A stretch of 64,000 nucleotides of DNA, from positions 434,001 to 498,000 of the forward strand of contig RDEW01000005.1 of assembly GCA_011109175.1 (NCBI GenBank), written 5' to 3'. Positions within the stretch are counted from its first letter, which is position 1, and each line of letters begins with the position of its first letter. The translations under genes and the position numbers were made by a program. A model generated the notes under the pieces. That model saw only the letters and a list, made by a program, of their open reading frames with translations. It was not told where the DNA came from and searched no databases. The stretch is from Dicyema japonicum. Lineage: Eukaryota; Animalia; Dicyemida. Positions 1 through 64,000 of the stretch are shown in pieces.

Positions 1-249
1 GACCCTCTTCTAATGAAAGAACTAACACTTCATCATAACTTTCGGGTTCCCCTCTAGAAAAGTTACCCTTTCCATAGTATCCCAGGTTATATATGTATTT
101 TTCATGCTCCTTATTCTTGACAATGACGAAATATCCCACTAACTCTGCTTGCATCACCTCCACTCAGAAACAATATTTATTTATTTAAAATTAATAATGT
201 CTTATTAATTCATTTAAAAAATCTTTTTGTTCATTTTCAACTTTTTTAA

Positions 250-560
250 CGTAATTCAGTTCAATTTTGAGCCTGAAATCAAAATTATAAAAAAAAAAAA
301 CTTTTCCAGTGTTAGTCTCCGTTCCTCAAGAATGCCAGCAAGCTGTTGAACTTTAAGTTTTTTGGTTTTCTCCAAATTAATTAGCTGATTCTTCTTAGAG
401 TTTACCTAGGAAATGTGGTCACCCTTTACATTTGCCTTAGCTTGACTAATCTCCGCTGAGAGGTTTTCAAATAGTTGGATATATTCGGCCACTGTTGTTT
501 TGAAGTCTTTTACGGCTAAAAGTAATTTATCCTTTAACATTCTGTAAATTCGGAACATTC
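250..560 (-). mobile_element. Possible degraded pogo/Tigger-like transposase N-terminal remnant
   Basis: Broken minus-strand frames loosely resemble the CENP-B-type HTH region; many stops, no TIR found. Confidence 0.25.
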
Positions 561-581
561 ATTTTTTAAATTTTCAGAATT

Positions 582-639
582 TGTAGCCACATGTGGTTCG
601 ACTACACGAATTTGCCCAAATTCATCGAAACTAAGACCA
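582..639 (+). other. Degenerate copy of the LINE 5' structured motif
   Basis: ATGTGGTTC...GACCA, hairpin GAATTT/AAATTC and CGAAA are present, but P3 and the downstream 2A/APE sequence are missing. Confidence 0.3.
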
Positions 640-759
640 GCTTTGGACATTAAGTCTTGTGTGCCTTGCGATATCATTATAAGACTATGGCAACAATTTT
701 TAAATTATAAAATTTAAATATATTTTTTTCATTTTTTTGTAGCTCAAAACAGCATACAA

Positions 760-1410
760 AGAAATTTGGCACTCTCTTATGAGATACAGAAGACATACTA
801 CAAAGAAAATCACTAGCAGGTTTCGTTCTTAAAAGACTAAACAACGTATGGTTACGAGGTAAACAACTTCCTAAAAATCAAATTATACAATATGTTCGTA
901 AAACCGGTTTTACTGTACAACTCTTCTACCTGGGCACTTACAACGCATGAAATGGAAAGTCTGAACTCCTTTCATAGAATGCAGCTCAGATACATTCTAA
1001 GAATTTCCTGGCCAAATCACACCTCAAACAAATACCTCTATTCCCATTACGATATCCACCTATTGGACGAAGAAATAAGAAGTAACAGATGGGGCCTATT
1101 TGGTCACATCTTAAGAAAGAACAGGAATACTCCCGCTAATCTCGCGATGGAACACCACTATGTTCCTCATCTGGGATCGACTTTCCGGGGAAGACAACGT
1201 ATTACTCTACCAACCCTTCTACATCAAGATCTAACTTAGATTGGGAAAGAGTTGACGTCGGCAGATTATTTTGAACACCTGAGGGACCTATCGAGGAACA
1301 GAGGGAACTGGAAGCGGTTAACAAAACGCATCCAGGAGAGGGTGGCACTAGCGAGATAACTTTACTAACGTTCTTTTGCGGTGTGCTTATTAATAATAAT
1401 AAAACAGCAC
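760..1410 (+). mobile_element. RTE-group LINE, 3' fragment
   Basis: ORF 892-1239 (FVKPVLLYNSSTW...WGLFGHILR...RGRQRITLP) matches the C-terminus of the element at 60531-63510; TAA-repeat tail near 1390-1400. Confidence 0.85.
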
Positions 1411-1610
1411 GGGTTTAAAGCAGAGCGTTCAACTTCAACTCATTTAATCGCTCTGGCATCTTTTATCCGCAAAGGATTCACAAACAAACCCAGACATGAA
1501 AATAGTACATTGTTCCGTAGATGTTCACAAAGCGTTTGACTCTGTTCTTAGGAAAAAACAACTTGGAAAATAGTTCAATATGAAATCCATGGAAACCTTA
1601 AACTCTAGTT
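1405..1610 (+). mobile_element. Ingi/Vingi-like LINE RT fragment
   Basis: QHGFKAERSTSTHL...GFTNKPRHE...VDVHKAFDSV, homologous to the RT at 26844-27998. Confidence 0.75.
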
Positions 1611-2586
1611 GGTACGCCGAACTATGCATTTCATATTCGTGTGCTTCCTGTGGCTCGTTTATCTTTTAAAAATATTTCACGAAGATCAAAGTTAGCCGGA
1701 AAAGTGCTTCTAATAGTACGAAACGATGGACTTATGATAGGTCGCCTTTCCAATGCCTCTGAGATCCTTAATACGTAAGAACCGAAGAACGTACCGTTGT
1801 AACTACGAGGATTCAGTTATGAAGAGAATGACTATCTTAAAGATTGTCTTAAGAGCTCTTAGAGACAGCTTTTACCGCCAATTTGGTCGTCAATATTGAC
1901 CTACGCAAGTGACCGTGATCAATGGCCATTTCCCGTTCTTCCATCCACAAGTTGACCGTAATCCAGAGTCATCAACCCTAGTTCCGAGTAAATGACTATT
2001 GAGACATTTATACTTGAATGACAACAAAAATTCGTAAGGTCGGTCAACCTCTCAAGCAGCCACCTCTAAGTCATCCTCATTAAAACTTCAAAAACTACCT
2101 GATATACGAGAGCACTACGAATCCGTATGGGAGCGGTTTAATATGCATGCCCCGATTTCGAATTCCTCATTGTCGGTTTGGGATTACTTAGTTAGATGGC
2201 ACATTCCTTTTAACTGAGTAACTTAGTGATTCGGATGTTATGGCTATTAGAATGCTCCTGGGTTCTAATCCCCCGCTGGCTATTTGCCCGAAGGTCTTCT
2301 TATGCTTTGACCCTTTCTTCCGTCGTTCAATTAGCGCGGATTGACCAGATTCAACCCTTTTTCAATGTTCCATCGTTCAATTAGGATCTCAACTCCTTTT
2401 CAGCGTTTTCAAGTCATTTCCTAGGACAACCATCAGAGTTACTCTTAACCTTCCTCCAGGCAAGCATAATAGCTTTCCAGGCCTATATTTGCTAGGGAAA
2501 TAGGCTTTACTGAAATTAAGCTCAAAAGACTTTGTGGATTAACTAAATGTAATTAGTGACGTTTAGTTGTTAGTTAAGAATTGAAA

Positions 2587-3235
2587 TCATATCCTCCACG
2601 TATTTCTTAATGTTAAATCGAAATAAATATCCTCCTTAATACCGGCGCTCACGGCAAAGTAGTAATTTTCGAATTCTTCAAAGGTGATCTGTCGAATAAT
2701 AAATTACGGACCACTGGATTGTCGTCGTTTGAAAGGCCAAAGTCTTTGAGAAACTGAGAGAGGCACTGTTCTCTAGTCCACTCCCCGTTGATAAACTTTT
2801 TGTTTTTGTCAATATTAAGTATTCGAGACAAATCCTTAACAGTAATAACTCCGTTGTGTTGAGAATCTATTTTTTCGAATATTTTCCGTATCAAAGCTCG
2901 TCTATTCACGTTCATTGGTTCCTACAATTATAGTCACATATGTTTGATAAATCAATGACACATACTTTAAGCAGACTCAACACATTATCAAAATAAACTA
3001 TTTTCGAACAATCTCTGTCAACCAAGTCGAATATAGCCTTAATGTCATTTTCGGGTAAATCGATTCCCTGATTTTTTACTCCTTTTTTGAAATCGCCAAA
3101 GACCAGAGGAATACTTCCATTGCTATCAATTTCTCTGAAAGATCAAAATGAACAAAATTGATACTTTGAAAATGCCTTGAATCCAGTAATTCCTTTATTT
3201 AACAATTGCCGCCGCAGATTTTCAATCGAATTCAT
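2587..3235 (-). CDS. CAPSL: Calcyphosin-like EF-hand protein (4 exons)
   Basis: Spliced translation MNSIENLRRQLLNKG...FEKIDSQHNGVITVKDL...NGEWTREQ...ITFEEFENYYFAVSAGIKEDIYFDLTLRNTWRI*; GT-AG introns of about 30, 44 and 23 nt. Confidence 0.85.
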
Positions 3236-3326
3236 TTTATATTTTATTTATAACATTTTAAATATTTATTTTTTTTATTTTTTAAATAAACATAAAAGTT
3301 TATTTCATCATCAATTCACGTTTATA
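3236..3326. promoter_or_regulatory. Putative bidirectional promoter
   Basis: Only 91 nt of very AT-rich sequence separates the divergent ATGs of the calcyphosin-like and ValRS genes. Confidence 0.65.
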
Positions 3327-6300
3327 ATGCAATCCATTTCAAAAAACGGATCTAAAGTGATTTTTGTAATTATTCAAGAAGTCAGAGTTGGCTACATACG
3401 ATATAAAAACCCCAAAGGGCTCGAAGAAGGGTATTTTTATTTTATATTCAAGACACATCTTGTCCACTTCCGCCTTCTTACTCTCCTAGTTACGTTGAAG
3501 CCTCTTGGTACGACTGGTGGGTGAAGGAAGGTTTCTTCAAGCCAGAATTCAACTTTGATGACTCAAAGGATAAGTTTGTGATTGTGATTCCTCCTCCTAA
3601 TGTAACCGGATCTCTCCACCTGGGACACATGCTTACTGCTTCCATCGAGGATTCAATCGTGAGATGGTAAATCTTTATAATCAATGGAAAGGAATCGAAT
3701 GATTGGAAAACTACTCTTTGGGTCCCTGGATGTGACCACGCTGGCATTGCTACTCAGTCTGTAATTGAACGACGACTTCTCAAGGAAGAAGGGCTCACGA
3801 GGCATGATCTTGGTAGACAGGGCTTCCTTGCTCGTGTGTGGGATTGGAAAAATCAAAAAGGGGATCGTATTTACCAGCAGTACGAACGAGCAGGAATCTC
3901 AGTCGACTGGGACAGGGAGTGTTTCACAATGGGAGAAGTAATTTGGTGGTTAATTACTTTAGAAATCATCAAAGGCTGTTGTTGAGGCGTTTATTCGGTT
4001 ATATGAAATGGGTCTCGTCTACCGCGGAAATAGACTGGTAAATTGGTCCACCGCTTTGGGCTCTGCCATTTCAGACGTTGAGGTGATATTTTGAGTCACA
4101 TTTAGGTTGACAAGATGGAATTAGGAGGGAAAACGAACCTTTCTGTCCCGGGTATGAGAAGAAAGTTCCCTTTGGAGTGATTTACTACTTTAAATACAAA
4201 ATTGAGGACTCTGGTAGATATTATATTCTTAATAATGTAGATGAGTTCCTTATTGTTGCCACAACTAGACCTGAGACTATGCTTGGTGATACTGCCGTGG
4301 CCATCCATCCTGAGGATCCTCGTTATAGCGATTTCGCTGGAAAATACGTTATAAACACTCTTACTTCTCCCCCACGGAGAATTCCGATTATTATGGACTC
4401 TTTTGTTGACCGTGAATTCGGGACTGGGTGTGTTAAAATAACTCCTGGACACGACGAGACCGATTTTCAAGTAGGTCTTAGGCACGATTTACCCATTTTG
4501 ACTGTGATTGACTTGAAGGGGAATATGTGTGGAGATGTGGGAGAATTCAATGTTGAGGATAAGCTTATTCATAGGGAATGAAACGATTCGATGCTCGAAA
4601 AGCTGTTTTAGACACTTTGAAAGCACGGGGACTTTATGTTGAGGAGAAACCTCACTCAATGTCTCTCCACGTTGCAGGTAAATTGGATGATTCATTGTCT
4701 AGTCGCTCTAATGATGTCATTGAACCACTCTTGATGCCTCAGTGGTTTGTTAAATCTGCTGATATGTCTGCCAGAGCAATTCAGGTTGTAAGTGTAATAA
4801 TCGTCACTAGGCTGTGAAGGATGGATCTATTAATATTATACCCGCACAGTTTAAGGAAACGTGGTACCACTGGTTGAGTTCTGGAAGAGATTGGTGTATT
4901 TCGCGTCAGCTGTGGTGGGGACATCAGATCCCTGCTTACCGAGTTGTGATCTCTGGTCAATATCCTGAAACTGATGATAATTCCTGCTGGGTTGTAGGAA
5001 GAACCGAGGAAGATGCACTAAAAAATGCTAAAGCTAAATTCCCCTCAGTGCCTCTTTCTGAAATATCCATTGTCAGAGATGAAGATGTGTTGGACACGTT
5101 GTTCGTTGCCGTGCCGTGTCCCATTCTCTGTGATGGGATGGCCTGAAAATGTAAATTACCGTATTAATTGTACAGACAGATGATATGAGGAAATACTTCC
5201 CGACTTCTCTCTTGGAGACCGGTTCGGATATCTTGTTCTTCTGGGTGGCCAGAATGGTAATGATGAGTCTCACACTTTTGGATGTAGTGCCCTTCACAGA
5301 GGTAATAGTGGTTGTAATTTCAGGTATACTTCCACTCCATAATAAGGGATGCTCAGGGAAGGAAGATGAGTAAGTCCCTTGGGAATGTAATTGACCCTAT
5401 CGATGTGATCACTGGGATCACATTGGAAGTGAGTCTCTGTTCGCTTACATTTAGGAGTTGAACCAGCAATTGCGGAATGGGAATCTCCCAGAAAATGAAA
5501 TGGTTGTGGCATTAGCGGGACAGAAACAAAACTTTCCCAACGGAATCCCCGAATGTGGTACTGATGCTCTCCGTTTTGCCATGTGTGCCTATACACAGCA
5601 AGGGAGTGACATTAATCTCGACATTTCAAGAATTCAGGGTTACAGATTTTTCTGCAATAAAATATGGAATGCTATGAAGCTGTCTCTTTCATTTATTGAC
5701 GACTCTGAAATATCTGAGCATTTGGTTTATAATTATTTACTTACAGAAAGGCTCAAATGGGTAAATTCGATTTTTGGATTCTCGATAGGCTTGCACGTGC
5801 TGTTGCTGACTGTAATAATGGATTCGCCACATACAATTTTTCGAAGGCTACCGACGCCTGCTATCGGTTCTGGTACTACGAATACTGTGATATTTATTTG
5901 GTTGTCCGCGACGTTGTTTAATATGTAGGAGGACATTAAACTCCATATTAAAAATGAAGACTCTCCGCGTCTCCCAGCTATTCGTACTGTTGCCTTTTTC
6001 TGTGTGAGAAATGCTCTTCTTTTATTGGCTCCATTTATGCCTTTCATTGTTGAAGAGTTATTTCAACGTCTCCCACTTCCTCCCAACGCACCACCTAGTT
6101 CCTGTGTTACTCCATATCCTAAGACAGAAGATGTTGATGTTTTGAAATATTTATTAGTTCTCTGTTTGGCTGAACGAAGAAGTGGCTGCTGATATAGGCC
6201 AGGCTGTTGAATTTGTGGGGGCTGCTCGGAGTCTTAAATCCTGTTTCAGTGACATTAAACGTGGAATGGGAAATGGTGGGATGTTATTTCTAAATTTGTT

Positions 6301-6730
6301 AGTGTATGCTATATGTTGTGATAATGGGGAATTCTATGAAGGAATTCGAGATGACATAAAGTCTCTGCTGTCCTGTGAGTCCTTTGAAGTTGTTAGTGCT
6401 TGCCCTGATGGATGTGTGGCACGATTTGTAAAAAACGGATTGAGCGTGGCTTTGTTGGTGAAGGTAATGTAATCTTGTGAGGTTGTAGGGTAAGGTAAAC
6501 ATATCAGATGAGATGGGTAAGCTAGAGAGAAGGCTATCTAAGACAAGGGGATTGCTGACATCTTCAATAAATTCGACACTAGTTAAGAATTATGAGGAAT
6601 GTGTGCCTGAGCATATTAGGGAACAGACACGTCAAAAGGTATTCTATGTTGACTTTTTTAGATCGATGTACTTAAAGAAACAATTGATCAACTATCAGAG
6701 TCTATGAGTCATTTGTCCCTTATTCACTGA
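3327..6730 (+). CDS. VARS1: Valine--tRNA ligase (multi-exon, tiny introns)
   Basis: [13 protein letters not shown] (HIGH motif), [44 protein letters not shown] and ECGTDALRF. Introns include 3357-3378 and 3431-3452 (22 nt) and 3667-3691 (25 nt). About four apparent indels. Confidence 0.98.
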
Positions 6731-7261
6731 TCTGTTCTTTGTTATAATGATTTTTCCTTTCTAATATTTTTATTTTTTAACCCTAAGGTCTTTTGATAGC
6801 ACAAACAATCATCACACGTTCAACCGTCGCAGATATCACTTCAGTTTTTATAATGGTAATATTCAGCAGTGGATTTGGTTAGGACTACCATTAGTTTAAA
6901 ATAACAAAAGTGTTTAGGGGTTGTAAGAAGAATCTCGTGGGTATCATTTGAGAACCCCTGATCTTACTCATGTTGTGAATCCTTCTGTCCATCCAACTGT
7001 TTGTTTTCTGCAAGAAATCCAAAATTTAGTTTTATACTATGCTATCTTTTTTGCGTAAATCCAAAGTGAATAACAAGGAAAGATTGGTCTCCAAGTTTGA
7101 AGAATCGAAAAAAACCTCCCAAAATAGGTTAAAAATGAAAATTTTCGGTGTTTAATCAAGGTGAGACCACGTGAAATCGATCCTCAGGTTAGAATAGGTC
7201 GATAAATTTTTGTTATATTTATTAATATATTTGTTGAATGAAAACAAGACAATCAAAATAA

Positions 7262-7480
7262 TACAGCTGATTTAATGGAATAGCTGTTCTCCTTGACAAC
7301 TGCCAGAGAAATCTTTTGAAACAACCATTCGGTTTTCCGATGCTCGTTGCTGACTTTAGAGATCATAGACCCAAGCGATCTTAGAAAAGAGACCGCCTTG
7401 GACCCGAAGACTCCACTTGTCTTGACAACAATGGGCTAAACATGGAATCTTGTATAGAGACTGTCGTATTTGTTGAATTT
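7262..7480 (-). mobile_element. CRE-like non-LTR retrotransposon, 3' end (REL domain tail)
   Basis: PIVVKTSGVFGSKAVSFLRSLG...WLFQKISLAVVKENSYSI resembles the CRE-type C-terminal SLAxQRGN region. Confidence 0.7.
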
Positions 7481-7484
7481 ATCC

Positions 7485-10064
7485 ATTAACCCAGGGACCA
7501 CCGAGAAAGAAAGACAAAAGAAATGTCGACTAGTTAGGTGATCCCAGTTCCCGCCACCAAACCAAATCCAGTAAATTATAATAATTAACTAGAATTTTAA
7601 TTTAAATTGTTGGTAGGCCAATCTTTATGGTCAAAATAACAATATTTATTAATCCCATACAATTTGCCAATTAGGGAATTGATTTGAGTGAATTTGATAT
7701 CGAAGCTCCATAGGCCCATGAGGCACAAGCATACTCAATCGTCGGTTTTAAAAGTTGATTGAACACGACGAGAGCGCATTCCTGTGACGGTGACTTTACG
7801 AGCGGTTTGATTATATTCAGTTTCCTGAGACCCTTTGTCATAACATTCTTCACATGTTGAGAAAATGTAATCAAAGGGTCAAATATCACTCCCAGGATAG
7901 TTGGACGGATCTGTAGTGGTAAGGAGTCTCCATAAATGTTCAAATCAGTGTATGTTTTTTTTGTCCGTGGTGAAGATTGTATACGTTGATTTATCCTGAA
8001 TATGGAGAGACGATTCAATTTCAACCAGGCTTCCAGGTCGATAATATGTGACTGAAGCTCTGATTTTGCTGTACTTACTTATTTGGTCCTGCAAGCGATG
8101 ATTAAGTCGTCAGCATAAGTGAGAAGCATTTATTCTGGTCATCCAGGGCAGGGTAAATAGTTGAGAAATAAGTTGAATAACGCCGGAGAGATGGGCGATC
8201 TTTGATGGACGCCAATTGGTAGGAGACGAGACCTCTATCTTGCGTGGTCTATACAGACACGTCCTCTTCTTCCAGAGAGAAAATTAGCTATCCATTTTTT
8301 CATAGCCTGCTGAATAGTGGTGTCAAAATCCTTATTTGTGTGTAATGTTCTCGAAACAGAATTGAACACCTTCTGGAAATCCAGGTAAACCATATTGTCC
8401 GTAGATGGCGTTTCGGTTCGTTGAATCTTTCTGATAAATATTGAGACAGTGAAATCAAATATGTCGTAGTTGAACGCTCACATTAGAAACTATGTTGTAA
8501 GTGGCAGTAGGGCAAATTGTGTTTAATTTTCCAGAGTACGAGTTCCTCCGTTAAGCGCGATAATGCGCATGTTAATGTAATTGGACGGTAGGAAAAAAAT
8601 AAGGTTTTTGGTTTTCCTAGTTTTAGGAGGGGTATTATAAGTGAGTTTTCCATTTGCATGGGATGACGTTCATGTTAGAAGACAAATTAATATTTGACGT
8701 AATTGACTGGAACATTACCATGGTGTTTTAGCAAAATTCGCGGAATGCCGTCAGGACCACATGTATAAGATCTCTTCATTGATCTTATAGCCTGTGTGAC
8801 CTCGGCATGCGTAAATAAATTGATCCACGAAGTTGGTTTAGGCAGTAAATTCTGAAGGACAAGAATGGATTTCGAGAAGTCCTTGTGACTTATGGATGCG
8901 TAATATTTCATTAGCTTGCACAGTATTTGGAGCAGAAAAAGATTCAGATTCATCTGATAAGTTTAGCTTGATTCGACGAATAGTTTTCCATAAAAGACTC
9001 GTGGATTTCATATGTCCAATAGATGATAATAGGCGCTTCCACGCCCTATCTTTCTTTTCTCTGATGAGCTTTGTAATTCTCTGATTTAAGCATTTTATAT
9101 TTTCAAATCAGAAAGGTTTGCAGATGATTCATCTTCAGAGAGTTTCTTTGTTTGACGAGGAGACAAGTTTCCGAGTCCAGATTAATTCTACGTGAGTTAT
9201 TGAATCGGCTCAGTTTTAATATAATAGGATTATGATCACTATTACAATGGTAGGAGACGTTCCATGAAATCTTCGGGCAATCCTAGAGGAAGCAATGGAT
9301 ATGTCGGGGAAGGTTGGGTTGTCATTTCCTCAGACTGGTCTCCTTGTGAAGATGTTCGGGTGATTCAGAATCACCATTTTTTCGAGAGTCGATAATTAGA
9401 CTCCCCCTCTTGTCTGCCGACTGGGTACTAAGCCATTGCGGATGTTTGGCGTTGAAATCCCCACATAGTAACACATTTCGAATTTCTTGTAGTTTGTCGA
9501 GCTTCGGAACATAGTTATTAGGACAGGATCCCGGCGGTGGAATGTAAATGCTGATTAGAATAAGATGTTCTGACCCATTAATAAGATTAATAGAAATTTG
9601 TTCCGCAATCTTGTGCTGTAGAATTAAATCATCCAATTGCGAGCTCACATTTTGGAAGGATAAACCGTTTTTAATAATTGTGAGTAAGCCACCACCACGT
9701 CCAATGCGGTCTTTTCTGATAGACATGTATCCAGGAAAAAGTGGGGTTGTACTCTTTGTAGAAAGTTTTGACTCCTGGATAAGGCAGATGTCAATCTTGT
9801 GCTTCGTTAATAAACATCGTAACTCCAGAATCTTTGTTTTTATTCCGTTAGCATTGAGTTACATATAACAAGGGGTTTTGGTCCAGGGTTTCGTTCAATA
9901 TCTCCAGAAAGCTATAGAATCCAGGGGAACAAACAACATCTCGAGTTTCCAGTAGAGCTATACCATCCAAGCATAAAAAGTCTGGATGGGGAAGAGCAAA
10001 TGGTTCTTTTTGGTGTATTACTACAATGAGCGCCACCACAAAAGGTGAACCACATGACGCCACG
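7485..10064 (-). mobile_element. Ingi/Vingi-like LINE, copy 1 (5'-complete, frameshifted)
   Basis: Structured 5' motif, LSGDIERNPGP 2A motif, APE (LLCGDFNAKHPQW), RT (DFQKVF, PIGVHQRSPISP, YADD at ~8110), ORF end GIT* with 3' hairpin. Confidence 0.9.
10000..10061 (-). ncRNA. Candidate HDV-like ribozyme at LINE 5' end
   Basis: P1 GGCGTC/GGCGCT with outer G-U pair, P2 TGGTTC/GAACCA, P3 ACC/GGT, P4 ATTG/TAAT, J4/2 CAAAAA. Confidence 0.6.
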
Positions 10065-10090
10065 TTTCATACTTTTTTATACAATTAGCG

Positions 10091-10149
10091 TGCGTCATGT
10101 GGTTCGCCTCGTCTGGTGGCCTCAGATAAGTGTATCCAAAAAGAACCAT
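10091..10149 (+). ncRNA. Candidate HDV-like ribozyme at LINE 5' end
   Basis: P2 10100-10105/10143-10148, P3 GCC/GGT, P4 GATA/TATC, J4/2 CAAAAA; P1 has one mismatch. Confidence 0.55.
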
Positions 10150-11193
10150 TTTCAACGACCATCAAGAGGAGTTTCCCCTGGACGGCACTTCCTACACATC
10201 CGTGCACTTCCCGGTGGAGACTCGTCATGTCAAAAGATGTTGAAATGAATCCGGGACCAAAAACATTAAAGATACTTAGCCTGAACATTAACAGAGTTAG
10301 AGGTAAAGCATCCGAAGAGTTTATACTTAAAGAGGAATAAAATTGATATCTACAAGAGACCAAGCTTTCTGAGAAATCCACTACTCCTAAATTTACCAGT
10401 TTCAATGTATTGAGAGTCGACCGACAATCGGGCCGAGGTGAAGGACTATTGACCTTCGTCAGGAGAAGCATTATGTTCGATAAACACTCCGCCACATTTA
10501 GGAATCTGATAGAAGACGCAAACACAGAAGTTATTGGGATTTCGGTACAGACTTCTCTCGGAGCTATTATTATCGCCAACATATATGTTCCCCTTCTAGG
10601 TTCCTGTGCAAAAAGATTTTCTTTGGATTTGTCTTGCCTTAGATATGATGGAAAACTTGTTGTGTCCGGAGATTTTAATGACAAGCACTTTTTTTGATAT
10701 GAGAAACAACCTCCAACACAAGAGGATTTCATATTATTTCCCAATTAGAAAATCTGTCCATTATGAACGACCCAATTAGGAATACACGAACCCCGTATAA
10801 TCACAAGATTCGGTTACATTACCGGATATTACGTTATGTTCACCACGGCTTGCTCCACTTATATGCTGGTCTGTAAACTATGACTTACGAAGCGACCATA
10901 TATTCCCATTCTGATCAATCAATTGTACACCAATGACGCAGTCAAACACATCATTTTTATGACTATATTAATGCTGACTGGACAAGATTCAGAAGATGGC
11001 CCTATTGAACTTCCATCCAAATAATTTAAACTCAATTGATAGTCTATCACTTCAATAAGGTGATTCTGGAAAGAAGAAAACTATTTGTCAGAAAAGGAAT
11101 CTTAAAACTCACAAAGAAATATGATACTAGCATAATCCAACTAATAAAAAAGGAATTGTCTCAAACGTAAAAAGCACCTAACAAAACATGATA

Positions 11194-12640
11194 CAGTCGA
11201 ATCCCGCCCCAATAAAACCCCCGCCTTGGGCACCCTCGCTTTTTGGGGCGATTTTATTTTTTAGTACATTTTCCATCAATAATTTCCAAATTTGGAAATT
11301 ATCAAAATCCCAGTATGGGGCACTTTACTAATTTATTTATAATAATAGGTTTATTTAAAGGAAAAAGGAAAAAGAATAGTTAATTTTAATTCAGCTGTTG
11401 GGAGATGCACAAGCTATTCCCACGGACAACAGCCAACGAGAGCCTCTCCTTGAGCCATCTCGTCTCACGAAGATCACCAAATTTATTTTAATATTTTATT
11501 ACATAATATATTTTGAATAATATTATTTTTGAACACGTGATAATTGTCTTTGTGTAATGCCTTCCAAAATTTCTATTGAAACAAAAATTAAAATTGCAAA
11601 GTGTCTACAAACTTCTTCTGAAAGAGAAGTTGCAAAAAAATTCAAGATAAGCAAAGGCACTATTTCCCGAATCAAAAAAAACATTTCTTCTTTCATTAAT
11701 ACCGGATCAGTCATTTCAAGATTAGTTCATGAAGTTGAACCAGTTTCTAATGAATTCAATCAATTTGAAAAACGAAAAAAATATCGACAAAATTGAATTA
11801 TTCAACATCTTTTAAAGCCTCAAACGGTTGGTTAGACAGATTTAAGAATAGACATGATCTGATTTTTAAAGCCATTTGTGGTGAAAAAAATTCAGCAGAT
11901 AAAAATTACAAATTTTTTCTTTCAATTCGATAATTTGTTGAAAACTTACATAAACTTCCTAATGAATTTTATGCTCAATTTGGAAGAAGATACAACAATT
12001 AATCTTAAATCTTTGAAAAATATAGATATGCGACAGATTATGGTACTTGTTAAAAAAGCGTGGATGGAAGTTAAAGAAACAACAATAATTAATTGTCGGA
12101 AGAAAATTGAGGAAAATAGAGAAGAATCAGTTGAAGATAAAAATTGTGGGAAAGAAATAGTAACTGAGGTAATATCTGAAGAAAACGAAGATCTAGTCAA
12201 GAGTTGCGAGTTTTATAAAGGAGTTGACACAGAGGACAAAACCAAGATATCAGAAACTTATGAAATGATGGATAAGTTAGAAAATGTAGCTCAAATACAT
12301 CCTTTGAGACATTACAAAAATATTATGAGTTTAGATTTCAACTTGGAAAAGATAAAGAAATAAGAAAAATTTGAAATTGACTGATTATTAAAAAAATGCT
12401 TTAAAAATAATGATTTGTTAATTAATAAAAATCGAATAAAAACATAGAATAGAAATATATCAAACTATAGAGCAAAAAATCACAACTTATTTTATAAACA
12501 CTTTGGAAGAGGTGAACAAGTTTTTTAGTAAACAAAAATTTAAGTTAAATCAACCATAAATCAATAGTTTGAACCAAACCCCGATTTTGGAGGGCACCCC
12601 GCTTTTTGGGCACTTTGATGCCCCAAAAAGCGGGGTTCTG
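11194..12640 (+). mobile_element. pogo/Tigger-type DNA transposon, internally deleted
   Basis: TA flanks at 11192-93 and 12641-42; ends CAGTCGAATCCCG...CGGGGTTCTG; HTH ORF 11557-11796; FKASNGWLDRFKNRH motif; most of the DDE domain is absent. Removing it restores the LINE sequence. Confidence 0.85.
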
Positions 12641-14279
12641 TATGTTCTACCGGGAGATGTCGCTTTGGGGATCTATCGAACAAAGAAGACATATTCCTGT
12701 GGACCGAACGAGATTCCGATTATTCTGTTGAAAAAGATGGGTACAGTGGGAGTTCAGCACCAACATACATCTTCAACTACTCAATCAATTTCAACTGGAT
12801 TCTCGCTAAATAGAAACTTTCGAATATTCATCCAATACTAAAGCCAGGGTAACCAAGGGAGGACCCTGCTTCTTACAGGCCTTTGTCTCTCCTGTGCGTC
12901 CAGACAAGAATTTTAGAAAGGATGATTATGACACTCAAACAACATTCTCTTCCGGATGCCAGTTTTCAGCATAGTTTTGAAAAAGAGGCTCAACTATCAC
13001 ACACCTAAATACATTAAAAAAGTTCATAACAGATAGCCTTAACAGAAGACAAGGACAGAAAAGACGATTGTATGCTCAATTAATATCCAGAAGGTTTTTG
13101 ACTCGGTTTCAAGGAAGATTATCACGCACAAAATATATTCGTCGAACATTGACGCAAATCTGAAATTATGGTTGGGAAATTTCTTGAGTGGTCGACGAGT
13201 ACACTATGGCAATTGATGTTCCGGATCGAGACTATTAGCAAATGGCGTTCCCAGGGCTCTCCATTATCTCCCCTATTGTTCAACGTTATGATGGATGACT
13301 TGCCACTCCCTCAGGGGGACGATGACATATTATTAACGTATGCTGATGATATAGTGATTGCCTCGAGGGATGTGAGTATTGTGGAAGCAACGAGAAGAAT
13401 ACAGGACAATATGAATAAATTAAGTTTATGGCTTTGGGAAATCAATTGACTGCTAGCCCGGAGAAGTCGGTGTTGACTTTATTTACAACAAACAGAAGAC
13501 TAGGGAAAGTATGAATTGACGTCACACTGGATAAGAAGATTATCCCGCAAAACAAATACCAGAAAATCCTGGAGTCACCTTGGACACTTTCTTAACTTTT
13601 ACAAAACATGTCGAAAATATGTTATTGTCTTGTACAAGGAAAATCAACTTCCTGAAGGCGTTCTTGGGAAACCTAAAAGACAAAAGATCTGAGTGGACTG
13701 GATGTCATACACAGACAGTTCATCGAGGCTACAATAGGATGCGCATGTAATGTCTGGGGATCTAACTTTTCTACAACGAATTTGAACAGAATATGCAACA
13801 TTCAACTGAAGACAGCAAACCTACTAAGGAAATATTCCCGAGTGGAAATCCTCCCTAAAAACCTAAAAAATATGATAGAAGCGACAGTGCCTTTGAAAGA
13901 CTCGGTCCATATCGGAAATGTGCAGAAACGCAGTGATCACCTAATTTTTTTTTATTTTGGATATGAAAATGATTTTTTGGTTCAATAAAATAAATAAATA
14001 AAATTTTTGGTAGGCATAGCACAAACAGAACATCTGCTTGTGCTGTAAACTCAATCCCCCAGTTGTCCATTACAGGTTTCCGCATCAGAAGAGAGGTATT
14101 CCTCTTAGATTTTCATTACACGTCCTACCCTCGCGGACATCACTTCATTCTTCGGCTGTAGAGTTTTCATAATGTAATATTCGCAAGAGGATTTAGTCAG
14201 GGACCATTTATAAAGCACAATTTGTAGCACTTCAAAGTATTTTTTATTAAAGACAATTATTTAACAAAGAAACAATTGT

Positions 14280-15240
14280 TAATTGAGGAAGTCTGCTGCG
14301 TGGATCGAGAATGAGTTGCCTCGGAGTATGGCCACTCAAATCCTTTGTCTCAACTAGACCCTTCTCGTTAATCTTTTTTTCTGGAAGCATTCCTCCAAGT
14401 TCGCTCAAGAACTCAGCTGTCATTGGACCAACGGCTTTTGATGACTAGACCACAACAGGAGTAATTCGGTATTGGTCTCCGAGGCAAGAATATTTCTTGA
14501 TTTTTAGTTTTTCCGCAATTTAAGCGCTGCTCCAGGTGTCTGAACTGATTTAAAAAAGTTCGTGCTTGAATATGTGTCAACACAAGTTGCGTCCCAGACC
14601 AAAGATCTTCCGGATGTGTAAGGGAAAAGAGTCATCCCGTCAGGTCTCATTCCATCTCTTTGATCGAAACCCACGGGTTTAAACTGTGATGGGAATCCTG
14701 TAGTTTTCAGAGCTCTGACGATCACATCGTTCAGAGCAGTGTGACGTGGTCCTCTTCGGGCGCTTCTTCTGCAAGACAAAAAGTGCAATCCCTTCGCATC
14801 GACTATTTTCCCACAGCGGCATCGATACTACTGGCAGACGTTTAGTCCTAGCCTTTGTCCGATTCCAACCCTCAAAGATTCGTCCTCTGAAAAAGTCCCT
14901 AGGTTTGGGCAAGGTATTGCACAAATTCATGCTCTACTCCTTCCACTTGAAGCTGACACCAAACAAGCCAGACGATGTTGATTTGCTTTTTTAAGGTCTT
15001 CTAAAATTTTAGAGCAGACAATGTTATCCCAATTACGTTGCTTCGTTGTGTCTTCAGGAATTTTGAATCCGGACCCATTCCATTTCCAACAAGCTTCGTC
15101 AAACGACTCATTCCAGCGAAGCCCAATATTGATCTAAGGACTTGTCGTGGAAATGGCAGCAGCTTGAGAGAGACGATAGATATGCCGGGTACGCAACCTC
15201 CAAAGTATTTCACTATTAAAAAGAATGTCAACTGTCTGTT
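14280..15240 (-). mobile_element. CRE-like non-LTR retrotransposon, 3' part (Zn knuckle plus REL endonuclease)
   Basis: CRCGKIVDAKGLHFLSC...RHTALNDVI...RPDGMTLFPYTSGRSLVWDATCVDT...VAILRGNSFSI*. Confidence 0.85.
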
Positions 15241-15899
15241 ACATCTATAATCATATAGCTTTTTTTCATATTAGTGTCTGAAATTTCTGCCTGTTCTCTT
15301 TAAAACAACTTTTTTATTTCTTTCAACACAACATGTTACAGGGATCCGATTAAAGCATATTAGTCACTTCCTGTTATATTTGGAATTTCCTGTTAAATTA
15401 TGCTAGTAAATCATTATCTTCTTGTCTATGCGTAAAATATTTCTTTACTTACGCTGGATCTCCCACAAAATCTATCTCTTAAGTGTTTTATTTAGTGAAA
15501 TTTTTTTCAGCTGCGACTCTTTGATCAACCGAATAGTGTTCTTAATGAGTCACGTGTAAATGTGGTAATTGATTGCGTTTGTAGAATCCCCTCACATTCA
15601 AAAAAACTAATTATATACGGCATCGTAATTTTCGAATTAGTATTTTATCGCAACAAACCGACTTCCTCGTCTATAAATTATCTACCTGTAGTAACAACAT
15701 CTGGAGGACATTCGATGTCTATGAAAAGTTACAGCACTTTAATTGATGCAATTACTCCACTTCTATTAGAAGAGTTTACCCAACTAACTCTTATTGCTCA
15801 TTTCACATAAGTGTCAGTCATTTAGCATTCATTTGAATGTTCTCACGACAAGCATACGCCAGTTCCTCTTCATCGGAAACCTTTATCCTATGTTTGTGT

Positions 15900-16230
15900 T
15901 CATTAGAATGCTTTCGAAAGTCCTTTTGAACACAACTAATTGGACGTAACTCTTTGTTGCTCCTTTAATAGTTTATCCATATAATTCTTGACAAGCGGGA
16001 TATCTTTACTTCAATTATTATTAATGCCTCACTTAATAGAAGTTACCATCTAACAGGGAACTCAAAAAGAAAATACCTATTTATCCTGAAAATTCATTTA
16101 ATTCCTTCAAGTCAAAAGACTACATCTCCTGGAAAAACCTAGTTTTGAAATGACAATCAATAAATCGCAGGGACAGTCTTTAATGATAGTAGGTATAGAA
16201 ACATTGTTTTTGACATAAACAACTATCAAG
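15900..16230 (+). mobile_element. Helitron/PIF1 helicase C-terminal remnant
   Basis: Degraded frame containing FEMTINKSQGQSLMIVGI. Confidence 0.75.
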
Positions 16231-16564
16231 GGTAGGTTCTAATTTTATTATTTGATAATGGGAATCGAACCCACAATCGACTACTATGCTAGCTGATAAT
16301 TTTGAAAACCCGATTTTTTTGAATTATATTGAAATTTATTTCCAAAGACCACAGTTAAAGACAAAAACAAGAAATTGTGTGATCCCGGCGAATTTCAATA
16401 GGGCTCTCAGCTTGGTCGGGTGGTCTTCCCTTGATCCAATACAAGCACGAATTATATTATATTTTAATGCCTGAATGATTAACAATTTATATAATTTATA
16501 TTTTTAATGTTTTATAAGAATTTATATTAATTTAAATTTTCCATGTGTTTATATAATATCGCTT

Positions 16565-16989
16565 ATGAGTCGGGTGGATCAGCTTACGAACAATTTAAAC
16601 AACAAGTTCCAGTGTGAGATGAATACTATCGAAAAGTCCTACGTCAGGAAATTGATGCTAAGTGGGTCATTTTAAATTTACTCAAAGATGTACAAGTGTG
16701 TATCAAATTGTTATGATAACAGCGAATGGTCGGAGTCACAAGTAAATAACTGCGTTCAGGTCTGTTCCCGACCATTGGAAGAGATCAAGGCTTTCATGGA
16801 CTCTGAAGTTGACCTTTTCCTAGTAAACTTGTTGAATATAACCTTTAGAAAAAAATTAAGCATTGTTATGATGGTTGTGAGTATAGTGGATCAAATTCAG
16901 AGGAATGTTATTTAAGGTGTATTAATGATGCTGACAAACAGATTACCCCGGTTATTAATAATATTAGAAATAAAATAAAAGATTTATAA
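16565..16989 (+). CDS. FAM136A: FAM136A-like small Cys-rich protein (3 exons)
   Basis: EKSYVRKLM..MYKCVSNCYDN...QVNNCVQVCSRPLEEIKAFMDSEVDLF|KKIKHCYDGC...CYLRC, with CX3C pairs and two ~26-nt introns (first junction needs an indel). Confidence 0.8.
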
Positions 16990-17044
16990 TTTTATTAATT
17001 AAATGCTCATTTATTATTTTATTTTTCTTTTAGCAAATTTATGA

Positions 17045-18420
17045 GGCACGTGTAAATGTATCTGGAGGTGTCATTGGATCCATTTGACAAGATGACGCCC
17101 AATACTTGGTCGCCATCAAAAAAGGATCATTCTCTTCCATACTCTAAAATTTACCATCTCTGATAAATCCGTAAAGCGTGTCATACCGGTTCTTCAACAC
17201 GATTCATTAATACGGTCCAGGCTTTGTTGCAATCTTGTTCGGATGTCCCAATCGCCTTGAGTTGTGACGACGTCGTTAGGATAATTAAGAAGAATATCAT
17301 TTTAGACTACCAGTGTAGGGAGATCGGCCATGAATAGGTTGAACAACAAAAGTGACAAAGGGGATCCTTGGGGGACATCATTCGGAAGAAGGTGAGAAAT
17401 AGATTTTGACAGTCCAATGCAGACACATCCCCTCCGACCGCTAAGGAGGTTAGGTAACCAGATTTTAAACTTCCCAGTAATTTTTGTTTGGTAAATTTCC
17501 CAAGTAAGAATCTTCCTCGACACAGCGTCGAAAGCTTTATGGACGTCAATAGAGCAAAGTACATTCTTTTGGTTTCCCGGACCTGTATGAAAAATCATAA
17601 CGCATAAGGTAGGCAAGACTGATGGTGAGTCAAAGTAGACCCCTCCTCTTTAAAACCATGTTGAAATGAAAATCTTTGACAAACCAGCCATTCCAAAACT
17701 TTCTACATCGAACATATTAACGCGACCAGGTTTCTATGAAGCCGTTTTTCCAGGTTTCAAAATTGGAAGGAGGTGTGCAAGTTTCCACAAGGCTGGAATA
17801 GATTTTTATTAATTGGTTGCATTTCCTCGTCAATTCAGTGATTTCATAATCATCAAGATTCTTTAGGAGGATCATTGGTATTTAGTCATGTCCGCTGAGT
17901 AGGTTGTTTTATGAGTTTCAATATATTTTTCGTGTCGTTGAAGTAAATCATATCTAGTTCCCTCTTCGGTTTACTGAGATATACGGAGGTACATCCAACG
18001 TCTTATGGTGGGATATTTTTACGTAATATTTTTCAAGTTATTGGAATCCATTGGGCTGTGATCCTCTTCACATGATCTTTTTTCTTCTCTTGAGACGTCT
18101 CGAATAGTCTTCAACTTCTGCAGTTGATCTATTTCGGTTCAAAGACGAAAGTACATGCATGCATTTCGATTTTGTGATTTGAGCTCCCAGGTTTTTATTT
18201 CATCGTTCAAATCCCTCAGCCAAGGCTTTTCCTCGTTAGTTGATCGGACAAACTTTATGACTCAATTCCTTCTTAAAGATGTCTCCCTCAGAAAACGATA
18301 CCAATTTTCCCAAGCTAAATGAATAATCTACGACCGAACTAAGAGTATTTATGAATCCCCAAATAATTTGAATTTTAGTGACATGGGAATTACAGACTGG
18401 AGAATTCCCGCCATCAAAAC
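17045..18420 (-). mobile_element. Ingi/Vingi-like LINE, degraded copy
   Basis: CSIDVHKAFDAV...PNDVPQGSPLSLLLFNLFMADLP; YADD degraded to YPND. Confidence 0.85.
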
Positions 18421-19449
18421 AACCAAATTCTAAAATGTATTAACAACCGAACCATTCCCGATAAATCCATAATACGTGTCATCACGAAAAAATTGTCCCC
18501 TAAAATTCGAAATATTAAGAGTAATATGAATCACAATTGATTTACAGTAGTAGTGATTGTTAAACATATTTGTTTGAATTTGGAAAATTTGTTTGAACTT
18601 TCGATTTTCATGTCGTTTTGGGTTGATAAAGAAATGCAATAATTTTGAATCCTCTGTGAACTAATCTAGTCACAATGCCAATCCAAAATTCGGGTCTTTG
18701 TAAATCAAATATAATGTGATTTTCTTTTACAAACATAAAATCAAACATAAAAAGTGTCCAAATTTATAAAATCCAAACATAAAATGAGTTTCGTCAAATG
18801 TATAATGTTTTATCTAATATTGTGGAATATATATTACAGTATTATCCCGAGTATATGTCAATGTTATATCCCCACTTATTAAAGCTGTTCCCCTCTATGA
18901 AATACCAGTACGGGACACTTGGGTCATTGTCTGGATTGCACTCAGTAACTAAATTTGCTATAGGGAAGTTTAGTTTGTCTGTAATCTTGGATTTTCAAGG
19001 AATTTAATGAGACATTAATTTGACCCAGAAAACTCATAAATATGTTTGCACATCTGTAATAGCCACCATGATATATTTTATCAATTAAAATACTTTTACG
19101 GTATTCCACTGTAAATATTAAATTTAAAATTACAATACATAAAGTAAAAATCCAAATTTATTGAATAATAATCTCCGAAATCCTTGAGAGATGTTGCAAA
19201 TTAGGATTTCCTAAAGAAAATACATGAGAATAAATTCTATTGCCAAAATCGATTGTTTTTTTGTAAATTTCACTGGTTGGTTTCTATAATTAACACATAC
19301 GTTTTGACGAATGTAGATTGACTATTGTATATAATATTACTTTGCTCTCAATTTGTTTTATTACTGCGATGATAAAGATTAACAATTGCACAACATATTC
19401 TCAACCTTGTAACTAATTATTAAAATATATTAAACATCCACGCTTTTAT

Positions 19450-20150
19450 CTTGTTTCTGTTATTGGGCAATTAGTCAATTTTATAAGATTTTAATGAGAA
19501 ACAATAATTGCATGGGATATTCTAAATATTAAATGCATCTACAAAGTGCAAGTTGGAATGTCCAATTTTGCGAGAAACGACAACTTAAAATCAACCAGAC
19601 CATCTTATGAAGTATAAAATTCTTTTAATTAACAAATTGTGGAGAGGCACAGACAATTGCCTAAAATCTTATAAAGCCATGTTCAAAAAAAGATCATCGA
19701 GTGTATTTATGGCGAACAAATTTTGACGGTCATCCGTAAATAAAAATAACATTACATGCTTTGCCGTTCTACGAGAGTATCTTGGTGAATCAAAATGAAC
19801 ATTGGACAATACATTACTTCAGGACATCAAAGATCATTTGGTAATTTTGGATGATTACATTGCGAAATATTTTCCGGATAAATTTGATGACGATTGTGTT
19901 CAAAATCTATTCGAAGTAAAAGTAATACCAACATCAATTGAAAATGAAGATATTGATTTCAAATCAGATATATAAAATGAATCCCTTTTTAATTTTCGGA
20001 GAGCATACATTTCAAAATATCCTGATATCTCAGAAAAGGGTACACTCACCTTTTCCAGCGACTTACTTATGCGAGTCGGGTTTTCAATGTATACATCTAC
20101 CAAAATGTTCGCATTAAAACTGTTTTTGGTTATTACGATTATATTTTAAG
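19450..20150 (+). mobile_element. hAT (Buster/Charlie, FAM200-like) transposase remnant
   Basis: IKDHLVILDDYIAKYFP...YPDISEKG...MRVGFSMYTSTK resembles the hAT C-terminal dimerisation region; many stops. Confidence 0.7.
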
Positions 20151-20338
20151 TGAAAATTGTAATAATTGAATTGGAAGGGTTCCACAAAAAATAAATTATT
20201 GGAAGGTGTCTTGTCGCAACTAGATGTAACATCGATTCCCAAACCGCTACTTGACTGGTCGAAGGCCGATTCTATTTTTAAGGCGAAACAATAGTGTTAG
20301 AAAATTATTAAATCGACAAAATCAAATAATGTGACTTA

Positions 20339-21560
20339 TTAATAGTAATAGTGAATATTCTGATCACAGTGGTTTGTTCGATAATTATGTTGTATGCGCA
20401 CTTCTTGTAGATGCTCAAAGGAATGCTGAGAAGTTTGTGCCTCAGTCAAATATTTGTTCATTTCGATAATGCACTGCAATGAAAACCTCAAAGAAGCTTC
20501 AATGGCATATGGCCCAAATTTATGGGTCATCAAGTCGAACCTAGACATTCCGTTTATGTCGTATGTATTTATCTCAGGATATTGTCCCATCTCATCAATT
20601 TCAGTGCGATTGTTGTTTATTATTCTGATAAAGTTTTCCATTAATTTTCTAAATGTGACACCATGATCAAACTGGCAGTGCACTCCGAAAGAAACCATAT
20701 TTTTGTAATCCAACACAAACTCAGAATTCTGAAGCAAACTATCGGCCAGGATTACTCCATAGTTGGTTGCAGATATGGTGGATTCACATAACTGCTCATA
20801 ATGCATTGCAAGCGTCTTTGCTTCCCCTAAATTACTCCAAATTCATTTCACCTTCCAATAAACTTGTAAATGAAGTTATTTGAGCTCCTCTCCTTCTCCC
20901 AGGCTGCAATACAAGTCCCTTGGTTGCTAGAGCTCGTCGAAGTTGAAGTCCTCCGTTTTTGGATTTCGCTCTACAAGATGAGGTCGTTCAAAGTTTGAGA
21001 ATATTAAAGAGAACATACCTTCTAAGAAGTCCCCCAAGCAAGGAAGCATTGAATGTTTCTGGGAATGAAATCCTTCTTTTTATTTCACTTTCAGTCACTA
21101 CGTATTTTGTCGATCCATTTAATAAGGATAGTCGTCCTGAAACTTTGAATTTTAGCTTTCGGCCTTCAGTTTTGTTTTCTCAGGAAGCATTTGTGCCTGG
21201 TCTGTTAAATAAAGAATATTCAATACACGTGACCGGTTGGGACATTACGATATTTTCTACAAACTCGTTTTGGTGTTGGTAGGTGACTTTATAGGACTGA
21301 GAAAATGGTTGGTGGAGGTTGGTTAAATGTCCAGTGTAGTTGAATATCCTTTGGTTTTCCATGTTTTTTGATGGCCTCGTTTGCACGTGAAATATCTCTC
21401 CATTGGTGAAGGATTCAGGTTCTGGAATATAAATGTGAGTAATGCGCAAAATTAATGTATTTTTGCTTTAAGCAATTTTTTGATTATTCAATTACCTTAA
21501 GCATTCTTCATTACTGACATAACAAGTCGTAAAATGATATCCAAACGTGCCGAATTTGTT
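20339..21560 (-). CDS. TFAP2: Transcription factor AP-2
   Basis: Spliced [50 protein letters not shown]...[20 protein letters not shown] and LMTHKFG match the AP-2 DNA-binding/HSH domain. The 5' end is uncertain. Confidence 0.92.
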
Positions 21561-23403
21561 GAATATTGACATTCTCCCTCATAAATTGGATATAAATTAG
21601 TTTCCCCGTGGGGTGTCCTTATTGATTAGCTTACATTCACAGCCATACCATCCGAGATGTCACAACTTTTAGTCCGAGAAATTTTAGAAAATTTGAAATT
21701 TGAGGAACCTTGCAAGAAGTTGATAAATATTCTCAGCTAACCTATCATGCCTTTCTATCTGAAGGCATTGATCACACGTGGGGATCTTTGGCAACCTCAA
21801 AGATGATCTCGTTTTTATGAATGACCAAAGTCGACACAAAACCCGAAGCAATGACACCTGCACATCTTCAGATCAATTCATTTGCTCCCTCGTTAGCGGA
21901 GTTTATTACATGAAAAGTGGAATAGGTTCTTCCTGAAATCACAGTTCTATCATCCTAAATGCTGAGGATTTCGATGGGACCACAGACGGTTGTTGTAATT
22001 CTCAAGTTCTCAGTTTTTCTGGAAGGTATTCGACAACTGTTCCTTTAATGAATTTAAAAGTTTAGTCATTTCGAGTATCAAAGGTGTATTTTTGTTTCGT
22101 TGTCCCCCTCCACATCAAGTCAGTCTTTTTTCCTCGGAAATACAATATGCCAGTTCAACATGTTGGTTGAAAGGAAAGATGAATTCTTCATCAGACGTCT
22201 TAATTTTACGTTAGTGTTTGATTACCGTGTTTTTCAGAATTTATTTCAAAACGACTAATTGGGTCTCCTCATTGCATTTTCTATGGATGACTTATTCTAT
22301 TAAGTCTTAGAGACAACTACATCCCAGGTCCTGTGGAATAATCTTAACTGGAGGTCGTAAGGAAACGAGATCTCTCTGACAAGTAGGTCACAGTTGTCTC
22401 AAATTGTTTGAGGAGGTCATGTGGAGTAATTCCAATTTCAATGAGGGTTATCCCATTGTTCATTTTGCCATACAATAATATACCGCATCTTTGTTTCAGT
22501 CATATTGAAGTACAAACTCATATTTTTACAATATGGGTCGATATTAGTGATATCTCTTTAACACCCTCGATCTTCTGATCTGATTGCATATTTTCTGCAG
22601 ATATGCAAATGGATGCTCCTCACAACTTAGTGTGTCGTGGAAAATAAATCACAGTTTAGCATTTGTGGATACACCAAGAAAGTATTTGTACCCATGGTCG
22701 CTAAAGCAGAAGTCCCTCCAATGTCACGCAAGTCCATCCACAACAACGGAAAGGAAAAAAATGTCCAATCCTTGAGCTGTGGGAATTCTTCCAGTAGAGC
22801 GGAGGAGACCAAATGGTCCTTTTTTGTAGGCAGTCTGGGCAGTGTTCCAGATAGTATGACTTCCGGTCCGAGGGATGTTCATAGGACTTGGCCGTTTTGA
22901 GAAAGTAGTGCTGGCGTTCTGTGAAGTATTCCACGATTCATCCAACGTTTGGTGTTTTTCGTAGCAAGATGCGTGAGTATGTTTCAACAATCTCAATAAT
23001 ATTCTAATACATAAGTTTTGTAACGCCTACTGTTTATTCTGTGTCGCTAGCGAGAACGGGGCAATCCATTTTCGCAGGCAAACACGATGCTCAGTAGAAC
23101 AAATTGTCCGTATAGAAACTCCAACGAAAGTATGGAAGACACCGGGGATATGAAAAAGCTTTAAGAATTCCAACTTTCTTTTGAATCCTCGAGGTCACCA
23201 GGTCCACTTGATGTGTGAATGATTACAATGGGTCAAGGGTAACTCCCAATATTACATAATAATAAAGCCTTATTAGTATTTATGGCTCCGCATAGGCAGG
23301 ACACACACTTTATTTAAGTAAAAAACAGTTATTATAACTATTCGTAGAGGGAGACTCTTCATTTCTTTGTTTTTTTCTTATGTGAGTGTCCTTTCTAGAC
23401 AAT

Positions 23404-23560
23404 CCAGTTCCGCAGTGAGTATCCACTGATGACGGCGTCACTCGTCAAACTTTTTCTGCATCGTAGATGCGTGGAACCTTCCACCAGGTGAACAGCAGCG
23501 AGAATCGAACCCGTGACCTAAGCCACTTTAGCCCGATACCTAACCACTAAGCCACCAGAA
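23404..23560 (-). mobile_element. tRNA-derived SINE, copy 1
   Basis: A box TGGCTTAGTGG, B box GGTTCGATTC, followed by a 75-nt core shared with 36768-36927. Confidence 0.8.
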
Positions 23561-23561
23561 T

Positions 23562-25600
23562 ACGAATGGAAATTAAGCACAATATTGGATTACTGGATTT
23601 GAACGGAAAGATGCCTGATGAATTATGGAATGATATGCATTTGGTTATCAGGAACGCTGCAATAAAACATGTCAAATACAAAACGCCGGCCAAGTGCTCT
23701 GAGTGGCTCTCTGCCAACACCCTAAACATTGCTGAGGCTCGTAAAGCTGCTAAAGTCTCTGGGAATAAACGAAATAAGAAAACTTAACTCTGAATTCAAA
23801 AAGGCAGCCAGAAGATAAAGAAGACTACTGGAGGTTACGCTGCAAAAAAATGGAAGATGACTATATAGAGTCACACTAGGAATGCGTATTTACAACTAAA
23901 AAGATTACGAACCCCTTTACAAAAATGATGGGCAAAATCAAGGACAAGGATGGTGTAGAATTGCTAAGCCAACAGAACATCCGAAATCGTTGGAGAGAAT
24001 ATACGACTATATTCAAAAACTGTGTGCCCACCCATATATGTTGATGAAGCAACGTTGGGTGAGGGGCATAAAATCCTTGAGGAGGAATGCGTGTGGGCTA
24101 CACGGCAATTAATTGGGGAGCAAGGCACCGGGGATTGACAACATCTCAAGCGAATTGTTGAAGGCTATACCGGTGACAGCTATCACCAGTCTATGTCAAA
24201 AAATTTGGGAAACTGGTATTTGGCCACGTGAGTGGAAAAGATCTATATTTATTGGGTGGAAAAGTGGAAAAGACCAATACCGAAAAAGGGGAAAGCAAGG
24301 ACTGTTCAAACTATCGTACAATAGCCTTAATTCCCCACGTCAGCAAAATACTTCTAAAGATAATACAACATCGTCTAATGCCGAAACGATTCTACCGGAT
24401 GTCCAAGCAGGATTCAGGAAGGGACTAGGCACACGTGACCATATACTAAATGTTCGGTGGATTATGGAGAAAGCTCATGAATCCCAAAAGAGTGCATACA
24501 TGTGCTTCATTGACTATCGGAAAGCTTTTGATTCCGTTATACATGACAAACTGCTTTAAAAGAATTTGGATTCGATGCCAATCTGATATTGCCTATCAAA
24601 TCTCTTTATAAGGATCAAGAAGCTACTGTTAGAACAGTGTATGGAAATACCGATTGGTTCTAAATTTGTAAAAAGGTAAGACAAGGATGCTTATTATCTC
24701 CCATCATATTCAATATTTATGCCGAAATGATCATGACTAAATTGGATACTGTATCAAATAACAGGATTAAAATTGAAAACAGAAACATCAATAATTTGCG
24801 CTATGCTGACGATACAACCTTACTGGCTGAAACAGAAAATGACCTCAGGGAGTTGATTCTAAGATTCAGAGAAGAGAGCGCCGTTTTGGTTTATTGCTAA
24901 ATATCAAGAAGACCAAAATTATGACGACTGCTAATAATGGAACTAAAAATTTGGAATGGGAAAATAGAGAGTTGCGATAATGTTGTCTTTCTGGGATGTC
25001 TAATTAATCGGAATGGTGACGGAGGCTTGGAAATCAAGAGGCAAATTGCCATGGGCCTTACAGAAATGAATAGAATTTGGAAAAGCAAAGATATTTGCTT
25101 AAGGACCAAATGCACACTGGTTAATGCAATCGTGTTTCCGGTTTTTACGGAGCAGAATCATGGATACTGAAAAAGGCGGATAGACGAAAAATTGATGCTT
25201 TTGAACTGTGGTGCTGGAGGAGGTTACTAAAAATCCCTTGGACTTCTAAAATAACTGCAACATCTGAATATCAAGGTTGATTCGTGTCAAAAAAATAAAA
25301 TTTCAAGGTCAAAATGTAACACGATAGAATTTGTAACGCCGATGGCGCGCCACATTTTGCTAAAAGGAAAAATCGTAAAACACAGATTGGCGTTCTTTGG
25401 GTATGTTGTCCGCTCTGACTCCATGGAAAGAACCATTATGCTGAGCAATATTAGTGAAGACCTGGTCGACCGAGGAGTCGGTGGTTATCCACGGTGGAAG
25501 ACGTCATGGTGATGCCTATATCAAGGCTACTCCAAATTGCGACGGATCGGGGAGAGCGGAGGAAACTTGATCATGAGATCCCCAAGGGTCGGACACGACT
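23562..25600 (+). mobile_element. RTE-clade (BovB-like) LINE, 5'-truncated and degraded
   Basis: KAPGIDNI...NYRTIALIPHVSKILLKII...VQAGFRKGLGTRDHI...FIDYRKAFDSV, RQGCLLSP, YADD; ends GGTCGGACACGACT. Confidence 0.9.
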
Positions 25601-26190
25601 TATTATTATTATTATTATTACCCCCAGGATCACTGGGTCAAAGAGAAAGAAATAAAAGTTCTCATCTAAGTGATCCCAGACCGACAAAGGTGAGGACGAG
25701 TCCGGCGGGGTCGAGAATCCTGAACAGCTCTTCTCATTGGACATGGCATCGGCTCAAAATTTCTGTATGATTGTAGATAATTCGATAGTATTTGGAATAG
25801 AGGGCAGCTCGGTAGGATAGCCTCCTTTAATAGTTTCCGTTGTAGTTCGATTAAAAAGTTTTCAATAGGTTGGATATTGTGAGCTGGTCCAATTAACCTT
25901 ATTGCAGTCTCCTCGATTGCAGATAATTTTAATGAGGAAGATCGTGACATTTGCATTGCCCATGAAGGACTTGCATGCGTCATCGTTGGTCGGATAAATT
26001 GTTTGTAAATCGTGGCAAGGACACCAGTTTGGTCTCTAAGTGTTTTGAGAGCACTTTGAAAATTCTCATTTTTTCAGAGCAGAAGTTACTTTGTTTTCAA
26101 CATGCCGGATAAAGGTGAGTCCCTGATCAAAGGTTACTCCCAGGATCTTCGGTGTTTTGTTAATAGAGATAACTGGATAACACAACATAA
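25601..26190 (-). mobile_element. Ingi/Vingi-like LINE, 5'-truncated copy
   Basis: KILGVTFDQGLTF...THASPSW...CRSGIT*, 3' hairpin and (TAA)n tail at 25600-25620. Confidence 0.85.
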
Positions 26191-26198
26191 CATATTTA

Positions 26199-29060
26199 TT
26201 ATTATTATTATTTAAGCCAAAGAAACACCGTCTTAACCAATAACTAATATTCAGGTGATCCCGGCATCTCTCAATAATCGGGCCATTTTTTCTCGATGCT
26301 CCGACTGTGATCCCACGCATTTTCTATACGGACGGGGGTCTTTTTCCTTTCCTCTTCTGAAATTGCCTCCAGTTGCCTCTATGATAGACTCGAGTGCTCT
26401 GGGGGCAATTTCTTTATCTGTATATTTTTCTAGTAACTTTTTTGCTCTTGACTGGATATCTTGAATTTTTGTTAGGTTCGTTGCCGACAGGTTAGATCCC
26501 CATGCAGCACATGCATAGCCTATTGTTGGCTCGACATACTGCTTGTAGAGGGTCCCGATACCTGGCGGATAAATTCCTCCACAGTTCCAAAGGAAGGCCT
26601 TTACAAAATTGATCTTCTTTGCACAGGTTGATATGATAGATTCCACATGGGCTGAGAAGCAGAGGAAAGTATCAAAAGTTACTCCCAGTATCTTCTGCGA
26701 TTTCTTTTGTGGTATAGGTACTCCATTTAACGTGACATCAATTGTTTGCGTTCCCATCTTTCTATTCTTAGTAAATAGAGTGACTGCTGACTTTTCGGAA
26801 CATGCATTTAATCGATTCTCGCACAACCATCCAAATATGTTATTTAGTATTCCTTGTAGTCTTTCTTAGCATGTTCGACGTTTACGTCTCTAGATGCGAC
26901 AACTATGTCATCGGCATAGGAAAGTAGTATGTCATTATTATTCATAGGTACGGGGAGATCACTCAAAAACAAATTAAAAAGGATTGGTGACAGAGGAGAT
27001 CCTTGGGGTACACCATTGGGTAATAATCCCGATCTGGAACTCTTGTTTCCGACGGATACTTTCCCTCGGCGTCCACTTACGAAATTTGCTAACCATAACT
27101 TTAATGGTGCATCAATTTTTGTCAAAAATATTTTTCGTATGAGGATCTTCCTTGGGACAGAGTCGAAAGCTTTTTGAATATCGATCGTACATATGACCGA
27201 TTTTTCCTGTTTTGGCTTGTTCTTGTGTCCTTCAGTTATGAACTTCATTAATGTTGTTAGGAAGGAGGTTGTTGATAATCCTTCCTTGAAGCCATGTTGG
27301 AATGTAGGTTGTGGGAGAAAAGGGCGAATAACTTTTAGGACCAGTTTCTCCAGGATCCTCGACAAAACACATATAAGGGAAACTGGTCTGTAAGAGCCGG
27401 GATCGTTCTTCGGTCTTCCCGGCTTCAATATTGGTCGAATTTTTGATAGTTTCCACAAAGTCGGTATGGTATTTCTGTTCAGCGATGTGTTGTAGATGTT
27501 TGTTAATGCATTTATTGATGCTGGGCCCAAGTGTTTCAGCAGAATAAGAGGAATTCCGTCTGGGCCACATGAGTTTGTTTTTTTCTGATTTGATATTGCT
27601 TTGGATACATCTTTAGGGAGAAAATAAATCAGCGGGGCAAATTTGGATGGCTTTCTCTTTATTTTCGTTTGTGTGTTAATCTTTTTATAAGGAATGTGAC
27701 TGATTCGAATACAATGTTTCATATATTTATTCAGATTGAGCTGGCATTGTTCTTTGTTATCTTCGTATTCTGGGTTCTTCAGACGCCTCAACATCTTCCA
27801 CATGTTGGAAATTGAGGTCTGGTTATTCATGGCAGCAGAGATTCGCATGAGTTTCTTCCTTTGGGTGTTGTTTGTGCTTTTCGTGATAAGAATGTTTAGT
27901 GACCTGATTCGATTAATAACCTCTCGTGAACGATGTATCATTTTCTTAAGGTTGTTTCTTTCCATAATTATTTTCCTTGTTTTTGAGTCGTATTTCAATT
28001 TTTCGTTTTTTATATATGCTTTTCTGATAAAAATATTTCTCCGTCAATGATTGTTTTGTTGAAATAGTATACAGCTTTGTCTATGGAGGAGAAATTTTCA
28101 GTTGGAAATGTTGCAGTTTTGAATCAACGAAATTTGTAAAGCCAGTCCAATTTGCATTTTTGTAATCATAGAAATGAATAGGCTTCGGTACAAAGCGTGG
28201 CTCGCAGTTCAGCTTCATTAACATTGAATGGTGGTCGCTCCGGAGGTCATAACGGACCGTCCAATTAATGATCGTGGAAAGACGAGGTGAGCAGACGGAT
28301 AAGTCCGGAGATGTCACCATGTCCTTCGTGTTGTATGGTGTCCTAGTGTTCTTTTCGGGTTGTTGATGATTATTAAGTTTTGCATTTGGGATAATAGCAG
28401 GTTTCCTCTGTTATCAGCGGATTGGTAGCGGAACCAAGAAGGGTGCTTCGCATTAAGGTCTCCACATAAAAGCAAGTTCTCCAGTTTGTCCAAGGTAGAT
28501 AGGTCAAAGGAGAAATTTTTCTTGCAGGAGCCAGGAGGAGGAACATAAACATTCGCAATTTCAATTTTTCCAATGGAAGTTATAACAGAGATTCCAATTA
28601 TCTCCGTGTTCGAGTCTTCCATTAAGCTCTTGTAAAGAGAAGGGTTCTCGAGGTATTTTATTCCTTTTCTCACAAGAGTCAGTAGACCCCCTCCTTGCCA
28701 GATGGGCGGTCGGATCTTACTGTGTTGTATCCGTTAAAGAGAGGAGTAGGAATGTTATTTGAAAGTTTCGTTTCCTGGAGAAGGCAGATGTCCACTCTGT
28801 TCCTCTCCAAGAATAAGGAAAGTTCGGCAATTTTTCCTCTGATCCCGTTTATGTTTAAGCTTTGGATTGTTAACTTCTTTGGGCCTGGGTTTTGTTCCAC
28901 GTCTCCTGAGGTCAACAGTCTCAATCGATAGAATGTTCCAACAGTGAGAGAATGCCGTCCAGTGGGAAGTCCTCTGGTTGGTAGACAGCAAATGGTTCTT
29001 TTTAGATATAGTTTAGGACTATACCCGACGCCACCAGAAACGGTGAACCACATGACGCAC
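26199..29060 (-). mobile_element. Ingi/Vingi-like LINE, copy 3 (best preserved)
   Basis: Structured 5' motif, TSGDVEQNPGP, APE (NINGIRGK, LQET, LLCGDLNAKHPSW), RT ORF 26844-27998 (PQGSPLSP, YADD), C-terminus DAGIT*, (TAA)n tail; no RNase H. Confidence 0.93.
28992..29058 (-). ncRNA. Candidate HDV-like ribozyme at LINE 5' end
   Basis: P1 GCGTC/GGCGT, P2 TGGTTC/GAACCA, P3 ACC/GGT, P4 TATAG/CTATA, J4/2 CTAAAAA. Confidence 0.6.
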
Positions 29061-29312
29061 ACAGTGTTTTCCTCATCCATGTCTTCGAGATCCCCCTGAC
29101 ATTAAACGAGAGTAGGTTGAAACCATCCCATTGAATCTTGTATTTTTCAGACTGCATTTAAAGAGCCACGTCACTAACTCAACCAATTTATGACGCACGC
29201 TAAAATTATAAACATAAATAAATTCACATTTAATTAATTAAAAATCATTTTTAAGATAAATAATAATAAAATGTTTTGTTTTAATATTTTAAAAATAAGT
29301 GGGTTGTTGTGA

Positions 29313-30043
29313 ATGGATACTTCTTTATCTAAAAACACTGGTATTTCTGATGTAAACATCATAGAATGGGATTCTGACTCTTGCAATCATCTCATAGATA
29401 GACTTCTACCTTGCCATGATGCAGATATGCCTTCGTATCCTTTGAAAGAACTCTTTGATGAAATAAATTGGGAGAAAATTGCCTTTAATTCATTTTCCCC
29501 AAAGAATTGCCGCCAAAAAATTGAATTTCTAACAAACGACGTTTTTTCCTTTTAAAATATTTAGGTCAGACAGCAGACGACCCTCGGAGATGTCCTTGAC
29601 CGAATTTACTTCAATTTGGACAATATCGTGAAAAATTTAAACTTTTATCAAAATTACCATCAATTTTATCCAACTAAAGAATTCTCCCACGTTTGTGTCG
29701 ATCTGTGTAACAAAATACCGTAAATTCCTTTTATATATCATGTTAGATTGAAGGATGAGGTTTCGGGTTATGAACGACTTTACACTACTAGAAGACCTCG
29801 TCAGAGGACGCCGAAAAAGGCCCTTACTAAGAGAAGAGCTAGAATTCCTCGCAGGAAGCTTATTGGAGGACCTGTGTTTATTATTTTGATGTTGACTAGA
29901 AATTAGATGATGATTGCAATATGATCAATTTCTTAGAGTTTGTGAGTAAGCGATATCCACGTGGCATAAATAACATGACTGAATTAGACAAGAAAGAAAT
30001 TGTTAATGATTTTATAAATTATATTAATAATAAAACTGACTGA
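29313..30043 (+). CDS. UBTF: Short UBF (upstream binding factor)-like protein
   Basis: EWDSDSCNHLIDRLLP...INWEKIAFNSFSPKNCRQKIEFLTNDVRQQTTLGDVL resembles the UBF N-terminal dimerisation domain; 24-nt first intron; about 215 aa in total. Confidence 0.65.
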
Positions 30044-30129
30044 CTTTAATTTTAGTTTATTTTTTTGACAATTAAATTATTTTATTAGTTATTATTATGA
30101 GTTAACAATCCCCGTTTGAGGTCCTTGTG

Positions 30130-30960
30130 AGGAATTCATATTCTCAAAATGGAAAACCGCCAGAAGAATGGTACTATCGAAAATGTGTCGGTTCCTGAGA
30201 ACAACACCGGGAAAAGATTGGAAAATTGCTGAGAGAAGCCGGGATTGCCTGATGGCGTTTTCCTTATAAAAAGTGTTTATCTGTTTATTTCTGGCTTGAT
30301 AATAAAGTTAAGGGGAAGTAATACGAAATGGTAGGGTTTGCTAACCGACTTCTTCCACACAGTCTCCCAAAAATCGATCATACACAGGTAATCTTTGAAA
30401 ATAAGTCCCAGATACTTTAGTGTTGGTTTTGAAACCTCGAATAAGATTTTCGATATTTCCGCTAACCTCGCACATTTTTCCTACCAACTATAGGGGAATC
30501 GGCATACGAGGATTTATCCCGTACCAAGTCTTAGAGAAAAATTATGCGTTTTCTCAAATTTCTTGAGAATTGAGTCTCTCCTATTTAAGTCGTACCATCC
30601 TTCTAAACCGTATAACATTGCAGGAAGTACTGCGGAGTTGAAGACATAAACAAAGGTCTCCGGTTCGAGCTTTTAGCATGTTCCATAAAATTACCTCCCT
30701 CGCCAGTTAGGAGGCCAAGGTATTTCATAGACTTCTTCCGAGGTATGTCTTGTAACGTGTTTTTTAGGTTAGGTATTTCCTGCTTCCAGTTATCCTCACC
30801 AGACCAGATTTCTCACGTACGACTGAGTTTTCACTGTAGCACTTTTCGATCTTGTCCATGTACGTCTTCAAAAAGGTTAGGGTTTAAAGAGACATAATAA
30901 ATTATGACGTCATCAGCGTACGTGGGTTTTCTAGTGAAGGCAATTCACTCATTACAAGAC
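30130..30960 (-). mobile_element. Degraded non-LTR retrotransposon RT/thumb fragment
   Basis: TYADDVIIY, KYLGLL, FNSAVLPAMLYGLEGW. Confidence 0.7.
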
Positions 30961-31859
30961 TGAGCAATGAACTATGAGGGAAACCTCTTCTCAGCCAAAT
31001 TTTACGAGATCATAGTTTAATTATTAGTAACTGCAGAGGACTTAAACAACCTTACAAGAAACACCAGCTGGCATGTGATCTAACAAAACACAATCTTTTT
31101 CTGCTGTCTATGAGAGGCAAAAACGGCCGTATAATGTACAGAAATGTTTGGCAAATTCCATCTTTTACCCTCTCTTCGGCCTGACGACATAGTTCCTGTT
31201 TAACATCACTCTATTTTATAAGTTGAGATGACGCAGTGTTATATGTTCCGGTCAAATTCAGAATGTTCAATCTCGTCGTGCTGTCTGTTTCGGCTGAAGG
31301 TTTTACGCGTCTACGATGGTTCCTGGCTTGACGATAACGCTGTAACATATCACAGCAGAACCAGATTGTACACAGGGACTCACACCAACCAAAAGGAACA
31401 AGTTAACTCTTGACCCCTGTCAATGATTAGTTGCCATTACTGTTCTTTACTCTTAAAATAAGATGTATGTCCATGGCGCTATAGGTATTATGGGTACAGT
31501 GAAAGTGCTGCTATCATTAGAAATAGTTGAACGTAGCTCTATATTGATGTGCCCTATAGTCCTTCTTGTGTGGATGCATGGAACGACGGACTCGGGGACA
31601 TTTGTTCATGTAGAAGAGACAGAATCTGTGGAATTAATGTATACTAGAAAATATTTCTTTACCCACAAAGTATAACTTATGAATTACTAAGTTCTTCATA
31701 TACAAGGAATCAAGGATATTTCAGATTGGACATAATTAGTATTTGTTTTCATCATTCCCAATCAATCTCAACAAATTGATCTTACAAGGTCTCCATTATG
31801 GCCTGAAGGCACGCAGAGGGAGTTAAGCACGCAGGGGGAGTTACCAATAATTTATATTT

Positions 31860-32045
31860 TTAGGACCCCCAAAGAGGACTACTTTTGCTCTGGACGCTCC
31901 TTGTCGATCAAAGACAAGCCTACCAATCGTCCTTGACTAGGACCATAAAGAAATCAGGAAACGTCTTGGGGACGAGGAAGACCTTAACAGACTACGGACA
32001 TGGCAGAGTCACGACTTATGGAATAGCCTAAGTGCCAACAATAAA
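31860..32045 (+). mobile_element. RTE-like LINE 3' remnant
   Basis: GRGRP-type C-terminal motif followed by an A-rich end. Confidence 0.4.
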
Positions 32046-32349
32046 GTTACTATCCTCATATAAAGAAGAACTCTAAAGTTTACTAAAGTAGATCCATATT
32101 ATTACTTATGTGATCTCAATGTTACTTCTTATGTAGTATCTTCTACATTCCACAGAGTACTTGAGACAGTTGGAAGTGATAGAAATATCCACACTTACAT
32201 AAGCAACTCAGAATAAGCCCAGAAATATAGGAGAAGTTGTCTTGTGCAGCCAAGAGGGCAACAGTAAAAATTATAGAAATAGTAATTAGTCTAAATAATA
32301 AAATATTCCAATGTCAAAATAATTTCAACAAATAAACGTTTAGACAGAA

Positions 32350-35300
32350 TCAGTTTTTAATTTTTCTATAAACTCCTCTAGTAATCCTTGCAGATACCGG
32401 ACTCTCTCTGAAATTAAAATCCGGGAATACTTAATTGTTCCGCCAAACATATTTTTCTGCAGGATAGCAGACTTTCCAACTTTCCAACATCGTCCCCCAA
32501 CTCACTCAACACATCTTCCGCCACATTCTCGAGTCTCCTCACTAAAATAGAAGAGCTTAACCACCTTCATTATTTGTGATCTGTAAACGCAGAGAATGAG
32601 AAGTCTGCCTCAAAATACGCTGAATTCTCCCAAACAAGACCACATCCGAGCAGTCAATCTGTCGTAATTCAAAAAGTTACCTCGTCGTCCAAAAATCCAT
32701 TTTTATAATGAAAGAAGGCATTACTGCAGTCCTGGGACCTTTTGATTGCACTTTCCACCACCCAAAGTTGATTCAACACATTCCAGTACTCCTTTACCTA
32801 CGAATCGTGAAAAAAGACAACCTTCTCGTCGGAAACATTAGTAAATCCCCTATTTTCAAGATTTCCTCTAATAGTTATGACGTCATCATGGGTCAAATTC
32901 TATACAAATCACAAAGACTACTTTATTGCGTTTAACTATTTTTTCTAACTCATCCATAGTAGCCGAGGCCAACTTGCGTTCGGGGGTAATCTTCGTCCAC
33001 GTGAGCCATGATCTTATCACTGAAGGTCCTCTGATATAACTTACGGCCATTTTTACTAAAAATAGAGAACAAAAAGTACAATCTCCCAGCCTTCTGGTCA
33101 AATAGGAGTTCATTAACAACAAAGCCGAGTCCCATTCATGCTTTTCGTTAATGGAGAGATCGTCCAGAGCGTTTAGTTGCATGATTTTCTCAAATTATGA
33201 TAAAAATTCAACCAGGGCGTTATCAGCCTTTGAATCCCAGTCATGTCTGCCGATTACCTGCTGCACAATGTAGTTTCTGAGGGAGTCCTCTTCAGCTGAA
33301 CCTTCCAGGAAGGTATGAGACATCACACTGTGCAAAACGGAGAGCCCGACGTCGATTGTTTGACCAGAAAGATTTCCTTCGGCCCATTTTCTGAGCTCAA
33401 TGTCAGTCAAAGTCTGTTTATCTGAGGACTCGTTGGTTTTAAGGGCCAAAATTCTCTCCAACAAGTCAGAAAGCACGTGTCCAGACAAAGCCTCGGAAAT
33501 GAGTTTCTCCCAATGTCCCGAGCTCAGCTGGCATATCTTGGAAAAGTCATCCAGAATATCATTCTTGGTTTTCTCAAAAACTGTCTGTCTATCCATTTCA
33601 CGCTGATTTCCAAAATTATTCCTCCATTCAGTCTCCAAATTGTATCTCACGGCTACATGAGGAGGAATTGAACCTTTTATGGCGTCGTATTGCTGTAGCA
33701 CTGAAGACTGCACCATCCGCCAGAAACACTGAGAAACTGCAAAGCTGAGATTGGCTGTCGTAATCTGTGAGGTTTCAATGAACCCCATTCTAAACTGAAA
33801 ACCCCTCACAACTTGTAGAACTTAGAATTTGCAAAATATTCCTCCTCGTATTGTCTTATCGTCTCAACAGAGTCCTCTGCATTTCCGCGGCCAGTAACCA
33901 CGGCAAAATAACCCAGAGCCTTCATTGGGAAAAGTTTCCCTTGTAAAATCTGTCGAATCTGGAAACATCAAAAAAATGGGGACTCTGTGAGGGTTGAAAG
34001 CGTTGGCTTCGGCTACATCCGTTTTCGTTAGGACAAATATAGTTCTCCTTCCATGGGGATCAGCCTGACTCACCAAATCTGTTACATTACTCCTTTCGGC
34101 ATCCAACGAGCCGTCTTTAGACTCAACAACCAAAAAACCTTGAATACACAGAATTATAGCGTTTGGGTTGCCGATGTAGGTTTGGCAGATGGTTTTGATG
34201 GAGTCACGTGTATCAGAGGCCATCTCGGAGGTGACAGTCTTGGATTTATTAAATTTTAGGGTACACTGATAATTCCCGGGAGGTCGATCAAAACCATCCT
34301 CTGAAGACCGGGTCCTTCGATACTGAGAGAGACACACTCGCAAGTGACCGTCCGGCCGTCCCCCAAACCAGCTTTCATGCGATCTTCTACCTCTTTTCTG
34401 AGAAGAGCTGTTTGCTGTTCGTTTGTGAGGTCATATTCTGTCGAGGATCCAGCAAATCGAGCCACGTGGTAGGGTCCCTCGCTCAGAGTGACCTTAACTG
34501 GAGATCTCGTCATCATCTCCCCAGATCCTCGCGGAAATATTCGAGCACGAGCTATCATTTCCAGTACGCTTGTCTTCCCCGAGCTTTGGTCCCCGACAAC
34601 CACCACCCTTGGAAGACAGTCAGTCAGCTCTAATGAATTCCGCCTACCGGGGCTGGTCTCCTGCTCGCTAGCAAACCGAGCGAGCTCGTCCAGAGTCTCA
34701 GAGTACATATCAATTAGCAACTTCTACAGTAAAATGGTGGGTAAACATTTGACCGCCTTTTTTGCCGTTTATCGTTGTTTTTGGTCTTTTTGAGTATAAG
34801 CTGATGTCTCAGGTCTTTATTCTCGTCTTCTAACTTTTTTACCTCCTTCTGGTATTTAGTCTGGAATTAGTGGATAGTTTACTTGGATCTGAAAGAGTGA
34901 CTCTTGCAGCTTTTGTAGCTTGGCCTGGTAGTCTTCGATGATCCTTTTCTGCTCAGATTCAACTTCTTCAGTATTCTCGTTTTCTCTGATTCCGTTAGCT
35001 TCCGTAGTAATCTATAACGGAAAATTAAATAAAAAACGAAATACCATAAAACGGTTTTTAATAGTCTCAAGGTTTTCGCGGACGTTCAAATCAAGAAGAG
35101 ACTTTCTCAGGAACTCCCTCGAATGGTCAAACGATTTAAGATCAAAGGTTGGGATCAAATCAGCAACTTGTTTGAATTTCTCGGATTTTATTTATCATAG
35201 AATACAGTCCCGACATAGGAAACGCAGAAAGTTACTCCACCAATTATCAAAAGTCGTTTGGCAACCTTAAAACGTCTAGGCTTTTGGGTTAAGCTCCAAA

Positions 35301-35358
35301 AATTCCGAGACCATCTCGGATTGTTGACTACAAGTTTTGACTTTGAAAACAAAATCAT
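32350..35358 (-). CDS. OPA1: Dynamin-like mitochondrial GTPase OPA1 (multi-exon)
   Basis: [83 protein letters not shown]; N-terminal basic presequence plus TM segment; C-terminal GED. Confidence 0.97.
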
Positions 35359-35470
35359 CAAAGTGACCTTGCCCGTACTAAAACAATAATTTTAGAAAGC
35401 ACCACGTCGAGATGAAATTTGAATAAATCAGAAATAATTTGTTAAATTAAAGATGGAAAATGAGTTAATT

Positions 35471-36427
35471 CTTCAATTAATTTTTAGAGATTTAAACGTA
35501 GGGACAAAATTATAGCTGCAATGCTTTATCGAATTTGCTATCTTGACCACGCACACGAATGGTTTAAATCTTTCAGAGTCTCCTTCTGAGTAATATTTCC
35601 ATCTTCCACACGTGTTCATATACGTGCAGGGTCCTTTTGCTTCCTCATGATGTGACCAATTCTGATAAACCTAATATTTTTAATTTACTTAGTCACTTGT
35701 TTTTCTGGGGGAGCTTTAATCCAAATTTCTGTCTCTTCTTCCCCGACGAAGTTGTCTAAAAATGAACCTAACTTCCGAACCAACAAGATAAGAGTTCTCT
35801 GTTAGATCCTCTGGGGGTACTAGTGTCCCGTTAAGATTATTTAGACATATTCTATTGGCTTCTTCGCATGTGGTTCTTCTTTCGTGGTAAAAATAGCAGT
35901 TTTCCTCGTTACACAAGGCTTTATTCGCTTTATGTAACTCAGTTTACTATACCTTTGAAGACACAAACGAAGCTTCTGTTATTGGCGCAGAAAGTGGACT
36001 GCCATTTACCACATTCGTCCACTTCAGCGCATTTTGTGGGCATGGGACTTGCTGGCTGATGATTTCCCCAATTTGTATATTTCTAGGTTACTCGATTTAT
36101 ACGATTGTTGTATTGAGGCGGACAAACTTACTTCCAATAAATTTCCCTCCTATCCAAACGTTGTCCCTTATGTATTGAGAAATGTCTAAGGACGAAATTA
36201 AGATAACTGAAGATGAACTCATTTTCTTGTGCTGACTTAATATCGACCAAGTCCGTCGAAAAACTCTTACATATATTTAAAGCTGTCATATAATCAGTCT
36301 TTTTCTCAGAAAATATGTAATATCGCTTTAAAAGTGGGGACTTGATCAAATAATTTGAAGCTTGGAATTAGAAAGAGGTCTTACCTTGGGTTGATTAGCG
36401 CCAAAATAATTATTTCACAGAAAAACA
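35471..36427 (-). CDS. Secreted protein with two C-type lectin-like domains
   Basis: Signal-like MFFCEIIILAL; YYIFSEKKTDYMTALNICK...LVDIKSAQENEFI...WIG; second domain CYFYHERRTTCEEANRIC...WIK...PFVC. Boundaries are approximate. Confidence 0.7.
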
Positions 36428-36767
36428 TCCAATTTTACAAATTCGTGTTATCTTAATATTCTTTAGTGGCAACATATTGCAGCAAGTGGAACTGATTCTT
36501 TTGATATATGGCACAGGCTGATTGAATGACCCCACTTTAAGATTAATAAATAAACCTGGAAACTAATATCTCTATCAATAAGGATTCTGTTCTGTCCTTG
36601 TTTTAAGAGGTGCCCGTTGATCCGCCTGTCCAAAAGGAATTACATCTTCCTACTCCACTGGAGGGTTCCAACAATAGCCGATATGGATGGAAGTGAAGCT
36701 TAGAAAGGATGCGTTTTACACTGACCGTGGAAACTGGTTATACGTTAATTAGACGTTAATTAGTCAT

Positions 36768-36927
36768 GATCCCTTTCCGGCTGATCAGTATAATAAGTTC
36801 CGGACCAAAATCATGAAATTCCAGGTTCGAATCTCGCTGCTGCCATTCGGTTTAAGATTCCACGCATCTACGATGCTTTGGGGTTGACTAGTGACGCCGT
36901 CATCAGTGTTTCAACACCGCGGAACTG
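36768..36927 (+). mobile_element. tRNA-derived SINE, copy 2
   Basis: B box GGTTCGAATC followed by CGCTGCTG and the same core as the copy at 23.4 kb. Confidence 0.75.
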
Positions 36928-37425
36928 AACACTTTTAATGTCTCAGATATGCCTGGGATTAATAAAGTGAATTCTGCTAAGGTGAAACATTGCCTACTCC
37001 TTATCGGGAGGGCTGTCTGTTCCGTACATCGGTGGTTATTAATAAATACGTCTACCTAGTGCAGTCAATAAATATGAGTATTGATATTTTTGATACACAT
37101 TCATAGACAGCAGCTTGAATTTGTTTAAATTTTATATATACTGAGGTCGATCAAACTAAAGACTCAATCTTCATTGTATGGGAAGACACATCCGCAATAC
37201 ATTACCCAACCATCTCTCATTACCAACCATCTCTCAAACAGACATTGTCTTTCACGGAAGCCACCGATTCCATAGCAGTTGAAGTAAGCATCCATCATTT
37301 GCGGGAACATCAATGCACAACGGTAGAATGTGAAAATTACCATCCACTTTTATATCAGTAATTTCCTCAAAAATGTAAAAATAATATTTTATATAATGAA
37401 TAAAGAAAAGGACAAAAATTATTTT

Positions 37426-38123
37426 TTAAAGATTTGAATCCGTTGATGTGTTTTGATATTGCGCAAGTTCTTCAAATTGTCCGGTAACCTCATAGTACAC
37501 TATCTGTGCGCGAGTGTAACCATCCATGAACATCTGCCTGTCCTCGATTCGGGGTATTCTCTCTTCAGGTCTCTCATGAACCACAGTGAACATGTCATCA
37601 ACTTGGTTTATAAATATATTTCCCTGAGACTTCTTACAATGCTCCTGGTAATAAGTCCGCAACAAATTTGGCACACGTCGTTTTCTCATCTCCTCCTGAC
37701 CATGCACGTGCTTATAGTACTCAGACAACTTCCCATTCCAGCAGCATGAGTCTTTGGAGCATTGAACATAAAGGGCATCTAGCTCTGTTTTGACTTCGGA
37801 AGCCATGTCAAACGGTCCGATTACCCTGCATAGAGGGCAGTTCAGACTTTGACGGTTAGCAGATATTATCCATTTATAGAGGCAGCTATTGCAATACATG
37901 TGGTTGTTCTGGCATTTGTAGGGATCTCTGAGAACGAGATAACTAAATATTATCAAATATAAAATAATTTAAAGCGCTAATGCTGGTCCAACCATATGTA
38001 ACAAGTGTATTGGTCTGAATGTGAGGGGGGTATTCTTGGAGTAAAGAAATCCCACATGTAACCCCCAGGTTGTACTTCGTCTAATGGCTGCGACAGGAAA
38101 TCAAATTGTGAAAGAAGATTCAT
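37426..38123 (-). CDS. C3HC4 RING plus TRAF-type zinc-finger protein
   Basis: Spliced CYICYLVLRDPYKCQNNHMYCNSCLYKW...CPLCR, then CSKDSCCWNGKLSEYYKH. Confidence 0.8.
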
Positions 38124-38779
38124 ACAGGAAATGAAAACTAAACAATATACAATTTATTTTAAAATTCGGTTAACCACTTAAATAAATAATTAATAAAAAT
38201 TTTTATAAAAATAAATATGTAAGAATTGGAAAAGGCAGAAAATAAATTTATATTCATTTTTATCATTTGGTGTTATTATTATTATCATTTAAATTCTATT
38301 TTACATTTCTTTGCTCAAAAATATAAAACTAAATTTTCTAGATATTAATTTCCACTCAAATTTTAATTAATTATTGTTTTTTCGAACATGATATTGATAA
38401 TAATAATTTGTTTGCTTCCTATCTGCCTTCAAATTGGTAATTAGCCTTTTAAATCAAAAACAAACTCAGAGTTAAATGGTCTCAGCTGGATAGCTATTCT
38501 TCCTCGGATTGCCACAAACGATTCCTTTATCAATTTTTCTAACTACTGCAAAGTTTTCAAAAATAATTGAGACAAAATGGAATCGATTTCCTAAAGCTGA
38601 GTACTTTTTCAATTTCCTGTTAGTCCTCATTTTCTGGACGTTTATTTATTTTTGTTTATTTTTTATGTTAATTTTTGGTCGATAGAATTTATAATTATAA
38701 ATTAATATTTAATTAAATAAAAAAATCAATAGTTATATTTTTAGATTTCTACCATTAAATATTGAGAAACGTGGAGTTA

Positions 38780-39000
38780 TACCTTAGGATCACCGATTTA
38801 AAAGGAAAATGAAATAGTTCTTAACTAAGTGAACCCAGACCGACATGAGGAGATCCTATCTGACGTGGACGAGAATCCTGGATGGCTCTCCAGATAGGAT
38901 GTTGCTATATCATATCTAGCAAGGTTTTAAGGCACTTGTTCATGACTTCATAGAGATGACTTAGACAGAGTAAGTGCCCTCACCATCTTCTGTCGTCATC
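38780..39000 (-). mobile_element. Ingi/Vingi-like LINE 3' fragment
   Basis: Closely similar to 25670-25760, including the terminal hairpin. Confidence 0.75.
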
Positions 39001-39378
39001 CAACCACAACTGCTTCCAATAAACGTGAATAAATTTCATGTATCATAAAATAAGATGTGTTCGTGATTACTTTCCTAAATTTAAGGAAGTCGTTGAAATT
39101 TTGAGGCGATAATTTAAGTCTGACATTGAAACGCTGACTAAAGTCATCAGTTACGAGGATCACATTAATATTTGATTTTTAATAGAATTTTGTGTACAAG
39201 TTATATACATAATTTAATAAAATTATAGAGTTAAATTTACTCATTAGCGATAAAACTTTTCTATGCCGATGGCGACCAAAAATGGTTAAGAACCACTTTA
39301 ATAGTGATATAAATTAGTTTTAAACAAAAACAATTTGTTAAAATGAAAATCAGTAAAATTTATTAAATTGTTAATAAT

Positions 39379-42220
39379 TTAATTTTCTTGAGCTTCCGTG
39401 ATCGAGGCTTCCCTCATTTTTCTTAAGGAAACTCTCTAAAAATGAAAATATTTTAAGACTTGGCTTATTCTTCTTTTAAACTCAAGAACTTTTCCGATAA
39501 TTCGGAAGTAACCCGCCTGATTTTTATAGTACACAGAAGAATCAAAACTAGACACCACAAGCTGATAAATTTTCTTATTTAAGTTAAAATATACACCTGA
39601 CTAGTAAAGTATATTCTGGAGCTCTTCCAAATACTATTTGGGGTAAACTTCTAAACACCACAATGAGGTATTTGTGCATGAAAATCTCGGCAAGGCAAAT
39701 CACCGAAGACACCAAAATAGCTACAGCCAGTAAAATATAGCTTCCAATGTGGTGACTCGGGGTTATCTTGTCCACTTTCGTTTCAATGTCCGTAACACAG
39801 TGTTCGTCCACAAAATATTTACCAAAAAGTGTAGAAAGACTGTTCGATTCCTTTAACCTCGTGATCACTTCCTGCATGCTTTCCTTGAATATGTTGAGTA
39901 AAGTTAACTTGATAAACTGAATGTTTTGGAATTCCAAATCCAAATGTTGATTTTCCAAACTGGCCATTTAAAACAAGATCACAGAAGGAGTTTATACTGG
40001 GTATTCGAGTATAGATTTCTTCATCAAAAATATAATCAATTTCTCCATTTCTAATATTAGATCTTCAAAACCTTAGAAATGAAAATGCCTCCTTGGTGTT
40101 GTGATAAAATATGAGATTATTAGAGCTGTAGTTGTTCATTATGATTGTCGAGAGTTGAAGACTCCCCGCTTGTATTCCGATTTTATAATTTGGGTTGTTC
40201 TGTGTAATCATAGATCTTTACCAGTATTTTTACAATATCAACATCTGTCGACTCTTCCGATGACATAATAGCTGCGAGAAATGCCGTGTAGTAGGCCACC
40301 AGAATAAACGCAGAAAAGGCCCAAAATGATTGCAGACATCTTGCAGAGACCGACTTTGGACTTTTAGCTTGCAGGGAATTCATTGTCAACACTGAAATAA
40401 CAGTAGTGAAGGCAGATCCTTTAAATTACAAACATTGAACTACCAATAGCATAAACCTGTTCTTTTTTGCCTGAACTATTCCTTCCATATGGACTCAGCC
40501 ATTCGTACGTTGCTGTAATGAATATTAGCATAAATATGAAGGACACTACGAGTATCCAAACGTCCACCTTTAGAGGACTAAATATTATTCCAATTTGAGG
40601 AGCCAAGTTCTTTTTAACAGAGATGAGAGAATTAATAGTTTTTATTCCAATGGAGACAAAATTGATGTACTTTTAACTGAAAATGATTGTTTTACCTCCA
40701 ATCTCTCACTAGAAATCGTTAAGGTAGCCGCAGCCAGATCAGCTCGGTATTCAACCAATTCGCCTACCAATCCGTTCCATTTTCCGTCTTTAAAAACTCC
40801 GTAATTTTGATCCGCGAGAATATAAACCTCCAAATTTCTAAAATCATCAGAATATCAACGTTAGATGGTTTCCTATTGTAAGTTCCATTAGAATCTGAAT
40901 TATAAGTCCATGACAGCAGTAAACTTCATAAACAGTTCCCACCAATTTCTGATCTGTGGAATAATCTGAGAAAGCCTTGCTATATACATTGGGTCAGTTT
41001 GTAGAATTTTGAGACAAACCACTCCTGCATAACAAAATTTAACATATCTGAGGTCAGTTATCATCACAAATGGTTCGTCGATTTGGACAACAACGCGGAA
41101 AGGTAACGAAAATCTATTGATTTGGTTTAGACTCTTCATTTGATTCAATTTTGGGGGATTTGTGCTCATATTGACAAAACCATACAACACGGACTCAAGT
41201 TTATAGAAAACAAATCTCTGAATGAACAAAACTAACTGGTTTTTATTTTTGTACTCCGAAACTGCCTTCCCAATACTAAATCTTATTTATCCGCGTCTAC
41301 CTGTTTCTATTAGCAGTTCCGTTAACGGAATTCACGATATCCGTGAAAATTGTGTCTGAAAATGTATTGGCCTGTAAATTCTCGACTACAATCACGTTCT
41401 GTGCACAGTAGACTTCTGTGTGGGTGAAATTTCCGAGTCCGTTAATATAAATTATGTTATTTCTGTGATATTTATTCCGAAGATAACAAAGGATTACTGG
41501 AAAGTCAACGCGATTGACATAAAACACCACCAAAGGATTAATCACATCAATGATGATTCCAAAATTTATTTTATTTTCTTTGATCATGTTTTTAAGGTTG
41601 TCGATGACTATTAATTGGGAATATATCCGTTTTTGTTTGCAATAGGCTAAAATTGATGAAACGAATCCATCAGCAGAGAGTTCGATACTCACAATAATAA
41701 ATATTTGAAATATCTGGTGGTTGTTCATAAATAACTGGACTCCCAGGGAATATCTTGATGGGGGATAATTGGTCATTAAAGTTCTGTCCTAAAATTAGTC
41801 TTTGGGGAATTCTACATTTATTGATGAGATCGTCCTATCTCCAATTATGTGAGAAATCATAATGTTTTTGTGGGATAGCTTCAGTGTAGCAATGACAAAT
41901 CTGAAATCCTTTAGTTGCCCAAAAAAGAAGACAGGAATGAACAAATTTTGATTTGCCGCTAAATGACTGTTCACATTTTTAGAAATATTTATTGCACTGT
42001 TCAAGTCATTCCTGGAAATATTGAAGAGTTTAACTTGAATTTGTTTTTGAGAAATATTGTGGCAACCACTACTTTCACAAAGCACGGAATAATCATACAC
42101 AAATATATATTTTTGTCCTACATCCAGGGAAATAGCATGTGGATTACAAAAGTGAAGCAAAATAAACAAAATCATTAGTAGAACCGATCTTATCGGTATA
42201 TGATTTCTCATTGATTTCAT
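39379..42220 (-). CDS. Ionotropic glutamate receptor, NMDA (GluN2/3)-like subunit
   Basis: Signal peptide, ATD, S1 (DEPFV...C...VVC; GKWNGLVGELVEYRADLAAATLTISSER), M1 ending YEWLSPYG, M2/M3 TMNSLQAKSPKS...FWAFSAFILVAYYTAFLAAIM, M4. Confidence 0.88.
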
Positions 42221-42399
42221 GAATTAACGAGTACATAATTATTGCCAATTAAAACCAACAAATCAAATATATAGCAAGTATTGTAGTGGCTATTAGACCA
42301 GGTATCCCTGTCATTGCTGTCCTTTGAATCATAATGGCTGTAGTTTATTCCTCACACCACTACCTACCTGATCGAAGGATTCCTTTCCGTTCTTTGGCT

Positions 42400-42700
42400 T
42401 CTTCGATTCCTAAGAATCGCCATGAAATACACCTGTCCAAGGGATTTATCTCTTCCTTATTCCAGTGAAGGAATTCTCACAATGGCGGATAGATAAACGT
42501 ATGCTTGAAAAGAATTCGTAAATTCTGTTTGTGGAAACTGGAGGACTCTATTTCTTTTTAAATAGAGATCTTTTCTACCAAGGTACATCCGTATGAACCT
42601 GACTCGTCTACACTTTTGGCGAATGAAAGAATGGGTGAAGGAGTCGTCAACATATCGAAATACGATTGGGGTAGAATTTATGGATGCTCTCCATCATTTC
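42400..42700 (-). mobile_element. Penelope-like element RT remnant
   Basis: FRYVDDSF motif in a degraded frame. Confidence 0.45.
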
Positions 42701-42917
42701 AGCATTGTCTTTAAGTGAACGCAACAATATTCTACTTAATATTTCACTTTTCTCTTTCAATTATAATCTTGTACAAAACAGTTATATTAATAGTTTCTTA
42801 CGAATACCACTTAATTACAAACCTTTCTCGGTTTCCTTAAATATCTAAATTTGTGACTGTTTGTGCTGGGTTTAACAAGTTAGTTAAGTGACCCGGCATG
42901 ACTATTCTTTAAATTGT

Positions 42918-45440
42918 AGCGTGGTGTTATGTGGTCCACCAATTCAAAAAATTCAAAAGGATTTGGCAACGCCCAGAGGGCTTCTAATACCCTCCCGAAA
43001 AGAACCATTAAACCCCTTCCCCCCGGGGTCATTATCGACCCCCGGCGATGTGTTTCAAGAAAGTCCAAACATTCCCGGCGAAAACTCTCAGCCCACTGTG
43101 GTGAAAAGAAATTTACTGCTCTCCAACTAAACATCAACGGAATTAAAGAAAAGGTCAGGGAACTCCGGTCAATCCTGGCAAATCAGAAGATCGACGTGGC
43201 CATGATTTAAGAAACTAAACTCCGCATGCATGATTCCACTCCTTCATTCCCTGGATACGAGGCAATCAGGATGGACCGTAAAAAGAGAAGAGAGGGTGGA
43301 CTACTTACTCTATTCAAAAAGAACCTGAAATGTAGAGAGATTACTTCGGAAGTGAGGAAACTTGTTGGAAATTACGAGGTTACTGAGGCAATTGGAATCT
43401 CGCTTGGGACAACGAAAGGAAGTATGTGCCTCGTGAATATCTACTTGCCTCCTCCCGGCTCCTGCCCAAAGGACTATGTTATTCCAAACCTATCAAGATT
43501 GGCTATCTACGATGAGAAAATCATATGTGGAGATTTAAAGCAAAGCACCCATTATGGTTGTCAACCCAACAGGCCGACACGAGAGGGAAGCTATTGTTAT
43601 TGAAATCGGACTCCCTAACAATCTGAACTATCCAGCGAAAAATACAAGGACTCCACTCAGAGAGACGGATCAGCTTTCCTCACCGGATGTAACACTCTGC
43701 TCATCGTCGCTTTCATCAAAAATTGATTGGTCAGTCCTCTACGAAACAATAAGCGACCATAATCCAATTGTGATGAAGGTCATGAGAGAAGTCAGAGTGA
43801 GGAGAACACCTGCTAGTTATAACTACAAAGCTGCTAATTGGGAATTGTATCGCGCAATCTCTGATGATAGACTGAAGAATTGTTACTTGGTTAGCTCCAA
43901 ATCGCTAGAAAAAGCGATCAAATACTTTACTTGCACAATCCTAGAAACAAGTATATTGGCTATTCCAAGCATCGTCTAAACTCCTCTAATCGTCAAGGGA
44001 AGTTGTCATTGATCAAAGAAAGAATTCACCTCAAAAATTCTAATTGGATCACATTAAAAACGAAACTCCAGATCAGAGCTCTAAACAACGAAATAAAGGC
44101 CAGAGAGTTCAAGGCCCAGAAATTGAAGTGAAATCGGATTCCTACAAAGGTAAATCGCAACCGTAGTACCGGAGAAGTGTGGAAAGCCATCCGAAATGTT
44201 GCAAAGGAGAAGAAACTTCCCCAGAGGATGACTATACTCAACGAGACGTTAACAATTTGATAAAATTCTACACAAAAATTTCGTACAAGGAACACAGAAA
44301 GTCGAAAGTGCTTCTCTCTTCACGCAGAAAACTGAAGAAGGATTCTAACCCAGTATACTTCTCGGATGGAGACGTGAAAAATGCGCTGCGTTTCACAAGA
44401 ACAACGTACTCTGCCGGTCCCGACAACATTCCAGTAGTGTTATTGAAGAACCTTGGAGATATTGGAGTCGGTGTATAACTATTCAATTAATTGTAATGTA
44501 ATACCGTTGTTATGGAAGCAAGCCAACATCCGACCTATACTGAAACCTGGGAAACCTAAGGAAGATCCGGCATCATTTAGACCTGTGTCATTGTTATGTT
44601 CCGTATCGAAAATCCTGGAGAGGCTTGTGCTTGGGAGAATCAAGGCTTTCTTACCAGAAAAGGATTTTCAACACGGATTCAAGAGCGATTGTTCTACATC
44701 AACGTACCTACAGAAATTAACCAACTTCATTAGAGATGGTTTTTCAAACAAACCAAGGCATTTGAAAACAGTCTTGTGTTCCATTGATATTAACAAGGCC
44801 TTTGATTCTATTTCGAGAAAAATATTATCAAAGAAAATTTTCCAGTCGGAGATCCCGGGGAAGCTTAAACTTTGGATAACAAATTTCTTAAGTGGACGAA
44901 GGGACGTGTATGCCTCGGAGGACTGAAATCAGTCTCGCGTTTTCTTCCAAACGGTGTCCCCCAAGGATCTCCTTTATCCCCCGCTTTATTCAATTTATAC
45001 CTGGCCGACCTCCCGACACCGGAATCCAATAACGATGTTCTACTCACATATGCGGACGACATTGTTTTGGCCTCGCGTGATCGGGATATCCAAAATGCTA
45101 CAGAAAGATTACAAATTAACCTGGACCGACTCAACGCCTGGGTAATGAAGAACCGACTCACGGTAAATTCCAGAAAGTCGGTCACGTCTATGTTTACTTC
45201 GGACAAAAGGTTGGGGAAGATGACTGTCAAGTTAAAATTGGACAACGTTGAAATCCCCTTCACCAAATGTCAGAAGATCCTGGGCGTGACACTGGATACA
45301 CACTTATGTTTGTCACCACACGTGGCAAACATTGTTCTGAAGTGCGAAAAAAGCACCGGGAAAGAATGAGGATTTTGGCGGGGCGCATCAGGGTCACGTG
45401 ATAGTTAGTTTTGGTTTTACCGTGGTCTTGGGTGTTAAAT
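42918..45440 (+). mobile_element. Ingi/Vingi-like LINE, copy 4 (5'-complete, no recognisable 2A, 3' ORF shortened)
   Basis: MWST...PKRTI...QLNINGIKEK (APE), FRPVSLLC, PQGSPLSP, YADD, terminal GGGTCACGTGA hairpin. Confidence 0.9.
42923..43007 (+). ncRNA. Candidate HDV-like ribozyme variant at LINE 5' end
   Basis: P1 GGTGTT/AACGCC (covaried), P2 TGGTCC/GAACCA (one mismatch), P4 GAGGG/CCCTC, J4/2 CGAAAA; L3 is enlarged by a tandem AATTCAAAA duplication. Confidence 0.45.
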
Positions 45441-45757
45441 AAATGACTAACTCGTAGGAGACAGCGGCTATTAAGTAGGAATTAACAAATGATGTCGCTA
45501 AATAAATCATCAGTGTTGGTATTGTAGACGAACAGTATACTAATTCAGGAAATTACTAAAAGGAATGTTGTCTACAGAAGACATCTCTTATCTCATCCAT
45601 ATTACGTACATCGGTAGAGAGAGTAGTGCCGAGTTTTCGGATGGTTTTCGTAGAAACAAAATCGTTTATCTGTTTCAAACGACCCTGTCAACTTAAATAG
45701 TTCACAAACAAATATCGACATGGTGAACAGAGTTATTCATAACTTTTATAAACATTT

Positions 45758-45830
45758 GCCTTGGTGGTGAAGTGGTTATCACGTTCGCCTTACACGCGAA
45801 AGGTCCTGGGTTCAATTCCCAGTCGGGGTA
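45758..45830 (+). tRNA. trnV-TAC: tRNA-Val (TAC)
   Basis: Cloverleaf with D stem GTGA/TCAC, anticodon stem TTCGC/GCGAA, loop CT-TAC-AC, T stem CTGGG/CCCAG, discriminator A, followed by a T6 Pol III terminator. Confidence 0.85.
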
Positions 45831-45904
45831 TTTTTTCTTATTTTAGTATTAAACTATTTTTTGGGTGATGTCTATTTTCACGCACATAAACTCTCTAATA
45901 TTTC

Positions 45905-46500
45905 TGCTGAGAAGTGCCTTATCAGCACCAAAATTGAACTACGTTCTTTGAGGACCATGTCACCTGAAAATTCAACAGCTCGATACTTTCGATTCCCTCT
46001 TCTAAACCACTTTTGAACGTATCACCAATGTTAAATCTAACGACCGAGCATAGGACCAATTGACCCTACACGTTAACCTTGGTGGACTGGAAATCCTTTC
46101 ACCTGAGGATTTGGCTTGCCCACAGTATCTGTCCTCTTTGTGCTTTAGCCGACTGCTGATCAGGATGATTCTCCAACCCCAAACAGAATAGTCTGAAATC
46201 ACAGATACGGAGCCTTTGAAAGTGTGATAAACATGAGAGGCTTCAGAAAGACCGTTACAGGACCATCTGTGAAGATAAACATGAGAGGCTTCTGAAACAA
46301 TCAAACCAACACAGACTTGCTTGTCTAGTCACTGAAAGATGCGAAGGGAGTGGCGCTTGTATCAATGCCCTCCCCGTTTGTTGTTTCGAGACCCACCTTG
46401 ACAACGACACTCTCAGCATCAGCATCTCCACTAGACTTTGACTGAAGATTGAACAGAGGAGATGGAGTCACAATTTTCCCATTCGAAGAGGTTAATATGT
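45905..46500 (+). mobile_element. CRE-like retrotransposon fragment
   Basis: LRSALSAPKLNYVL, QLTLHVNLGGLEILSPEDLA, DGVTIFPF; contains a 48-nt-period duplication (GATAAACATGAGAGGCTTC at ~46225 and ~46273). Confidence 0.6.
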
Positions 46501-48870
46501 CACATGGACTTGACAAAGCATGTGCAACACGAGTTAGCAAATCACTGGTTAGTTTCATCCACTTCCTCCTATTCAAAGCCGCAGTGCGTAATTAGTCAAA
46601 ATCCTCTCCATTTCCAAGATGCCGTCCCATTTTTTTGAGGTCCTCGTCGAGAACGACTGCCAATGTCGTCCTTGGGCGACCTCCAACATGAAGTAATCCT
46701 CCATGGCTACGTTCGCGGGGGCATCTATGTCCAGTCGCAGAATATGGCTGAAAAGCCTCCATAATCTCATTAGAAATTTCTGAGGTCTTTGTCCTCTTAT
46801 AAAGAAGATTAGATGACATCCTCGTATCACTTCTTTCGAACATCATCTATGAAACGCATTAAGTCTCTTCAGTTAATTTCTTGAGCAGGCCCAGGTACCA
46901 GCGTTATACAGTAGTATGGGTTTCTCTAGTTATAATCGAGTTTTTGTTATAATGTCAAGGCCCTTTTTGTGGAGCAAGGTGTTTTTTAATCTGGAGAGGG
47001 CAGTTTGTGCTAGGGTTTTCCTTGTAATTTCTTCATGGTCTCCTAGGAGGGAACTAAGCTTTTTGCACTTGCGCCAGTGCTCCTCCGCCCTTGTTTTTTC
47101 CCTCTTGAGTTCAGTTACCTCAGTCTTGTCCGGATTTACTGTTATGAACCATTCGGCTAGCCTTCCAAGCACTTCTTCCATCAAGCAGGAAAGCGGTATT
47201 TTGTCGTTTGAAATAAAGTTTACGTCGTCAGCATACACGATAATGTTTGTCTTTTCACCCAGTATTGGTTTTGACTTCCGTAAAGCGGCTTCAAGGTATA
47301 TGACAAAAAGGATAGGTGATAATGGGTCTCCCTGTGGAGTCCCAACAGTCGTCTCAAATCGGCGAGACATGGCTCCCCAACTCCTACAGTAACCAAGTAT
47401 CAGCTAGGAGGGTGGTAGCCATTCTGACAGTAGAAGCGTCAAGGCAACTCCCCGTCCGTCGACAGAGTCGAAGACCCTCGAAATGTCGATTCCGAGGATG
47501 GTTGTAGACATTTTGAACTTTTGAACGGCCGCACATCTCCACTTGTGGGACCACAAAACATCGGAAGTCGATCTTCCTCCTCGGAATCCGCTGTGGTATA
47601 GCGACAGAAAAATATCTAGGCGTCCTTCCATCCTTTGTAATGTTATGTTCGCCAGAAATTTCCGAAGTGAATTCATTAATATGACTGGACGGAGGTTCTC
47701 AACATTAGCTCTTGGTTTATTCGCCTTCTGTACAGGTATCAAGATACCCTCTCCCAGGGTCAGCGTGTGACCATAATAGTACATTTCATTCAGGATCATA
47801 GCGATGCATTCATACAGCTTTTGGGCTCCATATATGAAGAACTCACCACCGAGTCCGTCGGGACGAGGAATCCTGTTGTTTTTTCAACTTGGAACTCGCA
47901 AGTTCTACTTCATATGGTGTGATTTCTTAGTCCAATTTTCCCTTTGGTCCACAATCTGCGTTCCTTTGTCATCTCTTATCGGTTGATAAGGTCTCTTTCC
48001 TTTTATCTGTTTAGCAACCTCATAGAATTTAGCGTTGTCCTTGAGAGATTCTATCTTTTTAATCTGGTATTCTGTTATGCTGGCGAATAGTTTTTCTTTC
48101 TAGCCGCAATTTTGATTTTACGTTCGAATCGTCAGTATTTTGATATAGCATCCATATGGTCTTCTGTTTATTGACAAGGTCCTTCACCGTGGAAATGTCA
48201 TTGTCCGATGGGATTTTCTCATTTTCTTTCAATAGACTGGCTCCTTTGTGTGACTGATTTACAAAATCCCAAGATTTTCCGGGCGGCAAATCTTTAGGCA
48301 TGTTTTCTAGTTCTGCATCCAGATACTCTTTGAATGCTAGGGCCCCTTCTGATTGACTGATTAAGGATTCCAAATTATAACGTCTATAGTTGGGTTCTGT
48401 GGTTTCAATGTTCTTCCATTTCGTTCTTTGTAGTACCATAAATCTCTTTAGAGAAAGTCTGGCAATAATCATTTTGTGGTCGCTGTCGATAATCGATCCA
48501 CCATAAGCTCGTGCATCAAGTACAATCCCTCGATCTTTTTGCCTGCATATGATATAGTCGATCTGGTTGTACATATTTATCACTCGTCCTTCGGGATTTG
48601 TTCTGTGTCCCGACCACGTGGATTTATGTTTGGCTGGATGCATAAGGGCTGTATTGCATAAAAATAGGTTGTTCGTTTGAGAGAAGTTAGCTAGTAGGGT
48701 TCCCGGGAGATTTCTTTTTCCCCTACCATGCCTTCCCATGAATGTCTCATCGGTCGTAACCTGGGTGCCAGCTTTCGCATTTAGGTCTCCTGCGATCATT
48801 ACTAATGTTGAGAGAGCATACTTGGAGAAGACGGCAGAAAGACTGGTGTAAAAGTCATCAATCTCCTCAG
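46490..48870 (-). mobile_element. RTE-group LINE, 5'-truncated and frameshifted
   Basis: IAGDLNAK...NQIDYIIC...SDHKMII (APE), GIDISRVFDSV, PQGDPLSPILF, YADD; same family type as 60531-63510. Confidence 0.92.
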
Positions 48871-49025
48871 GGAAACGCGGTTATGCAAGCAATTCTAATT
48901 AAAGATCTAAGACAGAAGTGCAAGCGCAACACATACTCTTAAGATTAAAAATTTATTTATTTTAAATTTATCATTTGAAAATATTTAAAAATATAACTGA
49001 ACATCTGAATAACGTTGTTAATATT

Positions 49026-49600
49026 ATGCCATTTATCTACTCATTAATGATTGTGAACAAGTACGGGTCTCTCCTTTACTTTTACGAATGTCCCAAGAAG
49101 ACATTTAAGCGAGTAGTAAACAACAATGAATACGAGGATCTAATTGAGGACAATGTGGTGTTAAAAGATATTGATAATGAGATTAAGGTGAATATTATTA
49201 AAAATACTTTTAGAAGGGATTTTTGGTCTCCAAAAATGAAGATTCTTCGATTTTGTCTTTTACAAGTCCCCACTTGAGCGAAAACGACAGGATAGTTATG
49301 GCAAGCACATTCCATTCGCTGTTCCACATAAGCTACCAATTGGCGGGTGATGGAGCCTCGAATGGGATTCAATTTATTGATTCCCCAGAAACCCGCGCTT
49401 ACTGTTTTCAGACACCGACTCATTTAAAATTTGTAATTTTCTGCCAGCACAGGCCCTTCCGTATCCAACAGTTAATGCAAAAACTTTATTTAATTTACGT
49501 GGATTATGCCTTGAAGGATCCCTTCTATATTTTTGATATGCCCATCACGTCAAACCTTTTCGATTCTGCCGTAAAGACCGCTTTAGATTTATTTTCTTAA
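49026..49600 (+). CDS. TRAPPC4: TRAPP complex subunit 4 (Trs23/synbindin)
   Basis: IYSLMIVNKYGSLLY...LSENDRIVMASTFHSL...CFQTPTHLKFV...YLIYVDYALKDPFYIFDMPI; one 26-nt intron. Confidence 0.93.
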
Positions 49601-50349
49601 TTATTTTTAATATAATTAATTTTTATTTTTTTATTAATGAGGTTTATTCAGAAAAATGAACAGATCATTCGTGGACCAAGTCGCAAAGTGGTTAGTGTTT
49701 TTGATAGAATCGCGAATAGCTGTGGTTAGATTGGCTACCTGCTTAATGAATTCCGTTCTGCTCTGTGTTTTCTTTAAATCCTATGAGGACATTGTTATTT
49801 GTGGGTCCAAATGATGTTAAGATAAGGGACCGATTCCCAAATTAAAGAAGGTCGAACTTTTTATAAATGCGAAAATGAGATTTTGGTTATCAATTTGAGG
49901 TTAGGTACTTTGAGGGCAGGTTCCCATGTTGGAAGAGGTCAAAATTTTGGTTTTCATATTAATAGGAGAATGAGATTTGATCAATTCGAGATCAGGAATC
50001 TGGGTTGAATCAAGAGACTTTCTGACCCAGAATTAGTTTGATTTCCTTATTCATCCCGACAATGTTATCGTCCAAGAGATGTCAACAAACAGGAGCTTTC
50101 GGAATATTCGTAAAAGTTCTTTAGGAATGTGCACTGTCTCCATCAGGGACTTAGGAAATTAACGACATGAAAGAGATTAATCTCTGAGATCTTGTTGATT
50201 TGTCGAAATTCCAATAATTTTCACTGAAATAATGCTGTATGGCCATTTAAACTGAAACAGACAGAGTTAATGGAAATTTCAGTAAATCACGTTTGTTTAA
50301 TTTAATAAAATTAACTGCTTACAACTAAATAGTAGACATTAACAATTTG

Positions 50350-50560
50350 CACATTATATAACAATATTCTTGGGCTCCATACTCTCGGATCCTCCTTACG
50401 TGGTCTTCCAATGTCCTATTGTAGAACGTTAAAGTCGCCAAGAATGCCTACGAAGGGATTCGATCTTTCTCAAGGACCGATCAATGTTCCTCTAGGAATT
50501 AGTGGAGGCTGGGATCACTTAATTAGTTTTTTTTGGTGATCTTGGAGTTCTAAAATAAAA
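50350..50560 (+). mobile_element. Ingi/Vingi-like LINE 3' fragment
   Basis: Ends GCTGGGATCACTTAA...GTGATCTT hairpin followed by a TAAAA tail. Confidence 0.7.
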
Positions 50561-50649
50561 TAATAAAACAACATTGAACTCCTTGTTGTGCGCACTTTTG
50601 CGGTTAATTTCCGGATCTTCATGAGGATTTAATTTCATATTATTTTGTA

Positions 50650-50900
50650 ATGAAATGAGAATGAAAATTCCAAAGACCACGGTAATACCTAACTAATTAA
50701 TCATGCGATCCCGACATGCTTATTATTGCTCAATGCTTCTCTCTCAAGCACACACAATCAGTACTCGACGCTCTTAGTTTAATGGACACGCTTATCGGTT
50801 CTTACAGATTAAGGATCTTAGAAACGTTGGAGATGAGTCATTATTAAAAGTCCATCGCTTTGAATGTTTTTCTGGGCAACTTTAATCTTCATGGCATTTG
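50650..50900 (-). mobile_element. Ingi/Vingi-like LINE 3' fragment, tail-to-tail with the preceding one
   Basis: Reverse strand reads CGGGATCGCATGATTAATTAGTTAGGTATTACCGTGGTCTTTGG, matching the 3' end at 45391-45430. Confidence 0.6.
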
Positions 50901-51108
50901 TTTAGAAGATGAATGGTCCACATTAGATTCATGCGTAAGAAATGAACGCTCAATGTAGTATTTAGATAGGGTGATTTCCGATCGAAAATGAAAAAAATCA
51001 AAATTTTATGAAAATTAAATTTTAAAATTTATTGAAATAATTTTATTAAATATTATTACTGTGGTGAACCTACTCATTTTTAAATAAATTAACCTAAATG
51101 GACTTGTA

Positions 51109-52921
51109 ATGAATACATACTTTGTCAACCATGTATTTAACGATGGAGAAAAGGTTGTGGTCTATAGCGGCCATTTTATGGTCAGCACATTTGATAACAC
51201 GAATCCGCTAAAGTCCAACAGAAATCCAAGTTTGATTAAAATACAATTTAAGACTTTTCACACATTTCTAGTCAGCAAACAGACTCCTCGTTGCAGAATC
51301 TCATTGACTTTCTGCATTCGACTTACAAGTCTTAATGGCCTTATCGTAGGGGGGCGCTTATTTCCTCAAAATGGCGCAATTTCACCGGATGTTCGATCCC
51401 CTGTTCCAACAAAATTAGATTGAACAACGCCATTTGGCGGGAGTGGAGTCGTCAACGTATTTGGGGGTGTAATGGTAGACCGCCACGGAAAGAAACCGCT
51501 TGTCTGCAAATTCAACGATAAACTGAATGACCACAAGTCTAGCAAGAACGTAGACTTGAAATTATATTAAGAATATTATTTTCGAAAGGAATTTCAGGAA
51601 TGCCCAGCCTTTGATGTTTCGTGGGGAGTATAACAAACTGAGGAAGTTCTTCTTCCAGCGAATTCGACTCGTTTCGGCCAAGAAACTGGAATCGACCCCC
51701 GAAATTGTAGTTTTCCAGTCTAACCCCAGGAAACCCCCAAAATGACGGACTTTTCTGTTTACAACGACATCATTTACCCATATAATTACTCCACCAGCGA
51801 CAAGAACTCGGTGGACTCGTTCGGACTGCAGTGCTCCTACTACTCGAGACCCTTCAACCAGCAAACCATCCCCTATGATAACGGATACTACCCCCAGTTC
51901 CCGACTCATAACCAGATCAGTCCGTCCTTTCAACCGGATTACAACCAATACTACAACTCTTCTCTCCAACAGCCCATTTCAGAACCTTGGGAGAGCGTGT
52001 ACTACTCTCCCCCAAAGTTGGGGTCAAATCTCAAATATTATGTCCCCGGGCCTAAAATGTAGATTTATGGGCGTATTTAACCGCATAATTAGCGATAATT
52101 TATTTTGCAGAAATTCATTCGACAAGCCATACAACTTCTTCCCCTCCGTAACCTCAGTGAAGAGACACCAGTCGACCGAGGACACGTGTCGGTCTGTGGA
52201 ACTGGACAATCGTCGGGAGCATCGTCATTTGACTCATTTAAAGTCAGAGAAGAACAGAAGACTGGAAATTAAGGCATCCTATTAGTCTCAGTGGTCTAGA
52301 AGTGGTTAGGGAGACTCCAAGGCTATGTACAGGATTCTAAGAAGAATGCCTTCACTACGAAATCAAGCTACGCCCACGTGCTCCGTGAAAGTTATCCTGG
52401 TATTATTGGCAGCCATAGACCTGATTGAAAGCAACGAGATTGAGATCAAACAGAAGGAGCAATTCCTCCAGAGGATCAAGGCTGAGTTGGAGATGAAGGC
52501 CAGTAAGACCAGGTCTTTGGGTGAAATAACGGAAGGTCACTGCAAGAGTTGATCCCTGATTCGAGCAGTCATACCTTTTTGAAGGACAGGGGAGAATATG
52601 TTAAATTCTTAAAGTACGTGAAGAATCGAGCGATCTCCAACCATAAATTCATCATTTTCGGGCTAATCATGATTAATGCGGTCAAATCCTTCTTGGGGAC
52701 CAACATATTCCGTAATTCCAGACTTACCGATGCCAACAAGTGGTGAATGAGAACGTCTCCATTTTTAATTTCCGTGAAGGTTTAAACTGATTTACTTTGA
52801 AGATTCCGTGACAACGTTAAGACTCCTATCAAAGAGAACCAACATTATTAACGACCCTTCCACGTTCAAGGATGAGATGTGTCAAATATTAGATGATCTC
52901 GTGGCTGAGGCTACCTTATGA
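51109..52921 (+). CDS. MLXIP: MondoA/ChREBP-family bHLH-ZIP transcription factor
   Basis: MCR motifs YSGHFMVS and ISSKWRNFTGCSIPCSNKIRLNNAIWREW; bHLH LTHLKSEKNRRLEIKASY; zipper; DCD-like YVKNRAISNHKFIIFG. Several indels. Confidence 0.88.
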
Positions 52922-53389
52922 CCTAAATCATACAAAATGACAACTCCTTGAGTTACCTGTAATCTTATACTTTATGCTTTATTATATAAATTTAGTCTTA
53001 ATTTATTTTTGTGGTTTTAATTTCGCCCTTCAGTTATCATTGATTTTAATCTCGGCAAGAGGTCAAGAGATAACTTTTTATATTGCGGAGAGCTCTGAAT
53101 AAATAGGTTGGAACCACAACAACGACAGCACTACCTTGTAGTTCATTTATTTTATTTTTTTTTAAAAATTTAAAGATTTAATAATAATGGATTTCTTGTA
53201 AACATTTACATAGTTTATTTAGATCAAGCTAATCTATTTATAAGATTTATCGGTTCTATTTTCACACCCTACATACTTAGTCGAAGGATTTGGTTTCTGC
53301 TCCTTGTCTTCCTCAATTTTTAAAGAACTTATTGGATCCACCTGTGCCTCTACATTTAAATAGGATCCATCCTTTTCCTATCCAAATAA

Positions 53390-53660
53390 AGAGGTTCCAT
53401 AATGGTGGATACTTGGAGGGGGCGTGATACTGGGAAAGGATACGTTTATTCCGACTGGGTAAAACCAATTTCTAGGTCATTGAAAAATAAGCTTATAATG
53501 AGTGTTCTTATTGATATTGAGCTAGAGACACTCCCCTAACCAAATTCTAATTGATCTTAAGTATTAATATTCCAGATCTGACTAATTTTAGTAACAGGGT
53601 CTGTATTAAGAGTAATCAATATCATCGTTTGTTTATATTGACTACCATCGTGATGAATTC
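53390..53660 (-). repeat. Unclassified dispersed repeat (partner at 56930-57140, + strand)
   Basis: Shared collinear blocks GATGGTAGTCAATATAAACA and TTCCCAGWATCACG..CCARGTATCCACCATTATGG. Confidence 0.6.
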
Positions 53661-53999
53661 CTCTGCCAAGTTGTTATTGAGTGAACTGGAGCCACCATCT
53701 GGAAATAACTGTCTTTTCTCGATTACTATGTCATTTGGTTGCAATCAACCGTTAAGTCCTTGAAACCCAGTTGTACTTCCAGTTGATCTACTTTAGTATC
53801 GTGGGAGGCAACCCCGTTAAGCTAACTAAAGAAAAGATAGTTTCGTATCTCCTCAACACTGTCAATGAGTTCATCAGGTTGATCAGGTGGCTCGCAGGAC
53901 TGAGGAAGGGAGAGTCTCGAATGATACGATGGCTCTCCCGAACATTGGGCTTACAATCATAAGGGATAACTCCCATTGTGTGCTCAATTCCTGCAGCCC

Positions 54000-54620
54000 T
54001 TAACTTAAAAATTGACTTTTGACTAATTATTTTTTTGGCCCAAAGCAGACGATCTAGTCCGTCGTATCAGTGCAATGATCCAAAGGTCACCAAGGATCCA
54101 CGTGAGCCTGGATGGCTCCGAAAGCGTACTTCGATAGCTACTGTCAGAAGAAAGATCATTAAATTAAAATTATTCAAAGACCAAAGGTAACCAAACTAAC
54201 TCATTGATCCTGACTCGTTCCAGAACTTGTATCGGGTAACCACATTGTTCCCCGGGGAAGAATAGTTGGATCTCTAGATGCCGGCGAGGCATTGCCTCAG
54301 TAAGGTGGATTCGATGACGCCATCGGAAGTAAGAAAATAATTTATGACCAACTAGCCACATTTATTTAATAACCCCGAGAAGGGAACAACAAAGAGAAGG
54401 AATGAACCAACTAATTAAGTGATCCCGGTACACCTCAGAGGGATCGATAGGTTTTTCTTGTGTTCCTCCAGAGTACCCACGGCTTTCCTGTATTGACGAC
54501 GATCACCTTTCATTAAGATTTAAAGAGGGGTGGGTTTTCTTCCCCAATTTACGTGTATTTGGGGCTTCTAATCTTGAATGGAAGAAACTAGCCACATAGA
54601 ACCACATATCACATCGGGAC
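54000..54620 (-). mobile_element. Ingi/Vingi-like LINE 3' fragments
   Basis: GGGATCACTTAATTAG terminus at ~54410-54428 and a second similar 3' segment near 54060-54130. Confidence 0.6.
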
Positions 54621-54709
54621 AGAGCATGCTTTTTTAACTTTTTTAATTTTAATTAATTTTAATTGTTATTCAAAAAAAGTTATAAATATTATAAATAAAT
54701 AAATAAGGT

Positions 54710-55150
54710 CAATAATCAAGGATCATTGATATGTTCCATCGAGCTTTTATAAGGAAGATCTTTACGTCAAAAATCCCAAACAACCTGAAACTCTGGATTG
54801 CTAATTCCCTAAATGAAAGAAGAGGAAGAGTGACTGCTGGAAAAACTAGGTCAGTGACCAAGTTCTTTCCAAATTGGGTCCCTCAAGGATCTCCACTATC
54901 ACCACACCTGTTCAACCTATTCCTAAATGATATGCCTCCCTTACAGTGACGATACTCTGGTTCTGACATATTCGGATGATATAATCGTCGCAGTCAAGAC
55001 CAGTGCGTTAATACTGTTGTATACCGGCTACAAGCTTCATTGGAGGGTCTGAACTGTTGGTTCGTTAAGAACATTCTACATACAAGTCCCGAAAAGTCTT
55101 ATACAACATTTTCACAACAAACAGAAGATTGACAAAAAAACCGGACATAC
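54710..55150 (+). mobile_element. Ingi/Vingi-like LINE RT fragment
   Basis: WVPQGSPLSPHLFNLFL, TYSDDII. Confidence 0.8.
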
Positions 55151-55169
55151 TTGCGTTTGTTGAAGAATA

Positions 55170-55420
55170 TAATAACTCTAATAGGGAATCACAGCCCAAC
55201 AATACTAAAGCATATCGAGAAGGCACACAAGTATGATCTCTTAGCAAGCGAACTCGGGTTAATACTCAAAGCAACGTGTATGTAGTGTCAGTTGACTTGA
55301 GGGATCGTCAGCAAATACTACAAACACCATTTAGAAGCCTTGAAGCTGAAATATCCTGTGAAAGCTTATAAAGACTGTCACTATTAACAAGACAGCAGAG
55401 AGTATTATTAATAGATACAC
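55170..55420 (+). mobile_element. R2-group (REL-type) retrotransposon C-terminal remnant
   Basis: EKAHKYDLLASELG...GIVSKYYKHHLEAL. Confidence 0.55.
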
Positions 55421-56080
55421 AGACAGTGGGAATTGTGGACGACGAAGAGAAGGAGGCTAAGAATTACCACTACCAACATAAATGTGGGTAGGACTCACCA
55501 GAAGGTATTCGGGGAACTAATATCGATATGGGAATGATCGACAAAGGAGGTGGTGTTGAAGGATACTGTTTGGTAAAAAATTAATTGAGTTTTGATAAAA
55601 ATGGAGCTTTAATCATAAACTGCTTGAGAAAAAATGAACTATGAAAAAATTTATCTGTCAATATGGGGGTATATGTTAATTAATAAAGAAGGCAGAAGAA
55701 ACCTATAGAAGACGCTGATGATTAAATTGTATTTTAGTGACGATTTATGTGGAATCGGGAAGTGTATAGATTTTCTGTAAATCAAGTTCAATTGCACATA
55801 TATTTCGTTTCAAGACCTTTAAGGTATCGAATGGGTGGTTGAAAAGCTTTAAAAGACACGAGAAGTTCAATTGTCTTACAAGTGACAAAAATTCATGTTC
55901 TCGCGATAGAATTGATGACTTGTCTCACTCCTTAATGAAAAATTGTCCAATACGGGGAGGTTAAATAGTTTAACTGCAATGAAACTTTTTTTTCTAAGAA
56001 AACTCAGAAAAATGATGATCCGGTCTGTTAGACTCCCCCACGCTCTTCTAGAGATTTCCATTTTTCGGAGGCTGTCTAGA

Positions 56081-56600
56081 TCAGGCATGTCAAACTCAAA
56101 AGGCTCCAGAGGCCGCATAATATAAATGAGTATACAAGCAAGCCACACAAACAAATCTGAAAACACCGTAATCTCATTGAAGTGTAATAATTTGCACTTC
56201 TATTACGACGACAATCATTTTTTCAAGATTATCATTTTCACTTTTTTGTTTTTTTCCTAAAGTGCCTCTTTTTCATGACAATTTTTCGTATGAAAATTGT
56301 ATTAGCAGTTCCGATCTTGATCGGCTGAGTTCATAGCTTACAGCGACATTGGCTTGCTCTATTTTTGTAAAACATGTCTGTCGCTGTGCTAACTTAGCCT
56401 TCAATTCTCTGAGTCTTGAAACAAGCACTGGACCTTCGTATTTATCGAGGATGATGATTAGTTTCATAGTGTTTTTAAGTTGTACTCTTTTTGGTGTGGC
56501 AATGCTGTTATTGCGAACTAAACATTGTATTTTTGCATTAACCATTGTGCAAAGGTACTGCAGTCCCCATTGTTCTTGAAATACTCGTCTTCTTAACTGA
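56081..56600 (-). mobile_element. hAT (Spin/Buster, GTF2IRD2-like) deleted element
   Basis: Terminus CAGGCATGTCAAAC at 56081 preceded by GTCTAGAT (NTCTAGAN-type target); minus-strand frame resembles the transposase N-terminus (CLVRNNSIA..K...LRELKAKLAQRQ...SYELS). Confidence 0.65.
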
Positions 56601-56929
56601 AGATGCCATTCTAAATGGGATCAGTTTGTCCACTATTTAGTAAAGACAATTAATATAACAACCAGCCGATTCCACAACATACAAATTATTATTTTTAAAT
56701 TTGTTAAAATTATAGCTTATTAACGTCTTTTGACCACGTAGAAAACTTATAACCACGCCTGTCAATTTGAAGCCATTGACAGAGATTCACTGTTGATGAG
56801 ATTTCATTTTAGGACAGATTTGAATTTATGGTGAAGGTAAGACATTTGGAACCCAAAGTCTTAACTAAGCGGGAATACACAGATTCCGCCCCTAATCTCT
56901 ATAAAAATAAATTGGAGAATGAAATGCTC

Positions 56930-57140
56930 ACAATGATGGTAGTCAATATAAACAGACTACTATAGTTAATTGACTACATTTCAGTTACTCCCAATAGTAT
57001 CTTACTAATATGTAACATTTTAATCCGTAATAGTGCTAATAGTCAGAAATATACATGAAAGAGGTTTTATCCAACTTTCATGATCAAAGCGAGACATAAC
57101 TATTCCCAGAATCACGGCCATCCAGGTATCCACCATTATG
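56930..57140 (+). repeat. Unclassified dispersed repeat (partner at 53390-53660, - strand)
   Basis: Same two collinear conserved blocks as the partner copy. Confidence 0.6.
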
Positions 57141-57238
57141 GGACTAATGGGTAGGGAATAGTGGCTAATAACTAAAATTCCCTAAGCAAAACTAATAAAA
57201 ATTATTAGCTAAAATCAGTGTCAAATAACAGAAGATCA

Positions 57239-57997
57239 TTTATGAAAGAACTCCTCAGCCTCTCTATCCATTACCCAATTTCTGTTAGAATGTGACAGGA
57301 CTAGGTAATGAGAGAAAACTAAATACATCTCACTGCAGGCATATAATCCCCAGATGTCTCCAACACAGTAGTAGCCTTTATGTGCTTTTTACTCGACGTC
57401 TTATCCAACCTCACGCTCTCAATCCTACAATGACAAACAAATATACGGTTTCTTCAACAGCTCATGGTCGGGGATTATTATCAGAGCCTGGGTGGTCACC
57501 AAAGGATGAGTCCTCTTTGGAGGAATGAATCGTTTGAAGACCTCCATTAAAGGATCCTCGGCAGGCCTAAAAGTCATCATATAAAAGTACTTTGACTTCT
57601 CCTCTGTCTCTTTGACATCTTTCCCTTGAATTTCTTGTAATCTCTTATTAATGAAAGCGTTCCTTGAATGAGTAAACAAAACTACATGTCGGCCTCTTCA
57701 TCACGAAAGTTCGACTGCACAGTAAAGGTGGTCCCAATGTCTGGGGCATCGTCGTCGTAGTGTCGACTAAACGATAATATTGAATCAGTACATTTCCTTC
57801 TTGTTTTTGTTTTCCTTTCTTTCTTTGTTTTTTTGAATTTTCTCCTTTTCGTCTAATTCGACTATATCCAATCCATGTTTTCTCTTTCGTGACTGAAGGA
57901 AGTATTTAGCCGCAGCGACAACGTTCTTTGTGTTTTGTTCATCGGCATCTGAATCTGTTTCATCAGTTTGAACTCGAAAGCAACGATTCTTTGGCAT
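57239..57997 (-). CDS. C9orf78: C9orf78/TLS1-like splicing factor (multi-exon)
   Basis: QSRKRKHGL...FTVQSNFRDEEADMNAFINKRLQEIQG...GIESVRL; introns of 23-33 nt. The 3' end is approximate. Confidence 0.7.
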
Positions 57998-58099
57998 CAC
58001 AACAAACAAATAATAGTTTTTAAATAATTTTTTAATTTTAAGTATTTTTTATTTATTTATTTATGATTAATATTAAGTTACTGAAAAGGGCATCAAAGT

Positions 58100-58560
58100 G
58101 ATAAAACAGTGGATTTCCGGAAAGAAAAGTCCAGTACCATCAAGTCACTAATACGGATAAACGGTGCAGGATATCAATTTATTGGACAGTTTATTCCCAG
58201 TAAGTGCATGTGTGGGCTCAAGAGAAAATCAATGCACTGTTGGGACGTTTAGGGATAACTTAGTTCAGGGTTTTTAACAGTTGGCTCGGATTATTAAATA
58301 AAATTATCCAGTTTCCCTGTCGCAGAAGCAGAGACCTTCCAGTATAACACATAGGCCCATTTTGAATCAGTAGAATGAGGAGAAAGCTTCCAATAGTTAA
58401 TATGGTGGATGAAAAAGGAGATTGATGTCGAAACTTTTTTGAAAGACTGTTGTCTACTGTTTGTCCACGAAAATAAAACAGCGATGGAACCGAGTAGAGC
58501 CATTTAACTTTTCCAACTTCAATTTGTCCGTAAAGCACTTCTCTGTCAGTTAAAAAACTG
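58100..58560 (-). mobile_element. Possible MULE transposase remnant
   Basis: Degraded frames with FHRCFIF and W(Y)WTFL-like segments. Confidence 0.25.
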
Positions 58561-59617
58561 TACAATTATTAGACTTTTCTTGTCTCATCTACTCTGGTTC
58601 TTGGAGAGATTCTGTTTGGTTTTTGGTGGACACTTTTGGGTACCGTGGAAGCAAAATTGTTTACTAGTAACTTATTTCTCGCTGCGGCTTAATAAAATTG
58701 AAAGAATAATGTTTCTAGTCTTCTTTCACAATTTTATTTCCACACGACAAGCAGAGCATCCTGGAAAGCAAATTTATTACCCCCGAGACACCGAGAAGGA
58801 AGTTAACGAGTGTATACAGTTACCACGATTGCAGTCTTAGACAGATCGTGTTTTCAAGCATACGAGCCCATCCAAAGCTACAGTTGTAGGAACCGCTTAC
58901 TGGTCCAGTAAAGTGGGAGAGAGCTAATAATCCCTTTTGATACCGCCCTGAGACTGGTGGACCTCACTGATTAAGACAATATGATAGAATCACCAATATG
59001 AGAAATATAATAGTAATTATAGAGATATGGCATTGTTCACTATGATAACCTCTGGAGGTTTCAAAGACCTACGACGCTTCTTGATTGGGAAGTGGGGAAT
59101 CTGATTATATCCAGGTAGTCAATTGCAACAACAAAAATAGAAGTTTAGACCACTCGTGCTGCCCTGTTCAATTCCTAGCATTTATCAGTATAACTGTTCC
59201 TCATAAAGTGTGTCCTGCCAAAGTGGAGTAGTAGTAATGGAAACATGTAAATAAGAGGTTTTGAGAAAAAAAGGGGTAGTGATATCCCAATTATTACAAT
59301 CCTCAATGTTCCTCACTTATTATTAGCGCTCTCGCCCTGCCATGGTAATGCATGTGCAATTCGAGAAACTAGTAACAAATCATCTTCCACCACATGCAAA
59401 CTCGAGTAGTCTCTCCCTCTCTTGAGTGTCTTCTAATCTTCTGGAAGTCCTTTGTAGTTTACAGAATCGGGTAGTGTCAGAAGAAAAACCTTACATGGCC
59501 ACGTTAGCTGGGACCTCCAGGTCAATTCTCAGGTGCCCAAAGAGCCCGTGATTTCAATAAAGGCTGTGTAATATTAATGGTCTCGGTTCCTCAGTGGTGG
59601 ATGATGAAATAGAAAAG

Positions 59618-60433
59618 TCACAATTTATTAATAAAACTGTTTAACAGACTAATAAAAGAAGAAGACATTTCAATATCATTATGTCCAACATCCTTAAGAA
59701 AGAAGGCATGAACGCGAGGAGCTTTATGAATCAATAGTTTACTGTGAGTAGGGGGGACAATCGTATCATTATCCCCATGGACAATCATTATTGGACATTC
59801 AATTTTGTCAATTTTGGACAAATTATTAAAAAACATTCCCACCTTAATGTTGGGAAATATAAAATGAAGACCAGAGGCGAGTGGGGACACCAAAACAAGT
59901 CCCACACACTTCATTCGCAAACTCAGCTCAATACAAGGAACAGTACCAATGCTGTGACCGTACACAATCATAGAGTCCTCACTTATTTTGAATCCTTCCA
60001 AAGCACACTCCCAGGCTGCCATCACATCGGCGTAGATGTTTGCCTCAGAGGGTCGTCCAGTACTCCCACCATATCCTGAGTAGTCATAGCATACGACATT
60101 GCAGTGAGTCCTTCTGGCAATAACCCAGTAGCATTCCATTAGAAGACCAATGTCCCCGGCATTTCCGTGACTACAGAAGAGAGTTTTACGTGGATCCTTC
60201 CATGGAGACATATGCATTACTGTTATCGAGTTACCAAGAGTTGTTGTCCATTGCCTCACTTTAATTGATTCCATTATGCAGTCCTCTATTACACATTTCT
60301 GGCTATTAAATGAACATTCTCCGTCACTTATTCGGTACGATGGAGGATTTGGGGGATGAAATGCTATTTTTGCTACGATTTTGGAGGGAACTAGTGGACA
60401 GAATGTATGAGCTAACAATCTCACAAAATCCAT
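59618..60433 (-). CDS. ABHD17: ABHD17-family alpha/beta hydrolase (depalmitoylase), intronless
   Basis: IVAKIAFHPP, FCSHGNAGDIG, YDYSGYGGSTGRPSEAN, YGHSIGT, VHGDNDTIV, GHNDIE; ATG at 60433. Confidence 0.95.
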   Translation of the reverse strand: MDFVRLLAHTFCPLVPSKIVAKIAFHPPNPPSYRISDGECSFNSQKCVIEDCIMESIKVRQWTTTLGNSITVMHMSPWKDPRKTLFCSHGNAGDIGLLMECYWVIARRTHCNVVCYDYSGYGGSTGRPSEANIYADVMAAWECALEGFKISEDSMIVYGHSIGTVPCIELSLRMKCVGLVLVSPLASGLHFIFPNIKVGMFFNNLSKIDKIECPIMIVHGDNDTIVPPTHSKLLIHKAPRVHAFFLKDVGHNDIEMSSSFISLLNSFINKL

Positions 60434-60530
60434 CTTTAATTTATTAATTTTTAAAAAATTAAATATTATTAATGAAAAAATAATTATTAATAAGTCGTAT
60501 AGTAGTTTTAGAGGATCTTGACTGGTTCCG

Positions 60531-63510
60531 TATTGCTTACCAGTTTCTCCCCTCACTCTTGGATCCCTCAACTGCCGAGGCCTCAATCAGTGCTACAAGA
60601 AACAACAATTGGCGCGTGATCTGAGTAAATACAACATCTCTGTCTGTTGTTTGCAAGAGACGAAAATAACCGAACAATCTGCAGAACTGTTTCAGAATTT
60701 TTACCTTTTGACCCTCACACCAGACTGCAGGCACTATGGGCTCGGATTTGCTGTTCATCGGCACTTGTTTCACTGTGTCTCAAGAGTATGGGCAGTATCT
60801 GACCGTGTCGCGGTGTTACAAATCAAATGCGGAAACAAACTCAACTCAGTGATCTCCATCATAAATGTATATGCCCCAACCGGAGCACGTGTATCAACGA
60901 ATATCGAAGAACTGGATACGTTTTACTCTACTCTCACAAGTGTGTACAACTCACTTTCATCCTCTTACTTTCTTTTATCGCCGGGGACTGGAACGCCAGG
61001 GCCGGAAAAGCAAGACCTGGTGAAACGTGTATTGGATCCCACGGTAGAAACCGCCGTAACATCCCCGGAGAGGCATTAATACAATTTTGCACGGCATTCA
61101 ACCTACTCATATGCAACACTTGTTTCAAGCACCCGGCAAGACACAGGACCACGTGGGTTGGTACCAGAAAAGGCAAATCTGGAAACACAGTCAATATATA
61201 CAATCAGATCGACTATATTATCTGCAAGCAACATCAGAAGGCCCTCCTACAGGACTCGAGATCTTACGGTGGACTTGAAACAAGTAGCGATCATAAACTT
61301 GTGGTCGCCCGGCTAGTACTTAAAAGAATCCATGGAATACACGGGAAACACAAAGGCCTTACCTCAGTACGTTTCGACACTGAGAGGTTACGCTACGAAG
61401 AATCCACCAAATGTCGTTATAGTGCAGTTCTGAGAGATAGCATCAACAGTATTAACCAAAATCAGCCGACAAACAGCTTATGGGATGAAATAGTGGTTGC
61501 TATCCAAAACACAGCCTTTAGTGTGCTTGGTCACATCACCAAATCTCGTCACAAACAATGTAATCCGGATATCGGACAACTCTCTGTAACACAGAAAGAG
61601 CTCAGACTCCGGATGGAAAACACAAACGCTCCGGAAGATATCAAAGTACTGCGCACCCAGAGAGGGAGAGTCTTAACGAAGATCAAACAAATACAAAGAT
61701 TCCTTGCCAAAAATGAAGCTGAGGAGAAAATCTCAGACATATTAAAGTACAAGAACGGACCAAGAATGTTCAAAGCAATCCGGCTTCTTAGCAGAGAAAA
61801 CTGTCCAATTTCGTTAACTGTCCATGACAACCTTGGTCACGACGTTATCGGGACCATTAACAAAGCAAACGTTCTGGCATCCCATTTTGACCTTATGTTC
61901 AACAAACAGGACGCGGCTGACCAAGCAATGAAATCTCGGAAGTCTTACAAGTACACTCTAACTAGCCCTATTACCATATCCGAAACTCAACAAGCTATTA
62001 AAAAATTAAATACCGGAAGATCTGCCGGACCAGACTTCATTACTGCAGAACTTTTACAATACGGCCCGGAGGAGCTAATTGAAATGATTACTAACATTTT
62101 CAACCGGTCTCTCGAGGGTGCAGATGAACTGGAACTGGGAAAAGGGTGGCTAATTCCACTACAAAAACCGGGAAAAAGTAAAGGCCCCCCTCACAACTTC
62201 AGACCTATTATACTCCTAACCTCCATACGAAAAACATTATCCCTCATTGCTTTAAACCGAATAAAGGAGAGGGTGAACATATTTCTTTCGGACGGCCAAA
62301 GTGGATTCCGGACGGGCAGGTCCACGGCTGACGTGGTATGGGGGCACAGGTGGTATTGTGCCCTGTGCCAAAAATACAAAAAATCTATTGAGATACTTGG
62401 TATCGACATGTCCCGTGCGTTCGACTCGGTGGACCGTGGAAAACTTATGGAAGTGTTGGAGAGTTTTCTACTGCCTGACGATGTCAAAATAATACACTTA
62501 CTCATGCGGAACACTCAACTTGCCGTCAAAATTGGTGACTCTACCTCTAACTTTTTTTCGACCTCACGTGGAGTTCCACAGGGGGACTCACTATCCCCGG
62601 TCCTCTTTATTGTCTACCTTGAGGCCGCACTAAGAGAGTTCAGACCCCTGGTTGGCAACAATTATAACGAGATAATCTACGCGGACGACCTGGACTTTGT
62701 TTCTGAGGATATTCAAGTACTTCAACACATGCTTAACGTTCTTCCACACGTATTCTCGAAATGGTTCTTAACCGTTAACACCGATAAAACAGAGTTCACA
62801 ACACTTACACGCAATGATCGAAGATCGGACGAGTCTTGGAGAAAGCAAAAGAAGGTGGGTTCGCTTCTCGGGGACTCAGAAGATGTTTCTCGGAGGAAAA
62901 TCCTCGCAATGTGTGCACTAAAGAAAGTATCGAATATGTGGGGTCATAAGAAGAGGATGGGATTAAACACCAAACTCAGAATATATAAGGCTTTTGTCAT
63001 CCCCGTCCTGACCTACAATTCAGGCACTTGGGGAATCTCTAAACAAGAGATGGACCGTCTTGACGCTTTCCACAGGACACAATTGAAATCAGTAATCAAG
63101 ATCAAGTGGCCTAAGAAGATCTCAAACAATGACCTCTACTCGAAGTGCAAATCTGGTATACTATCCGAGGAGATCTTCAGATCAAGATGGAGTCTCTTTG
63201 GACATATCTTACGTCTAAATGCTCAAGTACCCGCGAATATCGCCATGGAAAACTACCTAATGCATACGGGAGCCGGTTTCCGTGGAAGACCAAGAGTCAC
63301 ACTCCCAACTATTTTGAATGGAGACCTGTCGGCTGTGGGACTGAAGCTCACTTCCGCAGACGACCTAGATACCTTAAGGGAACTGGCACGAAGTAGAGGG
63401 TCCTGGAAAAGGCTGATAGAGAGGATGGCTAGAAATACGGCACAAGGGAGGCTTGATTAATTTTATGACTTCTCGGGAGTGCTTTAAATAATAATAATAA
63501 TAAATAATAA
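60531..63510 (+). mobile_element. Near-complete RTE-group LINE with target-site duplication
   Basis: APE plus RT open for ~2.9 kb with a single frameshift near 60975; (AAT)n tail; 12-bp TSD TGACTGGTTCCG at 60519-60530 and 63511-63522. Confidence 0.97.
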
Positions 63511-63519
63511 TGACTGGTT

Positions 63520-63630
63520 CCGCACTGCGGCTTTGAATAGGAGGAAGTGGATGAAACTAACCAGTGATTTGCTAACTCGTGTTGCACATACTTTGTCAAG
63601 TCCTATGACATAGCGATAAGTGCTAATAAT
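63520..63630 (+). mobile_element. Short 3' fragment of the LINE subfamily seen at 46.5-48.9 kb
   Basis: Nearly identical to the reverse complement of ~46500-46586 (RTAALNRRKWMKLTSDLLTRVAH); ends in TAATAATAG. Confidence 0.8.
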
Positions 63631-63739
63631 AGTAGTTTTAGTATTTTTTCCGTGAGTTTTATTCCGCACAAGATTCTCGAGGGTCCTTCCCTTTTATCTA
63701 TCAAGCGATACGCCCCCATAATTGTTCTCTCAATGAAGG

Positions 63740-64000
63740 ATGTGGGGAAAACCTTTCAAGATTAAAAATCAACTTATCCCATCGGTCCAGATGGAATCCC
63801 AACAGTATTAATGAATAATACAGGCCCTTATGCTATCGTGGGCCTCACTCGCTTTTTCAATTTTTTCATCCACATGAACTCTATTCCATCCATATGGGAG
63901 TTATCTGATATACTTTAAAACCCGGACAGCCAAAGGACTTACCTGCCTCTTGCAGACCGATATCTCTCCTGTGGTAAAACAAAAATGACAGAAAAATGCC
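63740..64000 (+). mobile_element. Ingi/Vingi-like LINE fragment
   Basis: GPDGIPTVLMNNTGPYAIVGLTRFFNF...NSIPSIW; continues past the window edge. Confidence 0.7.

Follow-up and report, generated by a model that had tools for sequence, protein, structure and literature searches.

An HDV-topology double pseudoknot enclosing the start codon at the head of 2A-containing LINEs

Several old LINE copies in the 64,000-nucleotide stretch of DNA analysed here (the window) open with the same predicted RNA fold, which raises the question of what that fold does for the element. The original prediction held that four copies start with a covarying double pseudoknot of HDV topology, and that self-cleavage at its base accounts for their common start. 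HDV-like ribozymes are already known at LINE heads, where they process R2, RTE and L1Tc RNAs and assist their translation; L1Tc shares the 2A design described below, and the elements are not a new class. Rather, the host is new for a device already described, and the pseudoknot holds the start codon and is followed by a 2A peptide, an arrangement found likewise in distant relatives.

Results

The fold at the LINE heads is real and is an HDV-type double pseudoknot, spanning the first 60-85 bases of several old LINEs with the start codon inside it (Table 1). All four predicted sites exist, within 1 nt of the positions first proposed, and these window heads (c1-c4) share the helix order P1-AUG-P2-P3-L3-P3'-P1'-P4-C(N)A4-5-P2'. 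The nested double pseudoknot order, P1-P2-P3-P3'-P1'-P4-P4'-P2', is found in c1-c4, in a more diverged window copy at 17067 and in two copies in an Octopus sinensis contig (o5 and o6). In c3, the nested minimum free energy structure returns P2, P3 and P4 as drawn. The degenerate second head near c3 opens with TTAGCGTGCGTCAT and has lost P2'.

Table 1. Positions of the head folds and associated LINE features in the window
Feature	Position	Strand	Remarks
c3 head fold	28993-29058	-	match to strict descriptor
c3 P1 / P1'	29054-29058 / 29028-29032	-	
c3 AUG within J1/2	29051-29053	-	
c3 P2 / P2'	29045-29050 / 28993-28998	-	
c3 P3 strands	29042-29044 / 29033-29035	-	L3 29036-29041
c3 P4 region	29006-29027	-	J4/2 CUAAAAA 28999-29005
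c3 six nt upstream of predicted cleavage G	29059-29064	-	CTGTGT, homologous to TAGCGT elsewhere
c3 leader ORF	28880-29053	-	58 codons; AUG inside fold to 2A motif GDVEQNPGP
c3 body	25600-28879	-	APE pieces ~28317-28879; RT 26847-28043
Degenerate second head	29128-29203	-	~75 nt upstream of c3 head
c1 head fold	10001-10061	-	P1 GGCGTC/GGCGCT, 6 bp, G.U closing pair
c2 head fold	10092-10148	+	single mismatch in P1
c4 head fold	42923-43007	+	long-P3 subtype; P1 GGTGTT/AACGCC
Further, more diverged copy	17067-17129	+	P1 GGTGTC/GACGCC

Compensatory substitutions maintain P1, P2 and P3 from one diverged subfamily to the next. The proposed covariation of P1 is borne out in this sense. The helix is 5 bp in c2, with a C/C mismatch, and 5 bp in c3 (GCGTC/GGCGT); it is 6 bp in c1, c4, o5, o6 and the 17067 copy. 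Its closing pair is G.U in c1, c3 and o6; in c4, o5 and the 17067 copy, G-C closes the helix. P2 had been described as TGGTTC/GAACCA throughout, but c4 reads TGGTCC/GAACCA, with one C/A mismatch. Across subfamilies P2 alternates in a compensating fashion between TGGTTC/GAACCA, TGGTCC/GGACCA (an O. sinensis copy) and GATCC/GGATC (the 17067 copy, which has ATT/GAT as P3, a weak P4 and no downstream LINE ORF). In the compact copies P3 is 3 bp and L3 is 6 nt (TTTTGT, TCGTCT, GTTTCT, TGACAA), but in c4 the segment first labelled P3 is a long interrupted hairpin. An insert of 23-35 nt forms such a hairpin at P3/L3 in c4, o5 and o6, placing 7-9 bp within L3 of these c4-type copies; the insert in c4 is 23 nt, 9 nt of which are duplicated in tandem.

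As had been proposed, P4 forms a hairpin whose sequence is free to vary. It outperforms shuffled sequence in c3 (p ~0.001), c1 (0.04) and c4 (0.03), is weakly better in c2, and in the 17067 copy is no better than shuffles. Its pairings can be redrawn in two copies, with c1 better described as TGTA-GUAA-TACA and c3 extendable to 9 bp. In J4/2, the predicted C and the run of A before P2' hold up, the C column being invariant and followed by an optional N and four or five A; however, the C lies 6-7 nt from P2' instead of 4. The description of the core as non-canonical, with a short P1, a 6-nt L3 without UYCNCG and CA following P1', is accurate. The L3 consensus is approximately UUUUCU and holds no CG-containing motif. 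J1/4 is CA in most copies, with a UG partner in L3 in c1 and the 17067 copy alone; in c3 a CU could pair with GG, and the P1.1 register is not conserved across copies. The elements that a catalytic core should conserve most strongly (L3, P1.1 and the spacing of the J4/2 C) depart furthest from the canonical form and vary in part among the copies, whereas compensatory change preserves the helices.

Support for the fold comes from homology and covariation among the copies. Seven copies were usable for covariation, all of them old and decayed. Across these, 89.5% of P1/P2/P3 cells pair, compared with 30-50% in slid-partner controls, which preserve the relatedness of the seven copies. Double-sided changes occur at four pairs, P2 TGGTTC/GAACCA versus TGGTCC/GGACCA among them, and the covariation score of 0.397 exceeds the shuffle mean of 0.309 and was matched by 3 of 500 shuffles. 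A homology search with the RT piece returned a single octopus protein (P0141) and therefore yielded no large alignment of the same family. A strict descriptor of the fold finds c1 and c3, but a lone descriptor match is not significant because ~0.7 such matches per 64 kb are expected from shuffles. One further match, at 38930-38987 on the minus strand, sits within the 3' portion of a different LINE copy and was set aside as chance. Rfam models of the HDV family gave no match in the window at the gathering score, nor did they match the heads or any of 40 related loci; for the c3 and c1/c2 regions the search stayed empty even at E up to 10. We consider this null weak and uninformative, as a canonical-looking fold in the related element L038 (7-bp P1, L3 TTCTCGT) was likewise missed at E up to 1.

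The copies do share a start at the fold, but their alignable sequence begins ~6 nt upstream of the P1 G, an exact boundary that rests on comparison between copies. TAGCGT lies directly upstream of the predicted cleavage G in c2, c4, o6 and the degenerate head at 29203, and the same six positions read AAACGT in c1 and TAGAAA in o5. TAGCGT is kept across several subfamilies, in both the window genome and O. sinensis, and o5 and o6 have ~8 further upstream nucleotides in common. The persistence of TAGCGT or a variant upstream of the predicted cut bears directly on the proposal that cleavage accounts for the common start. This proposal is not supported by the sequences, because a template cut at G1 would lose its upstream bases in every retrotransposition cycle; the logic stated for R2 is that cleavage removes all upstream sequence (PMC3774820). 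The genomic corollary of self-cleavage, copies starting at nucleotide 1 of P1, fails in c1, c2, c4, o5, o6 and the degenerate head. Self-cleavage is doubtful, given these retained bases together with the short P1, the non-canonical L3, the unconserved P1.1, the long L3 hairpin of one subfamily and the lack of an Rfam match. By inspection, no conserved pairing joins the 6-nt extension to a longer P1, to L3 or to sequence following P1' or P2'. Target-site duplications of c3 are unconvincing, its flanks sharing only GTGT.

Downstream of the fold, the conserved J1/2 AUG begins a leader with a 2A peptide at its end, and APE and RT come next. This AUG is in frame with 2A or APE in c1, c3 and c4. In c1 (AUG at 10053-10055) the frame leads to the 2A motif GDIERNPGP with one intervening stop codon, and in c4 (AUG at 42929) it reads into the APE domain with no 2A; in the decayed c2, the 2A motif DVEMNPGP lies downstream of the fold, out of frame with the AUG. 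The 2A is located in the N-terminal part of one continuous APE-RT ORF design, with no evidence of RNase H or an ORF1. Pfam detects Exo_endo_phos and RVT_1 but has no match in the C-terminal piece, and a protein homology search with the c3 N-terminal ORF gave no matches. The c3 body also includes a C-terminal part with a frameshift and, at 25600-25620, a (TAA)7 tail. No DNA segment is better conserved between subfamilies than the head, at 75-89% of primary sequence compared with 64-73% for the APE coding region, and the leader peptide blocks MWF and PKRTI recur among copies. Protein coding does not explain the conservation, because an F-to-S codon change in P2 is compensated at the RNA level. 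Deleted derivatives retain the head module: o5 consists of the head and an internal piece of a c4-type element, o6 has no downstream LINE ORF, and the 17067 copy is a third case.

Distant 2A-LINE relatives were drawn from a metagenome scan made with a narrow alignment, and include soil and marine elements. In four of these (L010, L013, L014 and L002), a fold of the same topology with unrelated helix sequences stands at the contig or element start, with a P1 of 6-7 bp, a CAAA-type J4/2 at canonical spacing and the start codon within or beside the fold. The metagenome folds are cleaner than the window copies (7-bp P1, CAAA before P2'), and two folds of that quality were observed compared with 0.2 per set in shuffles. 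In the relatives L001 and L042, the descriptor shows no clear fold upstream of the ORF.

Discussion

Our analysis points to a pseudoknot of HDV topology that is descended from a ribozyme and kept as a structured module for translation start and the 5' end, its cleavage being either weak or lost, and we give this reading an even chance of being correct. The fold heads single-ORF, 2A-containing APE/RT LINEs of an octopus-type genome together with their internally deleted derivatives, and under this reading the module would derive from the HDV-like self-cleaving ribozymes that head L1Tc, R2 and RTE-type LINEs. Cleavage at the base of P1 would be weak or lost, and the 5' end would not be set by it. 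By analogy with the literature on R2 and L1Tc, we infer that the elements keep the fold as a structured 5' module presenting the start codon for unconventional, probably cap-independent initiation; it may also protect the RNA 5' end or mark it for the element machinery. The 2A would afterwards shed a leader peptide whose sequence the RNA structure dictates. Several features count against this preferred reading, as the invariant J4/2 C, the G.U closure in c1, c3 and o6, and the exact topological match to proven LINE ribozymes are all traits that an active ribozyme would show.

These same traits favour a compact HDV-like ribozyme that is still active, in which read-through or promoter-driven transcripts would be cut 5' of the P1 G, and the resulting 5'-OH element RNA, beginning with the fold, would also support initiation at the J1/2 AUG. 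The helix order, position and orientation match the proven L1Tc, R2 and RTE ribozymes (PMC3185411, PMC3774820), P1, P2 and P3 covary, J4/2 joins its invariant C to an A-rich run, and relatives have a 7-bp P1 and CAAA at element starts. In addition, L1TcRz is active with a 1-bp P1.1 (PMC3185411), and a reduced core is for that reason compatible with catalysis. The 6-nt extension could belong to a line of templates that were not cut, with cleavage persisting in active masters. However, cleaved templates would lose the ~6 nt conserved upstream of the predicted cut in all subfamilies, P1 is merely 5-6 bp, L3 lacks a CG motif, J1/4 offers no conserved P1.1 partner, the C stands too far from P2', a long hairpin is tolerated within L3 by the c4-type subfamily, and Rfam gives no match. 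On balance, we view continuing cleavage as rather unlikely.

It is improbable that conservation acts at the DNA or protein level, through an internal promoter or the leader peptide MWF..GG..PKRTI, with the pairings incidental. The higher conservation of the head relative to the APE coding region and the recurring peptide blocks fit this explanation, the invariant TCATGTGG includes an E-box-like CATGTG and the TTAG start resembles an initiator, and Pr77 of L1Tc is a precedent for a dual-use head (PMC3383444). Yet a promoter or peptide predicts neither double-sided compensatory changes, nor P4 hairpins of unrelated sequence, nor the recurrence of this topology in distant relatives whose sequence is unrelated, and the leader is released by 2A and otherwise unconserved. 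A promoter role could exist alongside the RNA fold. Still less credible is a chance fold, in which related repeats are alike through common descent and happen to admit a loose pseudoknot. The loose descriptor does match shuffled sequence at the rate given above, nested-fold z-scores are weak (-0.1 to -1.6), and among seven related sequences kinship alone can beat shuffles; against this, pairing falls sharply in the slid-partner controls, compensatory changes separate the subfamilies in P1, P2 and P3, and the topology recurs independently ahead of a homologous ORF in relatives of unrelated sequence.

A close parallel to the module we favour is L1TcRz/Pr77 of the L1Tc/ingi clade in Trypanosoma and Leishmania, a likeness of layout: there too the first 60-80 nt form an HDV-like fold, and the APE LINE that follows has a single ORF with 2A at its beginning. 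That head is likewise common to internally deleted or short derivatives (NARTc, RIME and SIDER), tandem double heads occur in SIDER2, and P1.1 is reduced, to 1 bp in L1TcRz (PMC3185411, PMC3383444, PMC4035085, PMC3894237). Some well-folded NARTc and SIDER copies do not cleave (PMC4035085), and the deleted derivatives carrying the module here parallel these elements. In contrast to L1Tc, the AUG of the window copies lies inside J1/2, L3 and J4/2 differ, the host is read as a cephalopod, and 6 nt are retained before the predicted cut; in L1Tc, by comparison, ribozyme +1 is the first base of the RNA. The HDV-like ribozymes of R2, R4 and RTE share the nested double pseudoknot at the LINE 5' end, a covarying P1 and freely varying P4 and J1/2, and for R2 a contribution of the ribozymes to translation initiation is reported (Ruminski et al. 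2011, as cited in PMC3774820). They differ in having a ~7-bp P1 and a highly conserved ~15-nt P1.1/P3/L3 core (PMC3774820), which is the least canonical part here, and in that cleavage removes their upstream bases, which persist in our copies. Relative to canonical HDV and CPEB3, the helix order, the 3-bp P3 of compact copies, the J4/2 C followed by A and, in some copies, the G.U pair at the cleavage site are the same, but P1 is 5-6 bp instead of 7, L3 is 6 nt where 7-8 nt is usual and lacks the conserved C/CG, P1' is not followed by a GG that could form P1.1, and J4/2 is 6-7 nt. Metazoan 2A (StopGo) single-ORF APE LINEs similarly encode D(V/I)ExNPGP in the N-terminal part of their APE-RT ORF, and one from the mollusc Aplysia falls in the Ingi clade (Odon et al. 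2013, PMC3708506). Unlike our analysis, the papers on these elements (PMC3708506, PMC3894237) do not link the 2A leader to a structured head; the word ribozyme appears 0 times in both, and 5' RNA structure is likewise unmentioned.

The arrangement suggests a reason for the 2A, which would free the enzyme from a leader whose sequence serves RNA structure. More broadly, and tentatively, with the balance somewhat against it, metazoan single-ORF 2A LINEs may have a common design in which an HDV-derived double pseudoknot enclosing or adjoining the start codon serves mainly as a non- or weakly cleaving 5' module, the 2A jettisons the structure-forced leader and derivatives inherit the module. This would span the window and octopus copies as well as the unrelated soil and marine metagenome elements. 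If so, the module would serve cap-independent initiation, end protection or RNP recognition, and deletion derivatives and SINE-like parasites would use it as a handle on the LINE machinery. The copies also form a natural series, from canonical-looking folds with a 7-bp P1 and CAAA to degenerate ones with a short P1, an L3 hairpin and retained upstream bases, which offers a way to examine when such a fold outlasts the loss of its catalysis.

Head folds in the window and further copies

The four diverged LINE heads (c1-c4) all run in the order P1, AUG, P2, P3, L3, P3', P1', a short hairpin, C(N)A4-5 and P2', in which P1 reads GGCGTC, GCGTC or GGTGTT, P2 is TGGTTC (TGGTCC in c4), P2' is GAACCA, and P3 (ACC or GCC) and P3' (GGT) enclose an L3 listed as 6 nt. 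The original prediction of the same ordered pairings in four copies holds for the order at 4/4 sites, and we have amended small drawing errors: P1 is 5 bp in c2, with a C/C mismatch, and 5 bp in c3, P2 of c4 contains a C/A mismatch, and the c4 'L3' is a 23-nt insert with a 9-nt tandem duplication within it. The c1 and c2 heads (10001-10148) lie head-to-head, 30 bp apart, as a long imperfect inverted repeat that accounts for spurious Rfam miRNA-precursor matches at E 0.5-5.

Positions of the head folds, profile-detected copies and folds in distant relatives
Feature	Location	Strand	Basis or context
c1 head	10001-10061	-	ordered fold segments
c2 head	10092-10148	+	ordered fold segments
c3 head	28993-29058	-	ordered fold segments
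c4 head	42923-43007	+	ordered fold segments
diverged head copy (17067 copy)	17067-17129	+	head profile
partial head match	near 22804-22828	-	head profile
degenerate second head, P2' lost, starts TTAGCGTGCGTCAT	29128-29203	-	head profile
o5, c4-type head	L041 25789-25878 (O. sinensis VCDQ01001570.1)	-	head profile
o6, c4-type head	L041 28879-28975 (O. sinensis VCDQ01001570.1)	-	head profile
same-topology fold	L010 4-111	coding	upstream of homologous ORF
same-topology fold	L013 3-99	coding	upstream of homologous ORF
same-topology fold	L014 637-747	coding	upstream of homologous ORF
same-topology fold	L002 274-351	coding	upstream of homologous ORF

Further heads were sought with a profile built from the heads. 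The degenerate head precedes that of c3 by ~75 nt, and this tandem recalls the double Pr77 signature of SIDER2. No LINE ORF was found downstream of o5, o6 or the 17067 copy, and in o5 the head is fused to internal sequence from a c4-type element (matching window 45385-45444), indicating that these copies are deletion derivatives, with like counterparts in the NARTc and SIDER elements of L1Tc (PMC4035085).

Comparative support for an RNA fold

Our strict descriptor returns ~0.7 matches per shuffled 64 kb, and a single fold alone is not significant; the support for the fold is comparative, drawn from aligned sequences. Across seven copies (c1-c4, the 17067 copy, o5 and o6), 89.5% of the P1/P2/P3 cells pair, compared with 30-50% after a 1-3-column shift of the partners. 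Both-sided changes occur in four pairs, and the covariation score of 0.397 (shuffle mean 0.309) is reached in 3/500 shuffles. P1 covaries as claimed, at position 6 (C-G vs U-A), and compensation is also seen in P2 (TGGTTC/GAACCA vs TGGTCC/GGACCA in o5 vs GATCC/GGATC in the 17067 copy) and P3 (ACC/GGT vs ATT/GAT). P4, described as a hairpin of changing sequence, indeed differs in each subfamily; the 9-bp hairpin of c3 clearly exceeds shuffles (p ~0.001), and those of c1 and c4 do so at p ~0.03-0.04. Nested MFE folding of c3, o5 and the L013 relative recovers the drawn P2, P3 and P4, and the head is more conserved than the APE coding DNA.

It is highly probable that this is a genuine fold on which selection acts at the RNA level, and very improbable that it arose by chance. 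Conservation at the DNA level, as a promoter, or as a peptide is unlikely; one P2 change replaces Phe by Ser, yet the RNA pairing is compensated, so peptide selection is not the explanation. A separate descriptor match with HDV topology at 38930-38987(-) falls in the 3' portion of another LINE copy and is probably due to chance (~0.7 expected per window).

LINE bodies, start codon and 2A

Pfam identifies Exo_endo_phos and RVT_1 downstream of c3, whose 3' end is (TAA)7 (25600-25620). By blastx, 4/4 copies match APE/RT LINE proteins with frameshifts; they are diverged lineages with 64-77% DNA identity where alignable, and their similarity starts at the head. The J1/2 AUG serves as start codon, and the c3 leader that begins there has 58 codons and finishes with GDVEQNPGP right before the APE domain. 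The c1 AUG shares its frame with GDIERNPGP, with one stop codon between, that of c4 continues in frame into APE with no 2A on the way, and that of the decayed c2 is out of frame. A tRNA-like sequence at 45758-45830(+) (Rfam tRNA, 61.8 bits), within the expected span of the c4 body, may be a tRNA-derived SINE insertion. The longest ORF in the window, intact and ATG-started (60827-63460(+), 877 aa), may be another retroelement.

Distant 2A-LINE relatives

A protein search with an RT piece gave Octopus sinensis P0141 as the only named close protein, together with many LINE proteins with N-terminal 2A motifs. Among 40 loci from these relatives and a metagenome scan, L010, L013, L014 and L002 carry the same topology with unrelated helix sequences, a P1 and P2 of 6-7 bp each, long P4 stems and CAAA or CCAAA directly before P2'. 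Under a strict rule, 2 matches of such quality were observed vs 0.2 per shuffled locus set. In L010 and L014 the fold contains the 2A-leader ORF's first in-frame AUG; no AUG in that frame was found in L013, and in L039 this AUG immediately precedes a tentative fold that was drawn by eye and not recovered by the descriptor. This shared layout indicates that a pseudoknot head followed by start codon, leader, 2A and enzyme is a feature of the clade and not an accident of the window. Several unrelated members of the clade (L002, L014, c4 and o5) have an extra hairpin inserted in 'L3', the loop equivalent to L3 of HDV ribozymes. Such an insert is atypical for the family and could point to an active site that was lost or altered.

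The 5' region of another 2A-LINE relative (P0006; L042 1-90) starts with four tandem 18-nt repeats and has no recognisable pseudoknot. Metagenome contig OGCC01000024.1 (L038) holds a canonical-looking HDV-like fold at 2063-2183(-), on the strand opposite to its LINE APE match, with P1 GGGGGAG/CTCCCCT including a G.U pair, P3 ACC/GGT, L3 TTCTCGT and CAAA before P2'; Rfam gave no report for it at E up to 1.

Cleavage and alternative readings

Self-cleavage had been invoked to explain the common start of the copies, but alignable sequence begins ~6 nt upstream of G1, the first P1 nucleotide, and hence of the predicted cut. These 6 nt are TAGCGT in c2, c4, o6 and the degenerate head, TAGAAA in o5 and AAACGT in c1; beyond them the upstream sequence of c1-c4 is unrelated, and o5 and o6 have ~8 more bases in common (~14 nt in all). 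As template self-cleavage strips all upstream sequence every cycle (PMC3774820), the retained bases must have been templated from uncleaved RNA. Sequence comparison thus offers several arguments against a cut at the P1 base in the window family. It is in the catalytic core that these heads depart most from the canonical form, with a P1 of 5-6 bp, an L3 close to UUUUCU, a J1/4 of CA without a conserved P1.1 partner, an invariant C placed 6-7 nt before P2' and, in the c4-type subfamily, a 7-9-bp hairpin accommodated in L3, whereas in R2 ribozymes the P1.1/P3/L3 core is exactly what is conserved (PMC3774820). Of the proposed compact HDV-like variant, the double-pseudoknot topology and the non-canonical core are supported, and cleavage as what sets the 5' end is not.

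An active self-cleaving ribozyme, as first proposed, is possible but rather doubtful. In favour of catalysis, the C of the predicted C(N)AAAA after P4 is invariant, three copies have G.U closing pairs, and the L1Tc ribozyme L1TcRz functions with a 1-bp P1.1 (PMC3185411). However, the fold alone does not show activity, as some well-folded L1Tc-clade heads do not cleave (PMC4035085). Rfam models gave no match for the fold in the window or in the c3 and c1/c2 heads, which is weak evidence because the canonical-looking L038 fold was missed too. Most likely, the window-family head descends from HDV-like LINE ribozymes. We favour, at roughly even odds, a structural module that has been kept although it cleaves weakly or no longer at all; the module would present the start codon and the RNA 5' end, and the 2A would remove the leader peptide encoded by the RNA structure. 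The metazoan 2A-LINE papers (PMC3708506, PMC3894237) make no mention of ribozymes, and our literature search returned no paper joining octopus, retrotransposons and HDV ribozymes. The closest known system is the Pr77/L1TcRz head of L1Tc/ingi elements, with its 2A and deleted derivatives (PMC3383444, PMC4035085, PMC3894237).
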